Positions 1-64,000 of a stretch of DNA of 64,000 nt are shown piece by piece (position 1 is the first letter of the stretch; each line of letters starts with the position of its first letter). The notes under the pieces were generated by a model. It did no database searches. It was given only the letters and a program-made list of their open reading frames with translations, and was not told the DNA's origin. Origin of the DNA: Thermoplasmata archaeon. GTDB lineage: Archaea > Thermoplasmatota > Thermoplasmata > RBG-16-68-12 > JAGMCJ01. Location of the stretch: assembly GCA_046761045.1 (NCBI GenBank), contig JBHIFJ010000007.1:74-64073 (forward strand), given 5' to 3'. A program made the translations under genes and the position numbers.

Positions 1-296
1 AGCCTCTCCTGGTGACAACATACGTCGCATAGACCGGGGGATATCCGCGGTTGTCACCTTCTGACGGCTCCGACTATGTGAACTTCTGAGGATTCGATGG
101 CAATTCGAGGCCTCCCCGATCCATCTGGACATGGCCATCACTTAGAAGAGTGTACCACAAAATTCTTTAATACATACAATTATCGCTTTCGTTGGCCCTC
201 GCGGTCGGCAAAAAGATATAAGTAATGGGTCATCATTTGCGAGTCAACGGCTCGCTTTGATTCGGCCGAAGCTTGAAGGGAAGGAGGAGGTAGCAG

Positions 297-3200
297 ATGT
301 TTGAGAAGAAGCTCAGAAGTATAGTGATTGTCTGTTTTTTGGCTATGATGATGCTCTCTGCAGGCATTGTCATCATGCCCAATGCATCAGCGCTCACATG
401 GACTCAGGACGATGACTCAGAGTTCAGCCAAGGGACATTTACGAACACTGAGGTGGTTGGCACAGGAATACCCGCGTACGTCGCTCTGGTAACCGGAATC
501 GAAGACTGGGGGGACTTGGATCCTACTAATGAGCCCTCTGCTAGGGAGGGACCTGTTATGGCCTACGATTCGACCAGAGATGTATTCATCATGTTCGGCG
601 GGCACAATGGAACCTATCTCAACGATACTTGGGAGTATGACTATGCGACCAACAGTTGGACGGAGATATCGACCTCCAGCGCACCGTCAGGGAGAGAATG
701 GAGCTCCTTGGCATATGATTCTGGCAATGACGTCTTCGTTCTCTTTGGCGGGTTCGGGCCCGGACCTCTCTCAGACACGTGGGAATACGATCCGGGAACG
801 CAGAGCTGGTCGGAGACCACCCCAGGATTCAGTCCTGGAACCATGTACAGCTACGCCCTCGCATATGACGCCTTCGCTGGAAGAGTCATTCTAGGGGCTG
901 AGGGGTTCTTCTCCAGTGCGTTCGAAACATGGGCATACGATGCAAGCCTGGATAGCTGGGTGCAGAGGACGCCGACGGGCGATGACCCAGGCACGAGAGC
1001 ATATCACACACTTACCTACATGTCGTCAATAGGAAGGACAGTTCTCTTTGGCGGTGTTGATGGCTTCACATATCTTGATGACGTTTATGAGTATGATTAT
1101 TCCGCGGACACATGGACACAGATGTCCCCGGGTCTAGGACCATCCGCCAGATTTGGACACGCTGCCGCGTATAGAAGCTTCGACCAGAGCATTGTTGTGT
1201 ATGGTGGTCAAGAGGACGGTGGAGGCTATCCGACGGACACCTGGAAGTACGAGTACGTCTCTGGTTCCGAGACGTGGACTCAGATTATGACAATAAGCAG
1301 CCCAGGCGCGAGAAGCTACCTGTCCATGGACTACGACCTAACCAACAATGCCACCGTGATCTTCGGCGGCGACAATGGTTTCAGTGACTTGAATGAAACA
1401 TGGAAACTGTCGGGCTTCTACACGAGCATGGGATTCTTCACATCCTCCTTTTTCGATTCCCTCTACACTGACACGATATACAACAACATCTGGTGGAACC
1501 TCACACCCTCCAATCAGCCCCAGGACACGAACCTCACATTCCAGATTGCCGTGAGCAACAACAGTGGCGGGCCTTGGAATTTCGTGGGGCCGGATGGAAG
1601 CAGCGGAACATACTACACGAATCCGGGCGAGCAGATACGAGCTGGCACCGTGGGAAGATACTTCAGGTACACGGCGACACTGATGACGTTCACTGGCCTC
1701 GACACGCCTCGCATGGATGACGTGACCATCACATACACGATTCCGGTTCTTGACCCCAAGATCGTTGAGACGGATCCAGCCAATTTCGATGGAACGACGT
1801 ATACTGGTATCTGGGACAACATAACTGTCTACTTCAGCGAGCCAATGGCCGTGGGAACGCTAATATGGTCGATCAGCCCGAATCCTGGAGGATGGACGGA
1901 GGGATGGGACACCGCGGAGACGACACTATATCTGAACCACTCCAATCCATTCGAAGAGAAGACGGTACACACGATTGAGATAACCTACATAGAGGACAAG
2001 GATGCGAACGCTCTTGTTTCAGGTCCGGTTCCGAATCCGTGGGTTTTCGTAACCGTGGCCATTCCGCCCTTCGTAGAAGAGACGGAGCCCGCGGATAATG
2101 ACGTGGACATCGCATTGAGCTATCCAATATGGATTAACTTCAGCGAGCCGATGAACACCACAAGTGTCACGTGGACCATATCTCCCGATCCAGGTGGGTG
2201 GACTGATCAGTGGCAGAACGGAGACAAGACGCTCTATCTGATGCATTCCACCGACTACTTCCAGTGCCAGCAGTATACCGTCCAGGTGACCGGCGGCAAG
2301 GACCTCAAAGACAACAACCTCGTTCCTGGTCCCATGCCGAATCCCTGGAGGTTCGATACGGTCTGCTTGGATCCCTTCGTTCAGGCGACAGACCCGAGCG
2401 ATGGGCAGATCGAGATCGGGTTGAACTACCCGATCACGGTAGACTTCAGCAAGGAGGTCGACAACACGACCCTTTCCTGGACGATTAGCCCAGACCCAGG
2501 TGGATGGTCGCTCACTTGGGCCCCACAGAACCTGAGCGTCGTTATGGATCACAGCAACCCGTTCACTGACTGCACTCAGTATACGGTGGAGGTACTCGAC
2601 ATCCAGGACCTGGGTGGCGGGCATCTCATACCCGGCCCGGTTCCGAATCCATGGACATTCACGACGACCTGTCCGAACCCATACATATTGGCGACCGATC
2701 CAGGAGACGGGGCGCAGGACGTGCCCACATACAAGAACATCACGATAACGTTCAGCAAGACCGTGGACAACACAACATTCCAGTGGACGATAGATCCCGA
2801 TCCGGGCACGTGGAGCGAAACCTGGACTCTCTTCAATACCGTTGTCGAGCTCGACCACATAGCCCCGCTCGGTCAGTGCACGGACTACAATGTATCCGTT
2901 GACTACGTCGAGGATCTCTCTGGGAACCCGCTCGCACCGGGTCCGGTGCCAAATCCATGGACATTCAATACCACATGCGCTGCACCAGTGATAACGGACA
3001 CATACCCTGTGAATGGCTCATCCGATATCTCCCTGAACGCACCCATCTACATCAACTTCAGCAAGGCGATAAACACGACGACACTGCTGTGGAGCATCGG
3101 CCCCGATCCAGGTGGCTGGAGCCAGCAATGGTTGAATGGAAACAAGACCGTGTTGCTGACCCATTCGAATCCATACATCGAGGCGACATTGTATATGGTC

Positions 3201-6200
3201 GCCGTTACGTACGCTGAGGACACGGATGGGAATGTTCTGGTTCCCGGACCCGTGCCGAATCCGTGGCAATTCACGACGGCCTCAGCGAATCCGTACATTG
3301 TAGCCACCGATCCGGTTGACGGTCAGGTCGATGTTGCCCTCGACAAGGTCATCAACATCACCTTCTCCGAGCCGATGAACACCGCCACAGTGACTTGGAC
3401 AATAAGCCCGGATCCAGGCGGATGGACACCGTCATGGCTGATGGGCGATACCGTTCTCAGCCTCTCGCACTCGAATCCCTTCCAGGAGTGCCTACAGCAC
3501 ACCTTCAACGTCACGGCCGGACTTGACCTGCAGGGTCTTCCTCTTGTTTCTGGACCCGTGCCAAATCCGTTCACCTTCAGGCCCATATGTCAGAGCCCGA
3601 TAATTACCGATACATATCCCGTGAACGGGACCCTGGACTTCCCGGTGGATGGAGACCTGTGGATCAACTTCAGCGAGCCCATGGACACGGCAACCGTGCA
3701 GTGGTTCCCGAATCCGTTCGTCGGGCATCAGCCGACCTGGCAGAACAACAACCAGACACTGAGGCTCGACCATCCACTTGACTATGCCGAGTGTACCCTG
3801 TACGAGATGACGATTGCGGGCGATGACCTGGACGGAAACCCGCTGGTCCAAGGACCAGTCCCAAATCCATTCTACTACACGACGGTCTGCCAGAACCCGT
3901 ACATCGTATCGACTGATCCGTTTGACGGAGAGACCAACGTCGGAGTATGGGACCCGATCGTCATAGCGTTCAGCGAAGAGATGAACATCGGAACCGTCAA
4001 TTGGACGATAAATCCGGATCCCCTTGGCTGGACGGAGACATGGGAGAGCAACAACACAGTGCTCAACCTGACACACTCAAATCCATTCGCCAGTTCCACT
4101 ACATATATGGTTCAGGTAACTTCGGGTGAGGACCTGTCGGGCCTTCCCTTGGTACCTGGTCCCGCGCCAAACCCGTGGAACTTCACGACCGAATCCGTGA
4201 ATCCGTACATAGTCACGACCGACCCCGCTGATGGTGACACCAGCGTGCCATTGGACAAGTCCATAGTCATAGACTTCAGCAAGGAGATCGACACAACCAC
4301 CTTCGCGTGGATCATATCACCTGACCCAGGTGGCTGGACAGAGACCTGGTCCAATGGAAACATGACGGTCACGCTGAACCACTCGGTTCTCTTCAGTTCC
4401 TTTACTGTTCATACAGTCAACGTGACGCAGGCGGACGACCTGATGGGCAATCCGCTTGTTCCCGGACCCGTGCCGAATCCGTGGCAATTCACGACCGGCG
4501 GCGTGGTCGAGCCGTACATCGTGGACACAGATCCATTTGACGGGGAGACCGGCGTCGCATTGGATGCCTGCATATGGTTGAACTTCAGCGAGCAGATGAA
4601 CACGAGCTCGCTGGTCTATGCAGTGGTTCCAGATCCAGGAGGCTGGAGTGTGTCCTGGACGAATGGTGACCAGACGCTGGAGCTCTGCCACAGCAATCCC
4701 TTCGTGGAGAACACACTCTACAACGTCACGGTATCGGCCGAGGACTTGGATGGCAACGCTCTGATTCCGGGACCGGTCCCGAACCCATGGACCTTCACGA
4801 CCGGAATAGTCGCTCCGTGGATTGTGGACACGAACCCCGCGGATGGCGATGTCAATGTGACCCTGGATGCGGCAATATACGTGAACTTCAGCGAGCCCAT
4901 GGACACAGCCACGCTGATATATTCAGTCACTCCAGATCCAGGCGGATGGAACGTTTCCTGGATGAATGGAAACACATTGCTGATATTGACTCACGCGAAT
5001 CCGTTCGCAGAGTGTACTCAGTATACCGTCACAATCTCCGCGCAGGACCTGCAGGGCCAGTCCTTGCAGGCGGGACCTGTCCCGAACCCGTGGAGCTTCA
5101 ACACGGTCTGCTTTGCTCCATACATCCTCTCCACTTCGCCTGCTGACGGCGCGATTGATGTGCCCGTTGACGCAGACATCATCATTCAGTTCAGCGAGAC
5201 CATTGACATTCTCACCTTCGCGTGGAATATCAGCCCCGACCCAGGCGGCTGGACATCCGTCTGGAGCCAGACAATGTACCCCGACGATACGGTGACGCTC
5301 TCTCACGCCAATCCGTTCGCGGTTTGCACGCTCTACACAGTGACAGTTACGGCGGCTGACGACATGGATGGCAACGCCCTGGTGTCCGGACCTGCTTCTA
5401 ATCCCTGGTCGTTCCAGACGGTCTGCCCCATCAGTCCTCCGTCCGGTCTGACCGTCACGAGAGTGCTGCCGAGCGATGTGAGGCTTGACTGGAATGTCGT
5501 GCCCGGAGCCACGAGCTACAATGTCTATCACTCTGGGGACAGGTTTGCTCCCTTCCCAGGCGGATGGAACCTGGCCGGAACGGTGAACAACTTCATCCTG
5601 TTCCCGCACTTGGCGGACGGGCTCACTCACTACTACATCGTTAGGGCTTACAACAATATCACTGGTGAGAGCAGCAACTCAACCATGGGTGTGAAGATAG
5701 ACAAGGCCTTCACGTTCAATCCCATACAGATGACAATATACTGGATGTCCCTGCCCTACAACAGCGAGTATGCGACGGCGAGTGACATCGCCACTGAGCT
5801 GACCGAGGGCAATGTCAACGTCATAGCCAAGTGGGACCGCGCGACGCAGAACGTCATCTCATATTACTGGGCCCGAGGGAAGTGGCGAGGGAAGGACTTC
5901 ACCATATCTCCCGGAGATGGCATATACGTCAGCGCGATAGCGAATTTCAACTGGTACATCGTCGGAACGGACAGCAGCATTACAATCGACCTTCCGTACA
6001 CGCCACAGCCCTTCAAGCTGAACAAGCACTACATATCGGTGCCCTATACCGGTGCATACACGCTCGCGAGCGACATAGTCATCGACATCGAGGGCGGACT
6101 CGGTCCAGGGTCTAACGCATACATGATTGAGGTCGGTCTGTGGGATCCAGCGTCCCAGAGCGAAAGAACATACACTTACACTCCAACCGGATGGAGTGGA

Positions 6201-6296
6201 GACAACTTCTCCATCTCGCCGGGTGATGGAGTTTACATCAGAATGGTTGCCACGTACAACTGGCAGCCACTGTTGTTAACACCGGAGGTACCCTAA
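297..6296 (+). CDS. Giant secreted protein: signal peptide, 6-bladed kelch propeller, 12 Ig-like (Big_5/SbsA-like) repeats, FN3-like domain, duplicated C-terminal module; no TM anchor
   Basis: SD GGAGGAGG before ATG. Six kelch blades (R..(A)YD..FGG..DTWEYD). Twelve ~102-aa units with TxPxDG..FSEPM..PDPGGW..GPVPNPWxFxT. Confidence 0.85.
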
Positions 6297-6309
6297 AGGA
6301 GGTCTAGGT

Positions 6310-9300
6310 ATGAAAAGGAAAATCGTGAGCTTGTTTGTGTGCATAGCCCTCGCGGCTGTTGCACTGAGCGGTTTGAGCTTTGTCAAGGCAGGTCCCCCTC
6401 TCCTGATGTATGGTTTCGTCGGACCGGTTGACCCCCCACCGGGCAACGACCCTGCGAATCCTTCGAACTTCATGAGCGGGTGGATGTATAACTATGATGA
6501 TCTAGGTCTGCCCTTGATAAACGTTACGAACATCGTGCCATCTGACTCCATTGACCCGGCATACTGGGACCGAAACACGGATCCCGAGTGGTCTGCTTGG
6601 ACAGTGGGCACAGAGGCGATCGCGGTCTTTGAGACGCTTGTCGGTGTCGGCGGATGGGGAGGGACCGAAAATTACACAGGTTCCACGAATGCACCCCTGT
6701 CCGACGCTGCTGCGCTCCTGGAGTTCCCGGACACGAATCTGTACGCGATTCCGACGATAAGTGCCGTCTTGACCCCACCTGATACGATCGACTTGACTTG
6801 GATTGGGATGGGCGATGATTGGGGAAACATCGTCAACTACACGGTGTACTACTCGCTGGACACAAGCCCGTTCTCCCCCATTGGATTCAGCACCGTTCAG
6901 ATTGCAGGCGGTGGTGTGGGCTTCACCCACACGCCAATCTCGCAGGGTCAGCACTGCTACAATATAGGAGTGAACTACAGACGCGACGCGGGCGGCGGAA
7001 TCTACACGACCATCGGGAGGTCCAACACGGTGTGCCTGACCGTTCCAACGATACTGTCAACCTACCCCGTGAACGGGAGTGTGGGTATCGATGTCAATGC
7101 CGATATCATAGTGAACTTCAGTCATTCAATGGATACCACCACCTGGAAGTGGTCCATAACGTCCGACCCAGGTGGCTGGGCCGAGCTGTGGGGCATGAAC
7201 ACGTACCCCGATGACACAGTCACCTTGAGCCACGCAAATCCGTTCACTCCGTGCACGACGTACACCGTGACAGTGGAGTATGCCAATGAGAGCTCAACAG
7301 GGCAAGGCATCATAGACAACCCAGCGGCACCGAACCCGTGGAGTTTCACGACCATCTGTCTGAATCCGCAGATCGTGTCCACGATTCCTGCGAACGGGGC
7401 ATTCCCCATTCTACTAACCGCTGATGTAGTCATAACATTCAGCAAGGAGATTGACACGCCCACGTTTGCGTGGAAGATTGACCAGGGTCCAAATCCTGGA
7501 GGTTGGACTTGGGCGTGGACCCAGAATGTCGAGCCCAACGACACCGTCACTCTTTCGCATGCGAATCCCTTCGCAGAGGCAACGACCTACTGCTTCAACG
7601 TGACGGCCGCGAATGACACATTCGCCAATCCTCTGATGCCAGGACCAGTTCCAAACCCATGGTGCTTCGACACGGAAGCCATTCCGCCATACGTTGTGGA
7701 CACCAGCCCTGCAAACAATGACGCAAATGTGGCGCTCAACCCGACGATACACGTCAATTTCAGCGAGGTCATGGATGAGACGACGGTTTCACTGACTACG
7801 ACCCCAGACTGCGGAGACCCACTCGGCTGGAGCGCGAATAACATCACTGGTATGTACTACACCTTCACATGTACTGCTGCTCCCTTTGGTGAGAATGTAT
7901 TGGTTCCTGCAACGGTCTCCGGTAATGATCTCCAGAGTCTCCCGTTGGTCGCAGGTCCCGTGCCTAATCCATGGTCATTTACAACAATGTCGATACCTCC
8001 ATTCATAAACTCGACGGCGCCGTTTGACGGAGAGACAAGTGTCTCGCTAACGGCGGACATAGTCGTGGGCTTCAGCGAGCCCATCGATTACGTGAGCTAC
8101 GCATTCTCATGGACCGTTGTGCCAGCTGTTGCAGGCATGACCGAGTCCTGGGATCCGACTAATCAGACTCTGACACTCACTCACGTTGGAACCGATTTCC
8201 AGGAGAGTACGCAGTATACTGTCACGATTGTAGATGCCTATGATGCCGCGGGCAATCCACTTGTCGCTGGACCTGCTCCGAACCCATGGAGCTTCTGGAC
8301 GACAGGCATTCAGCCCGTGATAGTCGGCAAGAGTCCAGTGCCAGGTGCAACGGGCGTATTGCTGGCCGAAGACATCGTGGTCACCTTCGACAAGGCGATG
8401 AACGAGACGACAGTGACATACTCTGTGAATCCCGACCCATGCCTGCCCGGTGGATGGACTCCATCATGGAATCCGGCATTCACTGTTCTGACGCTGACAC
8501 ATCCGACATGCCCGTTCGCGGAGCTGACGACATACACCGTTGATGTTGACGGCATGGGTGCAAATGACCAACCCCTGAACCGCACTGCTAGCATACCTCT
8601 CCCGTGGGACTTCGAGACTAAGGCTGTTCCACCGACAGTCGTCCTCACGGATCCCGTGGACGGATCTGCGAGCGTCCCACTTGACTACGCGATTACCATT
8701 CAGTTCAGCGAGACAATGGACAATACCCCCGGGCAGTTCACCTACACAGTCACACCAGACCCAGGAGGATGGGCAGCTCCTGCATGGAGCACGGATACTG
8801 TCACTCTCTCGCACGCAAATCCATTCACGGAGTGTCTCCAATACACGGTGGAGATAGATTCGGCATTTGATGCCAATGGCGTCCCGCTCGATCCTTCACC
8901 GCAACCCACGATGCCCTATACGTTCTCATTCTGGGCATTCTGCCTTGAGCCGTTTGTCACGAGCACAGATCCCGTCGATGGCTCAATCGGCGTGTCCGTG
9001 AGTCAGAACGTGACGATAAAGTTCAGCGAGGCCATGGACACCGTGACGGTGACTGTCACCTTCAGTCCTGCCATCACAGGCGAAACGCTTGGCTGGGATG
9101 GTGTGGACATGAACCTTACCATCACGCACGATGACTTCACCGCAAATACACTCTACACGGTCACAATCGCTGGAAACGATACTGACGGAAATCCGCTCAA
9201 CTGCACCCTTGGACCCTGCAGCTTCGTCTTCACTACCGCCTCGAATCCGCCAACGGTGGCAATAACCGAACCATCTGGTGGTGAAGTGTGGTCTGGAGAC

Positions 9301-10608
9301 TCCGACCACGACATCACATGGACAATGAGCGATGATATGACGGCCGACGACGCTCTCGTTGTGTGGTTGAACTACACCTCAACTACCGCTGGAGATGGCA
9401 CCATAGACGGTCCGCTTTCAGGCCTGACCTCTCCGTTCGCCTACACGTGGACGGCGGCCTGCATCGATGCGGACGACGTGGCGGTTGTCATCGAGGTTTA
9501 CGATGAGGATGGTCAGCTGGCCACGGCGACGAGCGCAGCCTTCACGATAGACTGCACACCTCCGACGGTGGACTCAACAAGCCCAGCGAACGGTACTGTG
9601 GATGTGCTCGTGGATGCGGACGTGGTGATAACCTTCTCCGAGCCGATGAACAAGGCATCCTTCACGTGGACCATCGACCCGGATCCTGGCGGTTGGGGCG
9701 TTCCAGTCTGGGATGTCAACAACACGACAGTGACTCTGAGCCACAGCAATGCGTTCACAGATCAGACGCTGTACACTCTCAATGTTACCACAGCCACGAG
9801 CGATGCTTCGGATCCAGGCAATGGACTGGCAGCGAACTACAGCTTTTCCTTCACAACGGGAACGGCGAATAGGCCGCCAGTCGCAGATGCGGGACCGGAC
9901 AAGACAGTCAAGGTCGACGAATCTGTCAGCTTCGACGGAACAGGCTCGTCCGATCCAGACGGCGATACGATTACGTACTTCTGGGAGTTCGGAGACGGAA
10001 CCAACGCAACAGGTGCCACTGTGACACACACGTACACAGAGACTGGAACCTACACGGTCACGCTGACCGTGACGGACATCCATGGGGCAACTGATCAGGA
10101 CACCCTTACAGTTACCGTGGAAGAGAAGCCTGCCGATTTCCTCAGCCAGTACTGGTGGATAATACTCATCATCATAATAATCATAATCCTCGTCATCGTC
10201 GTGGTGGTCGCCACGAGGAAGAAGCCTGAAGAGGAGGAGCTGCCACCCGAGGAAGAGGAGTTCCCGCCGCCGCCAGAGGAGGAAGTGGAGGAGGTCGTCG
10301 AGGAAGCTCCCGAGGAGGAGCTGCCACCCGAGGAACCTGTCGAGGAAGCTCCCGAGGAGCCCCTCGAAGAGGAAGTCGCCGAAGCACCAGCGGAGGAGCC
10401 CCCCACTGTGGTCGAGGAAGCTCCCGTGGAAGCGGCTCCTGCCGAGGCGGCTCCGGCCGTGGTCGAGGCAGCTCCCGAGGAGGCCGAGGAAGCCCCTGCC
10501 GAGGAAGCCGAAGAGGAACCGCCAGCCGAGGGCAAGGTCTGCCCGAATTGCGGGACCATCGTGGGCGAGGACGACACCACCTGCTTCATCTGTGGCACGG
10601 AACTCTGA
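6310..10608 (+). CDS. Membrane-anchored surface protein: ~8 Ig-like (Big_5) repeats, PKD domain, C-terminal TM helix, Glu/Pro-rich tail, terminal zinc ribbon
   Basis: SD GGAGGT and signal peptide. Same repeat type as the upstream gene. PKD motif ([34 protein letters not shown]). [22 protein letters not shown]. Ends CPNC..CFIC. Confidence 0.85.
10225..10530 (+). repeat. Low-complexity coding repeat (E/P/A-rich tail)
   Basis: Repeated gtcgaggaagctccc and gaggagctgccacccgaggaa units encoding VEEAPEE / EELPPEE. Confidence 0.7.
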
Positions 10609-10691
10609 CGCCGGATAGTCACGCCGCAAAGCATTTATAGGTAGCGAAAACCATATCATTCAACTGGATTGTCCAGGCAACGGGTGGTACT

Positions 10692-13600
10692 ATGTTCAGA
10701 GGACGACAGGCAGCTCTAGTCCTGGTGTTGACCCTCGGTCTTGCCCTCTCAATGCTCACGCTGAACCCGCCGAGCGAGGCTCATCTTGAATCGGCCTCCA
10801 TATACTCGAGATGGGACCCCGTTGCTCCAGTCATAGACGGCGTATTCAATCTGACGGAGTGGGGGAACGCCACGATTGTCGACCTCAGGCAGGTCGGGTC
10901 CAACACTCTCGATTCCTATCTGTACGCGAAGAACAACGACACGCACCTCTTCATCGCTCTTGACGCCGTTGAGGATATGACAGAAGACTCTGCAGATACG
11001 GCATCGATATCCTTCGATGGCGACCATGATGGCGCTCCGACGAACAACGGCGACCACGAGCTGTCAGTGAAGGGCGAGATCGATGCGTCGTGCACAGGAC
11101 TCAACTCTGCGAAGTGCCATTTCATATACAGCCAAACGACCAATCGATGGTTTGCGAGCGATTCAATGGACCAGAGCCTTCCGTATCAGTGGGGGCTCGA
11201 CGCTGCTATCGGATTCGGAAGCACCTCCAAGAGTTCTGTCAGTCACCGGTTCTTTGAGTTCAGTGTCCCAATAGAGATGATTGGCAGGCCCCTTCTTCCG
11301 ATTTCTATGGGTGACACCGTCGGCTTCTATGTGGGAAGGCACCCTCTCCCAGCGCTTGGGATGAGGGACCAGACGAATGGGACTTTCGCGTACTGGCCTG
11401 ACCTGGGTCTCGATCCGAGTGAGTATGGAAACCTGGTCCTTGGAACGCCAGCCGATGTTGCCATCGATCCTCAGTTCGACACGAAGCCCGTTCGGCCTGG
11501 CGAGACCGTTCAGTACACAATGAAGATCAGGAGCACAGGTAGCGGCGTCGACAGCTTCGACCTCCAGGCAAGCTCCTTGCAGGGGTGGACCGTCAAGTTC
11601 CTAGACACCCTTCTGAATCCCCTCTCGGACTCGGGCGGGAATCCGGCCTACCCTGACGTGGGACCCATCTTGCCTGGAGAATATGTCGAGGTCATAGTCG
11701 ACGTCACAGCGTCCCCAACCGCTTCGCCAGGTGTGTTCGACCTGACGACGATCAAGGCCTATCCCTTCCTCAATGCTTTTAGGTCGGATTCGGCGATCCT
11801 TCGAACAGGAATCCCATACGTGGCACCTATGATCGACGACCTGGAATCGGGAACGGACGCCTGGTATCTCATGCCCAGGTCGGTCAATGATTGGGAGATA
11901 GGGACGCCGGCATTTTCTCTTGGACCTCTGAGTGCTCACACGGGGACGACCGCGATAGGGACAAAGCTGGATGCCAATTACAGCTTGTGCTCGAACTCCA
12001 TCCTCTATACGCCGTTCATGGAGATACCTGACTGGGTGCTGGGGGCCAAGCTGACCTTCTGGCACTGGTACGACATAGTGCCCAATCAGCAGGATGGAGG
12101 ATGGATTGAGATGAGCGTCAACGGACAGCCCTGGACGTTGGCGACGCCCGTTGGCGGCTATCCAGACACGAGGTGGGGGGGCGAACCTTCCTTCGCGGGA
12201 ACGAGCGGCGGATGGGTGCAGTCCGAGCTGAACCTCAGCTCATACGTCGGTACCATGGTGGGTCTCAGGTTCAGATTCTGGGATTACGGCGAGCTGATTG
12301 GTCCAACACCCCTCCCCGACAAGAGAGCTCCTGGCTGGTATCTGGACGACTTCGAGCTGTCGATCGTGGGCCTTCCCGCCGCCGTCAGCGTCACTCCACC
12401 CTACCAATACAAAGTCGGTCAAAGAGGGACCGAGGTTTCCTACGAGCTCTTCGTGCTCAATGCGGGACAGCAGAGCGACACGTTCGACCTGCTGATCACG
12501 AACTCCACTCTCGGTTGGGATGTTGGATTCTACGACAGCGCATGGAACATCCTCCCTGACTCGGAATCCCCGCCAGACGGGCTTCCCGATACGAATAGGA
12601 TAACGCCAGGAAGTCAGGTCCTCGTCAGGATGAATGTGACGATACCTGCTGGCGCAACGCCTGGGGATATCGACAGGAAGATCTTCACAGCCAGGTCCTC
12701 GAACGACGACACCGTCTCCGATTCTGTTGTCGTGGAGGTCCAGGCACCCTTTGCGCTACCCTTCTTCGATGATATGGAATCAGGTCCTGATATGTGGCAG
12801 GCGACCTCATATTGGCACCTAGTCCATAACGAGACGTTGGGCGCAGCGTGGAACATCAGCTACAGCGGAGAGTGGGCCTGGTGGTACGGCCTTGATGCGA
12901 CCGGGAACTATGACGACGGGTTCTGGAACCACGGCAACCTCACTTCCCCTCCAATTGACCTGACGGACTCCATCGCAGCCGAACTAAGCTTCCGTTATTG
13001 GTATGAGACAGAGAATTCCACGGACCACGACCAGAGGTGGCTGATCGTACGCACGGGGAACAACCCCTGGCCTACCCCTGGACAGACCGGAACGATACAA
13101 CTCGATCTTCGGGACAACAGGACATGGTTGGAATGGCTGGTGAACCTGAGCGCATATGGCGGAAAGATCGTACAGATACGTCTCTTCTTCGACACGATTA
13201 ACAACCTCGACAACAACTATCAGGGATGGTATATGGACGACTTCCTCGTCAAGCAGACTATCGCGAAGAACACACCGCCCGTCGTGAGCATCGATGTCCC
13301 AAGCGGTGGGGAGGTCCTCTCGGGCGGAAGCAACCACACCATCGAATGGACGGCATCCGACTCCACTGACACGCCCGGGAACATGCTCATCTGGCTGAAC
13401 TACTCTGCAACAGGCGTTGCACCGTGGCTCCCAATCCCTGGGGCACAGGGAATTCCTGCGAACTCGACGCCTCTCAACTGGACTGTTCCGTTTGAGAACT
13501 CCACGAATGTTGCCATCAATGCGACTCTCATCGACTCTGGTGGGCTGTGGTCTTACGACTGGAGCAAGGAGTTCCAGATTGACAGCGAACCCCCCCAGGT

Positions 13601-15071
13601 GTCATTCTACTCGCCTCAAGGAAATGATGTGAGGTCGACAGCCTCGATTGTCGTGAAGTTCCACGAGGCGATGAACGAGAGCTCCCTCGCGCCATCCTTC
13701 AGCTTCGTGAGAACCGACACGATGGAGCAGGTCGTGGGGGACATATACACGTCCGTCGAGATGATCTCCTTCGACCCACTCTATAACCTCGATTACGGAA
13801 CGGAGTATATGGTCACGATATCGACCATGGCAAGGGACGATTCCTCACCAGGCAACGCCATTGCCCAACCCTTCTCTTGGCAGTTCAACACGACGACGGT
13901 ATTCAACGAGCCGCCCACAATAACGATGATCAGCCCCTTCGGCGGGGAGAGCTGGTCCGGCGGGAGCGTCCACCAGGTATCCTGGACTGCATCCGATGCG
14001 GAGGACCCCACCGAGGTCCTCGATGTCTGGCTGAACTACTCCTCGAGTGCGAGCGGTCCGTGGGTCCCCATACCCGAAGCTCAGGGGGTTCGGGCGGACA
14101 ACACACCGATGAACTGGTCCATTCCCCTCGTTAACATATCCATGGTGATAATCAACGCCACGGTCGTGGACAGCAGGGGTGTGTGGAATTTCAGTCATTC
14201 CGAGGCCTTCGAGATTGACAGCGCACAGCCGACAATCAGTGACTACTATCCTCCGATTGGGGACCAAGTGCCCGCGAGCGTTCAGGTCACGATAACGTTC
14301 AATGAAAGCATGAATGAGTTCACGGCGGAAACGGCCTTTGAGATGACCCATTTGGACAGTGGAAGCCAGGTTCAGGGAACATTTGACTGGCAGGGCAACA
14401 CGATGAGATTCACCCCTCTCACCTCGCTCGCAGCGGGAGCGTGGTACAAGGTCGAGATAGATGCCTCACCGACTGATGACTCGGTTCCTGGTAATCATCT
14501 GCTTCAGAATCTCAGCTGGATCTTCCAGACCGAGACGGGCGATGTCGTCCCGCCGACCGTGGTGTCGACCTATCCCGAGGATAACCAAGTTGACATTCCC
14601 ACCAATATCAGGAACATCACAATAACATTCAACGAATCCATGAATCAGTTCTCCGTCATCAATGCTTTGAACATCACGCCATGGGTCTCCTTCAGCACAT
14701 CCTGGTCCAACCGGACACTCATAATCCTCCTGAACGAGCCCTTGCAGTACGACAGGTGGTACATCATCAGCATCAATGGCAGCATCGCAATGGATTCTAG
14801 CAACAACCTCCTTGACGGAGACGAGAACGGTGTTCCCGGAGGGGACTTCCTCTTCTCCTTCAGCACCGGAAAGGAATCGCCCGTGGAGGAAGTGCTCGAT
14901 GTGCTTCCGTATCTACTGGGAATGCTCGTGGCAGTCATACTCATTCTTGCCCTGCTGTACTTCCTCAAGGGGAAGAAGGAACCTCGAGAAGAGAAGGAAG
15001 AGGCCGAAGAGGTGGATGTCGAGAAGGAACTCAAGGACATCGACGAATTGCTGGGCATCGAGGAGGACTAG
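10692..15071 (+). CDS. Membrane-anchored surface protein: CBM9/DOMON-like N-domain, two MAM/cleaved-adhesin-like beta-sandwiches, Ig-like repeats, C-terminal TM and acidic tail
   Basis: Signal peptide. PVIDG..EW motif. Two DD(L/M)ESG..W..L(T/S)F..WY..L(S)xY.G....R..F..GWYxDD domains. F(N/H)ExM Ig repeats. TM LPYLLGMLVAVILILALLYF. Confidence 0.75.
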   Translation: MFRGRQAALVLVLTLGLALSMLTLNPPSEAHLESASIYSRWDPVAPVIDGVFNLTEWGNATIVDLRQVGSNTLDSYLYAKNNDTHLFIALDAVEDMTEDSADTASISFDGDHDGAPTNNGDHELSVKGEIDASCTGLNSAKCHFIYSQTTNRWFASDSMDQSLPYQWGLDAAIGFGSTSKSSVSHRFFEFSVPIEMIGRPLLPISMGDTVGFYVGRHPLPALGMRDQTNGTFAYWPDLGLDPSEYGNLVLGTPADVAIDPQFDTKPVRPGETVQYTMKIRSTGSGVDSFDLQASSLQGWTVKFLDTLLNPLSDSGGNPAYPDVGPILPGEYVEVIVDVTASPTASPGVFDLTTIKAYPFLNAFRSDSAILRTGIPYVAPMIDDLESGTDAWYLMPRSVNDWEIGTPAFSLGPLSAHTGTTAIGTKLDANYSLCSNSILYTPFMEIPDWVLGAKLTFWHWYDIVPNQQDGGWIEMSVNGQPWTLATPVGGYPDTRWGGEPSFAGTSGGWVQSELNLSSYVGTMVGLRFRFWDYGELIGPTPLPDKRAPGWYLDDFELSIVGLPAAVSVTPPYQYKVGQRGTEVSYELFVLNAGQQSDTFDLLITNSTLGWDVGFYDSAWNILPDSESPPDGLPDTNRITPGSQVLVRMNVTIPAGATPGDIDRKIFTARSSNDDTVSDSVVVEVQAPFALPFFDDMESGPDMWQATSYWHLVHNETLGAAWNISYSGEWAWWYGLDATGNYDDGFWNHGNLTSPPIDLTDSIAAELSFRYWYETENSTDHDQRWLIVRTGNNPWPTPGQTGTIQLDLRDNRTWLEWLVNLSAYGGKIVQIRLFFDTINNLDNNYQGWYMDDFLVKQTIAKNTPPVVSIDVPSGGEVLSGGSNHTIEWTASDSTDTPGNMLIWLNYSATGVAPWLPIPGAQGIPANSTPLNWTVPFENSTNVAINATLIDSGGLWSYDWSKEFQIDSEPPQVSFYSPQGNDVRSTASIVVKFHEAMNESSLAPSFSFVRTDTMEQVVGDIYTSVEMISFDPLYNLDYGTEYMVTISTMARDDSSPGNAIAQPFSWQFNTTTVFNEPPTITMISPFGGESWSGGSVHQVSWTASDAEDPTEVLDVWLNYSSSASGPWVPIPEAQGVRADNTPMNWSIPLVNISMVIINATVVDSRGVWNFSHSEAFEIDSAQPTISDYYPPIGDQVPASVQVTITFNESMNEFTAETAFEMTHLDSGSQVQGTFDWQGNTMRFTPLTSLAAGAWYKVEIDASPTDDSVPGNHLLQNLSWIFQTETGDVVPPTVVSTYPEDNQVDIPTNIRNITITFNESMNQFSVINALNITPWVSFSTSWSNRTLIILLNEPLQYDRWYIISINGSIAMDSSNNLLDGDENGVPGGDFLFSFSTGKESPVEEVLDVLPYLLGMLVAVILILALLYFLKGKKEPREEKEEAEEVDVEKELKDIDELLGIEED

Positions 15072-17560
15072 TTCTCAACGGTCCACATGACATGGTCGCC
15101 GACGCGGACCCAGTAGGCTACTCCGGCAGTCATGTTGTCCGTTGGACCCATGTTTCTGAGGCCGTACGGGACGGCGGATATGTCGAAGCCCTCGATTTCG
15201 AGAAGAGGCAGCCCTTGGAAGGCGTCGTCTATCGTTCTGTTGACATAGGACGTATAGCCAATCATGTTCCAGCCCCGGTACAGCATGATGCTCGTGTTCT
15301 GAGGCACCACTCCGGTGTATTCAATGTAGGAATCGCTCGTGACATTGACCCAGTAGCCCCTTCCGGCCTCAACAGTCAGCAGGTCCCTATCGTACAATTT
15401 GTTTGCCCAGTAGTGCTTCCAGTGATCCTGCCAGTCCAGCCTGTCCCAATGGAATAGCATGTCATAGGAAAGGGTCGCGAAAACGGACTCCGTTCTCGGA
15501 TCACTCGGAACGATTGGCAGCGATATGAAGTGCTTTCCAGCGGGAAGGAATCGGCCATACTTCGCTACTTGTGTCACATCGACGTCCACGAAGGTCTCGA
15601 GAGAGGCTGGCTCCCCGACAGTATATCTGACTCCGAGATGGTAGAAGTAGCTGTTCGCGTCCCCGTTGCCTGCGAGCGAGTGGACATAGGTACCCGTTCC
15701 GCTCGGCACCTCATCAAGGATTTGATATCCCCTCGCGTCCCTGTCGAAAGTGGAGTTGTAGAATATCAGGTAGGAGACCACGTTGTCCCTACCCCCTCCA
15801 TCGTCAACTGATAGGTTCCAGCTTATCCTCACATCATTCATCTGGGGGCCGTCTAGCATCGCCGAGAAGCCCATGGGCATAGCTGGGGCGCAACTTGGCT
15901 CAGCGACATAGACTGTCTGGTTTAGCCCCACGTTCTCCAATGTTCTGATCTCTCCGCTTGGCCAGACCACCGTAATGTTGACGGTTCCATAGTATCTCCC
16001 GAATCCGAACTCCAACGGATATGAGTTTGTCTGGGAATGGGATCCCATTCCCGCCTCGACCTGCCGGAATTGGGTCGCAGTGCCGTGCGTCACATAGACT
16101 CTCCCGCCCACGGCGAACTTGTTCGGGCAACCCAGAACCTTGACCTTCAGCCAGCTGTTTGCGTTCCCATTGTTCTGGAAGAGTCTGAGTTCGTTCAACT
16201 GTCCTGGTGAAGACACGTTCTTCCCGCTCGTGACAAGGTCCAGGTCACCGTCCTCGTCATAATCTGCCCACGCACCGGCGTAGGTGTTCCAGACCATGAC
16301 CCCTGCAATCCCCGTCACGTTTTGGAACCAAATCGTTCCGTTGTTCGCGTAGCTATTGCTGTACAGGAACGAGTGAGCGTGCTGAGGATCATCGTATACC
16401 TGCGTGATCCACAGGTCCATGTCTCCGTCGTTGTCGTAGTCCGCAAAGGCAGCGTTGGAGAAGAGCTCATCCTTGTAGTATAACCCGTGCGTCGTACCCG
16501 GTGGCGTTATTGGAATGCCCGCCGCTTCCCGGATGTCCGTGAAGTTCCAGTTGGGCGGACCGCTGTTAAGATAGAGCCGGGAGTCATCGCATATGTATCC
16601 TCTGTACCAAGGTGCCGGACCGTTGTCCTTGTGTGCCAGATTCGCTGTGAAGAGATCCAGATAGCCATCATTGTTTATGTCCGCCCAGGAGGACCCTATG
16701 GTGTGTCCGTAATACACCCCGGGGTAGTACCAGAATGTGTGCGGGACGCCCGCTACGTTTCTGTCGAAGGCAGCTTCGGTGAAGGTCCCATTGCCATTGT
16801 TGAGCCAGAGGTAGTTGGGCTTCAATCGGTAGTTTGAGATGTATGCGTCCAGATCGCCATCATCATCGAAGTCCGCCCACGCAACACCCCTGCCGTAGGA
16901 AGGGTCGGTGTAATCATCGATTCCCGCCTGAATGGTGACATCAGTGAAAGTCCCGTCGCCGTTGTTGTGGTACAGGATGTCCGGATAGTAAATCGGGTTG
17001 CCTCCATTCCAGTCCTCGCCGTTCGCGACATAGAGGTCGAGGAATCCGTCGCTGTCATAGTCCCCCCAGCCCGCCGCCGATGTCGGATACGTGTCGTAGA
17101 CATTGCCCGCGGCCACCGTGACGTTGGTGAACGAACCATTCCCGTTGTTCCTCCAGAGAATGTCCCAGTTGTTCAATCCGGCACCCGCGTAGATGTCCAG
17201 CCAGCCATCGTTGTTGTAGTCTCCCCAAACACCGTTGCCGACCCCGCCGATTAGACCCGACTCGCTCGTGACGTCTGTGAAATTCCACACGGGCGGCCCG
17301 TTGTTCCTGAAAAGACGTCGTCCATTAATGAGAAGATCTTCGTATCCGTCATTGTTGTAGTCTCCCCATGACATGAAGCTTCCACCGACACCGCCAAGAC
17401 CCACATCGTGAGCGACATTGGTGAAATTGACGCCATCATTCAGGATTGGGTTCTCATCCGATCTTGTACCTTCGAGTAGAGAAGCATCCTTCGGAGTGGC
17501 GTGCGTGATTCCGAAAACAAGAACAGCACAGAGTAACATCGCAACAGTCTTCGGTGCCAT
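15068..17560 (-). CDS. Secreted CRTAC1/ASPIC-UnbV family FG-GAP repeat protein with FN3-like and duplicated C-terminal module
   Basis: Seven (W/F)xDx(D/N)xDGxxDL repeats and an ASPIC-like SQ....LEFGFG....ITVVWPSG segment. Start moved from 17680 to ATG 17560, which begins a signal peptide (MAPKTVAMLLCAVLVFG). Confidence 0.85.
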   Translation of the reverse strand: MAPKTVAMLLCAVLVFGITHATPKDASLLEGTRSDENPILNDGVNFTNVAHDVGLGGVGGSFMSWGDYNNDGYEDLLINGRRLFRNNGPPVWNFTDVTSESGLIGGVGNGVWGDYNNDGWLDIYAGAGLNNWDILWRNNGNGSFTNVTVAAGNVYDTYPTSAAGWGDYDSDGFLDLYVANGEDWNGGNPIYYPDILYHNNGDGTFTDVTIQAGIDDYTDPSYGRGVAWADFDDDGDLDAYISNYRLKPNYLWLNNGNGTFTEAAFDRNVAGVPHTFWYYPGVYYGHTIGSSWADINNDGYLDLFTANLAHKDNGPAPWYRGYICDDSRLYLNSGPPNWNFTDIREAAGIPITPPGTTHGLYYKDELFSNAAFADYDNDGDMDLWITQVYDDPQHAHSFLYSNSYANNGTIWFQNVTGIAGVMVWNTYAGAWADYDEDGDLDLVTSGKNVSSPGQLNELRLFQNNGNANSWLKVKVLGCPNKFAVGGRVYVTHGTATQFRQVEAGMGSHSQTNSYPLEFGFGRYYGTVNITVVWPSGEIRTLENVGLNQTVYVAEPSCAPAMPMGFSAMLDGPQMNDVRISWNLSVDDGGGRDNVVSYLIFYNSTFDRDARGYQILDEVPSGTGTYVHSLAGNGDANSYFYHLGVRYTVGEPASLETFVDVDVTQVAKYGRFLPAGKHFISLPIVPSDPRTESVFATLSYDMLFHWDRLDWQDHWKHYWANKLYDRDLLTVEAGRGYWVNVTSDSYIEYTGVVPQNTSIMLYRGWNMIGYTSYVNRTIDDAFQGLPLLEIEGFDISAVPYGLRNMGPTDNMTAGVAYWVRVGDHVMWTVEN

Positions 17561-17696
17561 AAGAGCCTTACCCCCTACCAGGCGAGGATTCTCGTCTCGA
17601 TATATAAACATAGAGCCTGCCTGCAACCCAAGAGCGCCGATTGCATAACTGGCTGCAAAAAAGTATATATGCCGGCTCACCTATCCAGAACCAGTT

Positions 17697-17993
17697 GTGA
17701 TGGAGTCGAGGGGGAGGAATTTGGTCGTCCGGCACAGATTCGAAGCCCGGAATCTTGACGGGAAAGCAATATGGGATGTGCCCGACTCCTGGGGCGTCTA
17801 TGTCCTGAGAGACAGGAAGTTCAATGTGAGCTACGTCGGAAGCACGCCGAATCTTAGGACGAGGCTGTACAGGCATTTTCAGAGCAGAGATATCCCAGAT
17901 GCGAAGTACTTTGAATGCTATCAGGTGGAGAGCGAAAAGGACGCTCTTGAGCTCTTGGAAGAGATCAAGAAGACGAAGAGGGCTGTCGCCTAG
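17697..17993 (+). CDS. Small stand-alone GIY-YIG nuclease domain protein
   Basis: GVYVL..SYVGST.NLRTRL..HF motif and conserved Glu (ALELLE). TATA-like AAAAAGTATATAT upstream. Confidence 0.75.
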   Translation: MMESRGRNLVVRHRFEARNLDGKAIWDVPDSWGVYVLRDRKFNVSYVGSTPNLRTRLYRHFQSRDIPDAKYFECYQVESEKDALELLEEIKKTKRAVA

Positions 17994-18066
17994 GCATCGG
18001 GAGTGACCCATCCATCAGTCAGCGGTAGCACTAGCTTTATATGAGATATCATCTATGTTGCGGCTG

Positions 18067-20769
18067 ATGCCTGAAGAGGACTATCGCCTCGCCTTTTTTC
18101 AGGAGAATGGCTTCGTGAGGAGGAAGTGCCCATCATGCGGTCGGTTCTTCTGGACGAAGGGTGATATGGAGGTTTGCGGGGAGGCGCCCTGCACTGAGTA
18201 TTCCTTCATCGGCAGATCTCCCATGAAGAAGTCCCTTACCCTATCGGAGATGAGGGAGGAGTTCCTATCCTTCCTTGAGAAGGAGGGTCACAAGCGCGTC
18301 GGTCGGTATCCGATCGTGGCAAGATGGCGGGATGACGTCTTCTACACTCAGGCATCGATATATCCCTTTCAGCCATGGGTCATCGATGGCATCTCAAGTC
18401 CGCCGGCCAACCCACTCGGGATATCCCAGACCTGCGTACGCTTCAATGACGTCGACAACGTGGGCAAGACAGGTCAGCACTTCACGATGTTCGAGATGAT
18501 GGCCCATCATGTCTTCAACCGCAAGGGCAAGCGCATCTACTTCAAGGAGAGGACGGTCGAGCTGTGCAATCGATTCCTGACAGCGAGTCTGGGCATCGGC
18601 GAGGGCGATGTGAGATATGCCGAGGCATGGTGGGAGGGGGGAGGAAACTCGGGACCCTGCTTCGAGGTTCTCCTTGGCGGGGCCGAGCTCGCCACGCTCG
18701 TCTTCATGGTCTACAAGGATGAGAACGGCAGGACCGTGCCCCTCGATACGAAGGTCGTGGACACCGGCTACGGTCTCGAGAGATTCGCCTGGGTCTCTCA
18801 GGGGACTCCGTCGGCATACGAGGCGACCTTCGGGCGGTTCCTGGAGTCCGTTACGGCCTTGGCGGGAGTCAAACCCGACGTGAATATCATGGGCGAGTAC
18901 AGCAAGTTGGCGGGGACGCTGAAAGCAGAGCGCGGACTGGACATCACGGAGTTGCGAAAGGAGACCGCTAGGCGGTTGGACATCCCGTACGACGACCTCA
19001 TAGAATGCGTGGTGCCCATGGAGCACCTCTACGCGGTGTCCGACCATACGAGGGCTCTGGTGTTCATCATCAATGACGGAGTGGTTCCATCGAATGTGAA
19101 GGAGGGGTACTTCGCCCGCCTTCTTGTCAGAAAGACCATGAGGTCGATGGGCATGCTCGGAATGGACCTTCCGCTCACAGAGGTAGTCAACATGCAGATT
19201 GATCACCTGAGACACGACTTCCCGGAACTGGCGGACAACCGCGACGGCATCCTGAAACTGATTGAGATGGAGATGAAGAAGTATCGCTACACGCTGTCCA
19301 AGGGGCGCAACATCGTCCGGAGCATGGAGAAGAATCTCGCCGAGAAGGGAAGTCAGATAGGGACGAAGGAGCTCGTCGAGCTCTATGACTCCCACGGACT
19401 CAGTCCCGAGGTCGTCCGCGAGTTCACCTCCTCCGAGATCGAGATACCCGAGAACTTCTACGCAGAGGTCGCCGCCCGCCACGAGAGCGAGGCCCCAGTG
19501 GAGGAGGCGGGCATCCCAATCCCAGAGGGTCTTCCGGAAACGAGGACGCGTTACTACGAAAACAAGAGAAAGCACAGGTTCAGGGCGAAGGTTCTTGACA
19601 TCTTGGAGAATGCGATTGTCCTCGACCAGACCTACTTCTATCCCGAGGGCGGTGGGCAGGAGGGCGACCGTGGGGAAATCGGGGACACGGAGATAGTCGA
19701 TGTCCAGATGGTCGGCAATGTCGTCCTGCATCGCTTCAAGGGGAAGACAGATCTAAGGAAGGGCAAGACTGTGATGTGCTCCATAAGCTGGGAACGGAGG
19801 CAGAGCCTGATGCGACACCACACAGCAACGCACATAGTCAACGGTGCAGCTCGCAGCATTCTCGGATGGCATGTGTGGCAGGCGGGCGCGCACAAAGGCG
19901 AGAATATCTCCCGCTTGGACATAACGCACTATCAAAGCCTCAGCCAGGAGGAGTTCGAGAAGATCGAGAGGACGGCGAATCGGGCGGTTCTTGATGACCT
20001 AAGGGTCACGGTGAAGCTCATGGACAGGGATGTGGCCGAAAGGAAGTACGGGTTCAGGCTGTATCAAGGAGGGTGCGTTCCGGGCGGGAAGATCAGAGTC
20101 GTCGACGTGGCTGGCTTCGATGTTGAGGCCTGTGGCGGGCTCCACTGCACACGCACCAGCGAGGTCGGCTTCATCAAGCTGATTCGGACCAGAAGGATAC
20201 AAGACGGCGTCCTGCGTCTCGAGTTCGCGGCAGGGAAGGCGGCTGTCGAGTTTGCCATGGAACAGGCAAAGACTATCCAGGAGGTGAGCGGCTTGCTCAA
20301 CGTTCCGCCAGAGAACCTTAGGCGGGGCGTCAGAAAGCTTTTGAAGGAATGGAAGGCCGCGCGGAAGGAGCTTGAGAACCTCAGGGACGAGCGGGCGGCT
20401 GGGGACATCGAGGACATTCTGGAGAGGAGCGAGAACGTCGGCGAGCTTCGGGTTGTCACCCACACAACTGAGGGGGGTGCAAAGGAGCTGATGGCCCTGG
20501 CGAGGCAATTGTTATCTAGGGGGAAAGTCGTTGCGATTCTAGGGGCTAGGAACGGAAAGGCAAGCATCTTGATAGCACGAAGCCCTGATGTCGAACTGGA
20601 CTGCGGTGCCATAGCTCGGGAGGCGAGCAAGCTGATAGGTGGAAGTGGCGGCGGAAAGCCCGACTTCGCTCAGGGCGGAGGCCCCAAGTCAGAGGGCTTG
20701 CATGAGGCAATCGAGGTCGCCAAGGAAGGCGTGAAATCAGTCCTTGCCGAAGAGGGTGAGAAGAGCTGA
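18067..20769 (+). CDS. alaS: Alanine--tRNA ligase (archaeal type)
   Basis: N-terminal CxxC..FWT, HFTMFEMMAHH, VDTGYGLER, editing HHTATH..CGGLH, C-terminal GGGGKPDFAQGGG. Start is 18055 or 18067. Confidence 0.97.
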   Translation: MPEEDYRLAFFQENGFVRRKCPSCGRFFWTKGDMEVCGEAPCTEYSFIGRSPMKKSLTLSEMREEFLSFLEKEGHKRVGRYPIVARWRDDVFYTQASIYPFQPWVIDGISSPPANPLGISQTCVRFNDVDNVGKTGQHFTMFEMMAHHVFNRKGKRIYFKERTVELCNRFLTASLGIGEGDVRYAEAWWEGGGNSGPCFEVLLGGAELATLVFMVYKDENGRTVPLDTKVVDTGYGLERFAWVSQGTPSAYEATFGRFLESVTALAGVKPDVNIMGEYSKLAGTLKAERGLDITELRKETARRLDIPYDDLIECVVPMEHLYAVSDHTRALVFIINDGVVPSNVKEGYFARLLVRKTMRSMGMLGMDLPLTEVVNMQIDHLRHDFPELADNRDGILKLIEMEMKKYRYTLSKGRNIVRSMEKNLAEKGSQIGTKELVELYDSHGLSPEVVREFTSSEIEIPENFYAEVAARHESEAPVEEAGIPIPEGLPETRTRYYENKRKHRFRAKVLDILENAIVLDQTYFYPEGGGQEGDRGEIGDTEIVDVQMVGNVVLHRFKGKTDLRKGKTVMCSISWERRQSLMRHHTATHIVNGAARSILGWHVWQAGAHKGENISRLDITHYQSLSQEEFEKIERTANRAVLDDLRVTVKLMDRDVAERKYGFRLYQGGCVPGGKIRVVDVAGFDVEACGGLHCTRTSEVGFIKLIRTRRIQDGVLRLEFAAGKAAVEFAMEQAKTIQEVSGLLNVPPENLRRGVRKLLKEWKAARKELENLRDERAAGDIEDILERSENVGELRVVTHTTEGGAKELMALARQLLSRGKVVAILGARNGKASILIARSPDVELDCGAIAREASKLIGGSGGGKPDFAQGGGPKSEGLHEAIEVAKEGVKSVLAEEGEKS

Positions 20770-20774
20770 GCCTA

Positions 20775-21350
20775 TTGCGTCTGAGAGAGCGAATCAAGGA
20801 GACAAGCGAGATTACGGACCTAGGCTCCATATCGAGAAGGTATTTCGTCATAGGAGCCTTTGACGGAGCACTGACGGTGCTCGGAGTCGTTCTTGGTGCG
20901 TACGCGGCGGGCGCTGCTCGCGAGCACATGGAGATAGTGCTCTATGCTGGCCTGTCCGCGGGGGTCGCGCTTGCCATCTCCAGCAGCGTTGGGGCATATG
21001 AGGCTGAGCGGGTCGAGAAGCTCCTGGCCAAGGCGAGCCTCGAAAGGGCGCTGCTCAGAGGATTTCCCGAGGAGCACGCGGAAGCATACAAACTCGCAGC
21101 CCTGATAAGCGCTCTGGTGCACGGCATTGCTCCCATCATCGCTGCCGTGATTCCTCTCTTACCTTTCTTCATCATCGCGGATATGGCCTGGGCGACCCTC
21201 GTTTCCGTTTTCATGACGCTATGTCTGCTGTTCATCATGGGCGCCTACCTAGGTAATCTGGTGAAGGAAAGGATATTCATGACAGGCATGCGCTTCGTAC
21301 TTGCAGGTCTGGCAACGGCAGTCATCCTCATGCTTGTTGGAGCTGGATGA
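20775..21350 (+). CDS. VIT1/CCC1-family membrane transporter
   Basis: SRRYFVIGAFDGALTVLGVVLG, G+YEAE motif, PLLPF, multiple TM helices. TTG start. Confidence 0.85.
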   Translation: MRLRERIKETSEITDLGSISRRYFVIGAFDGALTVLGVVLGAYAAGAAREHMEIVLYAGLSAGVALAISSSVGAYEAERVEKLLAKASLERALLRGFPEEHAEAYKLAALISALVHGIAPIIAAVIPLLPFFIIADMAWATLVSVFMTLCLLFIMGAYLGNLVKERIFMTGMRFVLAGLATAVILMLVGAG

Positions 21351-21383
21351 GTGCCAAAGGTTATTAAACATGCCCGCTTTTGA

Positions 21384-22889
21384 GTGATTCGGATGCAGGA
21401 CGTTTCGGCAGAAATCGAGAATCTCAAGGGAGTTGTAGCGAAGTATTTTCCGGTTTACGAGACGAGAGTCGGACCGCAGATTGTCTCTTTCATTTGTGAA
21501 GTGGATTCGAGCACCCTTCATTCGTCCTTCGATTCGTTGAGGCTGGAGATGCTGAAGAGAGGTTACATCCCCTTCCTCAGGAAAGAGGCCGGGGAGTTTG
21601 TTGTCCATGTGCAAAGGAAACCGGCGGCCAGATACAAGGGAACCCATGTCAACGCGGCCCTCCTGCTCATCACGATCCTCACGACGATGTTTGCTGGGAT
21701 GATTCATTGGGCATCATACGCCCGGATTGGCCTCTTTTCGGGGAACGCGATTCTCTACGGCACATTCTTCTTTGCGTTCCCTCTTCTCTTGATACTGGGC
21801 ACGCATGAGATGGGCCACTACCTCATGGCTCGCAAGCACAAAGTGGCCGCCTCTCTGCCCTTCTTCATACCTTCGATTCCTCCACTTGGGACATTCGGAG
21901 CGGTAATCAGCATGCGCGAACCGATCCCCGACAAGAGAGCGCTTCTCGACATTGGAATCGCTGGACCCCTGTCCGGTCTGGCCATTACGATACCACTTGC
22001 CCTCCTGGGCCTGTGGCTGACAAACCTTGGCGCCAAGACGGTGACTGTCGCGGAACAGGGCGGCGCCATTCTTGTCAGCTTCCCGCTCCTCTACGAAGTC
22101 CTGGGGTTATTCATCCCGATTGAGGCGGGCGTGGCCCTGCACCCCCTTGCCTTTGCGAGCTGGGTGGGCTTCTTCGTCACGGCGCTCAATCTCCTGCCCG
22201 CCGGTCAGCTGGACGGAGGCCACGTTGCCAGGGCACTGCTGGGTGAGAATGCCCGCTATCTCAGCTATGCGGCCATTGCAGCTCTCTTCGTATTCAGTCT
22301 CTTCTACGTCGGATGGGCCATAATCGCCATATTGATAGTGTTTCTCGGGGTCAGGCATCCCCCGCCTCTGAATGACTTCACGCCCTTGGATGTCAAGAGG
22401 AGGTTCGTGGGCGGTTTCACTGTCTTTGTCCTCCTCATCACGTTCGTTCTTATACCCATTCAGGAAATCCCCGCCGAATACGATTTCGAGTTCAGGAATT
22501 ACGAAATCCCGACCGAACCGATATTCATAGACAACACAACTACAAGCATGCTTGACTGCACGATCGTTGCGACGGGAAGGAACTGCACCTACAACTTCGT
22601 CATCAACAACACGGGGAATATGCACCTGAGCATCACTTTGGAGGTGAGTGTCGCGTGGAGCGAGATGCAGGCTTGGCTCTCTTTTCCCGACTTTCCAAAA
22701 ATCTCGCCCAATTCCACTGTGACGATAGTCGTGAATGCGAGTTCGAACCTGACGGGGAATCTGACGCTCTTCTTCCCCAGCGATCCAGCCCCTCACGGCA
22801 ACTACCAGACACAGATCGTTGGGACAGTCAACGATGCACCCGTGGAGAAGGAAAGGCGACTGGAACTCTGGGTGGAAATCGATACCTAG
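21384..22889 (+). CDS. Site-2 protease (M50) with C-terminal extension
   Basis: HEMGH zinc motif, IAGP and NLLPAGQLDGGH. About 130-aa beta-rich tail after the last TM. Confidence 0.92.
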   Translation: MIRMQDVSAEIENLKGVVAKYFPVYETRVGPQIVSFICEVDSSTLHSSFDSLRLEMLKRGYIPFLRKEAGEFVVHVQRKPAARYKGTHVNAALLLITILTTMFAGMIHWASYARIGLFSGNAILYGTFFFAFPLLLILGTHEMGHYLMARKHKVAASLPFFIPSIPPLGTFGAVISMREPIPDKRALLDIGIAGPLSGLAITIPLALLGLWLTNLGAKTVTVAEQGGAILVSFPLLYEVLGLFIPIEAGVALHPLAFASWVGFFVTALNLLPAGQLDGGHVARALLGENARYLSYAAIAALFVFSLFYVGWAIIAILIVFLGVRHPPPLNDFTPLDVKRRFVGGFTVFVLLITFVLIPIQEIPAEYDFEFRNYEIPTEPIFIDNTTTSMLDCTIVATGRNCTYNFVINNTGNMHLSITLEVSVAWSEMQAWLSFPDFPKISPNSTVTIVVNASSNLTGNLTLFFPSDPAPHGNYQTQIVGTVNDAPVEKERRLELWVEIDT

Positions 22890-23881
22890 CTTCTGAAAAG
22901 GCAGAAATGCCTTGTGAGGGACTTGTGGACCCTCAGGGAATGAGAGGTCTCAAGATCCATGTATTCCTCTCCGAGATTGACGAGGTCCTTCTCCGGAACG
23001 ATTATCGCGAGGTTTCTTCGCTTGTCCAGGACACGGGAAAAGACCTCGAAAGACTTCGAATAGAGGTCGAGGATGTCCCTTCCCTTGGTGGTTGTCGAGC
23101 GACCATAGGGCGGATCCGTGGCTATTGCCTGAACGCTGCGCACGTGACTCTCTAGGTCCTGGACATCCGCTTGGAAGAGATCAGCCTTGATGTTGAACTT
23201 CCTCAGGTTCACCCCGCAGCCGGTCACCATGTCCACCCTCAAATCGCTGCCTATGGGAATGGCCCCCACGAGCCCGGCCTCGATGAGAATGCCTCCCGTG
23301 CCACAGAAGGGATCGAGCAGTATCTCGCCCTTCCTGACTCTGGTCATATTCACGAGAAGCCGCGCAAACTTTGGATGCAGAGATATCGGATAGGAGAAAG
23401 GCCGCAGGGCGACCTTGCGCCTTTCGAAGGAACTCCTGTCCACTTCGTGCCTTTGAATCGTCAAGTAGGTCTCGTCTCCAAGGAGCACTCTAACGATCGT
23501 GGAAGGACTCACGAGGTCAATCGAATGCGATCTGGCGAAGATTTCACCGAACCGGCTCTCAATTTCCGAGCATCTCTCCTTTCTCGTTCTCGAAATCTTC
23601 CTGCACCTGACGGCAACGCTCCCGCCAAACTCCATTTCGCGGGCGGCCTCCATGAGGCTGTCCAAGCTCCCTGACTCAACAATCTCGTTCACCCTGTGAC
23701 AGAGGGCAATCCTCTCTCCTATTTCCCTCGGCTCGACTTCCGTTTCCACTATAGCGATGGAATCTCGCTTTGTCACCGTTGCAGCGCTGTCCTGGAGCGC
23801 GTCCACGACTGCGGATGCCTCCAAGCGCGGGAGATCGGGATGTTCCCCCGAGAGCTCAAGAAGGAGTCTCACGGCGGTCAA
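22886..23881 (-). CDS. trmG10: THUMP-domain tRNA (guanine-N2) methyltransferase, Trm-G10/Trm11 family
   Basis: ELSGEHP N-terminus, RPF..PISLHPKFAR..VN, LDPFCGTGG and TDPPYGR. Confidence 0.88.
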   Translation of the reverse strand: MTAVRLLLELSGEHPDLPRLEASAVVDALQDSAATVTKRDSIAIVETEVEPREIGERIALCHRVNEIVESGSLDSLMEAAREMEFGGSVAVRCRKISRTRKERCSEIESRFGEIFARSHSIDLVSPSTIVRVLLGDETYLTIQRHEVDRSSFERRKVALRPFSYPISLHPKFARLLVNMTRVRKGEILLDPFCGTGGILIEAGLVGAIPIGSDLRVDMVTGCGVNLRKFNIKADLFQADVQDLESHVRSVQAIATDPPYGRSTTTKGRDILDLYSKSFEVFSRVLDKRRNLAIIVPEKDLVNLGEEYMDLETSHSLRVHKSLTRHFCLFRS

Positions 23882-23947
23882 ATCCCCTCCAGGGATTTCA
23901 TCCTATCGGCGCGTGTGGTTTATTAGCCCAAAGTTTCATTACCGCAT

Positions 23948-24385
23948 GTGCTCAGGATACGGGAGTTCAGTCCCACGGACCTCAAAGTGGTCAGGAGCAT
24001 ATCCCAGAAGGCCTTGAACGAGAGATATTCGCGGGACTTCTTTCTGAGGATATACGAATGGTGGAGGGGCGGGTTTGTCATAGCCGAGATGTCAGGAGCG
24101 GTTGTCGGCGTTCTAGCCGCTACTCGGACCAGTACGACGACCGCCAGGATTCTCATTCTCGTCGTGAGGGAGGACTTCCGCTCCCGCGGCATTGGGACCG
24201 CATTGATGAACGATTTCCTCACCCGCGTCGCAAGCGAAGGCATCAGAACGGTGGAACTCGAGGTCAGGAAGTCAAACTTGCAGGCAAGGAGGTTCTATCA
24301 GAAGCTCGGATTCGAGACGATAGACCTGATTCCAGGTTTCTATACAAATGGCGAGGACGCCGTCAAGATGGCAAAGCCCCTCTAG
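23948..24385 (+). CDS. rimI: GNAT N-terminal acetyltransferase (RimI/Ard1 family)
   Basis: FRSRGIGTAL acetyl-CoA motif, LEVRKSNLQARRFYQKLGF and FY.NGEDA. Confidence 0.85.
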   Translation: MLRIREFSPTDLKVVRSISQKALNERYSRDFFLRIYEWWRGGFVIAEMSGAVVGVLAATRTSTTTARILILVVREDFRSRGIGTALMNDFLTRVASEGIRTVELEVRKSNLQARRFYQKLGFETIDLIPGFYTNGEDAVKMAKPL

Positions 24386-25911
24386 CCGTAGCCCCTCTTG
24401 TCGTCGTGCACGTGGTAGTTCCAGTAATGATAGGGTGAAGTGCTTCTCTGAGAATCGCTCGCCTCGGAGGCCACACCAGAGTAGTATGAACCGTATCTCT
24501 CCATTATCTGCTCCTCGATCGTTCTGGCCCTCTTGATCGCCTTCTTGATGTGGATGTCCTCGATGAACTCGGAGCCCTCGGCCTTGGCGAGATCCCCGGC
24601 GGACCTTATCAGCCCGCCCATTTCCCTTAGTCTCAGGCTGAGCGACTTCTCCTTGTGCTCCATCTCCCTTGCCCTCTTCCTTGCCTCTTCGATAACCGCA
24701 CGAAGCCCCGTGTTCGATAAATGCGGGATTCGCTTGTCCATTGCGATCTCCTGGGCGGCGAACTGAGCGAGCTTTGCCCTGTTCCTCTCGTTGTCTGGCA
24801 TGGTGGTCTCAACGAGAACCTCGTAGCCAGAGCCAGAGACTCTCGATCTCAGTGGAGAGAGGATATTCTGCAGGTCTTGGATATTGCAGGCTCCGACGAA
24901 GATGAAGTCGCAAGGGACCGCGTCGACACGAACGCTCGCGCCCGCACTCTGCGGATTCCTGCCGCTAATTGGGAAGCTCTTTTCCTGCATGGCTGTTAGA
25001 ATGTATCTTTGAAGGAATCCGAGCTGGGGCAGCTCGTCTATGAAGAGGACACCCTGATGGGCCTCGTGAATCGAGCCCGGGACAACCCTCTCGTAGGGCT
25101 CCGTCCCGAGCTGGGGATGTCCTCCGTATGGGTCATGCTTCACATCTCCCAAGAGCTCGGTCTCACTTGCACCCGTTGCCAGTACGAATGGATTCCTGCT
25201 CAGCGGTACGAGAACCTTCCGCGGACTGATCTTCTCCATCTCCCTCCTCTTCTCGAGCGCCTTCTGATCGAGGACCTTTATCATCTCTCCCGCCCGCTCG
25301 AAGACAACGACCTCTTCTTTCCCGAATCGCTGTCGGGTCGTCGTGACCCTGTCTCGTCCGCCGAGCTGACCTATTGTGACTTCCACTATCCCACCGAGGA
25401 GGTCTCCAAAGGGATTTCCCGTCCCTTGGGTCATCGTGGCCTTGGGTCGCGAGCACTTCGGGCATACCCTCTCCCTGTGGGAGCTGTATATGCCGCAGTT
25501 CACACACTTGTATCCCAGTCGTTCAGCAACATTGATGGGAGCCTCCTTCGGGTCTATCAGTTCGCCCTCGGCGCCCTTCATTTCCCTCTCTTCCCTGACG
25601 ACTTCGTCCTTGGCCTTAATCTCCACGAGGGGACGCTCGGGATTCTCTGGGTTGTGGACGATTCTTATCTCGTTGGTCGGACGGGGAAGATGCAGAGAGA
25701 GTGCCTGTGCTATCATTGACTTGCCTGTGCCTGGAGGTCCCACCAGGAGGAGATGTCTCCTTTGGCTGGCAGCGATTCTGGCGAGGTCGACCGCCTCCTC
25801 TTGGCCCACCACTCTAGCCAATGGATCAGAGGGGATTATCACACAGGAAGTGTCCTCAACCTCATCGATTGAGAAGCCTTTCTCTGCGTCAAGGTAGGGT
25901 TCTTTCGGTAT
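24382..25911 (-). CDS. Lon-related AAA+ ATPase lacking the protease domain, with Zn-ribbon insertion
   Basis: VVGQEEAV, Walker A GPPGTGKS, LLGDVKHDPY, Walker B LFIDE, LSPLRSR and LRLREMGGLIR. CxxC..CxxC insert. No Ser-Lys protease domain. Start may be ATA 25911 rather than GTG 25842. Confidence 0.85.
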   Translation of the reverse strand: MPKEPYLDAEKGFSIDEVEDTSCVIIPSDPLARVVGQEEAVDLARIAASQRRHLLLVGPPGTGKSMIAQALSLHLPRPTNEIRIVHNPENPERPLVEIKAKDEVVREEREMKGAEGELIDPKEAPINVAERLGYKCVNCGIYSSHRERVCPKCSRPKATMTQGTGNPFGDLLGGIVEVTIGQLGGRDRVTTTRQRFGKEEVVVFERAGEMIKVLDQKALEKRREMEKISPRKVLVPLSRNPFVLATGASETELLGDVKHDPYGGHPQLGTEPYERVVPGSIHEAHQGVLFIDELPQLGFLQRYILTAMQEKSFPISGRNPQSAGASVRVDAVPCDFIFVGACNIQDLQNILSPLRSRVSGSGYEVLVETTMPDNERNRAKLAQFAAQEIAMDKRIPHLSNTGLRAVIEEARKRAREMEHKEKSLSLRLREMGGLIRSAGDLAKAEGSEFIEDIHIKKAIKRARTIEEQIMERYGSYYSGVASEASDSQRSTSPYHYWNYHVHDDKRGYG

Positions 25912-25921
25912 TCAGACACCT

Positions 25922-27142
25922 CTACAGCTCAAAGTCCCTTCTTGTCCAGACCTCGATCGTGGTCGGTTGCTTGGTCACGTTGCCGAGTTTGGACCCCACT
26001 ACCGCGGTCATTCCTTTGTCCGCGGCAATGTCGAGGATTCTCTGAGTGATTATCCCGTCGAAGACGACCGCTGAAAATGGCTTGTTGCTCGTTCTCAGCG
26101 AATCAACGAGGTCCCTGACCGGGATTTCATTCTTGACTCTGTTCTCCTCGTCCAGTAGCCTGGCCTTGGAGGATCCCGAGAGGGCAATGAGCATGTCCCG
26201 GAATTTCTCCAGCCTCGGCGTGAGCTTCCTTTCGGGCTGAGTGGAGGCGGGAGTTGCCCGCGGTGCGACCTTGGCGGGCGCTGGCTCCTCCTTCTTCTTG
26301 TCTATTCCCGTCAGGCCGTACATCTCTATGTACTGTTCCGCTGGAATCTTGTTCCTGAGGCCCTTCATTATCTGCTTCTGGGTGAGTTCCTCGACCTCTC
26401 TGCCTCTGGGCGCTCTCGCTATGAAGTCGACTTCTGCGACTTGGAGGAGCTCTCTGAGGATAAGGTCCCCGCCCCTGTCACCGTCAACGAAGGCAGTGAG
26501 GACTCGCTCCTTCGAGAGATCCTGTATCGACTTCGGAATGTTCGTACCCTCGGCCGCGATGGCGTTCTTCACGCCGCTCTTGAGGAGATTGAGCACATCG
26601 GATCTTCCTTCCACCACGATAATCGCATCGGAGTCCCGCACGTTGGGTCCCGCAGTTAACTTGTCCGGTCCGTACGTTATTACCTCTTCCACCTGGACGG
26701 CGGACCTCACGCTCTTCGTGAGGTCAAGACCCGTCGTCTTTGACTCCTCGACGAGCTTCGTGAGGATTTCCTTCGCTCTTTCCACTATCTTCTGCCTCTT
26801 TGTCAGTCGGACGTCTTCGACCTTCTCAACAGCTATACGGGCCTTACAGGGGCCCACTCTGTCTATGGTTTCCAGTGATGACGCCAGAATGGCAGTCTCT
26901 ACCTGATCGAGACTGGACGGAATGGATATTGTACCCTCCGACCTTCCTCGCTTTGATGAAACCTCAACCTCAATCCTGCCGATCCTCCCGCCCTTCTGCA
27001 AGTCACGCAGATCGAGTTCATCACCAAGAAGACCCTCAGTCTGACCAAAGATCGCACCGACAACATCAGGCTTTTCCACTATCCCATCTGCTTCCATTCT
27101 TGCCTGAATCATGTACTTCGTTGTTGTTGGGTCTAAGTTCAT
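25922..27142 (-). CDS. dnaG: Archaeal DnaG primase-like protein (exosome-associated)
   Basis: TTKY.I.A....GIVEKPDVVGAIFGQTEGLLG..LDLRDLQK.GRIGRI, plus TOPRIM VVEGRSD..DGDRGG. Confidence 0.96.
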   Translation of the reverse strand: MNLDPTTTKYMIQARMEADGIVEKPDVVGAIFGQTEGLLGDELDLRDLQKGGRIGRIEVEVSSKRGRSEGTISIPSSLDQVETAILASSLETIDRVGPCKARIAVEKVEDVRLTKRQKIVERAKEILTKLVEESKTTGLDLTKSVRSAVQVEEVITYGPDKLTAGPNVRDSDAIIVVEGRSDVLNLLKSGVKNAIAAEGTNIPKSIQDLSKERVLTAFVDGDRGGDLILRELLQVAEVDFIARAPRGREVEELTQKQIMKGLRNKIPAEQYIEMYGLTGIDKKKEEPAPAKVAPRATPASTQPERKLTPRLEKFRDMLIALSGSSKARLLDEENRVKNEIPVRDLVDSLRTSNKPFSAVVFDGIITQRILDIAADKGMTAVVGSKLGNVTKQPTTIEVWTRRDFEL

Positions 27143-27326
27143 GCTTACACCTTCTTGAGAAAAACGACAGCAGACAAACCACTGTGCCTATGACAATTCC
27201 TCGCTCTCATATGCAAACATACGAATGCCTGATGAACGAATGATAGTGAGCATGATTGATCTAGCGTCGTTTCTCGATATCTAAGTGGGATAGGTTCTAT
27301 TTAACCGTTTCGTCATGTCGCGAGCT

Positions 27327-27713
27327 TCAGCGTGAGCCAGGGAACTTGGACAGCAGTTTCGGCAGCCCCTCGACGTCCTTTATTTCCTTCCGTACGAGAA
27401 AGGCTATCTGCTTTCTGAATTCATCATCGTACGGTATGCCGTTGGCCTTCAGCCCGTCACGAAGCGCCCTTGCAAGCCTGCCACCTTTCCTGTCCCAGTC
27501 CGTAAGGATGACGACCTTGTCGTGCCTCACGAGCCCCTCGCAGAAATTGAAGACTGAGTCGCCCCTGTCGAGTCTGAGGATTTTCCCGGAGAGGCCCAAG
27601 CTCCTCAGCGCCCTTTCGTCCTTTCTGCCTTCAACGATGACAGCGTGCGCGTCATTCTCTTCTCTCAGTCTCTCGATAAGCTGAACCAGCTCCTCCGCTT
27701 GTTCCTGCCTCAT
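27327..27713 (-). CDS. Small TOPRIM-domain protein (UPF0292/RNase M5-like)
   Basis: VIVEGRKD..AL..LG, ILTDWDRKG and IKDVEGL. Confidence 0.85.
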   Translation of the reverse strand: MRQEQAEELVQLIERLREENDAHAVIVEGRKDERALRSLGLSGKILRLDRGDSVFNFCEGLVRHDKVVILTDWDRKGGRLARALRDGLKANGIPYDDEFRKQIAFLVRKEIKDVEGLPKLLSKFPGSR

Positions 27714-28024
27714 TCCAACGCCTGCATAAGCACTTCGAGCGCAGTCTCGATCGCGATACCTTCCACCATGATGGTCTTCCTTCTTGAGTGGTCTCCTTCA
27801 GTTATCCTGACTGCACCCCGCTCCACTCCGAATAGGTCGCTCATCAGCTCTACGAGCTCTCTGTTGGCGGCTCCGCCCTGCGGTCTCTGCTTCAAGGACA
27901 CCCTTATTCTCTTCCGCCATTCATCGTATCCTTGGACCGAAGATTCCTTCGAGTGGGGGACGACCTCCAGGCGGACGGATACGGCCTTGGCGTGGGCTAT
28001 CAGGGCTTCCTCCATCATTCCCAT
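27710..28024 (-). CDS. DUF167/UPF0235 family protein
   Basis: V.P.SK....GYDEWR..I...P..G.AN.EL..L..V.I..G..SRRK. Confidence 0.85.
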   Translation of the reverse strand: MGMMEEALIAHAKAVSVRLEVVPHSKESSVQGYDEWRKRIRVSLKQRPQGGAANRELVELMSDLFGVERGAVRITEGDHSRRKTIMVEGIAIETALEVLMQALE

Positions 28025-28091
28025 GCAAAAGCCTCAGCGGGATATTAAGCCTTCCCGAGAAGCATAAAATACTCTCGCAAGCATTAGGACC

Positions 28092-28682
28092 TTGATGGAT
28101 GAGGAGATTTCCTTCAGGAGAATCACGCGTCTCTACCGCGAGGAGAGCTCCAAGAGGTCTCTGACTCCACTCGAACCCGATTTTTTCAACAAGCTTGGCT
28201 CGTACCTGGAGGGTCTTGAGGCAAGAGTGAACGAGGAACGCTCCAAGAACCCGCATTCGAAGGCAGCTACACTTCTATCGGATGAGTACAGGAAGGCCTC
28301 CAGGAAACGGGACCAGGTGTTTCGCCTGCGCTCCCGAAAGATAGCTAATCTGGCGGCGTCCAAGGCGAGCGGTGCATCTGTGGATCTTGAGCCACTGACG
28401 AGGCAGGAGCTGGCCATGTTCGAAGGCATCGTCACGCTGATCTCGGAGGCGAAGGCGGGAATCTATGGTTCGGAAGAGGCGAAACCAGTCGTCCAGAGGC
28501 CTGAAGTGGCTCCCTCTCAGCCATCGCAGAACGTCGTTCTCCGGATACTGGAGGACATCCCATCGTTTGCTGGGGTGAAAGGGAACTACAGTCTCAAGAA
28601 GGAGGATGTTGCCAGCCTTCCGAGGAAGGTCGCTGGGATTCTCATTGAGAAGGGAAAGGCTCAGGAAATCAAGGTTCAATAA
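28092..28682 (+). CDS. GINS complex subunit (Gins51-like, A-B domain order)
   Basis: REE....L..L..DFF..R.RKI helical A domain, then B domain VLRILEDIPSFAG....YSLKKEDVASLP..A.ILI.KGKA. Confidence 0.85.
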   Translation: MMDEEISFRRITRLYREESSKRSLTPLEPDFFNKLGSYLEGLEARVNEERSKNPHSKAATLLSDEYRKASRKRDQVFRLRSRKIANLAASKASGASVDLEPLTRQELAMFEGIVTLISEAKAGIYGSEEAKPVVQRPEVAPSQPSQNVVLRILEDIPSFAGVKGNYSLKKEDVASLPRKVAGILIEKGKAQEIKVQ

Positions 28683-28722
28683 AAAAGGTGGAAAGGTGGG
28701 TGCCAGCGGCACCCTTCGAAGC

Positions 28723-31700
28723 CTATTCTTCCTCTTCCGGCAGTATTTCCATCTCCTCTGGTGGCGGAAGCTCCTCCTCTTCTGGCTTCTTCCTCTTCAT
28801 CATCATCAGGGCCAATATCACGATGATGATAATGACTATGATGACGGGGAAGATCCACCAGAACTTCTGGAGGAATCCTGTTTCCTGCCACTTGGCTGTC
28901 ACCGTCTTCGGTTCATTCATCACGATGGTGTCTGAAGCCTTTGTAGAGGTGGAATCACCACTCCAGCCAGTGAACTCCCATTCCTTGCCCTCTGCGGTTG
29001 TCGGCGTGGTGACAGAGAATGTCGCCGTCTCGCCCTCATTGTACCAGCCCTCTCCCTGAGGACTGCCCTTGTCCGAGGTGACTGTGAGGTAGTACTGGGT
29101 GATCCATGTCGCAGTGACTGTCTTTGGCTCGTTCATGGTCACGGAGGCCGATGCACTCGTTGAGGTCGAATCGCCACTCCATGCCTGGAACACGTATCTC
29201 GTATCGGTGACTCCAGCTTGCAGATAGGGTGACGTTACTGAGAATGTTGCCGTTGCCCCCTCAGCGTGCCAGCCCTCGCCTTGTGGATCCCCGTAGGCTG
29301 ATGTCACCGTCAGTAGGTACTCTGTCGTCCATGTCGCAGTGACTGTCTTTGGCTCGTTCATGCTAATCGATGCAGTTGGAGTTTGTTCCGTTGAATCGCC
29401 ACTCCATGCCTGGAACACGTATCTCGTATCGGTGACTCCAGTCTCCTGGTATGGTGTCGTTACGGAGAAAGTTGCCGGTGTGCCCTCGGCATACCAGCCC
29501 TCGCCTTGTGGATCCCCGTAGGCTGATGTCACCGTCAGATAGTGCTCCGCTGCAAACAGAGCCGTGGCAGTCTTGGGGGCATCCATCAATACAGGGCCTG
29601 ACTGCGCGTAGTCAGTTCCTGAAGCATCACCGGACCATTGTGTGAATAGGTATCTCGTCTGGCCAACAGTGTACATGTCAGCATCAAGACCTGCGTATGC
29701 CGTCTCACCAGAGTCGTACCAACCCTCGCCAGACGCCGTTCCATGAGTGGTGTCAACTGTCAGGTAGTACTGGGTCGTGAACGTGACGGTTAGCGTGTCG
29801 GGTCCTGTGACCGTCACCTGGTGAGCTTGGGTTCCGCTGTCACTCCAGGAGGCAAAGACGAACTGCTCGCCCGTCGTTCCTGCTTGTGGGCTGGCAGCAT
29901 CCACGTCATGAGTGGACCCACTGTCCCACCAGAAGCTCTGAGGCGCCGTAAGGGCGTTCAGGTCCACGATTATCTCCAGTCCTGCTGGGCTTGTGGTGAT
30001 GGTCACTTCGTACTGTGTGGTGTAGTCTGCTGTCAGCGTCTTGGGCATGTCACAGATGATGTTGTGTGTCCGCGCTCCACCGTCGCTCCAGGACGCAAAT
30101 GCGTATTGCACTCCTGGTCCGCCACTGTAGACGTCAACGGCAGAAATGGTGGGGTTTGCCCCCTCATCGCACCAGAAGGCATACGGGGTCAGGTACTGCA
30201 TTCCGTCAACGGTGACTGTCACTGCCACAGGGGTCGAGTCAAGGGTGACCTCGAACTGATGGATCATGTATGCAGTGTAGGTCGTCGACGCCGTCACGAT
30301 GATGCTGCGCGACTTCGACGGGTCATCGTTCCAGGTATCGAATATCCACTGCTCGCCTGGAATCCCTGGTTGTGGCTCGGTGACGTCCAGTGTGTGCGGA
30401 GATCCTGACTCCCACCAGAATTCCTGCGGTGTGGTGTAGGGAGTCCCATCCGCCCATATCTCTCGTCCTACCGGATCTGATGTGATTGTAACCTTGTATT
30501 TGAGTACAAAGGTCGCGGTATAGATGGACGGGCCAGACACATCGATGTCATGCTGTTGAGCGCCTAGGTCGCTCCAGCTCGAAAACTCGTATCTGCTCGA
30601 ACCTACGACCAAGTCCTGAGGCGATGTTGCGTTGAGGTTGTGCGTCGATCCATCGACCCACCAAGGCTGATAGGGTGTGTTGCGGACTGTGCCATCGACC
30701 TCGATCAGGAGTGTTGGTGGGATCGTCGATATGGTCAAGCGGTATTCCAGGACGTAGTTTGCCGTGTACGTGTTGGGGCTGTCACAGGTTATCGAGTGGC
30801 TCTGCCCGGCGCCATCGCTCCAGTTGCTCCACACATACCGAGTGTCGGTAATCGGAGCGCCCCCGGGCATCTGAGGCGAATTCGCATTCAGTGTGTGCAA
30901 CGAACCCGCATTGCACCAGAATGAGTAGTCGGTCCACTGCTGGCCACCGTCGACGTCTATGGCCAGATTAGTCACCGGCGTGGATGAGATTGTCACTAAG
31001 TACTGAGTATCGAAGTAGGCGGTGTAGGTTGCTGGACCCGTTACAGGGGCTGTGAGATGGGCTTGTGCTCCGCCATCGCTCCAGAATATCCACACAGCCT
31101 GAGTATTCGCGGTGCCCTGCGGTGACGGTGCGTTCATGCTCACTTGGTAGCCAACATCAAACCAGTCCAAATACGGGGCTGGATCATGTACAACTCCTTC
31201 AACCTCGATCTGCAGTCCCTGTGGGTTGGTCGAAAAGTTCAGCAGATACTGAGTCACGAAGTTCGCCGTGTGGGTCGCGGGCGCACTGCAGAATATATTC
31301 TTCGGGTTTGACCCTCCTGTATCCCAGTTGACCCATCGATACCTCATTGTGGATGACTGAGGTTGTGGTGACGGAGCTCCAATCTGCGCTGGCGTGCCCT
31401 GAGCGCACCAGAATGAGTAGAGAGCAGTGTGTTCGACGCCACCCACGGTCACGTTCAATCCGGGCGGATTGGTGTTGACATCTATTCTGTACTCGACACC
31501 GAAGTTCGCCGTATAGGTCGCGGGATTACTGACGGTGATATCATGGGTCTGCGCACCGCCGTCGTTCCAGCTCAGGAAGGCATACTGACTCTGTGGATTG
31601 ATGGGCTGCGGTGACGGTGCGTTTATCGTGACCACATCTCCCACATCAAACCAGAGGCTCTTCGGGGTCGCGTAAACAACAGTGTCCACCTCCACATTGA

Positions 31701-33954
31701 GTCCACCTGGAGATGTCGTGAAGGTGATTCTGTACTGTGTTATGTAGTTAGCCGTGTACGTTGCCGGACCCGTGACAGTTATGTTGTGTATCTTGGCTCC
31801 GCCATCGCTCCAGTCAACGAAGGACCACCGCTCATCCAGAGTCACATTCTGAGGAGATGTTGCGTTCAGCTTATGTACACTGCCTTCCAGCCACCAGAAC
31901 GAGTTCACCGGCTGGGTGTATGTCACATTGTCCACTTCCACATCCAGGCCTGCAGGATTCGTGGTGACATTCACCATGTACTGGACGGCGAAGGTGGCTA
32001 TGTACGTACCCGCTCCGGTCACCGTTATCGGGTGGCTTTGCAGGCCGCCATCGCTCCAGTTGCTCCATACATATCTGCTAGTTGCGTCTATCGTTTGTGG
32101 CGATGTGACGTCGATGTTGTGAAGCTCTCCCGATGTCCACCAGAAGCTCTGCGGCGCCGGCATCTGATACGAGTCGATTACGATCAGCAGGCCCGATATT
32201 GGTGCCGTGTCAAACGAGACATTGTACTGTGGGTCGTAGTTGGCCGTCAGTGTCTCAGGCGATGAAGGAACAACGTATGTCTGGTTCTGAGGTCCCGCGT
32301 TGCTCCAGCTCGCGAATCTGTATCTCGTGTCTACCGGATTCACGGGGTCTGCCATCAGGGTGGGGGCTTCCAGAGTGTGTGAGGAGCCAACCTTCCACCA
32401 GTAGGTGCAAGTCGTCCAGCAATTCGTCGTTCCATTGACGACGATGCTCCCGTTGGCAATAGGTGGAGAGTGCGTGATGGTTATCGGTATCTTGGGCGTC
32501 CGGTTGAGGTCCGTATACCATATGTCAGCTGCCCCAAGACGAGCATCCGTGAACACGATTCTTGGGTTGTTCAAGCCGTAGATTATGTCCGTGGCCCTGA
32601 AATCGGCAACGCTCCAGCCCGGGAAGTCATCTGCTTTGAACTCGGACCATCCCTGACTGAGAACGTCCGTGTTGTTCAAGTAGGTTATGCTGGTATCATT
32701 CACCGCAACGATATGTGGGAGGTAATCGTCATGCAGATAGACTGCTGGGTACATCTGGTCGAAGCCATCACCTGACCTGATGAACAGGATCCAGAGAGAG
32801 GCCTCGCCGCCGTCATCCGAATAGAACCCAGTCAAATCGGGGTCGACGGTCCCGTTCTGCCAGACGAGGTAGACGTAGTCGTTCCTCACCCATATGTCTG
32901 GTTGCAGATCCGTGTTTCCGCCATCCAGGTTGGCGCTCCACCATCCCCAGACATCAATGAATACTGGAGGCGAGTCGTAGGTCCACTGATTGATGATCCA
33001 CTCTGCGTCCCAGTCACCAGTCGTGGAGTTCCAGTGCTGCCAGGCATTGTGGAGTTCACGCGTGTTCGGATCGACCGGATTCTCCATTATCACTGGGCGC
33101 ATGAAGTCCTCGCCCATATGCCAGGTCGCGGTCCAATAGATCATCATCCAGCTGTCCCCGTCGTTATCAGACCACATAAATGTGACTGTCCTGGTGGCGT
33201 TCCTCACGCCCCAAGCGTCCGCTGTCCAAGTGAAGTACTGCGGCCTCACGGAGGAGATGTCCGGATTGTTGAAATCCTCGCACTGCAGAAATCCCGGGTC
33301 ATTAGTCCAGTCCCAGTTCATGTAGAAGCCGCCCCAGCTCACTCCTCCGTCCTGAGATCTGATGAAGAACGTGTGCTGCTCGTCCCCGACATTGTCCTGC
33401 TCGTACGCGATCATGATGGTGTTTCCAGAGATTGCTATGGCGGGGTTTCGTTCGTTGAATGCTCCGGTGGTCTGGGCGACGCCAGTCCATGTGGTCGTGT
33501 CATTGGCTTCCGCGTAGAAGACGTAGATGTCATCATCCGCGCCGTTGAAGTGCGTGAACGCAACCCATATTCTTCCATCGGTCGGGTTAATTGCGATTCT
33601 TGGAGTGTCGTCCGCGGTCGGGCTTGAATAGACCAGTTCGTCTGGTGCAAATGGAGGCTCCATCGGAATGGGCTCGTCCTCATTTGAGAACACCTTCAAG
33701 TACTTCTGTCCAAGATGGACAGGCTCCACTGGCTCCACATAGGCCTGGAGTGCGTCGCTGCTCAGGTCCCTTCGGGTCATGGCATCATTCGCTTCCATTC
33801 CTATGAGGTTCCCTTGCTCGTCATAGAGCATTCTCGGCGTGCTTGTCTCATTGGCGCTTATGACTCCTGTAAAGAGGAAGGCAAACGCAAGAAGCGCGGC
33901 CAATGCGACAATCGCCAATAGACCTCTCTTTCTCATTTTCTCACCCACTTTCAA
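28723..33954 (-). CDS. Giant membrane-anchored surface protein: Asp-box/BNR propeller, ~15 InlB-B-repeat-like (Flg_new-like) domains, C-terminal TM
   Basis: Signal peptide and SxD(D/G)GxSW boxes. Repeats of RYxFxxWSD.G...H.I.V.....YTA.Y..QY and G.GWY..G..A.FS. TM FWWIFPVIIVIIIIVILALMMM followed by KRKKPEEEE. Confidence 0.8.
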   Translation of the reverse strand: MKVGEKMRKRGLLAIVALAALLAFAFLFTGVISANETSTPRMLYDEQGNLIGMEANDAMTRRDLSSDALQAYVEPVEPVHLGQKYLKVFSNEDEPIPMEPPFAPDELVYSSPTADDTPRIAINPTDGRIWVAFTHFNGADDDIYVFYAEANDTTTWTGVAQTTGAFNERNPAIAISGNTIMIAYEQDNVGDEQHTFFIRSQDGGVSWGGFYMNWDWTNDPGFLQCEDFNNPDISSVRPQYFTWTADAWGVRNATRTVTFMWSDNDGDSWMMIYWTATWHMGEDFMRPVIMENPVDPNTRELHNAWQHWNSTTGDWDAEWIINQWTYDSPPVFIDVWGWWSANLDGGNTDLQPDIWVRNDYVYLVWQNGTVDPDLTGFYSDDGGEASLWILFIRSGDGFDQMYPAVYLHDDYLPHIVAVNDTSITYLNNTDVLSQGWSEFKADDFPGWSVADFRATDIIYGLNNPRIVFTDARLGAADIWYTDLNRTPKIPITITHSPPIANGSIVVNGTTNCWTTCTYWWKVGSSHTLEAPTLMADPVNPVDTRYRFASWSNAGPQNQTYVVPSSPETLTANYDPQYNVSFDTAPISGLLIVIDSYQMPAPQSFWWTSGELHNIDVTSPQTIDATSRYVWSNWSDGGLQSHPITVTGAGTYIATFAVQYMVNVTTNPAGLDVEVDNVTYTQPVNSFWWLEGSVHKLNATSPQNVTLDERWSFVDWSDGGAKIHNITVTGPATYTANYITQYRITFTTSPGGLNVEVDTVVYATPKSLWFDVGDVVTINAPSPQPINPQSQYAFLSWNDGGAQTHDITVSNPATYTANFGVEYRIDVNTNPPGLNVTVGGVEHTALYSFWCAQGTPAQIGAPSPQPQSSTMRYRWVNWDTGGSNPKNIFCSAPATHTANFVTQYLLNFSTNPQGLQIEVEGVVHDPAPYLDWFDVGYQVSMNAPSPQGTANTQAVWIFWSDGGAQAHLTAPVTGPATYTAYFDTQYLVTISSTPVTNLAIDVDGGQQWTDYSFWCNAGSLHTLNANSPQMPGGAPITDTRYVWSNWSDGAGQSHSITCDSPNTYTANYVLEYRLTISTIPPTLLIEVDGTVRNTPYQPWWVDGSTHNLNATSPQDLVVGSSRYEFSSWSDLGAQQHDIDVSGPSIYTATFVLKYKVTITSDPVGREIWADGTPYTTPQEFWWESGSPHTLDVTEPQPGIPGEQWIFDTWNDDPSKSRSIIVTASTTYTAYMIHQFEVTLDSTPVAVTVTVDGMQYLTPYAFWCDEGANPTISAVDVYSGGPGVQYAFASWSDGGARTHNIICDMPKTLTADYTTQYEVTITTSPAGLEIIVDLNALTAPQSFWWDSGSTHDVDAASPQAGTTGEQFVFASWSDSGTQAHQVTVTGPDTLTVTFTTQYYLTVDTTHGTASGEGWYDSGETAYAGLDADMYTVGQTRYLFTQWSGDASGTDYAQSGPVLMDAPKTATALFAAEHYLTVTSAYGDPQGEGWYAEGTPATFSVTTPYQETGVTDTRYVFQAWSGDSTEQTPTASISMNEPKTVTATWTTEYLLTVTSAYGDPQGEGWHAEGATATFSVTSPYLQAGVTDTRYVFQAWSGDSTSTSASASVTMNEPKTVTATWITQYYLTVTSDKGSPQGEGWYNEGETATFSVTTPTTAEGKEWEFTGWSGDSTSTKASDTIVMNEPKTVTAKWQETGFLQKFWWIFPVIIVIIIIVILALMMMKRKKPEEEELPPPEEMEILPEEEE
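29105..29540 (-). repeat. Intragenic tandem duplication, 225-bp period
   Basis: Identical blocks, e.g. gaatcgccactccatgcctggaacacgtatctcgtatcggtgactccag at 29168 and 29393, and ccagccctcgccttgtggatccccgtaggctgatgtcaccgtcag at 29269 and 29494. Confidence 0.9.
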
Positions 33955-34702
33955 TCCTCCTCTCCTTTTCTAGAACCATCATTGTTCTTTTGGAAAGTAT
34001 CATGGCGACTACCTTGGTGGTATTTAAAATCTTTCGTTCAAGTTGAATCTGACATCATCCTGGGTCGGATGTCGATAGTGACGGTGCGGGCGGTCCTGAA
34101 GGATTGAATGATATTTGCAGATCTCCCGTGGTGGAAGACCTCGATTTCCTCCCCCGCTGCTTGGGCATCTCTCTGGTCCAGGTCTTGTGGGTATGGTCTT
34201 GTACCAACCATGACTCCCATGAGGTCTGTGGATGCGATGACAAGTCAGAGCTTGCTGCATGGCCTTGCACACTCACTTCCGCCACAGAGGCCTTCGTGCA
34301 TCGGCTCTACGAACAGAGGACCTGTGAAAATCTGCTGTCCGATCGACGTCCGCCTGAGCCTTCACCCAATACCCCCTACCCGCCAACAGCGCATCCGAGG
34401 CCAGGCGAAGAAGACTCAGGGAGCGCCAGCAAGAGAGTGGGAAGACAGATGACCAGCGCAAGCAGCGGAGGTGCCCAAAGCAATTCGTCATGCCCTCCTC
34501 TTGATGCTTTGCGACTCGCCTGTTTTGCCCACAGGGGGGTCAGATGCGGGTCTATAACGAATCAACGTCGTGGGATTGCCCAGGTATATCGACCTTCTTC
34601 CGCGAGTATGTCAAGCTCAATGTCGAGTGTCGTTCTTCGAAGTGACCCCTGAGGAACCAACAGGCTTTAATAGACGATTGATGCAAATAGAGTCGAAGGA
34701 GC

Positions 34703-37174
34703 ATGGAGGTAGGGAACGTTCCGGCATCGCTAGAGCACCGCATATTCTGCCTAGCGGTCGCAATCCTGATGGTTTCCGCCCTTTTGCTATTGACAGCGAG
34801 CTACACAGTCAACATGGCTTCTGGGTCATTCCCCTTCTCCTCTGACCGGATGGTCTCCGACCCAGATGAGAGTTCCGATCAGTATTATCCCGACGTGGCA
34901 GTATCTCCCAATGGGACGATTTACGTTGTCTGGGAGGACAGCCGTCACGACCCGACTCCGGGGAGCCCGCCCTATGTCGTGGACATCTTCATCTCCTATT
35001 CATCTAACAGAGGAGCCGGCTTCTCCGAGAACGCACAGATTACGGACCATTCACAGACGACCGTCAAATCGGAGCCCTCGATTGCAGTCGACCCTGCGGG
35101 GACTGTTTACGTTGCCTGGTGGGACAACACGGGGCTCTATATCCAAAAGTCCACCGATGGCATCAGCTTCTCGGGGCCAGTCGAGGTCTCGACGGGCGTC
35201 AATGGAACGTTCAAGATAGCCCCCTCCGTCTGTGCCCCCGCTCCAGGGAGGGTTCATGTCGCATACTCCGCCCCTACTGGTCCGGAGGGCAGGATATTCC
35301 TGGCGACATCAGGAGACGGAGGTGCCAGCTTCTCCTCGGTTAGGGTCGACGATGCCACCCCATCGTACAGGACGAATCCCGACATTGCTGTAAGCCAAGG
35401 TGGCGACATCTATGTGGTCTGGCAGGACGAGCGAAACGGCGACAGTGATATATATTTCACAAAGTCCACCGACGGGGGCCTCACTTTCTCGCCCGATGAG
35501 AGGGTGAATGACGACATCGGCACCGCCAACCAGGATACCCCCTCCATCGCAGTGGCAAAGAGTGGGAACATCTACATCGCTTGGACGGACACGAGAAACG
35601 CGAACTCGGACATATTCTTCTCGAAGTCCACGGATGGGGGGAACACATTCGGCGATGGCATCCTCAACAACAACGATGTTGAGGTGGACGACTTCCCGGG
35701 CGCGGCCATGCACGACTACCCTGTTGTGGCGGTGGACGATTTCGAGACCATCTATGTCACCTGGCGGGACACCCGAAATGGATTCTCCGATAAGGACATC
35801 TACTTCTCCCAGTCCGAGGACGGTGGAGTGACCTTCGGGGACGGGCTGAAGAACGACAACGATGTCAAGGTGAACGACGACCTGGAGGGCACCGACCAAC
35901 AGATTCCTGCGATGGCACTCACGCCCGACGGGAGCATCTGTATCGTATGGTACGACAACAGGAACTTCGCTCAGAAGCGAGTGGATATCTATTTCTCGAT
36001 TTTCCTCGGCGCGGCCCCTGACCTCGTAATCGCGGGCGGATCGGTGACGGACATCACATTCCACCCACCTAGCCCGCAGGTCGAGGGGACGGCAATCACA
36101 ATCAACGCAACCGTCTACAACCTGGGAAATGAGAATGCATCCAACGTCGTCGTCCGATTCTATGACAATTCAATCGATCCTCTGAACCAGATTGGCGGGG
36201 ATGAGGTGGTGCCGTTCATCCCCTCCTTCGGGGGGAACACAACCGTCTCCATGGAATGGATATGTCAGGAAGCGGGCATTCACACAATCGTCGTGTCAGT
36301 CGATCCCGAGGACGAAATCATTGAATGGGACGAGTCGAACAATGTTGCGAGCCAGAGTTTCAGTGTTCTCCCCCTTCAGAACCCAGCGAGCCCAGAGAAC
36401 GTGAGCGCCTCGCTATTCGGGTTGGCCAATACCGGAGTGATTGTCACCTGGACTCTGTCGCTGGACGACAAGGGCGGTAGGAATACGGTGGAGAGGTACG
36501 ATGTCTACCGCAGTACGGACTATGATTCGAGCGGGCTCGGCTATCAGTTAATAGGATCGATATCCAAAGGGCTGAACAACTACATGGACCTTGGGACAGG
36601 CTACGGGGATCCAAGTGACTACTTCTATATGGTATGCGCCTACAACTCCACACTTGGCAGTTCGTGCAGCCTCACACAAGGCGCAAAGACGAACATCCAC
36701 GTGGTCAAAGGCTGGAATTTGCTGGCGTTTCCCTTAATCATGTGGAAGGCTGATGTTGGGTCGGTCCTCAGAACAATCGACTTCGATGTCGTGAGGAAAT
36801 ATGACGTTCCCTCGTCCACATGGAAATCCTATTTCTCCTGGAAGCACTACGGCGACCTCGGCTTGGTGGATGTCTCAAGCGGTTTCTGGATTCACTGCCC
36901 TGAGGACGGCAATCTCTCCATTGCCGGCCAGGTCCCTCGAGATGTGCAACTCGTATTGCATGCTGGCTGGAATCTAGTCGCTCTGCCCTCCTTTTCCTCG
37001 GATGTCTCCCTTTCTGATCTCCTCGCTGCGTTCCCGCTCCGCGGGGCGGAGATTTTCGACCCGCTCAACCCGCCTCATTTCCTCAGAGAGATGAGCACCC
37101 TTGAAGTCTTCAATCCAAAGAGGGGCTACTGGCTCGAGGCCCTTGAGGACATCACGATACCCATACCCAACTGA
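34703..37174 (+). CDS. Secreted Asp-box (BNR/sialidase-like) propeller protein with CARDB, FN3-like and duplicated C-terminal module
   Basis: Signal-like helix and repeats IYVxWxDxR...DIxFxxSxDGGxTF. CARDB (PDL..ITF.P..P..INATV.N.G..VDP...I.E.DE.NN). Confidence 0.82.
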   Translation: MEVGNVPASLEHRIFCLAVAILMVSALLLLTASYTVNMASGSFPFSSDRMVSDPDESSDQYYPDVAVSPNGTIYVVWEDSRHDPTPGSPPYVVDIFISYSSNRGAGFSENAQITDHSQTTVKSEPSIAVDPAGTVYVAWWDNTGLYIQKSTDGISFSGPVEVSTGVNGTFKIAPSVCAPAPGRVHVAYSAPTGPEGRIFLATSGDGGASFSSVRVDDATPSYRTNPDIAVSQGGDIYVVWQDERNGDSDIYFTKSTDGGLTFSPDERVNDDIGTANQDTPSIAVAKSGNIYIAWTDTRNANSDIFFSKSTDGGNTFGDGILNNNDVEVDDFPGAAMHDYPVVAVDDFETIYVTWRDTRNGFSDKDIYFSQSEDGGVTFGDGLKNDNDVKVNDDLEGTDQQIPAMALTPDGSICIVWYDNRNFAQKRVDIYFSIFLGAAPDLVIAGGSVTDITFHPPSPQVEGTAITINATVYNLGNENASNVVVRFYDNSIDPLNQIGGDEVVPFIPSFGGNTTVSMEWICQEAGIHTIVVSVDPEDEIIEWDESNNVASQSFSVLPLQNPASPENVSASLFGLANTGVIVTWTLSLDDKGGRNTVERYDVYRSTDYDSSGLGYQLIGSISKGLNNYMDLGTGYGDPSDYFYMVCAYNSTLGSSCSLTQGAKTNIHVVKGWNLLAFPLIMWKADVGSVLRTIDFDVVRKYDVPSSTWKSYFSWKHYGDLGLVDVSSGFWIHCPEDGNLSIAGQVPRDVQLVLHAGWNLVALPSFSSDVSLSDLLAAFPLRGAEIFDPLNPPHFLREMSTLEVFNPKRGYWLEALEDITIPIPN

Positions 37175-37184
37175 GTTCCGCAAG

Positions 37185-37200
37185 CAATCTTTTTATACTC
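37185..37200 (+). promoter_or_regulatory. Putative BRE/TATA promoter of the 23S rRNA transcript
   Basis: CTTTTTATAC about 200 nt upstream of the mature 23S 5' end. Confidence 0.45.
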
Positions 37201-37355
37201 GTAAGCCAATAGGATTAATGCTCTCAATCAAGAAGGGCAATGCAAGTTGGCATCCCTGTTCTGTTGTGATGAGAGGAGTTTGGTGCACCCAATGAGCTAT
37301 TTCGTTGGGGAAGGGAAGAGATTGCGAGAACCGAATCTTGCGGTCCGTGAGTTCC

Positions 37356-40357
<3,002 letters not shown>

Positions 40358-40454
40358 TTCTCCTCCATTCTGAGGGCGTAGATGTAGCTTTTTCCCAGCT
40401 TTTCACAGACCCCCTTTCTGTGGGTTCTAATATCCTTGCCCCGTACAGTAGGTC

Positions 40455-41129
40455 ATGGTCGATCTCACAATGGATGTTCACGAGCCCAAGACAATCGCGA
40501 GGTACTTGGAGGAGTTCAAGGTCCCATTCACCAAGAGAAGGATCACGCCAGGAGATTATGTGGTCGGTGAGGTTGGAATTGAAAGGAAGACGCTTGGTGA
40601 CTTCTTCAACTCGATGGTCACCAGACGACTCTTCGATCAGGTCATCCGCCTGAAGAGCTGCTATCCGACCTCTGTACTCATCGTCGAGGGTGATCTCAGC
40701 GATATTTGTGCCCACAGGAATCCTGCGGCATTCTGGGGAGCATTTCTGGCAATGGTGATGGACGATAATGTGTCAATCCTGTTCTCTCCGAACAAGCTCG
40801 AGACTGCTAGGATTCTTAGGACCTTTTGGCGCAGGCAGGAAAGGGGACCCAACAACTACGGTCTCAGGCACAAGCCAAAGATGCTTACGCTGGAAGAGAG
40901 ACAGGTTTTTCTCATCCAGGGGTTCCCCAATGTTGGTGACACTCTGTCAAGGAGCCTTCTCGAGAAGTTCGGGAGTGTGCGTAGAGTGATGATGGCAAGC
41001 AAAGAGGAGCTGATGGAGGTTCCAAAGATCGGTGAGAAGAAGGCCGAGGTCATGGCGAGGATTCTTGACGGAGAGTACGGCCAGAACCAGTCTGTTGGGC
41101 AACACGATCGGATGGGTTCTCGGGGATGA
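40455..41129 (+). CDS. Short XPF/ERCC4-family nuclease with HhH domain
   Basis: DVHE, GDYVV..GIERKT..DF..S....RLFDQ, LIVEG, and (HhH)2 PNVG..LL.KFGSV..V.KIGEKKA. Confidence 0.9.
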   Translation: MVDLTMDVHEPKTIARYLEEFKVPFTKRRITPGDYVVGEVGIERKTLGDFFNSMVTRRLFDQVIRLKSCYPTSVLIVEGDLSDICAHRNPAAFWGAFLAMVMDDNVSILFSPNKLETARILRTFWRRQERGPNNYGLRHKPKMLTLEERQVFLIQGFPNVGDTLSRSLLEKFGSVRRVMMASKEELMEVPKIGEKKAEVMARILDGEYGQNQSVGQHDRMGSRG

Positions 41130-42216
41130 TTCTCCGGAGTCTCCGCAGTGCTCTCATCTTCTCTCTATTCCCTGCCCTGGATTCTTCGACCCCAGACTTA
41201 AGAAAGTGAATGGATTCGTCCATTGTGCCCCTGTCCACCGGATACGGGACACCGTCCTTTCCGCCAACCGTGAAGGAGAATTTCACTGGGTCCCTCCAGC
41301 TTGGCTCATCACCGTATATTATGTCCGAAACGAGAGCGAGAGCTCGAACAGTGGCTGGTCCGACACCTCTGACTGCAAGCATTTCCTCATAGTTGCCTGG
41401 TTGGAAGTCATAGATCCCTTTCATTGCCTGCCAGTGTATCCTCCTGGGCATCCAGAGAAGTCTGACATCCTCCTTCTCTCCTGTCCACCTCTTCAGCGAA
41501 GTCTGATGGCTTGGCCGGACGGACAGGAGCAGTCTCTGCAGCCTCTTTATCCCATCCTTGGCAAGATCGAGAGACGTCTGTCTGCAGTCCCGGCTGAGGG
41601 CCGAGGTCATATCCAAAGTCATCTGCATCCTTCTGCCCAGAATCGCATCATGGGGCTCTTCGAGCATGTCATCGACGTTTGCATGATACCAGTGATATCT
41701 CCTGGCGTAGCCCCTCACTTCGTCCATCCCCTGCTGCACGACCGCCCAGCTTCCGCTTTCCGTGAAGAATACTACATGATGGTAGAGATGATGATTGTCC
41801 TGGATGGCGACGTTGTCCACCTTTGCAGCCATCTTGCTCGTGTAGACCAAGGCATCTATCTGTCGGGTACCAAGGCCAAGTCCATCACCCAGATTTCGTA
41901 TCTGTTCGGGCGTCTTCCTCGAGGCCCGCCCCTTCCCACCAGCAATTGCCAGGCCGAGATTCTCGTCCTTGAGGGCCTCTTTTAGCGCGCCGCACGTTAC
42001 CGTTGAGACACCTGAGGAATGCCAGTCAAAACCCAAGACACAGGAGAGGGATTGGAACCAAAAGGGGTCCGAGACTCTCTCCAGAAACCTCTCCGGTCCA
42101 TGTTCCAGGCATATGACCTTGATTATGCCCTTCGACAAGTCGACCATTCGTGTGAAGAGCCATCGTGGAGCCTTCCCGCCATGAAGTGGAAGGTCTGCGA
42201 CTCCAGCTATGCTCAC
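41050..42216 (-). CDS. DUF763 family protein
   Basis: G.ADLPLHGGKAP.WLF.RM, DP.WFQ...CVLG.DWHSSG..T, AKVD..A.QD and GGKDG.PYPVDR. Confidence 0.92.
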   Translation of the reverse strand: MSIAGVADLPLHGGKAPRWLFTRMVDLSKGIIKVICLEHGPERFLERVSDPFWFQSLSCVLGFDWHSSGVSTVTCGALKEALKDENLGLAIAGGKGRASRKTPEQIRNLGDGLGLGTRQIDALVYTSKMAAKVDNVAIQDNHHLYHHVVFFTESGSWAVVQQGMDEVRGYARRYHWYHANVDDMLEEPHDAILGRRMQMTLDMTSALSRDCRQTSLDLAKDGIKRLQRLLLSVRPSHQTSLKRWTGEKEDVRLLWMPRRIHWQAMKGIYDFQPGNYEEMLAVRGVGPATVRALALVSDIIYGDEPSWRDPVKFSFTVGGKDGVPYPVDRGTMDESIHFLKSGVEESRAGNREKMRALRRLRRIIPENPSDRVAQQTGSGRTLRQESSP

Positions 42217-42308
42217 ATGAGAGGAAGCGATCCGGTCGGATATAAGCCTCCTAGGTGGGGGTGAGTGAAACAGTGAAATATTTATTCATGACCGCGTATC
42301 CAAACCTT

Positions 42309-44195
42309 GTGCCAGCAGTTCGTCTTGGCAAGATGCATCTCCGGTGGTGCAAACAGTGCAACGTCCCTGTTTTGGAGCAGGGCAGATGTTCCGTGTGCGG
42401 CACACCCACATCTGGTGTCGAGGTCACGCCACCCGGCGACATCAGGCCCGCCTTCGATTCTGATGTCCGTTTGATTAGAGAAACGATCGAAGCGCAGTTC
42501 GGAAGGGGGGCCGGCAAATCCCTGATTCCCGATGATAAGATCGTCCTCCTGAACGGCGTTCCACATTTGGATCGGATGGATGAGATCATTCTGGACGGTC
42601 AGGTTCTGGGTGCCCTGCAGTACAATCCAGGAAGTGGTTACAAGTTCATTCCAAGGATGGAGGCAGCCCGCCGCCTTGCGCCAACTCTTGGAAAGTCCTG
42701 GATAGTCGTCGATAAGGGGGCCGTCAATCCCGTTTCCTCGGGAGCGAGCGTGATGGTTTCTGGCATACTTGACCTCGATGATGGGATTGAGGCGGGCGAT
42801 GAGATTATCGTGGTCACGGAGGAGAGGAAGGTGATTGCCACTGGGTTTGCTAGAATGGGCGGGCCCGAGATGAGGACGAAGCGCCGTGGGGCGGCAACGA
42901 AGACCCGCTGGTCCTCGGAGCCAACCGACGCCGTCTACCTTCCGTCCGGCCAGGACTGGAGACTGGTTCTCGAGGCAAATGAGAACGTTCTGGAAGTGAG
43001 GGTCGACAAGGCGGTGCGCTTCGTGAGGAGGATCGTGCAAGAGATGGGACTTCCCGTGGCTGTCTCCTTCAGCGGTGGAAAGGACAGCCTAGTCACTCTT
43101 CTCCTTGTGGTCGATGCTGGCATTCGTCCTGACATCCTTTTCGTGGACACAGGTCTCGAATTCCCGGAGACCGTGGATCATGTCACACAGATCGCGGGGG
43201 AATACGATCTCCGGCTGATCACAGAATCGGCGGGAGACGCCTTCTGGAGCGGACTGAGGACCTTCGGGCCTCCCGGCAAGGACTTCAGATGGTGTTGCAA
43301 GACATGCAAATTGGGCCCAGCCGCCAGACTCATCTCGAAGAGCTATCCGAATGGCGTCCTTTCTTTCATAGGCCAAAGGAGGTACGAATCCATACCGCGA
43401 TCGACGAAAGGTGCCGTGTGGACGAATCCATGGGTCCCGGGCCAGCATGCCGCCTCTCCAATACAGGACTGGACAGCTCTGCATGTGTGGCTGTACATCT
43501 TCTCCAAAGGCGTGAGCTTCAACCCCTGGTATGAGAGGGGCCTTGCCAGAATCGGTTGCTTCCTCTGTCCCGCCTCGGACCTTGCTGAGCTTGAGATTGT
43601 GTCTGATGAACTGCCTGAGTTTGAGCGGTGGGAGGCCTACTTGGAGGATTACGCTGAGAAGTCGAAGAAGGGAGAAAGCTGGCTCAATCTCGGTCTTTGG
43701 AGGTGGAGAGTCCCGCCCAAAGGGGTCAGTGAGATGACAGAGGCCGAGCGCGGTGGGAGTGTCGCGGCCGACCATCTCAAGTTGCAGGTTTCCGATACTC
43801 ATATTCCGTGCACACTCGGAGTGAGGACCGAGGGCTTCTTCATGGACATGCTGGACATGGACCGCGTTGCCAACATGCTGAGAATCCTCGGCGAAGTGGA
43901 ATATGACGACGAGGTCGAGGCAGCTCAGATGGAGAGATACGTTGTGTTCAAAGAGGGCCTTGTGATAATCAGGGCCGAGGATGAGGATCAACTGGTGTCC
44001 CAGGCGAAGGATCTCGAGCGGGTTATCAGGAAGGCAGAGAATTGCGTTGCGTGCGGAGTCTGTGTTGGCCTTTGCGAGAACGATGCAATCGTGATCAAGG
44101 ACAAGGCTTGGATTGTCGAAGACAATTGCGAGTCGTGCGGAAACTGTCTATACCCGTGTTCAGCGGCAGATTTCGAGGGCGAGTTCAGGTTCTGA
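42309..44195 (+). CDS. PAPS-reductase-family protein with PUA and C-terminal 4Fe-4S domains
   Basis: N-terminal CxxC..CxxC, PUA domain, SFSGGKDS, WCCKTCK, RIGCFLCP and two CxxCxxCxxxC motifs. GTG 42309 preferred (TATA ~25 nt upstream). Confidence 0.88.
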   Translation: MPAVRLGKMHLRWCKQCNVPVLEQGRCSVCGTPTSGVEVTPPGDIRPAFDSDVRLIRETIEAQFGRGAGKSLIPDDKIVLLNGVPHLDRMDEIILDGQVLGALQYNPGSGYKFIPRMEAARRLAPTLGKSWIVVDKGAVNPVSSGASVMVSGILDLDDGIEAGDEIIVVTEERKVIATGFARMGGPEMRTKRRGAATKTRWSSEPTDAVYLPSGQDWRLVLEANENVLEVRVDKAVRFVRRIVQEMGLPVAVSFSGGKDSLVTLLLVVDAGIRPDILFVDTGLEFPETVDHVTQIAGEYDLRLITESAGDAFWSGLRTFGPPGKDFRWCCKTCKLGPAARLISKSYPNGVLSFIGQRRYESIPRSTKGAVWTNPWVPGQHAASPIQDWTALHVWLYIFSKGVSFNPWYERGLARIGCFLCPASDLAELEIVSDELPEFERWEAYLEDYAEKSKKGESWLNLGLWRWRVPPKGVSEMTEAERGGSVAADHLKLQVSDTHIPCTLGVRTEGFFMDMLDMDRVANMLRILGEVEYDDEVEAAQMERYVVFKEGLVIIRAEDEDQLVSQAKDLERVIRKAENCVACGVCVGLCENDAIVIKDKAWIVEDNCESCGNCLYPCSAADFEGEFRF

Positions 44196-45264
44196 CGACT
44201 TTCTCTAGGGTCTCAATGTCCGCGTTCGTCTTGAAGGCATCTGGCTTGAAATGGGTTCGCGTTGCCAGGAATCCCCTGTCCTTGAGTGCAGCAATCAGGT
44301 CGTCGATGGCGGGCGGATTTGCGAGGAACCCCTTTGCCACCTCACTGGTCGTGTAGAAGAGCGGAGGGGACAGAGCCTCTTCCCTCCACAAGTCCAGAAG
44401 TCTTGAAACCTTGTGTGGGAAATGACTCGGAAGTCTGATGGCACCAAGGAAGCATGAGTCCAGGAGGACATCTGACCAGAGTGGTCCAGCGATTCCAGCC
44501 TCTGGAAGAAGCCTTCTCTCCAAGCCCTTTTCATGGAGATAGCCGAGCCTCCTCAACGTCTCGTTTGCCTTCCCTGCTCCTTTTCTCACTCTGACTATTG
44601 CCCGGAAATAGTGGTCTGTCGAGAAGCAGAGCAACGGCTCTATCCCCCTGTCGAACCTTGCTGCCACCCTTGCGATGTAGCCCAGAAGAATGCGTAGGCC
44701 CAGTTCGTGGCAGTACTCTGTCTTTCTGGGAATGGAATCGTACCTCCTTACGCATGCTCTCTTTCTGGAGCCGCAAAGCACTGGAGTGTCTGTCGCGGTT
44801 ATCCCAACGATTCCCCCGTTGGCTGTGGCACACAGCGCACCCTCTACAAATCGAACCGGGGCGCCGAAGGGATCCACATCCACAAAATCGAATCTGTGTC
44901 TCGCAAGAATGCAGTTCAGATCCTCGTTGGTCGCGGTGCAACCTCTGGCCTCATTCCTCTTGATGTTGCTGAGGATGAGATCACGGCAGGTCGGGTTCCT
45001 GTCGTTCAGGGTTATCTCGAACTCCTGGTCCGCTTCAAGAGCGATGCGGATGCCCGACACGCCCGTCGCCGCAAGACCATCTAAGAGGCGTGCCCCATCA
45101 TGGAGTTCATTCATAGTGATCAAGATGGTGACATCCCTGTTCGTCCGCATGAGAGGATTGTAGAACGGCAGGCGGCTCCTTCGTCCAGGTCCGTGCGGTC
45201 TGTCGACCTTCGGGACCTCAATCTCGGCCAAACCTTCCTTGACTATCTCAGTCTCAAAACTCAA
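44185..45264 (-). CDS. trm1: tRNA (guanine26-N2)-dimethyltransferase
   Basis: FYNP.M..NRD, DGLAATG..GIR, DVDPFGAP, TATD..L.G and HELGLRIL.G. TTG start overlaps the NTPase stop; the longer track ORF is an upstream artefact. Confidence 0.92.
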   Translation of the reverse strand: MSFETEIVKEGLAEIEVPKVDRPHGPGRRSRLPFYNPLMRTNRDVTILITMNELHDGARLLDGLAATGVSGIRIALEADQEFEITLNDRNPTCRDLILSNIKRNEARGCTATNEDLNCILARHRFDFVDVDPFGAPVRFVEGALCATANGGIVGITATDTPVLCGSRKRACVRRYDSIPRKTEYCHELGLRILLGYIARVAARFDRGIEPLLCFSTDHYFRAIVRVRKGAGKANETLRRLGYLHEKGLERRLLPEAGIAGPLWSDVLLDSCFLGAIRLPSHFPHKVSRLLDLWREEALSPPLFYTTSEVAKGFLANPPAIDDLIAALKDRGFLATRTHFKPDAFKTNADIETLEKVVRT

Positions 45265-45806
45265 AGAATCTCGCCCTTGAGGAGCTTGACTATCTTGTAG
45301 GGGAGCAGATTCTTGTTCACCGCAGTTACCTCCAGGATCCTGATGTCGTCCCGCCTTCTGATGTCCTGGAGCAGCGGGTTCCTTGACTTCTTGTGAAGTG
45401 TCAGGATGAGGGGCTTGTCGGCATCGAGAGCGTCCTTGACGGCTTGAACGAAGGGGTCCGATTCCACTTCCATCTTCCCCACTTCGTCGATGACCACGAC
45501 TCCAGAACTCGTCGTGGCGTCCCTGATTGCCTGGACCCCAATCTCCTCTAATGCCTGTATGTCGACACCATACTTGCCAACGTGGACTTTCGAGTCGATG
45601 TCCTTGTGGGCAAACACCTTCCGACCCTTTGTTGCCCAATCCATCACGTAGAAACCCACCCTTAGCTCATTCTCGATGATAGGTTCTGTTATCATCCCTC
45701 CGACAGTATAGTCATCGGCTTCGAGCATTTCAATGACTTTAAGCAACGCGTAGGTCTTGCCAGCACCAGGTAAACCTGTGATGCCGACCTTTACGCTTTC
45801 GCCCAT
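45261..45806 (-). CDS. NTPase, THEP1/NTPCR family
   Basis: ITGLPGAGKT, VGKYGVD, VVIDEVGKME and TLH. Confidence 0.93.
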   Translation of the reverse strand: MGESVKVGITGLPGAGKTYALLKVIEMLEADDYTVGGMITEPIIENELRVGFYVMDWATKGRKVFAHKDIDSKVHVGKYGVDIQALEEIGVQAIRDATTSSGVVVIDEVGKMEVESDPFVQAVKDALDADKPLILTLHKKSRNPLLQDIRRRDDIRILEVTAVNKNLLPYKIVKLLKGEIL

Positions 45807-45903
45807 TTTGAGGCCCCTATTCTCGTAGAGCTTTGCGTTCGCAGCCTAGGTGTATGCGTTCGCAGTATAAAATATTATTTTGCTGAGCAAAAGAAAAAGT
45901 GTG

Positions 45904-46665
45904 TCATCCCACCAGCACCAATCCAGCCATCACAAGCAGCCCCAGCAGGAGTCCCGCGAGCTGGAAAGCGGACCTTCCGGGCTGGGTCTCCTTCTGGAGT
46001 TCGGGTATCAAATCTGACCCTGCGATGTATATGAATCCTCCTGCGGTGAAGGGAACAAGATAGACAACCAGATCAGGCACTTGCCCCCCAATCAAGAGCA
46101 CCAAGACTGCACCGAGAATCGCGACAGAGGCGCTCAGGAAGTTGAACCATAGGGCCTTCCTCGTCGTGTACCCCGCGTGAACCAGTACGCCGAAGTCTCC
46201 GATTTCTTGAGGGATCTCGTGAAAGAGAACCGCCATGGTCGTTGCTATTCCCAAAGGGACAGATACGATGAAGCTGCCCGCAATTATCATTCCGTCGATG
46301 AAGTTATGGAGGCCATCGCCGACGAGGTTCGTCGTCGCAAAGGCCTTTGGGCATTCCCCCACCTCGGCGGCCTCACAATGATGCCAGTGCACGAATTTCT
46401 CCAGCACGAAGAAGACGAGTATGCCGAGAAGGATTCCACCTGAGATCTCCATGCCGAAGGAACGTTCCTCAACGGCTTCCGGTAGGAGGTGCATGAACGC
46501 ATCACCCAGGAGAGCACCCGCCGAAAAGCTCACGAGAATGAGGACGGCTCTCCTAAGTCTGTCCTCTCTCATCGATATGAAAGCCAGGCCTATGACAGAC
46601 ACGACGCTAACGATGAAGACACTGACGAGCGAGAAAACCCAAGTGAGCGAAGCTTCCAAAGACAC
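45904..46665 (-). CDS. ZIP-family metal transporter
   Basis: FSAGALLGDAF.HLLPEA, GDGLHNFIDG, HEIPQEIGDFG and YIA.SDLIPEL. Confidence 0.93.
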   Translation of the reverse strand: MSLEASLTWVFSLVSVFIVSVVSVIGLAFISMREDRLRRAVLILVSFSAGALLGDAFMHLLPEAVEERSFGMEISGGILLGILVFFVLEKFVHWHHCEAAEVGECPKAFATTNLVGDGLHNFIDGMIIAGSFIVSVPLGIATTMAVLFHEIPQEIGDFGVLVHAGYTTRKALWFNFLSASVAILGAVLVLLIGGQVPDLVVYLVPFTAGGFIYIAGSDLIPELQKETQPGRSAFQLAGLLLGLLVMAGLVLVG

Positions 46666-46729
46666 AACCCGCAGAGAAGAAAGGCACTACATTAATTTTG
46701 TCCATGCATGCAATTTGATCGAAAGATGA

Positions 46730-46831
46730 TGTCGAGCACGTCAAAAACCATCGATTACCGTTACAGCCTAAAGGGGGGCGCTGTTTTTGACGGCGTAAAG
46801 GAGGGTTTGCGCTTAACGGGCGTGCTCGACA
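46730..46831. ncRNA. Candidate structured RNA or regulatory element
   Basis: Nested inverted repeats TGTCGAGCACG/CGTGCTCGACA, CGTCAAAAAC/GTTTTTGACG and CCGTTA/TAACGG, plus two similar hairpins. Confidence 0.4.
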
Positions 46832-46951
46832 CCCGAGTCGGAAACTATTCCGTCCTCTGATACATTCTAGTAATCGGCATATTAAATATTTTCTTGTGCG
46901 TTTCTCTAATTCACACTTAAGTCTTTCGGTCGTTCTGGGCTCGGTCCTAGG

Positions 46952-47710
46952 CTAATCCATACTCCGAGACTTCGTTTCCTTCTCTTTCCTGCTTGAGTAG
47001 AATGGTCCTAGGAGGATATAGGCAGCGATCAAGGCAACACCAATGAGGGCAAAGAGGCTTGTGTAATCGGCATACTGCCCTGACGACAGAGACAGTATCG
47101 ATGCAGCCACCATCAACAGGATGCCTGCGGTCGCCAGTACCGTCAACCCACCTCGAAGCTTAGGATACCGGAGGCTCGTCAGCATCAAACTGCCTGCTAG
47201 GGCCATTACAGCGAGCAGAGGAATGCGAGAACCAAATTCCTCGCTTGCCATATTGTCTAGAAGAAGGAAGACCGCAAGCACGAGAAAAGCCGCCCCAGGT
47301 GTTGGGAGACCCTCGAAGTTTGGCTTCTGGTATCCTTGCTCGGCGAACCTTGCCAGCCTTATAAGGCCCGTGCACACATAGAACGTTGGCACTGATACAG
47401 CCAGGGTGTTCTCCCAGGAGACCCAAGCGGAACCTCTGGAGACATCGTAGGTCACCGTGTACATCAGGGTGGCGGGTGCGAAGCAGAACGAGACAGAGTC
47501 AGCGAAGAAGTCCAGGTACCTCCCGAATTCGTGTTTCGTCCCGAACTTCCGAGCGAGAGCGCCATCCAGGCCATCAAGGAGGACGGCCACGAACAGCAGA
47601 AGGCTGGCAAGACCGAACAAGCCATCCACAACATAGGTTATTGCCAAGAACCCGACCAAGGCGTTGACCATCGTGAAGATATCTGCTATTGATGCCTTCC
47701 TAGGATTCAT
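46952..47710 (-). CDS. pssA: Archaetidylserine synthase (CDP-alcohol phosphatidyltransferase)
   Basis: DGLDGALAR....FG..LD..AD..SF..AP, RLARF and FEGLP.P. SD GGAGG before ATG 47710. Confidence 0.88.
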   Translation of the reverse strand: MNPRKASIADIFTMVNALVGFLAITYVVDGLFGLASLLLFVAVLLDGLDGALARKFGTKHEFGRYLDFFADSVSFCFAPATLMYTVTYDVSRGSAWVSWENTLAVSVPTFYVCTGLIRLARFAEQGYQKPNFEGLPTPGAAFLVLAVFLLLDNMASEEFGSRIPLLAVMALAGSLMLTSLRYPKLRGGLTVLATAGILLMVAASILSLSSGQYADYTSLFALIGVALIAAYILLGPFYSSRKEKETKSRSMD

Positions 47711-48314
47711 CGATGACCTCCGCAATCTGGGATTCGCCTGCTCTGACACTGTGGTTCAGCGGCACGGTGATTCTGCAGCACCTTGGAAGCGACAGATTCA
47801 CTCTTGAGCCGAATCTGATTATCCCGATTCGCTGCCCCTTTCTCAACTTGTCCCCTGCTTTGACATAGGGAAGTATTCTTCTGGCCACGATTCCTGTGAT
47901 TAGGGTCACGGCGAAATCCCCAACTTTGCTCGAGATGATCATCTCAATCCTCTCATTCGTTCTCGAGATGTCTCTGAAGGCAGGTTCGTGACTTCCGCGT
48001 ACGCGCGTCGAATCAACGACCTTGCCGGCGTATGGAGACCTGGTGACGTGCACATGTCGGAGGCCCATGACTATTGACAGCGTTCCCTCGTCTTCGTCCA
48101 AGAATGCAACCCTCCCGTCAGCGGGAGACACGATTCCATCGCCCACAACCCTCTCAGGGTCGCGGAAGAAGACGGCCATGGAGGCCGCAGTCATGAATAG
48201 GATGGCCGAGACAACGTACGCGATCATCGAGTGGGTCCAGAGGGAAACAGATGTCATGACCATTGCCAGGACGAGTGGCGTTGAAATCCATGCCAAGCTC
48301 CCCCTGGCAAACAT
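47700..48314 (-). CDS. psd: Archaetidylserine decarboxylase proenzyme
   Basis: FFRDPER...SPADG.V, VHV.RSP..G, NER, ARRI and pyruvoyl site G.IRFGSRV. Start at ATG 48314. Confidence 0.9.
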   Translation of the reverse strand: MFARGSLAWISTPLVLAMVMTSVSLWTHSMIAYVVSAILFMTAASMAVFFRDPERVVGDGIVSPADGRVAFLDEDEGTLSIVMGLRHVHVTRSPYAGKVVDSTRVRGSHEPAFRDISRTNERIEMIISSKVGDFAVTLITGIVARRILPYVKAGDKLRKGQRIGIIRFGSRVNLSLPRCCRITVPLNHSVRAGESQIAEVIDES

Positions 48315-48468
48315 GCCCTCGCAATATCGCGGTGAGAATAAGGACTTTTTGGGGGTCGGCCGAGAGGATTCCCGCGAGGAGAGAGATGGCCGTGACTCTC
48401 TGCCAATCCTTGGCGCAATTGCCTTCCCCGGGGAAGGGCTTTTATGAACGATGAATATCCCGTATCGA

Positions 48469-49662
48469 ATGGAACTCGAATACGATGTTCTTGTTGTCGG
48501 TGCAGGCCCAGCGGGGAGCACGGCCGCCAAATACGCGGCTAAAGCGGGTGCTGACGTTCTACTCATCGAGAAGAGACAGGAGATCGGCACTCCCGTCAGA
48601 TGTGGAGAGGGTGTTGCGAAGAGATGGCTCGATGAGATGGGACTGGAAGCCACGAGCAGGTGGATAGCTCACGAAGTCGACGGGGCTAGGATAGTCAGTC
48701 CAGATGGAAGCTTTGCTGAGGTCGACGAGACCTTGGCGGGAAACGAATGTGGTTACATCATCGAGCGGGACCTATTCGATAGAGCTCTTGCCAAGCAGGC
48801 AATCTTGGCGGGCACAGACCTGATGGTTCGGACAAGCGCGATGAATCTGCTCTTTGAGAATGGACGGGTTGCTGGTGCAAGGCTTAGCTCCTTTGGCAAG
48901 GTCCTCGACGTGACAGCCAAGATTGTCATTGGTGCAGATGGTTATGAGTCCCAAGTCGGTCGTTGGGCGGGAATCGACACATCCCTCCGACCAAGGGACA
49001 TCGATTCCTGCTTCCAGTACACACTTGTCGGAATAGAGGGCGATTCCAGACTCAACCACTTCCACCTGGGGAGCTATGCCCCCGGAGGCTACATATGGGT
49101 CTTCTGGAAAGGAGATGATATGGCCAACGTGGGCATTGGCGTCCAACTGAGCAAGATCGGTGGAAAGGGACAAGCACGTCGGCTCTTGGACGACTTCATC
49201 ACCAAGAGAGAAGAGTTGAGCAAGGGCAAGGTCATCGAGCAGGTGTCGGGTGCTGTTTCCATCTGCGCCCCAATCGAACGAACCGTCACTGATGGGCTAA
49301 TGCTTGTCGGCGACGCTGCAAGGATCACCGATCCGATCACTGGCGGGGGAATCCACCACGCTTGCATTTGTGGCAAGATAGCAGGGGAAGTGGCCGGTGA
49401 AGCTGTCAACTCCGAGGACCCCTCCTCGGCATTCCTGGCAAAGTATGAGAAGCTCTGGCGGGACAGGCTCGAGGAGAGGTTGTACAGGAATTGGATGATA
49501 AAGGAGAAGCTGACGACACTCACAGACGATCAGCTCAACAAGATAATCTCAGCCATATCGGACTATGATTGGAAAACGCTGAGCGTGGCGGAAATCCTCA
49601 GTGCGATAAGAGAGAGGCTCCCGGAAATGCAGGCCGACGTTGAGGATTTCTTGAGCATCTGA
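48469..49662 (+). CDS. Digeranylgeranylglycerophospholipid reductase (GGR)
   Basis: GAGPAG, EKRQEIG.PVRCGEG, R..FD, PGGY.W.F.KG..AN.G.G and GDAA....P.TGGGI. Confidence 0.92.
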   Translation: MELEYDVLVVGAGPAGSTAAKYAAKAGADVLLIEKRQEIGTPVRCGEGVAKRWLDEMGLEATSRWIAHEVDGARIVSPDGSFAEVDETLAGNECGYIIERDLFDRALAKQAILAGTDLMVRTSAMNLLFENGRVAGARLSSFGKVLDVTAKIVIGADGYESQVGRWAGIDTSLRPRDIDSCFQYTLVGIEGDSRLNHFHLGSYAPGGYIWVFWKGDDMANVGIGVQLSKIGGKGQARRLLDDFITKREELSKGKVIEQVSGAVSICAPIERTVTDGLMLVGDAARITDPITGGGIHHACICGKIAGEVAGEAVNSEDPSSAFLAKYEKLWRDRLEERLYRNWMIKEKLTTLTDDQLNKIISAISDYDWKTLSVAEILSAIRERLPEMQADVEDFLSI

Positions 49663-49710
49663 ATCAGAAACTGATCATGTCGTGGAGTGAGGTCTCCTAC
49701 CCGTGCTGGA

Positions 49711-49845
49711 TTAGTTTTCGTCTCCCTTCTTCTTGGGTTTCTTGAGGCGAGACCTCTTCGTCTTGGACTTCCCTTTTGAGTCCTTCGACACGAAGTCGTA
49801 GGGGTTCTCTCTTAGCAGCATCGATTCTTCCTCACATGCCGTCAT
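49711..49845 (-). CDS. Possible small Lys-rich protein (36-44 aa)
   Basis: Read by hand: MTACEEESMLLRENPYDFVSKDSKGKSKTKRSRLKKPKKKGDEN. SD-like GTGAGG before the internal ATG at 49821. Confidence 0.35.
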   Translation of the reverse strand: MTACEEESMLLRENPYDFVSKDSKGKSKTKRSRLKKPKKKGDEN

Positions 49846-49920
49846 GTGCTGCGAACTAAAACATATTCCGAGACGATTATCAGGACTGATAATTAGCTTC
49901 TCTTCTTGTGCAGGGCCGGC

Positions 49921-50688
49921 TCAGTCCCTTTGTAGATCCTCGCCTCCCTCAAAGCAGATCTGAAGCAGGCTGTAGACATCTTCAAAGCCGAGGAGGGCAT
50001 CCGATGAGACCACCGTCAGACCTCGATAGGCTCCCACTTCGTCCAGTGCGCCAAGGAACCCTATGCTCGGAATACCAGACGAATCCCCCATTTCATCGAC
50101 CAGGGCATCGTGGAGTCTGTCGGTGCTGGACGCCCAACCGAGAATAGCAGCTGTTTCATCCTCCGAAAGGAGGTCGGCCTTGGATAGTATGTTAATCAGG
50201 GGGATTGCGAATCTGAAGCTAGTGGTCACCGAGAGCATAAGCAGGGACACCAGTCCCGAGGGCTTCCTGGCAAGCTGGGGGTCTAACAGAAACAGTATTG
50301 CCGAATTCTCTAATCCGAAGACGTCAACGACCTCCCTGCTCGACTCCCTGAAGGCAAACAGCTCCATCTGTCCCGGCGTGTCGACAAGAACGTAGTCGGA
50401 GTGGAACTCCTCCAATGTCTTCGTGATGTCTCTCACCTGAAGGGCAATCAGATCGGCGCACACTATCTGCGCTCCGTTCGGTCCGAGAGAGTACTCCTCC
50501 ATCACTCCTTCCAGAGTTATCCAATCCCTGACATCAACCTCCGGTTCGTACTGAAGTTCATCCACACCTGGGTCAAGATTCACCGTGATTGAGTCAAATC
50601 CCTGAGTGTTCATCCAGGTTCTGAATGCATACGTCATCGTCGTCTTTCCGCAGCCCGCGGTCCCAACCAAAAAGAGGTATCTTGACAT
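49921..50688 (-). CDS. GPN-loop GTPase
   Basis: GTAGCGKT, NLDPG, LGPNGA, DTPGQMELF and SKADLL. Confidence 0.95.
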   Translation of the reverse strand: MSRYLFLVGTAGCGKTTMTYAFRTWMNTQGFDSITVNLDPGVDELQYEPEVDVRDWITLEGVMEEYSLGPNGAQIVCADLIALQVRDITKTLEEFHSDYVLVDTPGQMELFAFRESSREVVDVFGLENSAILFLLDPQLARKPSGLVSLLMLSVTTSFRFAIPLINILSKADLLSEDETAAILGWASSTDRLHDALVDEMGDSSGIPSIGFLGALDEVGAYRGLTVVSSDALLGFEDVYSLLQICFEGGEDLQRD

Positions 50689-50694
50689 ACTTAG

Positions 50695-50768
50695 CGGGCC
50701 TGAAGGGATTCGAACCCCTGACCTATCGGTTAAGAGCCGATCGCTCTACCTGGCTAAGCTACAGGCCC
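50695..50768 (-). tRNA. tRNA-Lys (anticodon CTT), no intron, CCA not encoded
   Basis: Reverse complement reads GGGCCTGTAGCTTAGCCAGGTAGAGCGATCGGCT-CTT-AACCGATAGGTCAGGGGTTCGAATCCCTTCAGGCCCG. Confidence 0.97.
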
Positions 50769-50805
50769 TTGCTATTCTGTTGGAAAACGTATTCAGTATA
50801 TATGC

Positions 50806-53682
50806 CTATTCGATGAAGATTGCGGGCCGCCAAGGCCTTGCATTCTTGGCTCTCGACTTGGGATCGTAGCGTTCCGCGTTGTCGGCCGCGAAAACCGAGA
50901 TCTCGCACTTGAACTCTCTCTCCAAGAACTCCTTGGACTCCTCAAGATAGGCCTTCTCGTTTGTGGGATGGGAGAACAGATCGAGGTCAGAGGGCTTCAT
51001 TTTGGTTATCCGATCAACCAGAGCAGGTGCGTATTTCGAAGCCTCTTTTGCCACGACCTTCACGGCCTCATCTTTCAAGGCCTCCTTCAACAGAGCCCCC
51101 ACCTCCAGTTTCCCTTGCTTTTTCAGTTCGACGGCAGTCACGAACATGTCGGTCATCCACCTCGGATGGGTGTAGAAGACCAGCCGTTTGGGTGTCATTC
51201 CAGTCGCCCTCAGAATCTGCCTGACATCATCGAGCGTGTTCCGGAAGAATCTCTCGGATGCCTCCAGTTCCACGTTGATGGACCCCTGGTCAACATCAGG
51301 AAGCATGGCATGTGAGGCGAATCCTTCCTTTCCAGCGCCGCTCCAAATCTCCTCGCAGATGTGTGGCACGAAGGGGGCGAGCAGAAGAGTTTGCAGTTCC
51401 ACGAAGTCCGCCAGAACCCGAGAATTGGGGACATCGTTGCATCTTCTGAGATACCAATTCCACTCCACTTGGAGGTCAAAATATCCATGCTTCAGTGCGG
51501 TCCTTGGATACAGTGCCTTCATTGCTTCGTTGTATTTCCCAAGGGTATCATTCATCACAGATCTGAACCACCGGTCTATCTGGCGAACGTCGTCACGAGT
51601 TTCGTGCTCTCCCAGTGCGTATCGCATCCACTGGTACAGCTTCTTTCCTATGGTGTCCGCGAACTCTCCGTCGAATGATGGGTCGTCCAGACCCTCTCCA
51701 CCCTGAGCCAGTGTGATTCTGGTCACATCTGCGCCCCACACACTCACTGCATCTCTGATGTAGGTCACTACGCCGTGTGACTTTGACATCCTTTGCCCTT
51801 CCAGCTTCACGAACCCGTTGATTCCAAAGCCTCTGGGCCATTTTTCTTCCGGGAACATTGCCACATGGTTGAAGATGCAGAATGCCAGATGATTCTGTAT
51901 CAAGTCCTTGCCGGAATTTCTCAGGTCGAACGGATACCAATACTGGAACTCATTCCTCATTCTCTCCAACGTCCCCTCGTCGATTCCCGTGTTCTCGCAG
52001 ACGGACCGAGCATCCCCGCTTCCGAGCAGAACGTAGTCAAAGAGGCTATCATCGATCTTGTCGGCGATTTCCTCGGGGAACAGATGACAGAAGGTGTAGT
52101 AAGACATGTAAATCGTGGAGTCGGAAAGGGATTCGATTACCCAGCTCTCGTCCCAGGGGAGAGAGGTCCCCAGGCCGTGATGGTGAGCACAAGCCCATTC
52201 TCGTAGCCAATCCAAGACATACTCGAACTGCCTTCTCGCCACCTCCGGCAGCAGATTCATTCTGTCCAAAGCCCGATGAGCCAGCTTCTTCCATTCAGGA
52301 TTGCCGTAATCGAGGAACCATTGATTAGAGACGAGTTTCACGATGGCGGGGGTCAGGCATCTGCAGACAACCTCCCCACTGGGCTCATACATGATGTCCG
52401 CCTCGCCCGTCTCAATCATTCTTTCCTTGATTATCTCCTTTGCCTCCTCCACTCTCATTCCGGCTATTTCTCCACAATCCTCGTTCATGACGCCAGTGTA
52501 GTAACCTGTTCGGTAGATCTCGTCCTTTGCCGTGTCGAGCTTGTCTCTCTCCATCTGATTCCGGATGCCCATGCGGTCCACTATCTCGGCTGCTGGAAGA
52601 GGTCCCCAGCCCTCTGATGTGATTATCGGGACTGGTTTGATTCTCCTGACCTCATCAGGGTTCAGGCCGAACTGCAGGAGTGTGGCATCATCCTCCTGAA
52701 GGTCCCTAAGAGCTATCCAATCATCCGGAGCATCCGATGGAACGCTTGTGACTATTCCCGTGCCCTTCCTCTGATCTATGAACCGCGAAGGCAGAACGGG
52801 TATCTCCTTGCCGATCACGGGCGCTCTGACGCCCTTCCCTATGAGATCACTGCCGTTGATTGAGCCGACAACCTCGACATCCTTTTTCTGCTCTGCTAGC
52901 TTCTGGGCAGCTTCCGTGCTGACTATCCAGACTTCCGATCCAACACGCACCTCCTTATATTTCACATTGGGATCCACCCAGAGGTTGGTCTGGCCGAAAA
53001 CCGTTTCGGGCCTCAGTGTTGCTGCCAGAAGGAATTTCCCTTCGTACGGAAACTTGAGAAGCACGAATTCGGCGGGAGTCTCCCCTTCCCCCTCGAGCCT
53101 GTCGTGATCCCCAACGGGAGCCTCGTCATTGGGGCACCAGATTACTGGATGTTCCCCAAGCTGCAGGTAGCCCCTTTCTTTCAGCTTCCTGAACTGCCAC
53201 TTGACAAAACTGTCATAGAAGGGATTCAGGCGCGTTGTGATGAAGGACCTCCTCCAATCGACGGAGGCTCCAAGGCGCCTCAAGTCTTGCTTCGCCTGAG
53301 GCGGGAAGTATTGGGTCCAATAAACGGGGTCCTTGAACTTGCCTACCTCCTCCTCAGGAATCCCCATGTCTCTCATTATTCGCACCTGCCGTTCCTCTCC
53401 CTCTGCTATTCGATTGGCCGCTGCGACTATGGGCAGGCCTGTGCAGTGGAAAGCCTGAGGTAGAAGCACATTGTACCCTCGCATCCTCATGTACCTGGCC
53501 AGGATTTCCGCGTGCAGAAAGGTGACGCCAAATCCTAGATGAAGATAGCCGTTCATGTAGGGATAGGGCACATTGAGAAAGAACTTGGGCTTCCCTTCTT
53601 TGGCATCGGCCTCAAACGCTCCCGCCTCCTCCCACTTGTTCTGCCATTTCGATTCGATCTCCAGTACTTCCTCGATTTTCAT
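50806..53682 (-). CDS. leuS: Leucine--tRNA ligase (archaeal type)
   Basis: PYPYMNGYLHLGF, DHDR..GE, ATLRPET.FG.TN, IESLSDSTIY, SGKDLI.NHL and RMSKS. Start is 53682 or 53697. Confidence 0.97.
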   Translation of the reverse strand: MKIEEVLEIESKWQNKWEEAGAFEADAKEGKPKFFLNVPYPYMNGYLHLGFGVTFLHAEILARYMRMRGYNVLLPQAFHCTGLPIVAAANRIAEGEERQVRIMRDMGIPEEEVGKFKDPVYWTQYFPPQAKQDLRRLGASVDWRRSFITTRLNPFYDSFVKWQFRKLKERGYLQLGEHPVIWCPNDEAPVGDHDRLEGEGETPAEFVLLKFPYEGKFLLAATLRPETVFGQTNLWVDPNVKYKEVRVGSEVWIVSTEAAQKLAEQKKDVEVVGSINGSDLIGKGVRAPVIGKEIPVLPSRFIDQRKGTGIVTSVPSDAPDDWIALRDLQEDDATLLQFGLNPDEVRRIKPVPIITSEGWGPLPAAEIVDRMGIRNQMERDKLDTAKDEIYRTGYYTGVMNEDCGEIAGMRVEEAKEIIKERMIETGEADIMYEPSGEVVCRCLTPAIVKLVSNQWFLDYGNPEWKKLAHRALDRMNLLPEVARRQFEYVLDWLREWACAHHHGLGTSLPWDESWVIESLSDSTIYMSYYTFCHLFPEEIADKIDDSLFDYVLLGSGDARSVCENTGIDEGTLERMRNEFQYWYPFDLRNSGKDLIQNHLAFCIFNHVAMFPEEKWPRGFGINGFVKLEGQRMSKSHGVVTYIRDAVSVWGADVTRITLAQGGEGLDDPSFDGEFADTIGKKLYQWMRYALGEHETRDDVRQIDRWFRSVMNDTLGKYNEAMKALYPRTALKHGYFDLQVEWNWYLRRCNDVPNSRVLADFVELQTLLLAPFVPHICEEIWSGAGKEGFASHAMLPDVDQGSINVELEASERFFRNTLDDVRQILRATGMTPKRLVFYTHPRWMTDMFVTAVELKKQGKLEVGALLKEALKDEAVKVVAKEASKYAPALVDRITKMKPSDLDLFSHPTNEKAYLEESKEFLEREFKCEISVFAADNAERYDPKSRAKNARPWRPAIFIE

Positions 53683-53709
53683 TTCGATTCTCACCACTAA
53701 TCCTGCCGT

Positions 53710-53831
53710 GGCAAAAAGCCTTTTGCCTCGTCCTACGTAATAGGACGGCTCGCGATATTTTTAAATACGGTCCTGCAGATACGGGATGCAGCACGTCCTG
53801 TTGTTCTCGGTTTGTATGACGCTCGTCCTAC
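53710..53831. promoter_or_regulatory. Divergent leuS/RHH promoter region with candidate operator repeats
   Basis: TATA ATTTTTAAATA (~53757). Palindrome CGTCCTA-N5-TAGGACG (53729-53747). GTCCTR also at 53770, 53795 and 53825. Confidence 0.5.
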
Positions 53832-53857
53832 ACAATCGAGGGCAAGGTGGTGGATCG

Positions 53858-54241
53858 ATGAAGGAAGTCAACGAGCGGGTTACCCTCAGACTGGAGAAAG
53901 ACAACCTGGAAAGGATGGATTCTTTCTTGCAGGACAGCAAGGAGTTTGCGAATCGTTCACAGTTGCTGAGGGTTGCCGTCAAGAGCTTCATTGACCGCTC
54001 AGAGAAGGCCCAAGAAGAGGTGTCTGTGAAGATACCAGCAAGATACCTTGAGTACATCGACGCACAGATCAAGGGTGGCTATTTCCAGTCTCGGGAGCAT
54101 GCCGTTTTGAAAAGCATTGAGGAGTTCCTCAGTCCCGAGGGAGTTGAAAGAATTGAAACGCACAAGAAGAGGATGGGAATAGCCTCAGGCAGGATCGTCT
54201 CCGTGGACTACGGTGACAGAAGAGAACCTCTCGAGCGATAG
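53858..54241 (+). CDS. Tandem ribbon-helix-helix regulator, CdrS-like
   Basis: ERVTLRL....LE.MD......EFANRSQLLRVAV followed by a second RHH EVSVKIP..YLE.ID..IKGGYF.SR. Lies upstream of an ftsZ homolog. Confidence 0.8.
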   Translation: MKEVNERVTLRLEKDNLERMDSFLQDSKEFANRSQLLRVAVKSFIDRSEKAQEEVSVKIPARYLEYIDAQIKGGYFQSREHAVLKSIEEFLSPEGVERIETHKKRMGIASGRIVSVDYGDRREPLER

Positions 54242-54392
54242 AACGGGGACGTGCACGGCGCGGAAGTTTGTGATCTGACGCTAGCCGGAAAAATGGAAAA
54301 GCGAGGGGGCCTCAAAGGCACTGCTCACTGAAGGGATGGGATGCATACCTTCGAGGCACAAACTTCCAAGCGCACACTCTCGGAGGCAACTG

Positions 54393-55196
54393 ATGAACAC
54401 AGTAGCGCAACAGGAAATTGTGAACCACGTCATGGGAATTCTTTCGAAAGACCTACCCGAACCTCGGATTGTTGTTGTTGGGTGCGGCGGTGCGGGGTGC
54501 AATATCGTAGGTCAGGTCAAGGAGCGCTCCACGCTTGGCCTGGATGCTGTAGCGATAAACTCTGACGAAGAGGGCCTCGGAAGGGTCCTTTCGGACGTCA
54601 AGATCCGCTTGGGAAAGGGTCGCCGATTTGAAAATGGGGCTCAGGGCGATCCAGTGGTCGGACAAGAACTTGCAGAAGCCGCGAGGGAGAGCATCTCCTC
54701 GGCCATCAGGGCCGACATAGCCTTTCTCGTTGCAGGCCTTGGCGGGGGCATAGGAACAGGCTGTGCTCCAGTAGTTTCTCAGGCAATTCGAGAGACGGGG
54801 GCCGTTGTCATTGCCATACCGGTGATGCCCTTCTCCGCTGAGGGTCGGGATTCCATCGCGGAGAAGGGCCTCCGAGAACTGCGCTCGGTCGCTGACTCCA
54901 CTATAGTGCTCGAAAACGATTCTCTCCTCAAATTCGGAGAGAATACTCCCCTGGTGAGCGCCTTCTCGGTGCTGAATGGGGTCATCGCAGGCTTGGTTGA
55001 GTGTGTGATTGAGCGGATATCAAGAACGTTCCTTTCGGTTTTGGAGGACGAAGTTGAGTTGATGGCTAGGAACATCCAAATGGCTGTAGATGTTCAAGAA
55101 TCCGGGGAGGAAAGACTCGTTCCCCTCCCTCCGCTGGAGGCCCGTGGAGAAATGAACAGCTTTCCGAATGAATTCGACACGTTCGACACCGAATAG
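54393..55196 (+). CDS. Truncated/divergent FtsZ-family protein (GTP-binding N-domain only)
   Basis: VVGCGGAGCN, AINSD, GAQGDP.VG, GLGGGIGTG.AP, PF.AEG and NDSLL. No NxDxxD T7 loop or C-domain. SD GGAGG. Confidence 0.8.
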   Translation: MNTVAQQEIVNHVMGILSKDLPEPRIVVVGCGGAGCNIVGQVKERSTLGLDAVAINSDEEGLGRVLSDVKIRLGKGRRFENGAQGDPVVGQELAEAARESISSAIRADIAFLVAGLGGGIGTGCAPVVSQAIRETGAVVIAIPVMPFSAEGRDSIAEKGLRELRSVADSTIVLENDSLLKFGENTPLVSAFSVLNGVIAGLVECVIERISRTFLSVLEDEVELMARNIQMAVDVQESGEERLVPLPPLEARGEMNSFPNEFDTFDTE

Positions 55197-55243
55197 AGCC
55201 TACACTGTTATATTCCTGAAGCCCATGAGCGACCGGTGACAAG

Positions 55244-55663
55244 ATGACGGTAGCTACCGGCTCCATTGAGCTCAACACTCGGGGTGAGGTGGAAATCATC
55301 GATGTTACCAGTGAGGTCAAGCGGGTCGTGTCCGACTCAGGAATCCGGGACGGCATAGTCTGCGTATTCACCAAGAGTTCCACCAGCACCGTTACTACGA
55401 TTGAGTACGAACCAGGTCTTCTCAGGGATCTTCCTGCCGCCTTGGAACGACTATTCCCGAAGGACCTTGAGTATGGACATGAACAGATGTGGCATGATGG
55501 AAACGGACACAGCCATGTGCGGGCCTCCTTTTTGAAACCCAGCCTCACACTGCCTCTCATCGGCGGAGACCTGGTGCTCGGGACCTGGCAACAGATCGTA
55601 TTCGTGGAACTCGACAACAAGCGCAGAAACCGGAAGCTGATTGTTCAGACGGTCGGAGAGTAA
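55244..55663 (+). CDS. yjbQ: YjbQ/UPF0047 family protein
   Basis: IIDVT..V...SGI.DG, EYEPGL..D, DGNGHSHVRA and LGTWQQI..ELD. Confidence 0.92.
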   Translation: MTVATGSIELNTRGEVEIIDVTSEVKRVVSDSGIRDGIVCVFTKSSTSTVTTIEYEPGLLRDLPAALERLFPKDLEYGHEQMWHDGNGHSHVRASFLKPSLTLPLIGGDLVLGTWQQIVFVELDNKRRNRKLIVQTVGE

Positions 55664-55754
55664 TCGGCCATCGAGTCTCAAACCTTCACCCTGTCCCCTA
55701 ACAAGGATTGCTTGAACCGGGATTTTATATGGGGTTGTGGACATCTAGCCCGGA

Positions 55755-57116
55755 GTGCCTATGTCCGTTTCTGGCCGGATGGGGCAGGGGAGGATTAACC
55801 TCTACGTTCTGTCGACACTTTCCTTCCTGATAAGCCTTGGTTTTGGCCTGATAGCACCCTTCCTTCCTTTCTATGCAGAGTTCCTGGGAGCTGATGCTGT
55901 CGCCATTGGGGTTCTGCTCTCTTCTTTCATGATTACGCGCGCCTTGCTGGCAACACCCTTCGGCAATCTCTCGGACAACATCGGACGTAAGAAGATTGTC
56001 GGTGTCGGTTCGGTGATGTATGCGTTGATGGCCTTCTTCTTCACTCTTCCGGGGGAATGGGTGGGCTTGATATTCGTCAGGGCCTTCCAGGGAGTGGCGT
56101 CCGCAATGGTGTGGCCAGTCGGAGAAGCGCTTCTCGTGGATTCCGTGCCAGATGGGCAGAGAGGGCGAGCTATGGGATTCTACATATTCGCCGCCAATCT
56201 GGGTTGGGTCTTGGGACCACTAATCGGTGGGGCGCTCCTCTTCATCGGACAGAATGTGCTCTTGTTGGACACGCTCTCAAGCTATCGGTTCCCGTTCTAC
56301 GTTCTCGCCATCCTCTCCTTGTTTGCCTCAGGGCTCTTCTTCGCGACTGTCAAGGACATAGTCGAACCCAAGGGACGCTCCTCGAGGGGGCGGATTGAGA
56401 CTCGAAAAGAACGCGCCAAGACTGTCTTGGATCGCAGAACGCATTCCGAACTGAGGATTCTTTATCTCAACAGTCTCGTCAACGGCTTTAGCATGGGGAT
56501 ACTGAGCTTCATCACCGTTCTGTTCATGAAGGACATCTTGAACATTGAGGAGTATCTGATTGGGATAGTGATAGGCCTCACCGGTTCGATTGGCTTGATA
56601 GCCAACATCCCTGCTGGTAGACAGGCGGACAGGGTGGGGCGAAGACCCGTTCTTCTTCTCGGAGGCTACCTGGCAAGGTTTGCTTCTTTGATTCTCCCAT
56701 TCTCAGGATTCCTCCCGCTTCGTGCGTTAGGAACGGCCGCGTCTCTTGCCTCTCCCACTCTCTACGGTTTCATAGCGGTCGGCGGGCTACTGGGATTTCG
56801 GTTCTTCGCATTTCAGATCAGCCAGCCAGCAATGAGGGCCCTGCAGGCCGACATAATCCCGAAACCGATTCGAGGGAAACTGATAGGTCTGATGCAGACG
56901 ATGTTCAACACAGGCGCCATAATCGGAGCTCCTGTCGGAGGAGCGCTGTACATGGCCTTCGAAGGGAAGTCGTTGGGGCTCTCTCCTTTCGTGTTCCCCG
57001 GAGAAGGGTTTCCATTCATCATTTCGGCAATCCTGGGATTCATCACTCTGACGCTGATTCTGATCTATGTGAGGGAGCCCGTGAGGGCCAGGAAGGTGAA
57101 GCAAGAAATAATATAG
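55755..57116 (+). CDS. MFS transporter
   Basis: G.LSD.IGRK and GRQADRVGRR motif A, RAFQG, RGRAMG, about 12 TM helices. Confidence 0.92.
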   Translation: MPMSVSGRMGQGRINLYVLSTLSFLISLGFGLIAPFLPFYAEFLGADAVAIGVLLSSFMITRALLATPFGNLSDNIGRKKIVGVGSVMYALMAFFFTLPGEWVGLIFVRAFQGVASAMVWPVGEALLVDSVPDGQRGRAMGFYIFAANLGWVLGPLIGGALLFIGQNVLLLDTLSSYRFPFYVLAILSLFASGLFFATVKDIVEPKGRSSRGRIETRKERAKTVLDRRTHSELRILYLNSLVNGFSMGILSFITVLFMKDILNIEEYLIGIVIGLTGSIGLIANIPAGRQADRVGRRPVLLLGGYLARFASLILPFSGFLPLRALGTAASLASPTLYGFIAVGGLLGFRFFAFQISQPAMRALQADIIPKPIRGKLIGLMQTMFNTGAIIGAPVGGALYMAFEGKSLGLSPFVFPGEGFPFIISAILGFITLTLILIYVREPVRARKVKQEII

Positions 57117-57144
57117 GACAGGCAGCTATATTCGCGGGGAGTGT

Positions 57145-58014
57145 ATGATCTCCAGAGACGTGCAGAATGAGCGGTCCGAGAACAGGTTCATACTCACGCG
57201 CGTGGGTGTGACTGACGTCAAGAAACCTGTCCGGGTAAGGAGGCCGGATCGGGTGACCACACTGACTGTCGACTTGGATGTTTTCGTTGATTTGCCATCT
57301 TCGATGAAGGGCAGTCACATGTCCCGCAACCTGGAGGCAATAGGCGAGATTGTGGACAGCTCCGTGAGGCAGCCCGTTGCGGGCCTGGAGGACCTTTCGC
57401 TCATGATATGCAGGAGACTCCTGGACAGGCATGAATACGCCTCGTACTCAGAGGCTAGGGCAAGCGCGTATTACTTCCTCGAGAAGGAGACACTACTCGG
57501 TAAGAAGAGCCTCGAGAGATACAAGCTCGTGGCAAGGGCCGAGGTCAAGAGGGGGAATGACTTCCAGACGAAGAAGTCGATTGGCGTTGAGGTCGTTGGC
57601 ATGACGACTTGTCCCTGTGCCATGGAAACGGTCAGTGGCGGTGCGAAAAACCTGTCAAGAATCGAACAGGCAATAACGCACAATCAGAGGAACAGGACCT
57701 TCGTGATGATGGATGTCCCGGAAGGAATGACGGTTGAGGCCGACGACCTTGTCCAGGTAGTGGAGGATTCGATGAGCAGCCCAACATTCGAAATACTGAA
57801 AAGGGAGGACGAAGCGGAGCTAGTCAAGAAAGCGCATCTGAATCCCAGATTCGTCGAGGATGTCGTTCGAGGCGTTCTTATGAGGATTCTTGAGAGATAT
57901 GCAGACCTCCCTGACTTTGTTCAGGTGCAGGTGAAGAGCGAAAGTGAGGAATCGATACACAAGCACAATGCGTTTGCTGAGAGGGTGACGACCCTCGGTG
58001 AACTGCGAAGGTAG
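57145..58014 (+). CDS. mptA: GTP cyclohydrolase MptA (FolE2 family)
   Basis: DVQ, L.RVGV..V.K, KGSHMSR, GMT.CPCA, THNQR, NPRFVED.VR and ESIH.HNA.AE. Confidence 0.92.
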   Translation: MISRDVQNERSENRFILTRVGVTDVKKPVRVRRPDRVTTLTVDLDVFVDLPSSMKGSHMSRNLEAIGEIVDSSVRQPVAGLEDLSLMICRRLLDRHEYASYSEARASAYYFLEKETLLGKKSLERYKLVARAEVKRGNDFQTKKSIGVEVVGMTTCPCAMETVSGGAKNLSRIEQAITHNQRNRTFVMMDVPEGMTVEADDLVQVVEDSMSSPTFEILKREDEAELVKKAHLNPRFVEDVVRGVLMRILERYADLPDFVQVQVKSESEESIHKHNAFAERVTTLGELRR

Positions 58015-58050
58015 TGAAAAGATATAACTATCGAAGTCCATTCCCCACAG

Positions 58051-58230
58051 TTGAGTCTGATATTTCCCTGTCACATCTGCGGTAGGCCTGCCACGAATAC
58101 ATGCTCATCCTGCGGGAGGCCTGTTTGCAGGAACGATTTTGACTTCTGTGCGACAATGTGTAAGGCCTGCCTTTCAAAAAGGGCGGAGCCAGAGGAGCGC
58201 AGAGAATTCGAATCTGTCTCACTTGAGTAG
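58051..58230 (+). CDS. Small Cys-rich zinc-finger protein (59 aa, absent from the ORF track)
   Basis: TTG start: MSLIFPCHICGRPATNTCSSCGRPVCRNDFDFCATMCKACLSKRAEPEERREFESVSLE. TATA-like AAAAGATATAA ~25 nt upstream. Confidence 0.7.
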   Translation: MSLIFPCHICGRPATNTCSSCGRPVCRNDFDFCATMCKACLSKRAEPEERREFESVSLE

Positions 58231-58710
58231 TCTGACCGCCTCCTCACGTTCTATGCCCAAGGCTCGAAGAAGATACTCCAAGGATTTCGAGGCAATCATG
58301 TCCTTTGTCTTCTCATCGAGGAACTTCTCCATGATGACCGGCGCCCTGGCGTAATACTGGATTGCGAACTCCGAAAGGTAGTATGGCGCGCTGTCAGGAT
58401 CGAGTTCGCTGGCCTTCACATAGTACTCCTCGGCTTCTTTGAATCTCCCTGCATCCATGCAGAAGGAGGCGTAAGCTTCGAGATATTGTGGGTTCTCCGG
58501 ATCTAGCTCAATTGCCCTCTTGTACAGCTCGGTGATGTCCTCAGGCTTGACCTTCGGATTTCCAAAGCTAGCCTCTGCTTTTCCAAAGAATCCTCTTGCG
58601 TTAGTCGGATCCATCTTTGTGGCCTTGTTGAAATGCTTGAGAGCCTCGTCGTACTGGGACATCCCCAGCAATCTTTCGCCGTTCGCAATCTCCTCATCAG
58701 CCTCCTTCAT
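58219..58710 (-). CDS. TPR-repeat protein
   Basis: Repeats YDEALKHFNKATKMDP, YKRAIELDPEN and FKEAEEYYVKASELDP. Confidence 0.88.
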   Translation of the reverse strand: MKEADEEIANGERLLGMSQYDEALKHFNKATKMDPTNARGFFGKAEASFGNPKVKPEDITELYKRAIELDPENPQYLEAYASFCMDAGRFKEAEEYYVKASELDPDSAPYYLSEFAIQYYARAPVIMEKFLDEKTKDMIASKSLEYLLRALGIEREEAVRLLK

Positions 58711-58845
58711 GAGCGATCCTCTCGAGCATCGTATTGACGACAGCGGGATAAAAGTTTGCTCATTCAGTCGGATGGATTATCACCACTGATAATCTTGACG
58801 AAATTGCCTTATCAACTGAGGCGGCTCTTCTGTCACGTTCAGTCC

Positions 58846-59112
58846 ATGAAATCTGGAGCATATCTGGAACTGAAGCTCAAAGGGAGAGCCCGCCCGCCTG
58901 ACTCCGTCGTATCCGCGACTCGTCCATACGGTTGGTTTGTTCGGGGAGACAGACTGGTCTATCCTCTGAGTGGTAAGGAATTCAGCTCTAGCTATTCAAA
59001 GAGAGTTCTGATGACGCTTGAGGCCCTGAACAGGGCCAGCTACGTCATGAAGGTCTTGAGAATGCAGTACAAGATCAGTCTGCAAGGGAGGTCCAAGACA
59101 TCGCAGATGTAG
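58846..59112 (+). CDS. Hypothetical protein
   Basis: 88-aa ORF filling the gap between the TPR gene and the end of pheS. No motif recognised. Confidence 0.4.
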   Translation: MKSGAYLELKLKGRARPPDSVVSATRPYGWFVRGDRLVYPLSGKEFSSSYSKRVLMTLEALNRASYVMKVLRMQYKISLQGRSKTSQM

Positions 59113-59113
59113 C

Positions 59114-60649
59114 CTAGAAGATGGGCGCAGCCCTCTTCAGCCACTCAATGTCGCTCACGTATATTCTGCGCATATCTGTTGTGTTGGTGAGGGCCATCAC
59201 GAGTCTTTCCAGGCCCAGTCCCCAGGCAAGGACCGGATGCTTCACGCCGAAGGGATGCGTGACCTCTGGTCTGAATATGCCAGCTCCACCTAGCTCCACC
59301 CATTCTCCCTCCAGATACATCTCCACCTCCAAGCTGGGCTCCGTGTATGGGAAGTAGCCTGGTCGGATGTTGATTCTGTCGTATCCCATCCTGCCGTAGA
59401 ATTCCCGCAGAACTCCGATGAGCATGGCGAGGTTGGCCCCCTCTTCCATCACAATCCCCTCGACCTGAATGAACTCAGGAAGATGCGTGGAATCCATTGC
59501 CTCCCGCCTGAAGTTCCTACCGACAGAAAAGACCTTGATCGGGGGATCAGGATGCTCCGAAAGATACCTGAGTGTGTTCACGGTTGTGTGCGTTCTGAGT
59601 ATGGCTTTCTTGGCCTCATTGACATCCCATTTGTACTTCCAGCCCTCGGAGGCAGTGTCCCCGCCCGACTCGTGCATCTCCCTAATCCTCTGCACCAGTT
59701 CATCAGGAGGAAGTGGCAGTGTCTCCGGCCTCGACAGATAGAAGGTGTCCTGCATATCCCTTGCTGGATGGTCTTGAGGCTGGAAGAGTGCGTCGAAGTC
59801 CCAGAAGGAGAGTTCCACGAAGTCGCCTTCGATCTCTTCGAAACCCATCTCCGCGAAGATCCTCTTGACCTTTCTGATGTATTCCACAAGGGGATGTTTT
59901 CTGCCGCCAAATACATGGGGAGCGAAGGCCGCTATGTCATACTTCCTAAAGCTGACCTCCTTCCACTTCCCTGTCTGTAGGAGTTCCGGGGTCAACTGGG
60001 CGACTTCTTCCTTCATCTCCACGCCTTTTCGAAGGCACTCCTTCCCAAGGTCTGTGAGCGAGATCTCCCGGAGAACTTTCTCCCTCTCCTTGACGACCTC
60101 CTGGCGTCTTCTGAGCATCCGCATCACCTCGGGGTTCACCTCGCCTTCCGCCAGCTCCCTCTTCGAGAGGAGCTGAATGACCTCCTCATCCTCGCCTCTC
60201 TCCGTGACTGCTCTTTTCCCTTGGTCGGTTATCACAAGCACTGAGCGGCCATCCTCCTTCTCAATCGTCGCCCAGCCCTTCTTCCTCATCCATCCAATGG
60301 CGATTTGAGCCTCTTTTGGAGAGAGCTTCGCCCTTTTCTCTAGCGACCTCAGGTCGATTCTGCCCCTCGCCTTCCTCAGGGCCTTCAAGGCTCTTCTTTC
60401 GGGAAGATTCTTCGTTGCCCATTGCTTCTTGGCCAGGGAATAGTATCGGACCACCCTTTCCTTGATTGCAACCAAACCCTTCGATTGGAGCCATGAAGCG
60501 CCGTTCATGACCTCGACAAGCTCCTTGAAGCCTCCACGCTTGAGAAGTTCCTCTGGAGAGGCTGTGCTCGCATCTCCAAACGCAAGAAGAACTCTCTTCT
60601 CGAGGAGACTCAGCTCATCGATTAGGTCCTCAATATCCATCACAACCAC
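59114..60649 (-). CDS. pheS: Phenylalanine--tRNA ligase alpha subunit (archaeal type)
   Basis: FDALFQPQDHPARDMQDTFY, LRTHTT, FRRE..D.THLPEF.Q.EG, YFPYTEPS and AWGLGLERL. Confidence 0.97.
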   Translation of the reverse strand: MVVMDIEDLIDELSLLEKRVLLAFGDASTASPEELLKRGGFKELVEVMNGASWLQSKGLVAIKERVVRYYSLAKKQWATKNLPERRALKALRKARGRIDLRSLEKRAKLSPKEAQIAIGWMRKKGWATIEKEDGRSVLVITDQGKRAVTERGEDEEVIQLLSKRELAEGEVNPEVMRMLRRRQEVVKEREKVLREISLTDLGKECLRKGVEMKEEVAQLTPELLQTGKWKEVSFRKYDIAAFAPHVFGGRKHPLVEYIRKVKRIFAEMGFEEIEGDFVELSFWDFDALFQPQDHPARDMQDTFYLSRPETLPLPPDELVQRIREMHESGGDTASEGWKYKWDVNEAKKAILRTHTTVNTLRYLSEHPDPPIKVFSVGRNFRREAMDSTHLPEFIQVEGIVMEEGANLAMLIGVLREFYGRMGYDRINIRPGYFPYTEPSLEVEMYLEGEWVELGGAGIFRPEVTHPFGVKHPVLAWGLGLERLVMALTNTTDMRRIYVSDIEWLKRAAPIF

Positions 60650-60675
60650 GAACGGTCACTTTCGATTTATTCTTT

Positions 60676-61794
60676 TCAGTCCCTAAGTATGAAATCCTGG
60701 ATTCTGTCCCTGGCCTCCTCCCGCTTCCTTTGGTGCTCGCCCAAGAACTCGGTGATTCTCTCAACAAGAATCTGCTTGCATTCCCCGCAAAGGATGTCAC
60801 CACCCTTGCACTTGCCGTAAAGCTCTTCGAGTTCCCCATCATCTGGCATGAAGAAATAGAGATAGTAGTGGTAGACCGTGCAGATGTCTGGGTCGGCTCC
60901 CAGTCTCCTTTGCTCCTCGACCGATACTCTGCCACCGGTGAATGCGTTGACTATCTTCCTTCCCACATCATCTGGCTCGTCGGTTGTGAACACGCTTGTC
61001 TGGGGAAGCGAGGCGGACATCTTGTCCCCGCCCGCCAGGCTGGGGAGCAGTTTGTTGTGGAGCAGCGCTGGCTTGTAGTATCCGAGCAGTGGGGCAACGT
61101 CTCTGGCGATTCTGAAATGTGGATCTTGGTCTATCCCGCATGGAATCAGACATGCCACGTTTCTGCCCTCGAGTTCAGACTCCAAGAAGCAAGGAACAGC
61201 TTGCACGCTCGTGTAGAAGATGCTTCCAATGTTGTAGCTGCCGTTGAACCCAAATACCGCGCGTACCGTGGAGAATGTTATCTTCCGGGCAACGCTGATG
61301 GCAATTGGATAGAGTGTGTGAATGAGTTCCGTGTCCAGAAAAATCTTCGTCAGCTTTGGATTGAATCCCAAGGCAATGACATCTAGCATGTTTTCGTAGG
61401 CGTAGTTCTTGGTATCTTCCCTCGTCAAGCCATTGTCGAACAGAAATTTCTCATCATCAGTCAGCTGGAAGTAAAACTTGACCTCGAAGTGATCCTGAAG
61501 CCACTTTGTGAGAATCCAAGGCAGCATATGGCCAAGATGAATATGTCCGGACGGACCGCGACCCGTGTAGAGGAAGAAGCCATGTCCCTTTTCGTATTCA
61601 CTCAGGATCCAGTCGAAGTCTCGATGAGAGTAGAATATTCCTCTCCTGATGAGATGATGAAGGGGCGAGGCATGCTTCTCCAATCTTTCGAGAAGCTCCT
61701 GAGAAACCAGTTGGGTCCCAAATCTCTCTACCAGCTCGTCGTAGTCGATTTGCCCCTTCACCTCCCAGGGCGTCACGGTGAAGTCTTCAGCCAT
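60676..61794 (-). CDS. trpS: Tryptophan--tRNA ligase
   Basis: VTPWEV.G.IDY, YTGRGPS..HLGH, GIDQDPHFR and KMSAS. ATG 61794. Confidence 0.97.
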   Translation of the reverse strand: MAEDFTVTPWEVKGQIDYDELVERFGTQLVSQELLERLEKHASPLHHLIRRGIFYSHRDFDWILSEYEKGHGFFLYTGRGPSGHIHLGHMLPWILTKWLQDHFEVKFYFQLTDDEKFLFDNGLTREDTKNYAYENMLDVIALGFNPKLTKIFLDTELIHTLYPIAISVARKITFSTVRAVFGFNGSYNIGSIFYTSVQAVPCFLESELEGRNVACLIPCGIDQDPHFRIARDVAPLLGYYKPALLHNKLLPSLAGGDKMSASLPQTSVFTTDEPDDVGRKIVNAFTGGRVSVEEQRRLGADPDICTVYHYYLYFFMPDDGELEELYGKCKGGDILCGECKQILVERITEFLGEHQRKREEARDRIQDFILRD

Positions 61795-61904
61795 GTGAGT
61801 CGTCTGTGAATGAGGCAACCTCATAATAACGTTTCTCTCTCGATTTCACGCAAGAGATTGTCGTGTCTGAAAAAATTTTATACCCTCAGGCCCTTCGTGG
61901 CACC

Positions 61905-62699
61905 ATGGGGGAGGCCATAACTACCGATTTTCTCGAGCGGGATAGGTATGACAGAATGAAAAGAATCCCTTGGATAAAGATGGACTCAATCAAAGAGGTT
62001 CAGATCCTAATTGTCGGTGCTGGTGCCCTTGGCAACGAGGTAGTCAAGGATATGATATTAGCGGGTTTCGCGGAAATGAGCCTAGTGGACATGGACCATG
62101 TGGCGAAATCAAATCTCAATCGATGCGTATTCTTCCGTGAAGGAGACTCAGAGAGGAGGCGATTCAAGGCAGAGGTCGTGGCAGAACGTGCGATGGAATT
62201 GAACCCTAGGGCGAAGGTCGCACCTCACACAACCCGAATCCAGGATATGCCGGAGGACTTCATTTCCTGCCATTCGATAGTCCTTGGGTGCCTGGATAAC
62301 GTTGCGGCAAGACTCCATCTGAATGCACACTGCTGTGATGACGGCATTCCATATATCGACGGGGCGATGGATGGTCTGATTGGCAAGGTCCAGGTTGTCT
62401 ATCCTCCAGAGACGCCCTGCCTTCAATGCGCGATGAACAAGACGCATGCAAGAATAATGGATCTCAGGTTCAGCTGTACCGGTGAGGATGTGACGTTCTT
62501 CGAACCGAAGATCGCGGCGGAGATTACCACTACGAGCGTCGTCTCCGCTGTTCAGGTCAGAGAAGCAATGAAGATCGCATCTGGTGCGAAGGCCGCAGTA
62601 CTCCAGAACATCTTCTACTACGACGGCTTCCGGAATGTGGCCGAAACACTGGAGGTTGCGAGAAATCCTGATTGTCCCCATCACGGCAACGAGCGATAG
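61905..62699 (+). CDS. E1-like ubiquitin-activating enzyme (ThiF/MoeB/UBA family)
   Basis: VGAGALG, D.D.V..SNLNR, KAE, CLDN..AR, Zn motifs CLQC and CPHH, candidate catalytic Cys in RFSCTG. TATA AAAATTTTATA ~25 nt before ATG 61905. Confidence 0.92.
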   Translation: MGEAITTDFLERDRYDRMKRIPWIKMDSIKEVQILIVGAGALGNEVVKDMILAGFAEMSLVDMDHVAKSNLNRCVFFREGDSERRRFKAEVVAERAMELNPRAKVAPHTTRIQDMPEDFISCHSIVLGCLDNVAARLHLNAHCCDDGIPYIDGAMDGLIGKVQVVYPPETPCLQCAMNKTHARIMDLRFSCTGEDVTFFEPKIAAEITTTSVVSAVQVREAMKIASGAKAAVLQNIFYYDGFRNVAETLEVARNPDCPHHGNER

Positions 62700-62711
62700 G
62701 TTTGTTCTTCG

Positions 62712-62754
62712 GAAAACCTTTAAGAATGTCTCAGCCAATAACTGCACGGGGGAG
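62712..62754 (+). promoter_or_regulatory. Candidate internal promoter and SD for the Ubl gene
   Basis: GAAAACCTTTAAGA (BRE/TATA-like) and GGGGGAG 5 nt before GTG. Confidence 0.5.
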
Positions 62755-62759
62755 TTCTT

Positions 62760-62999
62760 GTGACGACAAGAATCAGAGTCAAGAACGCTGAGACAGGATC
62801 CTCAGTGGAAATGGAGCTGGAAGCAGAGAACACGGTGGACGAGATAATAGAAAGCGCCGCTAGCTACTGGGAAGTATCTCCAGGTGCCTACGTGCTTCGT
62901 CGCGGGAAGACTGTTCTCCGTGGGCAATCGACGATTGTAGATGCAGAGATCCGTGAGGGTGATGTTGTTGAACTCATACCGGATCCAGAAGGCGGCTAG
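62760..62999 (+). CDS. Ubiquitin-like beta-grasp modifier with free C-terminal GG
   Basis: 79 aa. IRVKNAETGSSVEMELEAENTVDEI...VL...TI.DAEIREGDVVEL follows the ubiquitin pattern. Ends PEGG-stop. Confidence 0.9.
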   Translation: MTTRIRVKNAETGSSVEMELEAENTVDEIIESAASYWEVSPGAYVLRRGKTVLRGQSTIVDAEIREGDVVELIPDPEGG

Positions 63000-63008
63000 G
63001 CGGAGGAC

Positions 63009-63518
63009 ATGGGTCTACCCAAGGACATTCTGAGGTCCAGGGTGAGGAACGAGGTCCTCCTGTGTCAGAGGAGTTTCAGGCACGCCATCTCTGTGTCGGA
63101 TCCCACCCTGGAAACCTTCCCAATGCAGCTCAATGTCACTCTGGTGAAGACACCGGGTCCCATATGGAAGGATGGAAAGGTCCAGCACAGGTACACGCAC
63201 AAGTTGACCATCCTCATAACCGAGGAGTATCCATACGAGAAACCCATCGTCAAGTGGAGATCAGACATCTTCCATCCAAACATCATGCTTCCCGATGATG
63301 GCGGTTATGTGTGTACAAAGCTCCTGGATGATTGGAACTTCAACTCCACTCTACTCACATTCATCAAGGGACTGGAAACCTTGCTGACTAGCCCAAATCC
63401 CGCGAATCCGTTTGGAAGCGATTCCTGCACGCGGGCGGCTCAGCACTTCAACACGCGCGGCTACAATCCCCCCACCCTGATGGAGAGTTCCAAGCCAAAG
63501 CCGAGAGTTCTGGGATGA
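63009..63518 (+). CDS. E2 ubiquitin-conjugating (UBC) enzyme
   Basis: EYPYEKPIVKW..DIFHPNI......GYVCTKLLDDW....TL.....LETLLTSPNPANP, with canonical HPN and catalytic Cys. SD GGAGG. Confidence 0.93.
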   Translation: MGLPKDILRSRVRNEVLLCQRSFRHAISVSDPTLETFPMQLNVTLVKTPGPIWKDGKVQHRYTHKLTILITEEYPYEKPIVKWRSDIFHPNIMLPDDGGYVCTKLLDDWNFNSTLLTFIKGLETLLTSPNPANPFGSDSCTRAAQHFNTRGYNPPTLMESSKPKPRVLG

Positions 63519-63521
63519 CAG

Positions 63522-64000
63522 ATGAATCTTCCTCGTATCGTGAGAGAGAGCAAGAGGGCTCATGAAGAAAGGCCCCCACCTCCGACGGAGCGGACGAGAC
63601 CGCATTACTGGCTGGGAGAGGACAGGCGTAAGGAGATCGAAAGTCTCCTCGTAGGCGGTGGAGTCTTGCCTCTGTATATATCGAAGACCGCAGAGGCCAA
63701 GATGAGGAACCACAGCATTTCGTGTGGCGAAAGGAACCAGGAGGCCATGGGACTCCTGCTTGGTGATGTCTACGTTCACTCCAACGAGACCTATTCCATA
63801 GTTGAGGATGTGGTTACGACTCGTCTGAAGGCTTCGAGAGTTTCGGTGAGTTTCGAGAGGGACGGTCTCGAACAGCTGTTCGGACACCTGGATGATGTCC
63901 ATTTCGATTATGTCATAATCGGTTGGTACCATTCGCATCCGGGATACACGTGTTTCATGTCACCGAAGGACGTTGAGACTCAACGAGCAATGTTCCGGGA
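63522..64000 (+). CDS. JAMM/MPN+ metalloprotease (Rpn11-like deubiquitinase), truncated by window end, absent from the ORF track
   Basis: Translated by hand from ATG 63522: ...LYISKTAEAKMRNH...EAMGLLLG...IIGWYHSHPGYTCFMSPKDVETQRAMFR. Confidence 0.93.
   Translation, partial: MNLPRIVRESKRAHEERPPPPTERTRPHYWLGEDRRKEIESLLVGGGVLPLYISKTAEAKMRNHSISCGERNQEAMGLLLGDVYVHSNETYSIVEDVVTTRLKASRVSVSFERDGLEQLFGHLDDVHFDYVIIGWYHSHPGYTCFMSPKDVETQRAMFR

What the first reader, a model, noticed from the sequence alone, without database searches (positions are those of the whole stretch)
61905..64000. E1-Ubl-E2-JAMM operon: eukaryote-like ubiquitin conjugation system in a probable Thermoplasmata archaeon
Seen: four co-directional, tightly spaced genes encode a ThiF-family E1 (intact ATP site, Zn motifs, candidate thioester Cys), a 79-aa beta-grasp protein ending GG, a UBC-fold E2 with HPN and Cys, and a JAMM protease. 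Established: ordinary archaeal SAMPylation (UbaA/SAMP) uses no E2. E2-containing systems are characterised in Ca. Caldiarchaeum subterraneum and Asgard archaea, and separately in bacterial Bil/Bub-type clusters. Inference: this is a true Ubl conjugation cascade outside the TACK/Asgard lineages. It lies divergent from trpS-pheS with no mobile-element genes nearby, which suggests a housekeeping (proteasomal tagging?) role rather than a defence island. I cannot tell how well it is already documented in this lineage.
Basis: partly seen in the sequence, partly recalled or inferred. Interest (0 to 1): 0.93.

Follow-up and report, generated by a model that had tools for sequence, protein, structure and literature searches.

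The report
Ubiquitin-like tagging operon in Thermoplasmata
A four-gene cluster in a Thermoplasmata archaeon encodes a compact, eukaryote-like protein-tagging kit (activator, ubiquitin-like tag, conjugating enzyme, tag-removing protease) that is widespread and vertically inherited in this class, has been glimpsed before, and has never been tested.

Summary
Window 61863-64000 carries co-directional genes for a ThiF-type E1 (278 aa), a 79-aa ubiquitin-fold protein ending GG, a UBC-fold E2 (HPN + Cys) and an Rpn11/CSN5-like JAMM protease. The JAMM runs 160 nt past the window (212 aa in all).

All catalytic residues are invariant across relatives. The E1-Ubl-E2-JAMM order is kept in many Thermoplasmata families. 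A UQ_con E2 occurs in 141 of 401 class genomes sampled, including the named species Methanomassiliicoccus luminyensis. The operon tree follows genome taxonomy, and the flanks are core genes. That points to an old, vertically inherited, repeatedly lost system, not a defence island or a sulfur carrier.

No E3 lies in the cluster. A dispersed RING-like + zinc-ribbon protein is found almost only in E2-bearing genomes (70 of 73) and is the best E3 candidate.

Databases already name the E2, Fort 2015 flagged the M. luminyensis Rpn11-like protein, and Fuchs 2018 noted 'JAMM-3' operons with Ub/E1/E2. I found no study of this system.

In passing: the same genome carries a UFM1-like/UFC1/UBA5-like/JAB cluster, although papers state that UFM1 and UFC1 are confined to eukaryotes.

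The parts
61863..62699 (+). E1: compact ThiF-type Ubl-activating enzyme, 278 aa from a GTG start (alternative ATG at 61905). It has a single adenylation domain and no separate Cys domain or C-terminal Ubl-fold domain.
   Evidence: Pfam ThiF 5e-50. Best PDB matches are the eukaryotic E1 adenylation domains UBA3 (7.5e-25) and UBA1 (1.2e-24), ahead of MoeB (1.1e-20). All NCBIfam hits, including UbaA (94.6 bits against cut-off 450), are far below their cut-offs. The GxGxxG loop, C186/C189/C271/H274 and crossover-loop Cys205 are invariant in 26 sequences.
62760..62999 (+). Ubl: 79-aa ubiquitin-fold modifier that ends exactly at Gly-Gly.
   Evidence: AlphaFold2 pLDDT 88.4, pTM 0.71, beta-grasp topology. 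Foldseek PDB top hits are SUMO1, ubiquitin (TM 0.88), Hub1, NEDD8 and Caldiarchaeum Ub (TM 0.88). The C-terminal motif IPDPEGG is present in 36 of 36 loci; 22 end at GG and 14 carry 1-11 extra residues.
63009..63518 (+). E2: UBC-fold conjugating enzyme, 169 aa, with the HPN motif and Cys102.
   Evidence: Pfam UQ_con 51.9 bits (cut-off 27). All 60 PDB matches listed, of 258 at E<=1, are eukaryotic E2s; the best is 8.7e-12. H89-P-N91, C102 and W109 are invariant in 36 sequences. It is the only UQ_con gene in the genome.
63522..64000 (+). JAMM/MPN+ metalloprotease, Rpn11/CSN5-like. The window holds the first 159 codons; the full gene is 212 aa and would end at window coordinate 64160.
   Evidence: Pfam JAB 52.2 bits (cut-off 22.5). 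The full length was read from the contig. The PDB hits are only Rpn11 (3.9e-12), CSN5, Caldiarchaeum Rpn11 (3.6e-9), BRCC36 and AMSH (42 of 42). The canonical motif E74...H137-x-H139...S147-x-x-D150 is invariant in 31 sequences. The NCBIfam desampylase model scores only 24.3 bits against a cut-off of 130.

Best explanation
This is a working, chromosomally inherited ubiquitin-like conjugation cascade of a compact archaeal type.

Proposed steps (all inferred, none shown):
1. The E1, probably a homodimer like MoeB or UBA5, adenylates the C-terminal Gly of the 79-aa Ubl. It takes the Ubl onto its crossover-loop Cys205 as a thioester.
2. The Ubl passes to Cys102 of the UBC-fold E2.
3. The E2 transfers it to lysines of target proteins. 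It does so either directly or helped by dispersed RING-like proteins encoded elsewhere in the genome. The best candidate is a RING-like + multi-zinc-ribbon protein (contig C24).
4. The Rpn11-like JAMM protease removes the tag. In relatives whose Ubl carries 1-11 residues after GG, it would also mature the precursor.

Shown here: gene content, folds, conserved catalytic residues, conserved order, distribution and inheritance. Inferred: every chemical step, the targets, and any link to the proteasome.
For: Family assignments:
- All four parts belong to the right families, and the E2 and JAMM score above curated cut-offs.
- Their nearest solved relatives are eukaryotic E1, E2 and Rpn11/CSN5 proteins, and Caldiarchaeum Rpn11.
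- The Ubl folds like ubiquitin/SUMO/NEDD8 and Caldiarchaeum Ub, not like ThiS/MoaD.

Selection on catalysis:
- Every catalytic residue is invariant across families that share only 34-60% identity.
- The Ubl C-terminus IPDPEGG is kept in 36 of 36 loci.

Conserved arrangement:
- Ubl-E2-JAMM are adjacent in 11 of 11 loci from the window's order.
- They are adjacent in 24 of 24 compact-type loci from other families. E1 is detected in 22 of those 24, and is full-length and adjacent in 20.

Distribution and inheritance:
- The E2 family occurs in 141 of 401 class genomes and 50 of 104 genera; controls 0 of 14.
- The concatenated operon tree keeps families f1, f2, f10 and f11 monophyletic. It needs 6 label changes, the minimum, and 0 of 200 shuffles scored as low.
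- The flanks are core genes: tRNA synthetases upstream, and SIS and xylose-isomerase-like TIM-barrel genes downstream. The TIM-barrel gene recurs in 25 and the SIS gene in 20 of 52 loci.

Separate sulfur machinery:
- A MoeB/UbaA-like E1 and two ThiS-family proteins exist elsewhere in the genome.

E3 candidate:
- The full-length RING-like + zinc-ribbon protein occurs in 73 of 401 genomes, 70 of which are E2-positive. It has no match in the 13 named families in which the E2 was not found.
- Two of the three exceptions hold decayed operons.
- In family f30 the Ubl is fused to zinc ribbons + DUF835, the domain that also follows the RING-like finger in this genome's C35 protein.
Against: - No biochemical or expression evidence exists.
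- The E1 has no Cys domain and no C-terminal Ubl-fold domain. How it recruits and charges the E2 is therefore unknown; by recall, single-domain E1s of this size usually serve E2-free pathways, UBA5 being an exception.
- The system is dispensable. It was not found in 260 of 401 class genomes, and it is visibly decaying in a species of the same genus.
- The RING-like domain reaches Pfam's zf-RING_2 cut-off only marginally in the genome scan (26.9, or 27.5 with neighbours, against 27.3). It is below the cut-off in per-protein scans (17.5-21.9 bits in 3 of 6 proteins, no hit in the other 3).
- As a bare domain it also occurs in 91 of 260 E2-negative genomes.
- The RING-like + zinc-ribbon protein was detected in only 70 of 141 E2-positive genomes at the threshold used.
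Confidence: 0.72

Rival explanations
1. The cascade is real but needs no E3. As proposed for bacterial Bil systems, the E2 recognises targets itself, or mostly auto-modifies. The RING-like proteins would then be unrelated zinc fingers.
For: No E3 gene lies in or travels with the cluster. The bare RING-like domain occurs in 91 of 260 E2-negative genomes, and the ~1,500-aa coiled-coil RING-like protein is common in E2-free families. The RING-like + zinc-ribbon protein was detected in only 70 of 141 E2-positive genomes. Passages of the Bub preprint say Bil operons encode no E3 and that their E2s are proposed to recognise targets directly.
Against: 70 of 73 genomes with the RING-like + zinc-ribbon protein are E2-positive, with none in the 13 named E2-free families. 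Within family f29, exactly the two E2-positive genomes have it. The f30 fusion of zinc ribbons and DUF835 to the Ubl links these protein types to the pathway.
Confidence: 0.3
2. It is an anti-virus defence system of the Bil/CBASS-Cap2 kind that conjugates the Ubl to viral proteins.
For: The gene content (E1, E2, Ubl, JAB) matches Bil operons as the passages describe them. The E1 and JAMM give weak PADLOC hits to CBASS E1-E2 (1.1e-11) and JAB (4.2e-6) models. The distribution is patchy.
Against: The E2 and Ubl have no PADLOC hit. The context is core genes, kept across distant families. The operon tree tracks taxonomy, and several families are near-universal carriers, e.g. f10 32 of 33 and f27 14 of 14. 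The E1 has a single 278-aa domain, not the multi-domain Bil E1 described. The JAMM is Rpn11/CSN5-like. PADLOC v2 (2023) may hold no Bil models, so its silence is weak evidence.
Confidence: 0.07
3. It is only a sulfur-carrier or SAMP-like system. The Ubl would be thiocarboxylated for cofactor or tRNA thiolation, and the 'E2' would be an inactive UEV-like partner.
For: The E1 is MoeB-sized and matches MoeB, ThiF and UbaA models at E 1e-27 to 1e-32, all below their cut-offs. The Ubl has weak ThiS and MoaD hits.
Against: The E2 Cys102 and HPN motif are invariant in 36 sequences. The Ubl fold matches Ub/SUMO/NEDD8. The genome has a separate, much better-scoring MoeB/UbaA-like E1 (312 and 214 bits against 104 and 95) and two ThiS-family proteins. 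The protease is Rpn11-like, not a JAMM1 desampylase.
Confidence: 0.04

Closest known systems
Caldiarchaeum subterraneum Ub / E1 / E2 / small RING finger / Rpn11 system (Hennell James 2017 and Fuchs 2018, passages and one section read; Nunoura 2011, search listing and abstract only)
   Same: It has a ubiquitin-fold modifier with a GG end, a ThiF E1, a UBC E2 with HPN and Cys, and an Rpn11-like JAMM, in an archaeon and in operon form. The JAMM matches CsRpn11 at 3.6e-9, and the Ubl model matches CsUb at TM 0.88. Some relatives' Ubls carry a C-terminal tail that would need cleavage, as CsUb does.
   Different: No RING gene lies in the cluster. The E1 is 278 aa and ends right after its zinc site, so there is no room for the C-terminal Ubl-like domain that paper identifies in E1-like proteins. 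Here the JAMM is the last gene of the operon; there it sits beside the operon on the opposite strand. A larger form in Thermoplasmata family f9 (E1 440 aa) looks closer to that type.
'JAMM-3' prokaryotic operons (Fuchs et al. [quoted passage not shown]
   Same: [quoted passage not shown] This locus fits each point.
   Different: The text names no taxa or sequences. The figure is not held and the supplements are closed, so I cannot confirm that this family is JAMM-3. 'JAMM-3' occurs in no other paper of the library.
Bacterial Bil (BilABCD) Ubl-conjugation defence operons
   Same: Separate E1, E2, Ubl and JAB genes, and no E3 in the operon.
   Different: The Bil E1 is multi-domain (IAD-AAD-CYS); here it is a single domain. 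Bil is a phage-defence system; here the context is core genome and the inheritance vertical. There is no PADLOC hit for the E2 or Ubl.
Haloferax SAMP / UbaA / JAMM1 sampylation
   Same: An archaeal Ubl activated by a compact ThiF E1 and removed by a JAMM protease.
   Different: By established knowledge, sampylation uses no E2. Here an E2 with a conserved Cys is always present. The UbaA and desampylase models score far below their cut-offs (94.6 against 450; 24.3 against 130). The Ubl fold is Ub/SUMO-like.
Eukaryotic NEDD8/ubiquitin pathway parts (UBA3, canonical E2s, Rpn11/CSN5)
   Same: These are the best sequence matches for the E1, E2 and JAMM.
   Different: No heterodimeric or duplicated E1, no Cys or UFD domains, a single E2, and no PCI-complex partners were looked for or seen.

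Membership tests
Eukaryote-type archaeal ubiquitylation operon (Caldiarchaeum/Asgard type) | Ubiquitin-fold modifier with a C-terminal Gly-Gly | tested here: met
   Model pLDDT 88.4. The top structural matches are Ub/SUMO/NEDD8/CsUb. GG is kept in 36 of 36 loci.
Eukaryote-type archaeal ubiquitylation operon (Caldiarchaeum/Asgard type) | UBC-fold E2 with HPN and a catalytic Cys | tested here: met
   UQ_con 51.9 bits, above the cut-off of 27. HPN and C102 are invariant in 36 sequences.
Eukaryote-type archaeal ubiquitylation operon (Caldiarchaeum/Asgard type) | E1 with an adenylation domain and a C-terminal Ubl-like domain | tested here: not met
   The adenylation domain is present. The protein ends 4 residues after the last zinc ligand, H274 of 278, so there is no C-terminal domain.
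Eukaryote-type archaeal ubiquitylation operon (Caldiarchaeum/Asgard type) | Small RING-finger E3 encoded in the operon | tested here: not met
   The next two genes are an SIS-domain gene and a TIM-barrel gene on the opposite strand. No RING gene recurs in the neighbourhood in 52 loci. RING-like proteins are dispersed elsewhere in the genome.
Eukaryote-type archaeal ubiquitylation operon (Caldiarchaeum/Asgard type) | Rpn11-like JAMM protease | tested here: met
   PDB hits are only Rpn11, CSN5, CsRpn11, BRCC36 and AMSH. The JAMM motif is invariant.
Eukaryote-type archaeal ubiquitylation operon (Caldiarchaeum/Asgard type) | ATP-dependent E1~Ub and E2~Ub thioesters and substrate isopeptides | not testable with these tools
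   Needs biochemistry.
'JAMM-3' Ub/E1/E2 operons (Fuchs 2018) | JAMM nearer to Rpn11/CSN5 than to JAMM-1/-2, in an operon with Ub, E1 and E2, without an E3 | tested here: met
   (desampylase model 24.3 bits against cut-off 130). Whether the authors' cluster holds these sequences could not be checked, because the figure and supplements were not available.
SAMP/UbaA sampylation | UbaA-type E1, a ThiS/MoaD-type modifier and no E2 | tested here: not met
   UbaA model 94.6 bits against cut-off 450. The modifier fold is Ub/SUMO-like. An E2 is present and conserved.
Bacterial Bil defence operon | Multi-domain E1 (IAD-AAD-CYS) and a defence role or context | tested here: not met
   The E1 is a single 278-aa domain. 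The context is core genome and the inheritance vertical. The defence role itself was not tested.
Bacterial Bub operon | Catalytic Ser (E2) and Tyr (E1) instead of Cys, and a DUF6527 BubE protease | tested here: not met
   E2 Cys102 and E1 Cys205 are invariant. PF20137 has no match in this 95%-complete genome.

The most novel reading that the evidence does not exclude
Thermoplasmata run two parallel eukaryote-type E1-E2 tagging pathways.

1. The compact ubiquitin-like cascade described here. Its E3s would be a dispersed, diversified set of RING-like proteins fused to zinc ribbons, DUF835, membrane anchors and an ABC ATPase. That would be a eukaryote-style 'one E2, many E3s' logic outside Asgard/TACK.
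2. A UFM1-like / UFC1 / UBA5-like cluster, with a JAB protease in the place of UFSP.

If both work, multi-pathway Ubl signalling and the core of UFMylation existed in, or passed through, non-Asgard archaea. The literature read here treats UFM1 and UFC1 as eukaryote-only.
Probability: 0.3. Interest if true: 0.85.

Novelty: new variant of a known kind. Interest (0 to 1): 0.62.

Why it matters
E2-dependent ubiquitylation in archaea has so far been reconstituted only from uncultured Caldiarchaeum. This compact variant is common in one whole archaeal class: 141 of 401 genomes sampled. It also occurs in Methanomassiliicoccus luminyensis, which by recall is a cultured methanogen, so conjugates, targets and phenotypes could be studied in living cells.

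Its minimal parts, a single-domain E1 and no operon-encoded E3, bear on how E1-to-E2 hand-off and E3 dependence arose. The co-occurring RING-like + zinc-ribbon protein gives a concrete E3 hypothesis.

The neighbouring discovery of a UFM1/UFC1/UBA5-like cluster would, if confirmed, revise the stated eukaryote-only origin of the UFMylation core.

Tried and rejected
E2 with RING-like domain complex. I sent alignments A1 and A2; the first row of A2 is the C35 finger, not the C24-type protein. The result was no verdict (score 0.29, mark 0.32), which is evidence neither way.

Expression. No RNA holder was listed for window 61863-64000.

Tree against Asgard/Aigarchaeota/eukaryote/Bil homologs. Not done, because I could not obtain named outgroups.
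- The search of protein representatives was not accepting jobs.
- A word-based search with the f9-type E2 returned only 20 hits, none named as Asgard or Aigarchaeota.

Bare RING-like domain as an E3 marker. Rejected as a strict marker. It occurs in 37 of 41 relatives, including families where the E2 was not found, and in 91 of 260 E2-negative class genomes.

Defence reading. PADLOC gave no hit for the E2 or Ubl, and only weak CBASS-type hits for the E1 and JAMM.

UFM1 likeness of the C6 small protein by sequence. There was no Pfam or PDB hit for the single sequence, and a profile hit to UFM1 only at E=0.85. The case rests on the fold and the neighbouring genes.

Literature.
- Searches for a description of this system in Thermoplasmata or Methanomassiliicoccales. 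For UFC1 in archaea. None returned a paper that describes the Thermoplasmata operon.
- Supplements are closed and figures are not held. Supplementary Fig. 1 of Hennell James 2017 ('Cluster III') and Fig. 1 of Fuchs 2018 may list these lineages.

Rows dropped.
- Tree: 30 of 36 loci were used. L109 was dropped because it comes from the same genome as L009. L086, L090, L091, L096 and L106 were dropped because the JAMM was cut or of atypical length (190-300 aa was required).
- Residue conservation: E1 sequences outside 250-310 aa and JAMM sequences outside 190-300 aa were left out, giving n = 26 and 31. The 36 loci come from 35 genomes.
Full report
WHAT IS THERE

The window is G000 contig C7, bases 74-64073, in a 2.08-Mb, 95%-complete assembly. 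At its 3' end lie four co-directional ORFs separated by 60, 9 and 3 nt:
- E1, 61863-62699
- Ubl, 62760-62999
- E2, 63009-63518
- JAMM, from 63522

The contig runs 1,842 nt past the window. There the JAMM gene is complete at 212 aa. It is followed on the opposite strand by an SIS-domain gene and a xylose-isomerase-like TIM-barrel gene. The cluster therefore has four genes, and no RING E3 lies downstream.

FAMILY ASSIGNMENT

Pfam gives:
- ThiF, 5e-50
- UQ_con, 51.9 bits (cut-off 27)
- JAB, 52.2 bits (cut-off 22.5)

The nearest solved relatives are eukaryotic.
- The E1 matches UBA3 (7.5e-25) and UBA1 (1.2e-24), ahead of MoeB (1.1e-20).
- All 60 E2 matches listed, of 258 at E<=1, are eukaryotic E2s.
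- The JAMM has 42 hits: Rpn11, CSN5, Caldiarchaeum Rpn11, BRCC36 and AMSH.
- Entry 5lda holds, by recall, the Pyrococcus JAMM1, and its SAMP2 chain appeared. It is not among the 42 JAMM hits.
- NCBIfam's UbaA and desampylase models score far below their cut-offs (94.6 against 450; 24.3 against 130).

The Ubl is weak by sequence; every Pfam hit is below its cut-off. With a 20-sequence alignment it folds confidently (pLDDT 88.4). Its best structural matches are SUMO1, ubiquitin (TM 0.88), Hub1, NEDD8 and Caldiarchaeum ubiquitin (TM 0.88).

CATALYTIC RESIDUES

I extracted the four proteins from 36 loci in 35 genomes. The following residues are invariant:
- E1 (26 sequences): the GxGxxG loop, Zn ligands C186/C189/C271/H274, and Cys205 in the short crossover loop (motif RFSCTG).
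- E2 (36 sequences): H89-P-N91, Cys102 and W109.
- JAMM (31 sequences): E74, H137, H139, S147 and D150, with canonical spacing.

The Ubl ends in IPDPEGG in 36 of 36 loci. Of these, 22 stop at GG and 14 carry 1-11 further residues, which implies C-terminal processing in those lineages.

DISTRIBUTION AND INHERITANCE

- The closest named records are titled Thermoplasmata, Thermoplasmatota, Methanomassiliicoccales or Methanomethylophilaceae (52 loci).
- In the window's own order the E2 was found in 13 of 79 genomes: f1 5 of 7 plus the window's own genome, f2 6 of 6, f5 1 of 1. It was not found in f3, f4, f6 or f7 (0 of 2, 44, 4 and 14).
- Across the class, 141 of 401 genomes at least 80% complete have a UQ_con match above Pfam's cut-off. 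That is 50 of 104 genera, and 0 of 14 control genomes.
- Ubl-E2-JAMM are adjacent in 11 of 11 loci from the window's order and in 24 of 24 compact-type loci from other families. E1 is detected in 22 of those 24 (20 full-length and adjacent, 2 cut by the locus edge) and not in the 2 loci of family f30.
- A concatenated E2+JAMM+E1 tree of 30 loci keeps families f1, f2, f10 and f11 each monophyletic. It needs 6 label changes, the minimum, and 0 of 200 shuffles scored as low. It joins f1 with f2, both from the window's order (SH-aLRT 83).
- The downstream TIM-barrel and SIS genes recur in 25 and 20 of 52 loci, many of which are short contigs.
- Losses can be seen in progress. In G001, a species of the same genus, the Ubl is intact, but only 20 residues of E1 remain, the E2 is gone and the JAMM is truncated with a stop. 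G194 keeps only a 65-residue JAMM fragment.

Together this describes an old chromosomal trait with repeated loss, not a mobile island.

RIVALS

Sulfur carrier. The genome has a separate E1 on contig C3 that scores 312 and 214 bits on the MoeB/ThiF and UbaA models, against 104 and 95 for the window's E1. It also has two ThiS-family proteins above Pfam's cut-off.

Defence. PADLOC has no hit for the E2 or Ubl. The Bub hallmark DUF6527 was not found. The Bil E1 is multi-domain by the passages read, unlike this one.

THE E3 QUESTION

The genome holds six matches to zf-RING_2. The best scores 26.9 bits, or 27.5 with neighbours, against a cut-off of 27.3; 0 of 14 control genomes exceed the cut-off. 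All six share an invariant C4-H-C3 pattern and sit in very different proteins:
- a membrane protein with DUF835
- a clostripain-like exoprotein
- an exosortase-like membrane protein
- a 1,496-aa coiled-coil protein
- an ABC ATPase
- a 300-aa protein (contig C24) with several zinc ribbons

In per-protein Pfam scans the finger is below the cut-off, so 'RING-like' is the honest name.

The bare domain does not track the E2. It occurs in 135 of 141 E2-positive genomes but also in 91 of 260 E2-negative ones.

The C24-type architecture is different. A RING-like finger followed by 4-6 CPxCG ribbons is shared with proteins from families f10, f27, f31 and f33. A full-length profile at E<=1e-25 gives this pattern:
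- It finds the protein in 73 of 401 genomes, and 70 of those are E2-positive.
- It has no match in the 13 named families in which the E2 was not found.
- In f29, exactly the two E2-positive genomes have it.
- Two of the three exceptions are the decayed loci above.
- The reverse does not hold: only 70 of 141 E2-positive genomes have it at this threshold.

Relatives are not independent, so this is a lead and not a statistic.

A further link is a fusion. In both f30 genomes the Ubl is the C-terminal end of a 377-395-aa frame carrying double zinc ribbons and DUF835. DUF835 also follows the RING-like finger in the C35 protein.

WHAT IS ALREADY KNOWN

- NCBI and JGI name these proteins ubiquitin-conjugating enzyme or ubiquitin-protein ligase, including in Methanomassiliicoccus luminyensis. 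That protein (P0181) is 53% identical to the window's E2.
- Fort et al. 2015 (passages) found that the only archaeal proteins resembling Rpn11 were one from M. luminyensis and one from Caldiarchaeum. Both branched with eukaryotic MPN proteins.
- Fuchs et al. 2018 (one section read whole) describe 'JAMM-3': it is nearer to Rpn11/CSN5 and found in operons with Ub, E1 and E2 homologs. The text names no taxa.
- Grau-Bove 2015 (passages) reported only an incomplete toolkit in one marine group II euryarchaeote.
- My searches found no paper that describes the Thermoplasmata operon, its spread, or a candidate E3. Supplements and figures that might list it were not available.

MECHANISM PROPOSED

The E1 adenylates the Ubl C-terminal Gly and carries it on Cys205. 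The Ubl passes to E2 Cys102 and then to target lysines, possibly aided by the RING-like + zinc-ribbon protein. The JAMM trims precursors and reverses the conjugation. All of these steps are inferred.

How a 278-aa E1 without a Ubl-fold domain recruits the E2 is open.

SEEN IN PASSING

Contig C6 carries a second E2 system. Its four genes are:
- an 81-aa protein ending VG
- a UFC1-family E2 (49.3 bits, cut-off 25; all 26 PDB hits are UFC1)
- a UBA5-like E1 (3.4e-47 to UBA5 against 1e-31 to MoeB)
- a 349-aa JAB protein

The small protein folds at pLDDT 90.5. The 12 highest rows of its fold search are all UFM1, or UFM1 orthologues by recall, at TM 0.81-0.86. SUMO and ubiquitin follow at about 0.67-0.70.

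UFC1 matches occur in 24 of 401 class genomes. The gene order is kept in 14 of 14 loci, with the JAB in 13.

Picchianti 2023 and Grau-Bove 2015 (passages) state that UFM1 and UFC1 are not found outside eukaryotes.

Family f9 carries a distinct, larger UQ_con system with a 440-aa E1 and up to 4 E2 matches per genome.

LIMITS

- There is no biochemistry and no expression data.
- There is no outgroup phylogeny.
- Family labels are coded handles.
- Counts come from samples of incomplete genomes.

Noticed in passing
Outside the window: G000 contig C6, bases 40041-42522 (L116:1542-4023): A second E2 system in the same genome. It consists of an 81-aa UFM1-fold protein ending VG, a UFC1-family E2 (Pfam 49.3 bits against cut-off 25), a UBA5-like E1 (3.4e-47 to UBA5) and a 349-aa JAB protease. 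UFC1 occurs in 24 of 401 class genomes, and the gene order is kept in 14 of 14 loci. Papers read in part state that UFM1 and UFC1 are eukaryote-only.
   Followed up: yes
Outside the window: G000 C24:27864-28766 (L111), with relatives in L131, L132 and L134-L139: A 300-aa protein with an N-terminal C4HC3 RING-like finger and several CPxCG zinc ribbons. The same architecture is found in families f10, f27, f31 and f33. It is present in 73 of 401 class genomes, 70 of them E2-positive. It is the best E3 candidate.
   Followed up: yes
Outside the window: G000 C35:7747-10083, C14:19750-21837, C4:65984-67195, C4:10530-15020, C3:22587-23792: Five more proteins carry the same RING-like finger. The partners are a DUF835 membrane protein, a clostripain-like exoprotein, an exosortase-like membrane protein, a 1,496-aa coiled-coil protein and an oligopeptide-type ABC ATPase. 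The coiled-coil one is widespread even where no E2 was found.
   Followed up: partly
L086:1905-3089 (-) and L090:166-1296 (+), family f30: The Ubl is the C-terminal end of a 377-395-aa open frame with double zinc ribbons and a DUF835 domain. No E1 lies within 1.5 kb, and the JAMM frame there exceeds 466 aa.
   Followed up: partly
L080-L085 (family f9 and G157); detail in L084:324-3344: A distinct 'large' UQ_con system within the same class: E1 of 440 aa with an insertion and a C-terminal extension, E2 of 178 aa (72-84 bits), and a JAMM of 401 aa with a Lys/Glu-rich N-terminus and a C-terminal zinc ribbon. There are up to 4 E2 matches per genome.
   Followed up: partly
L140 (G001:C39:59610-63011) and L141 (G194:C1:1559521-1562721): Decaying copies of the operon. 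In G001 the Ubl is intact, but E1 is reduced to 20 residues, the E2 is deleted and the JAMM is truncated with an in-frame TAA. G194 keeps only a 65-residue JAMM fragment.
   Followed up: yes
L009:282-1109 and L011:282-1163 (family f2): A 275-293-aa gene on the opposite strand, with squalene-hopene-cyclase-type repeats, sits between the E1 and the Ubl in family f2. The Ubl there ends GGH or GGQ.
   Followed up: partly
G084, G114, G138, G175 (family f13); rows: The RING-like + zinc-ribbon matches in these four genomes each contain one in-frame TGA or TAG. I did not examine whether this reflects decay, recoding or a sequencing error.
   Followed up: no
L058, L059, L061, L066: Four records titled as bacteria (Eggerthellaceae twice, Anaerovoracaceae, Bacteroides salyersiae) carry this archaeal-type E2 at 39-42% identity, similar to the values for Methanomethylophilaceae records. 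They are probably mislabelled or mixed bins.
   Followed up: no
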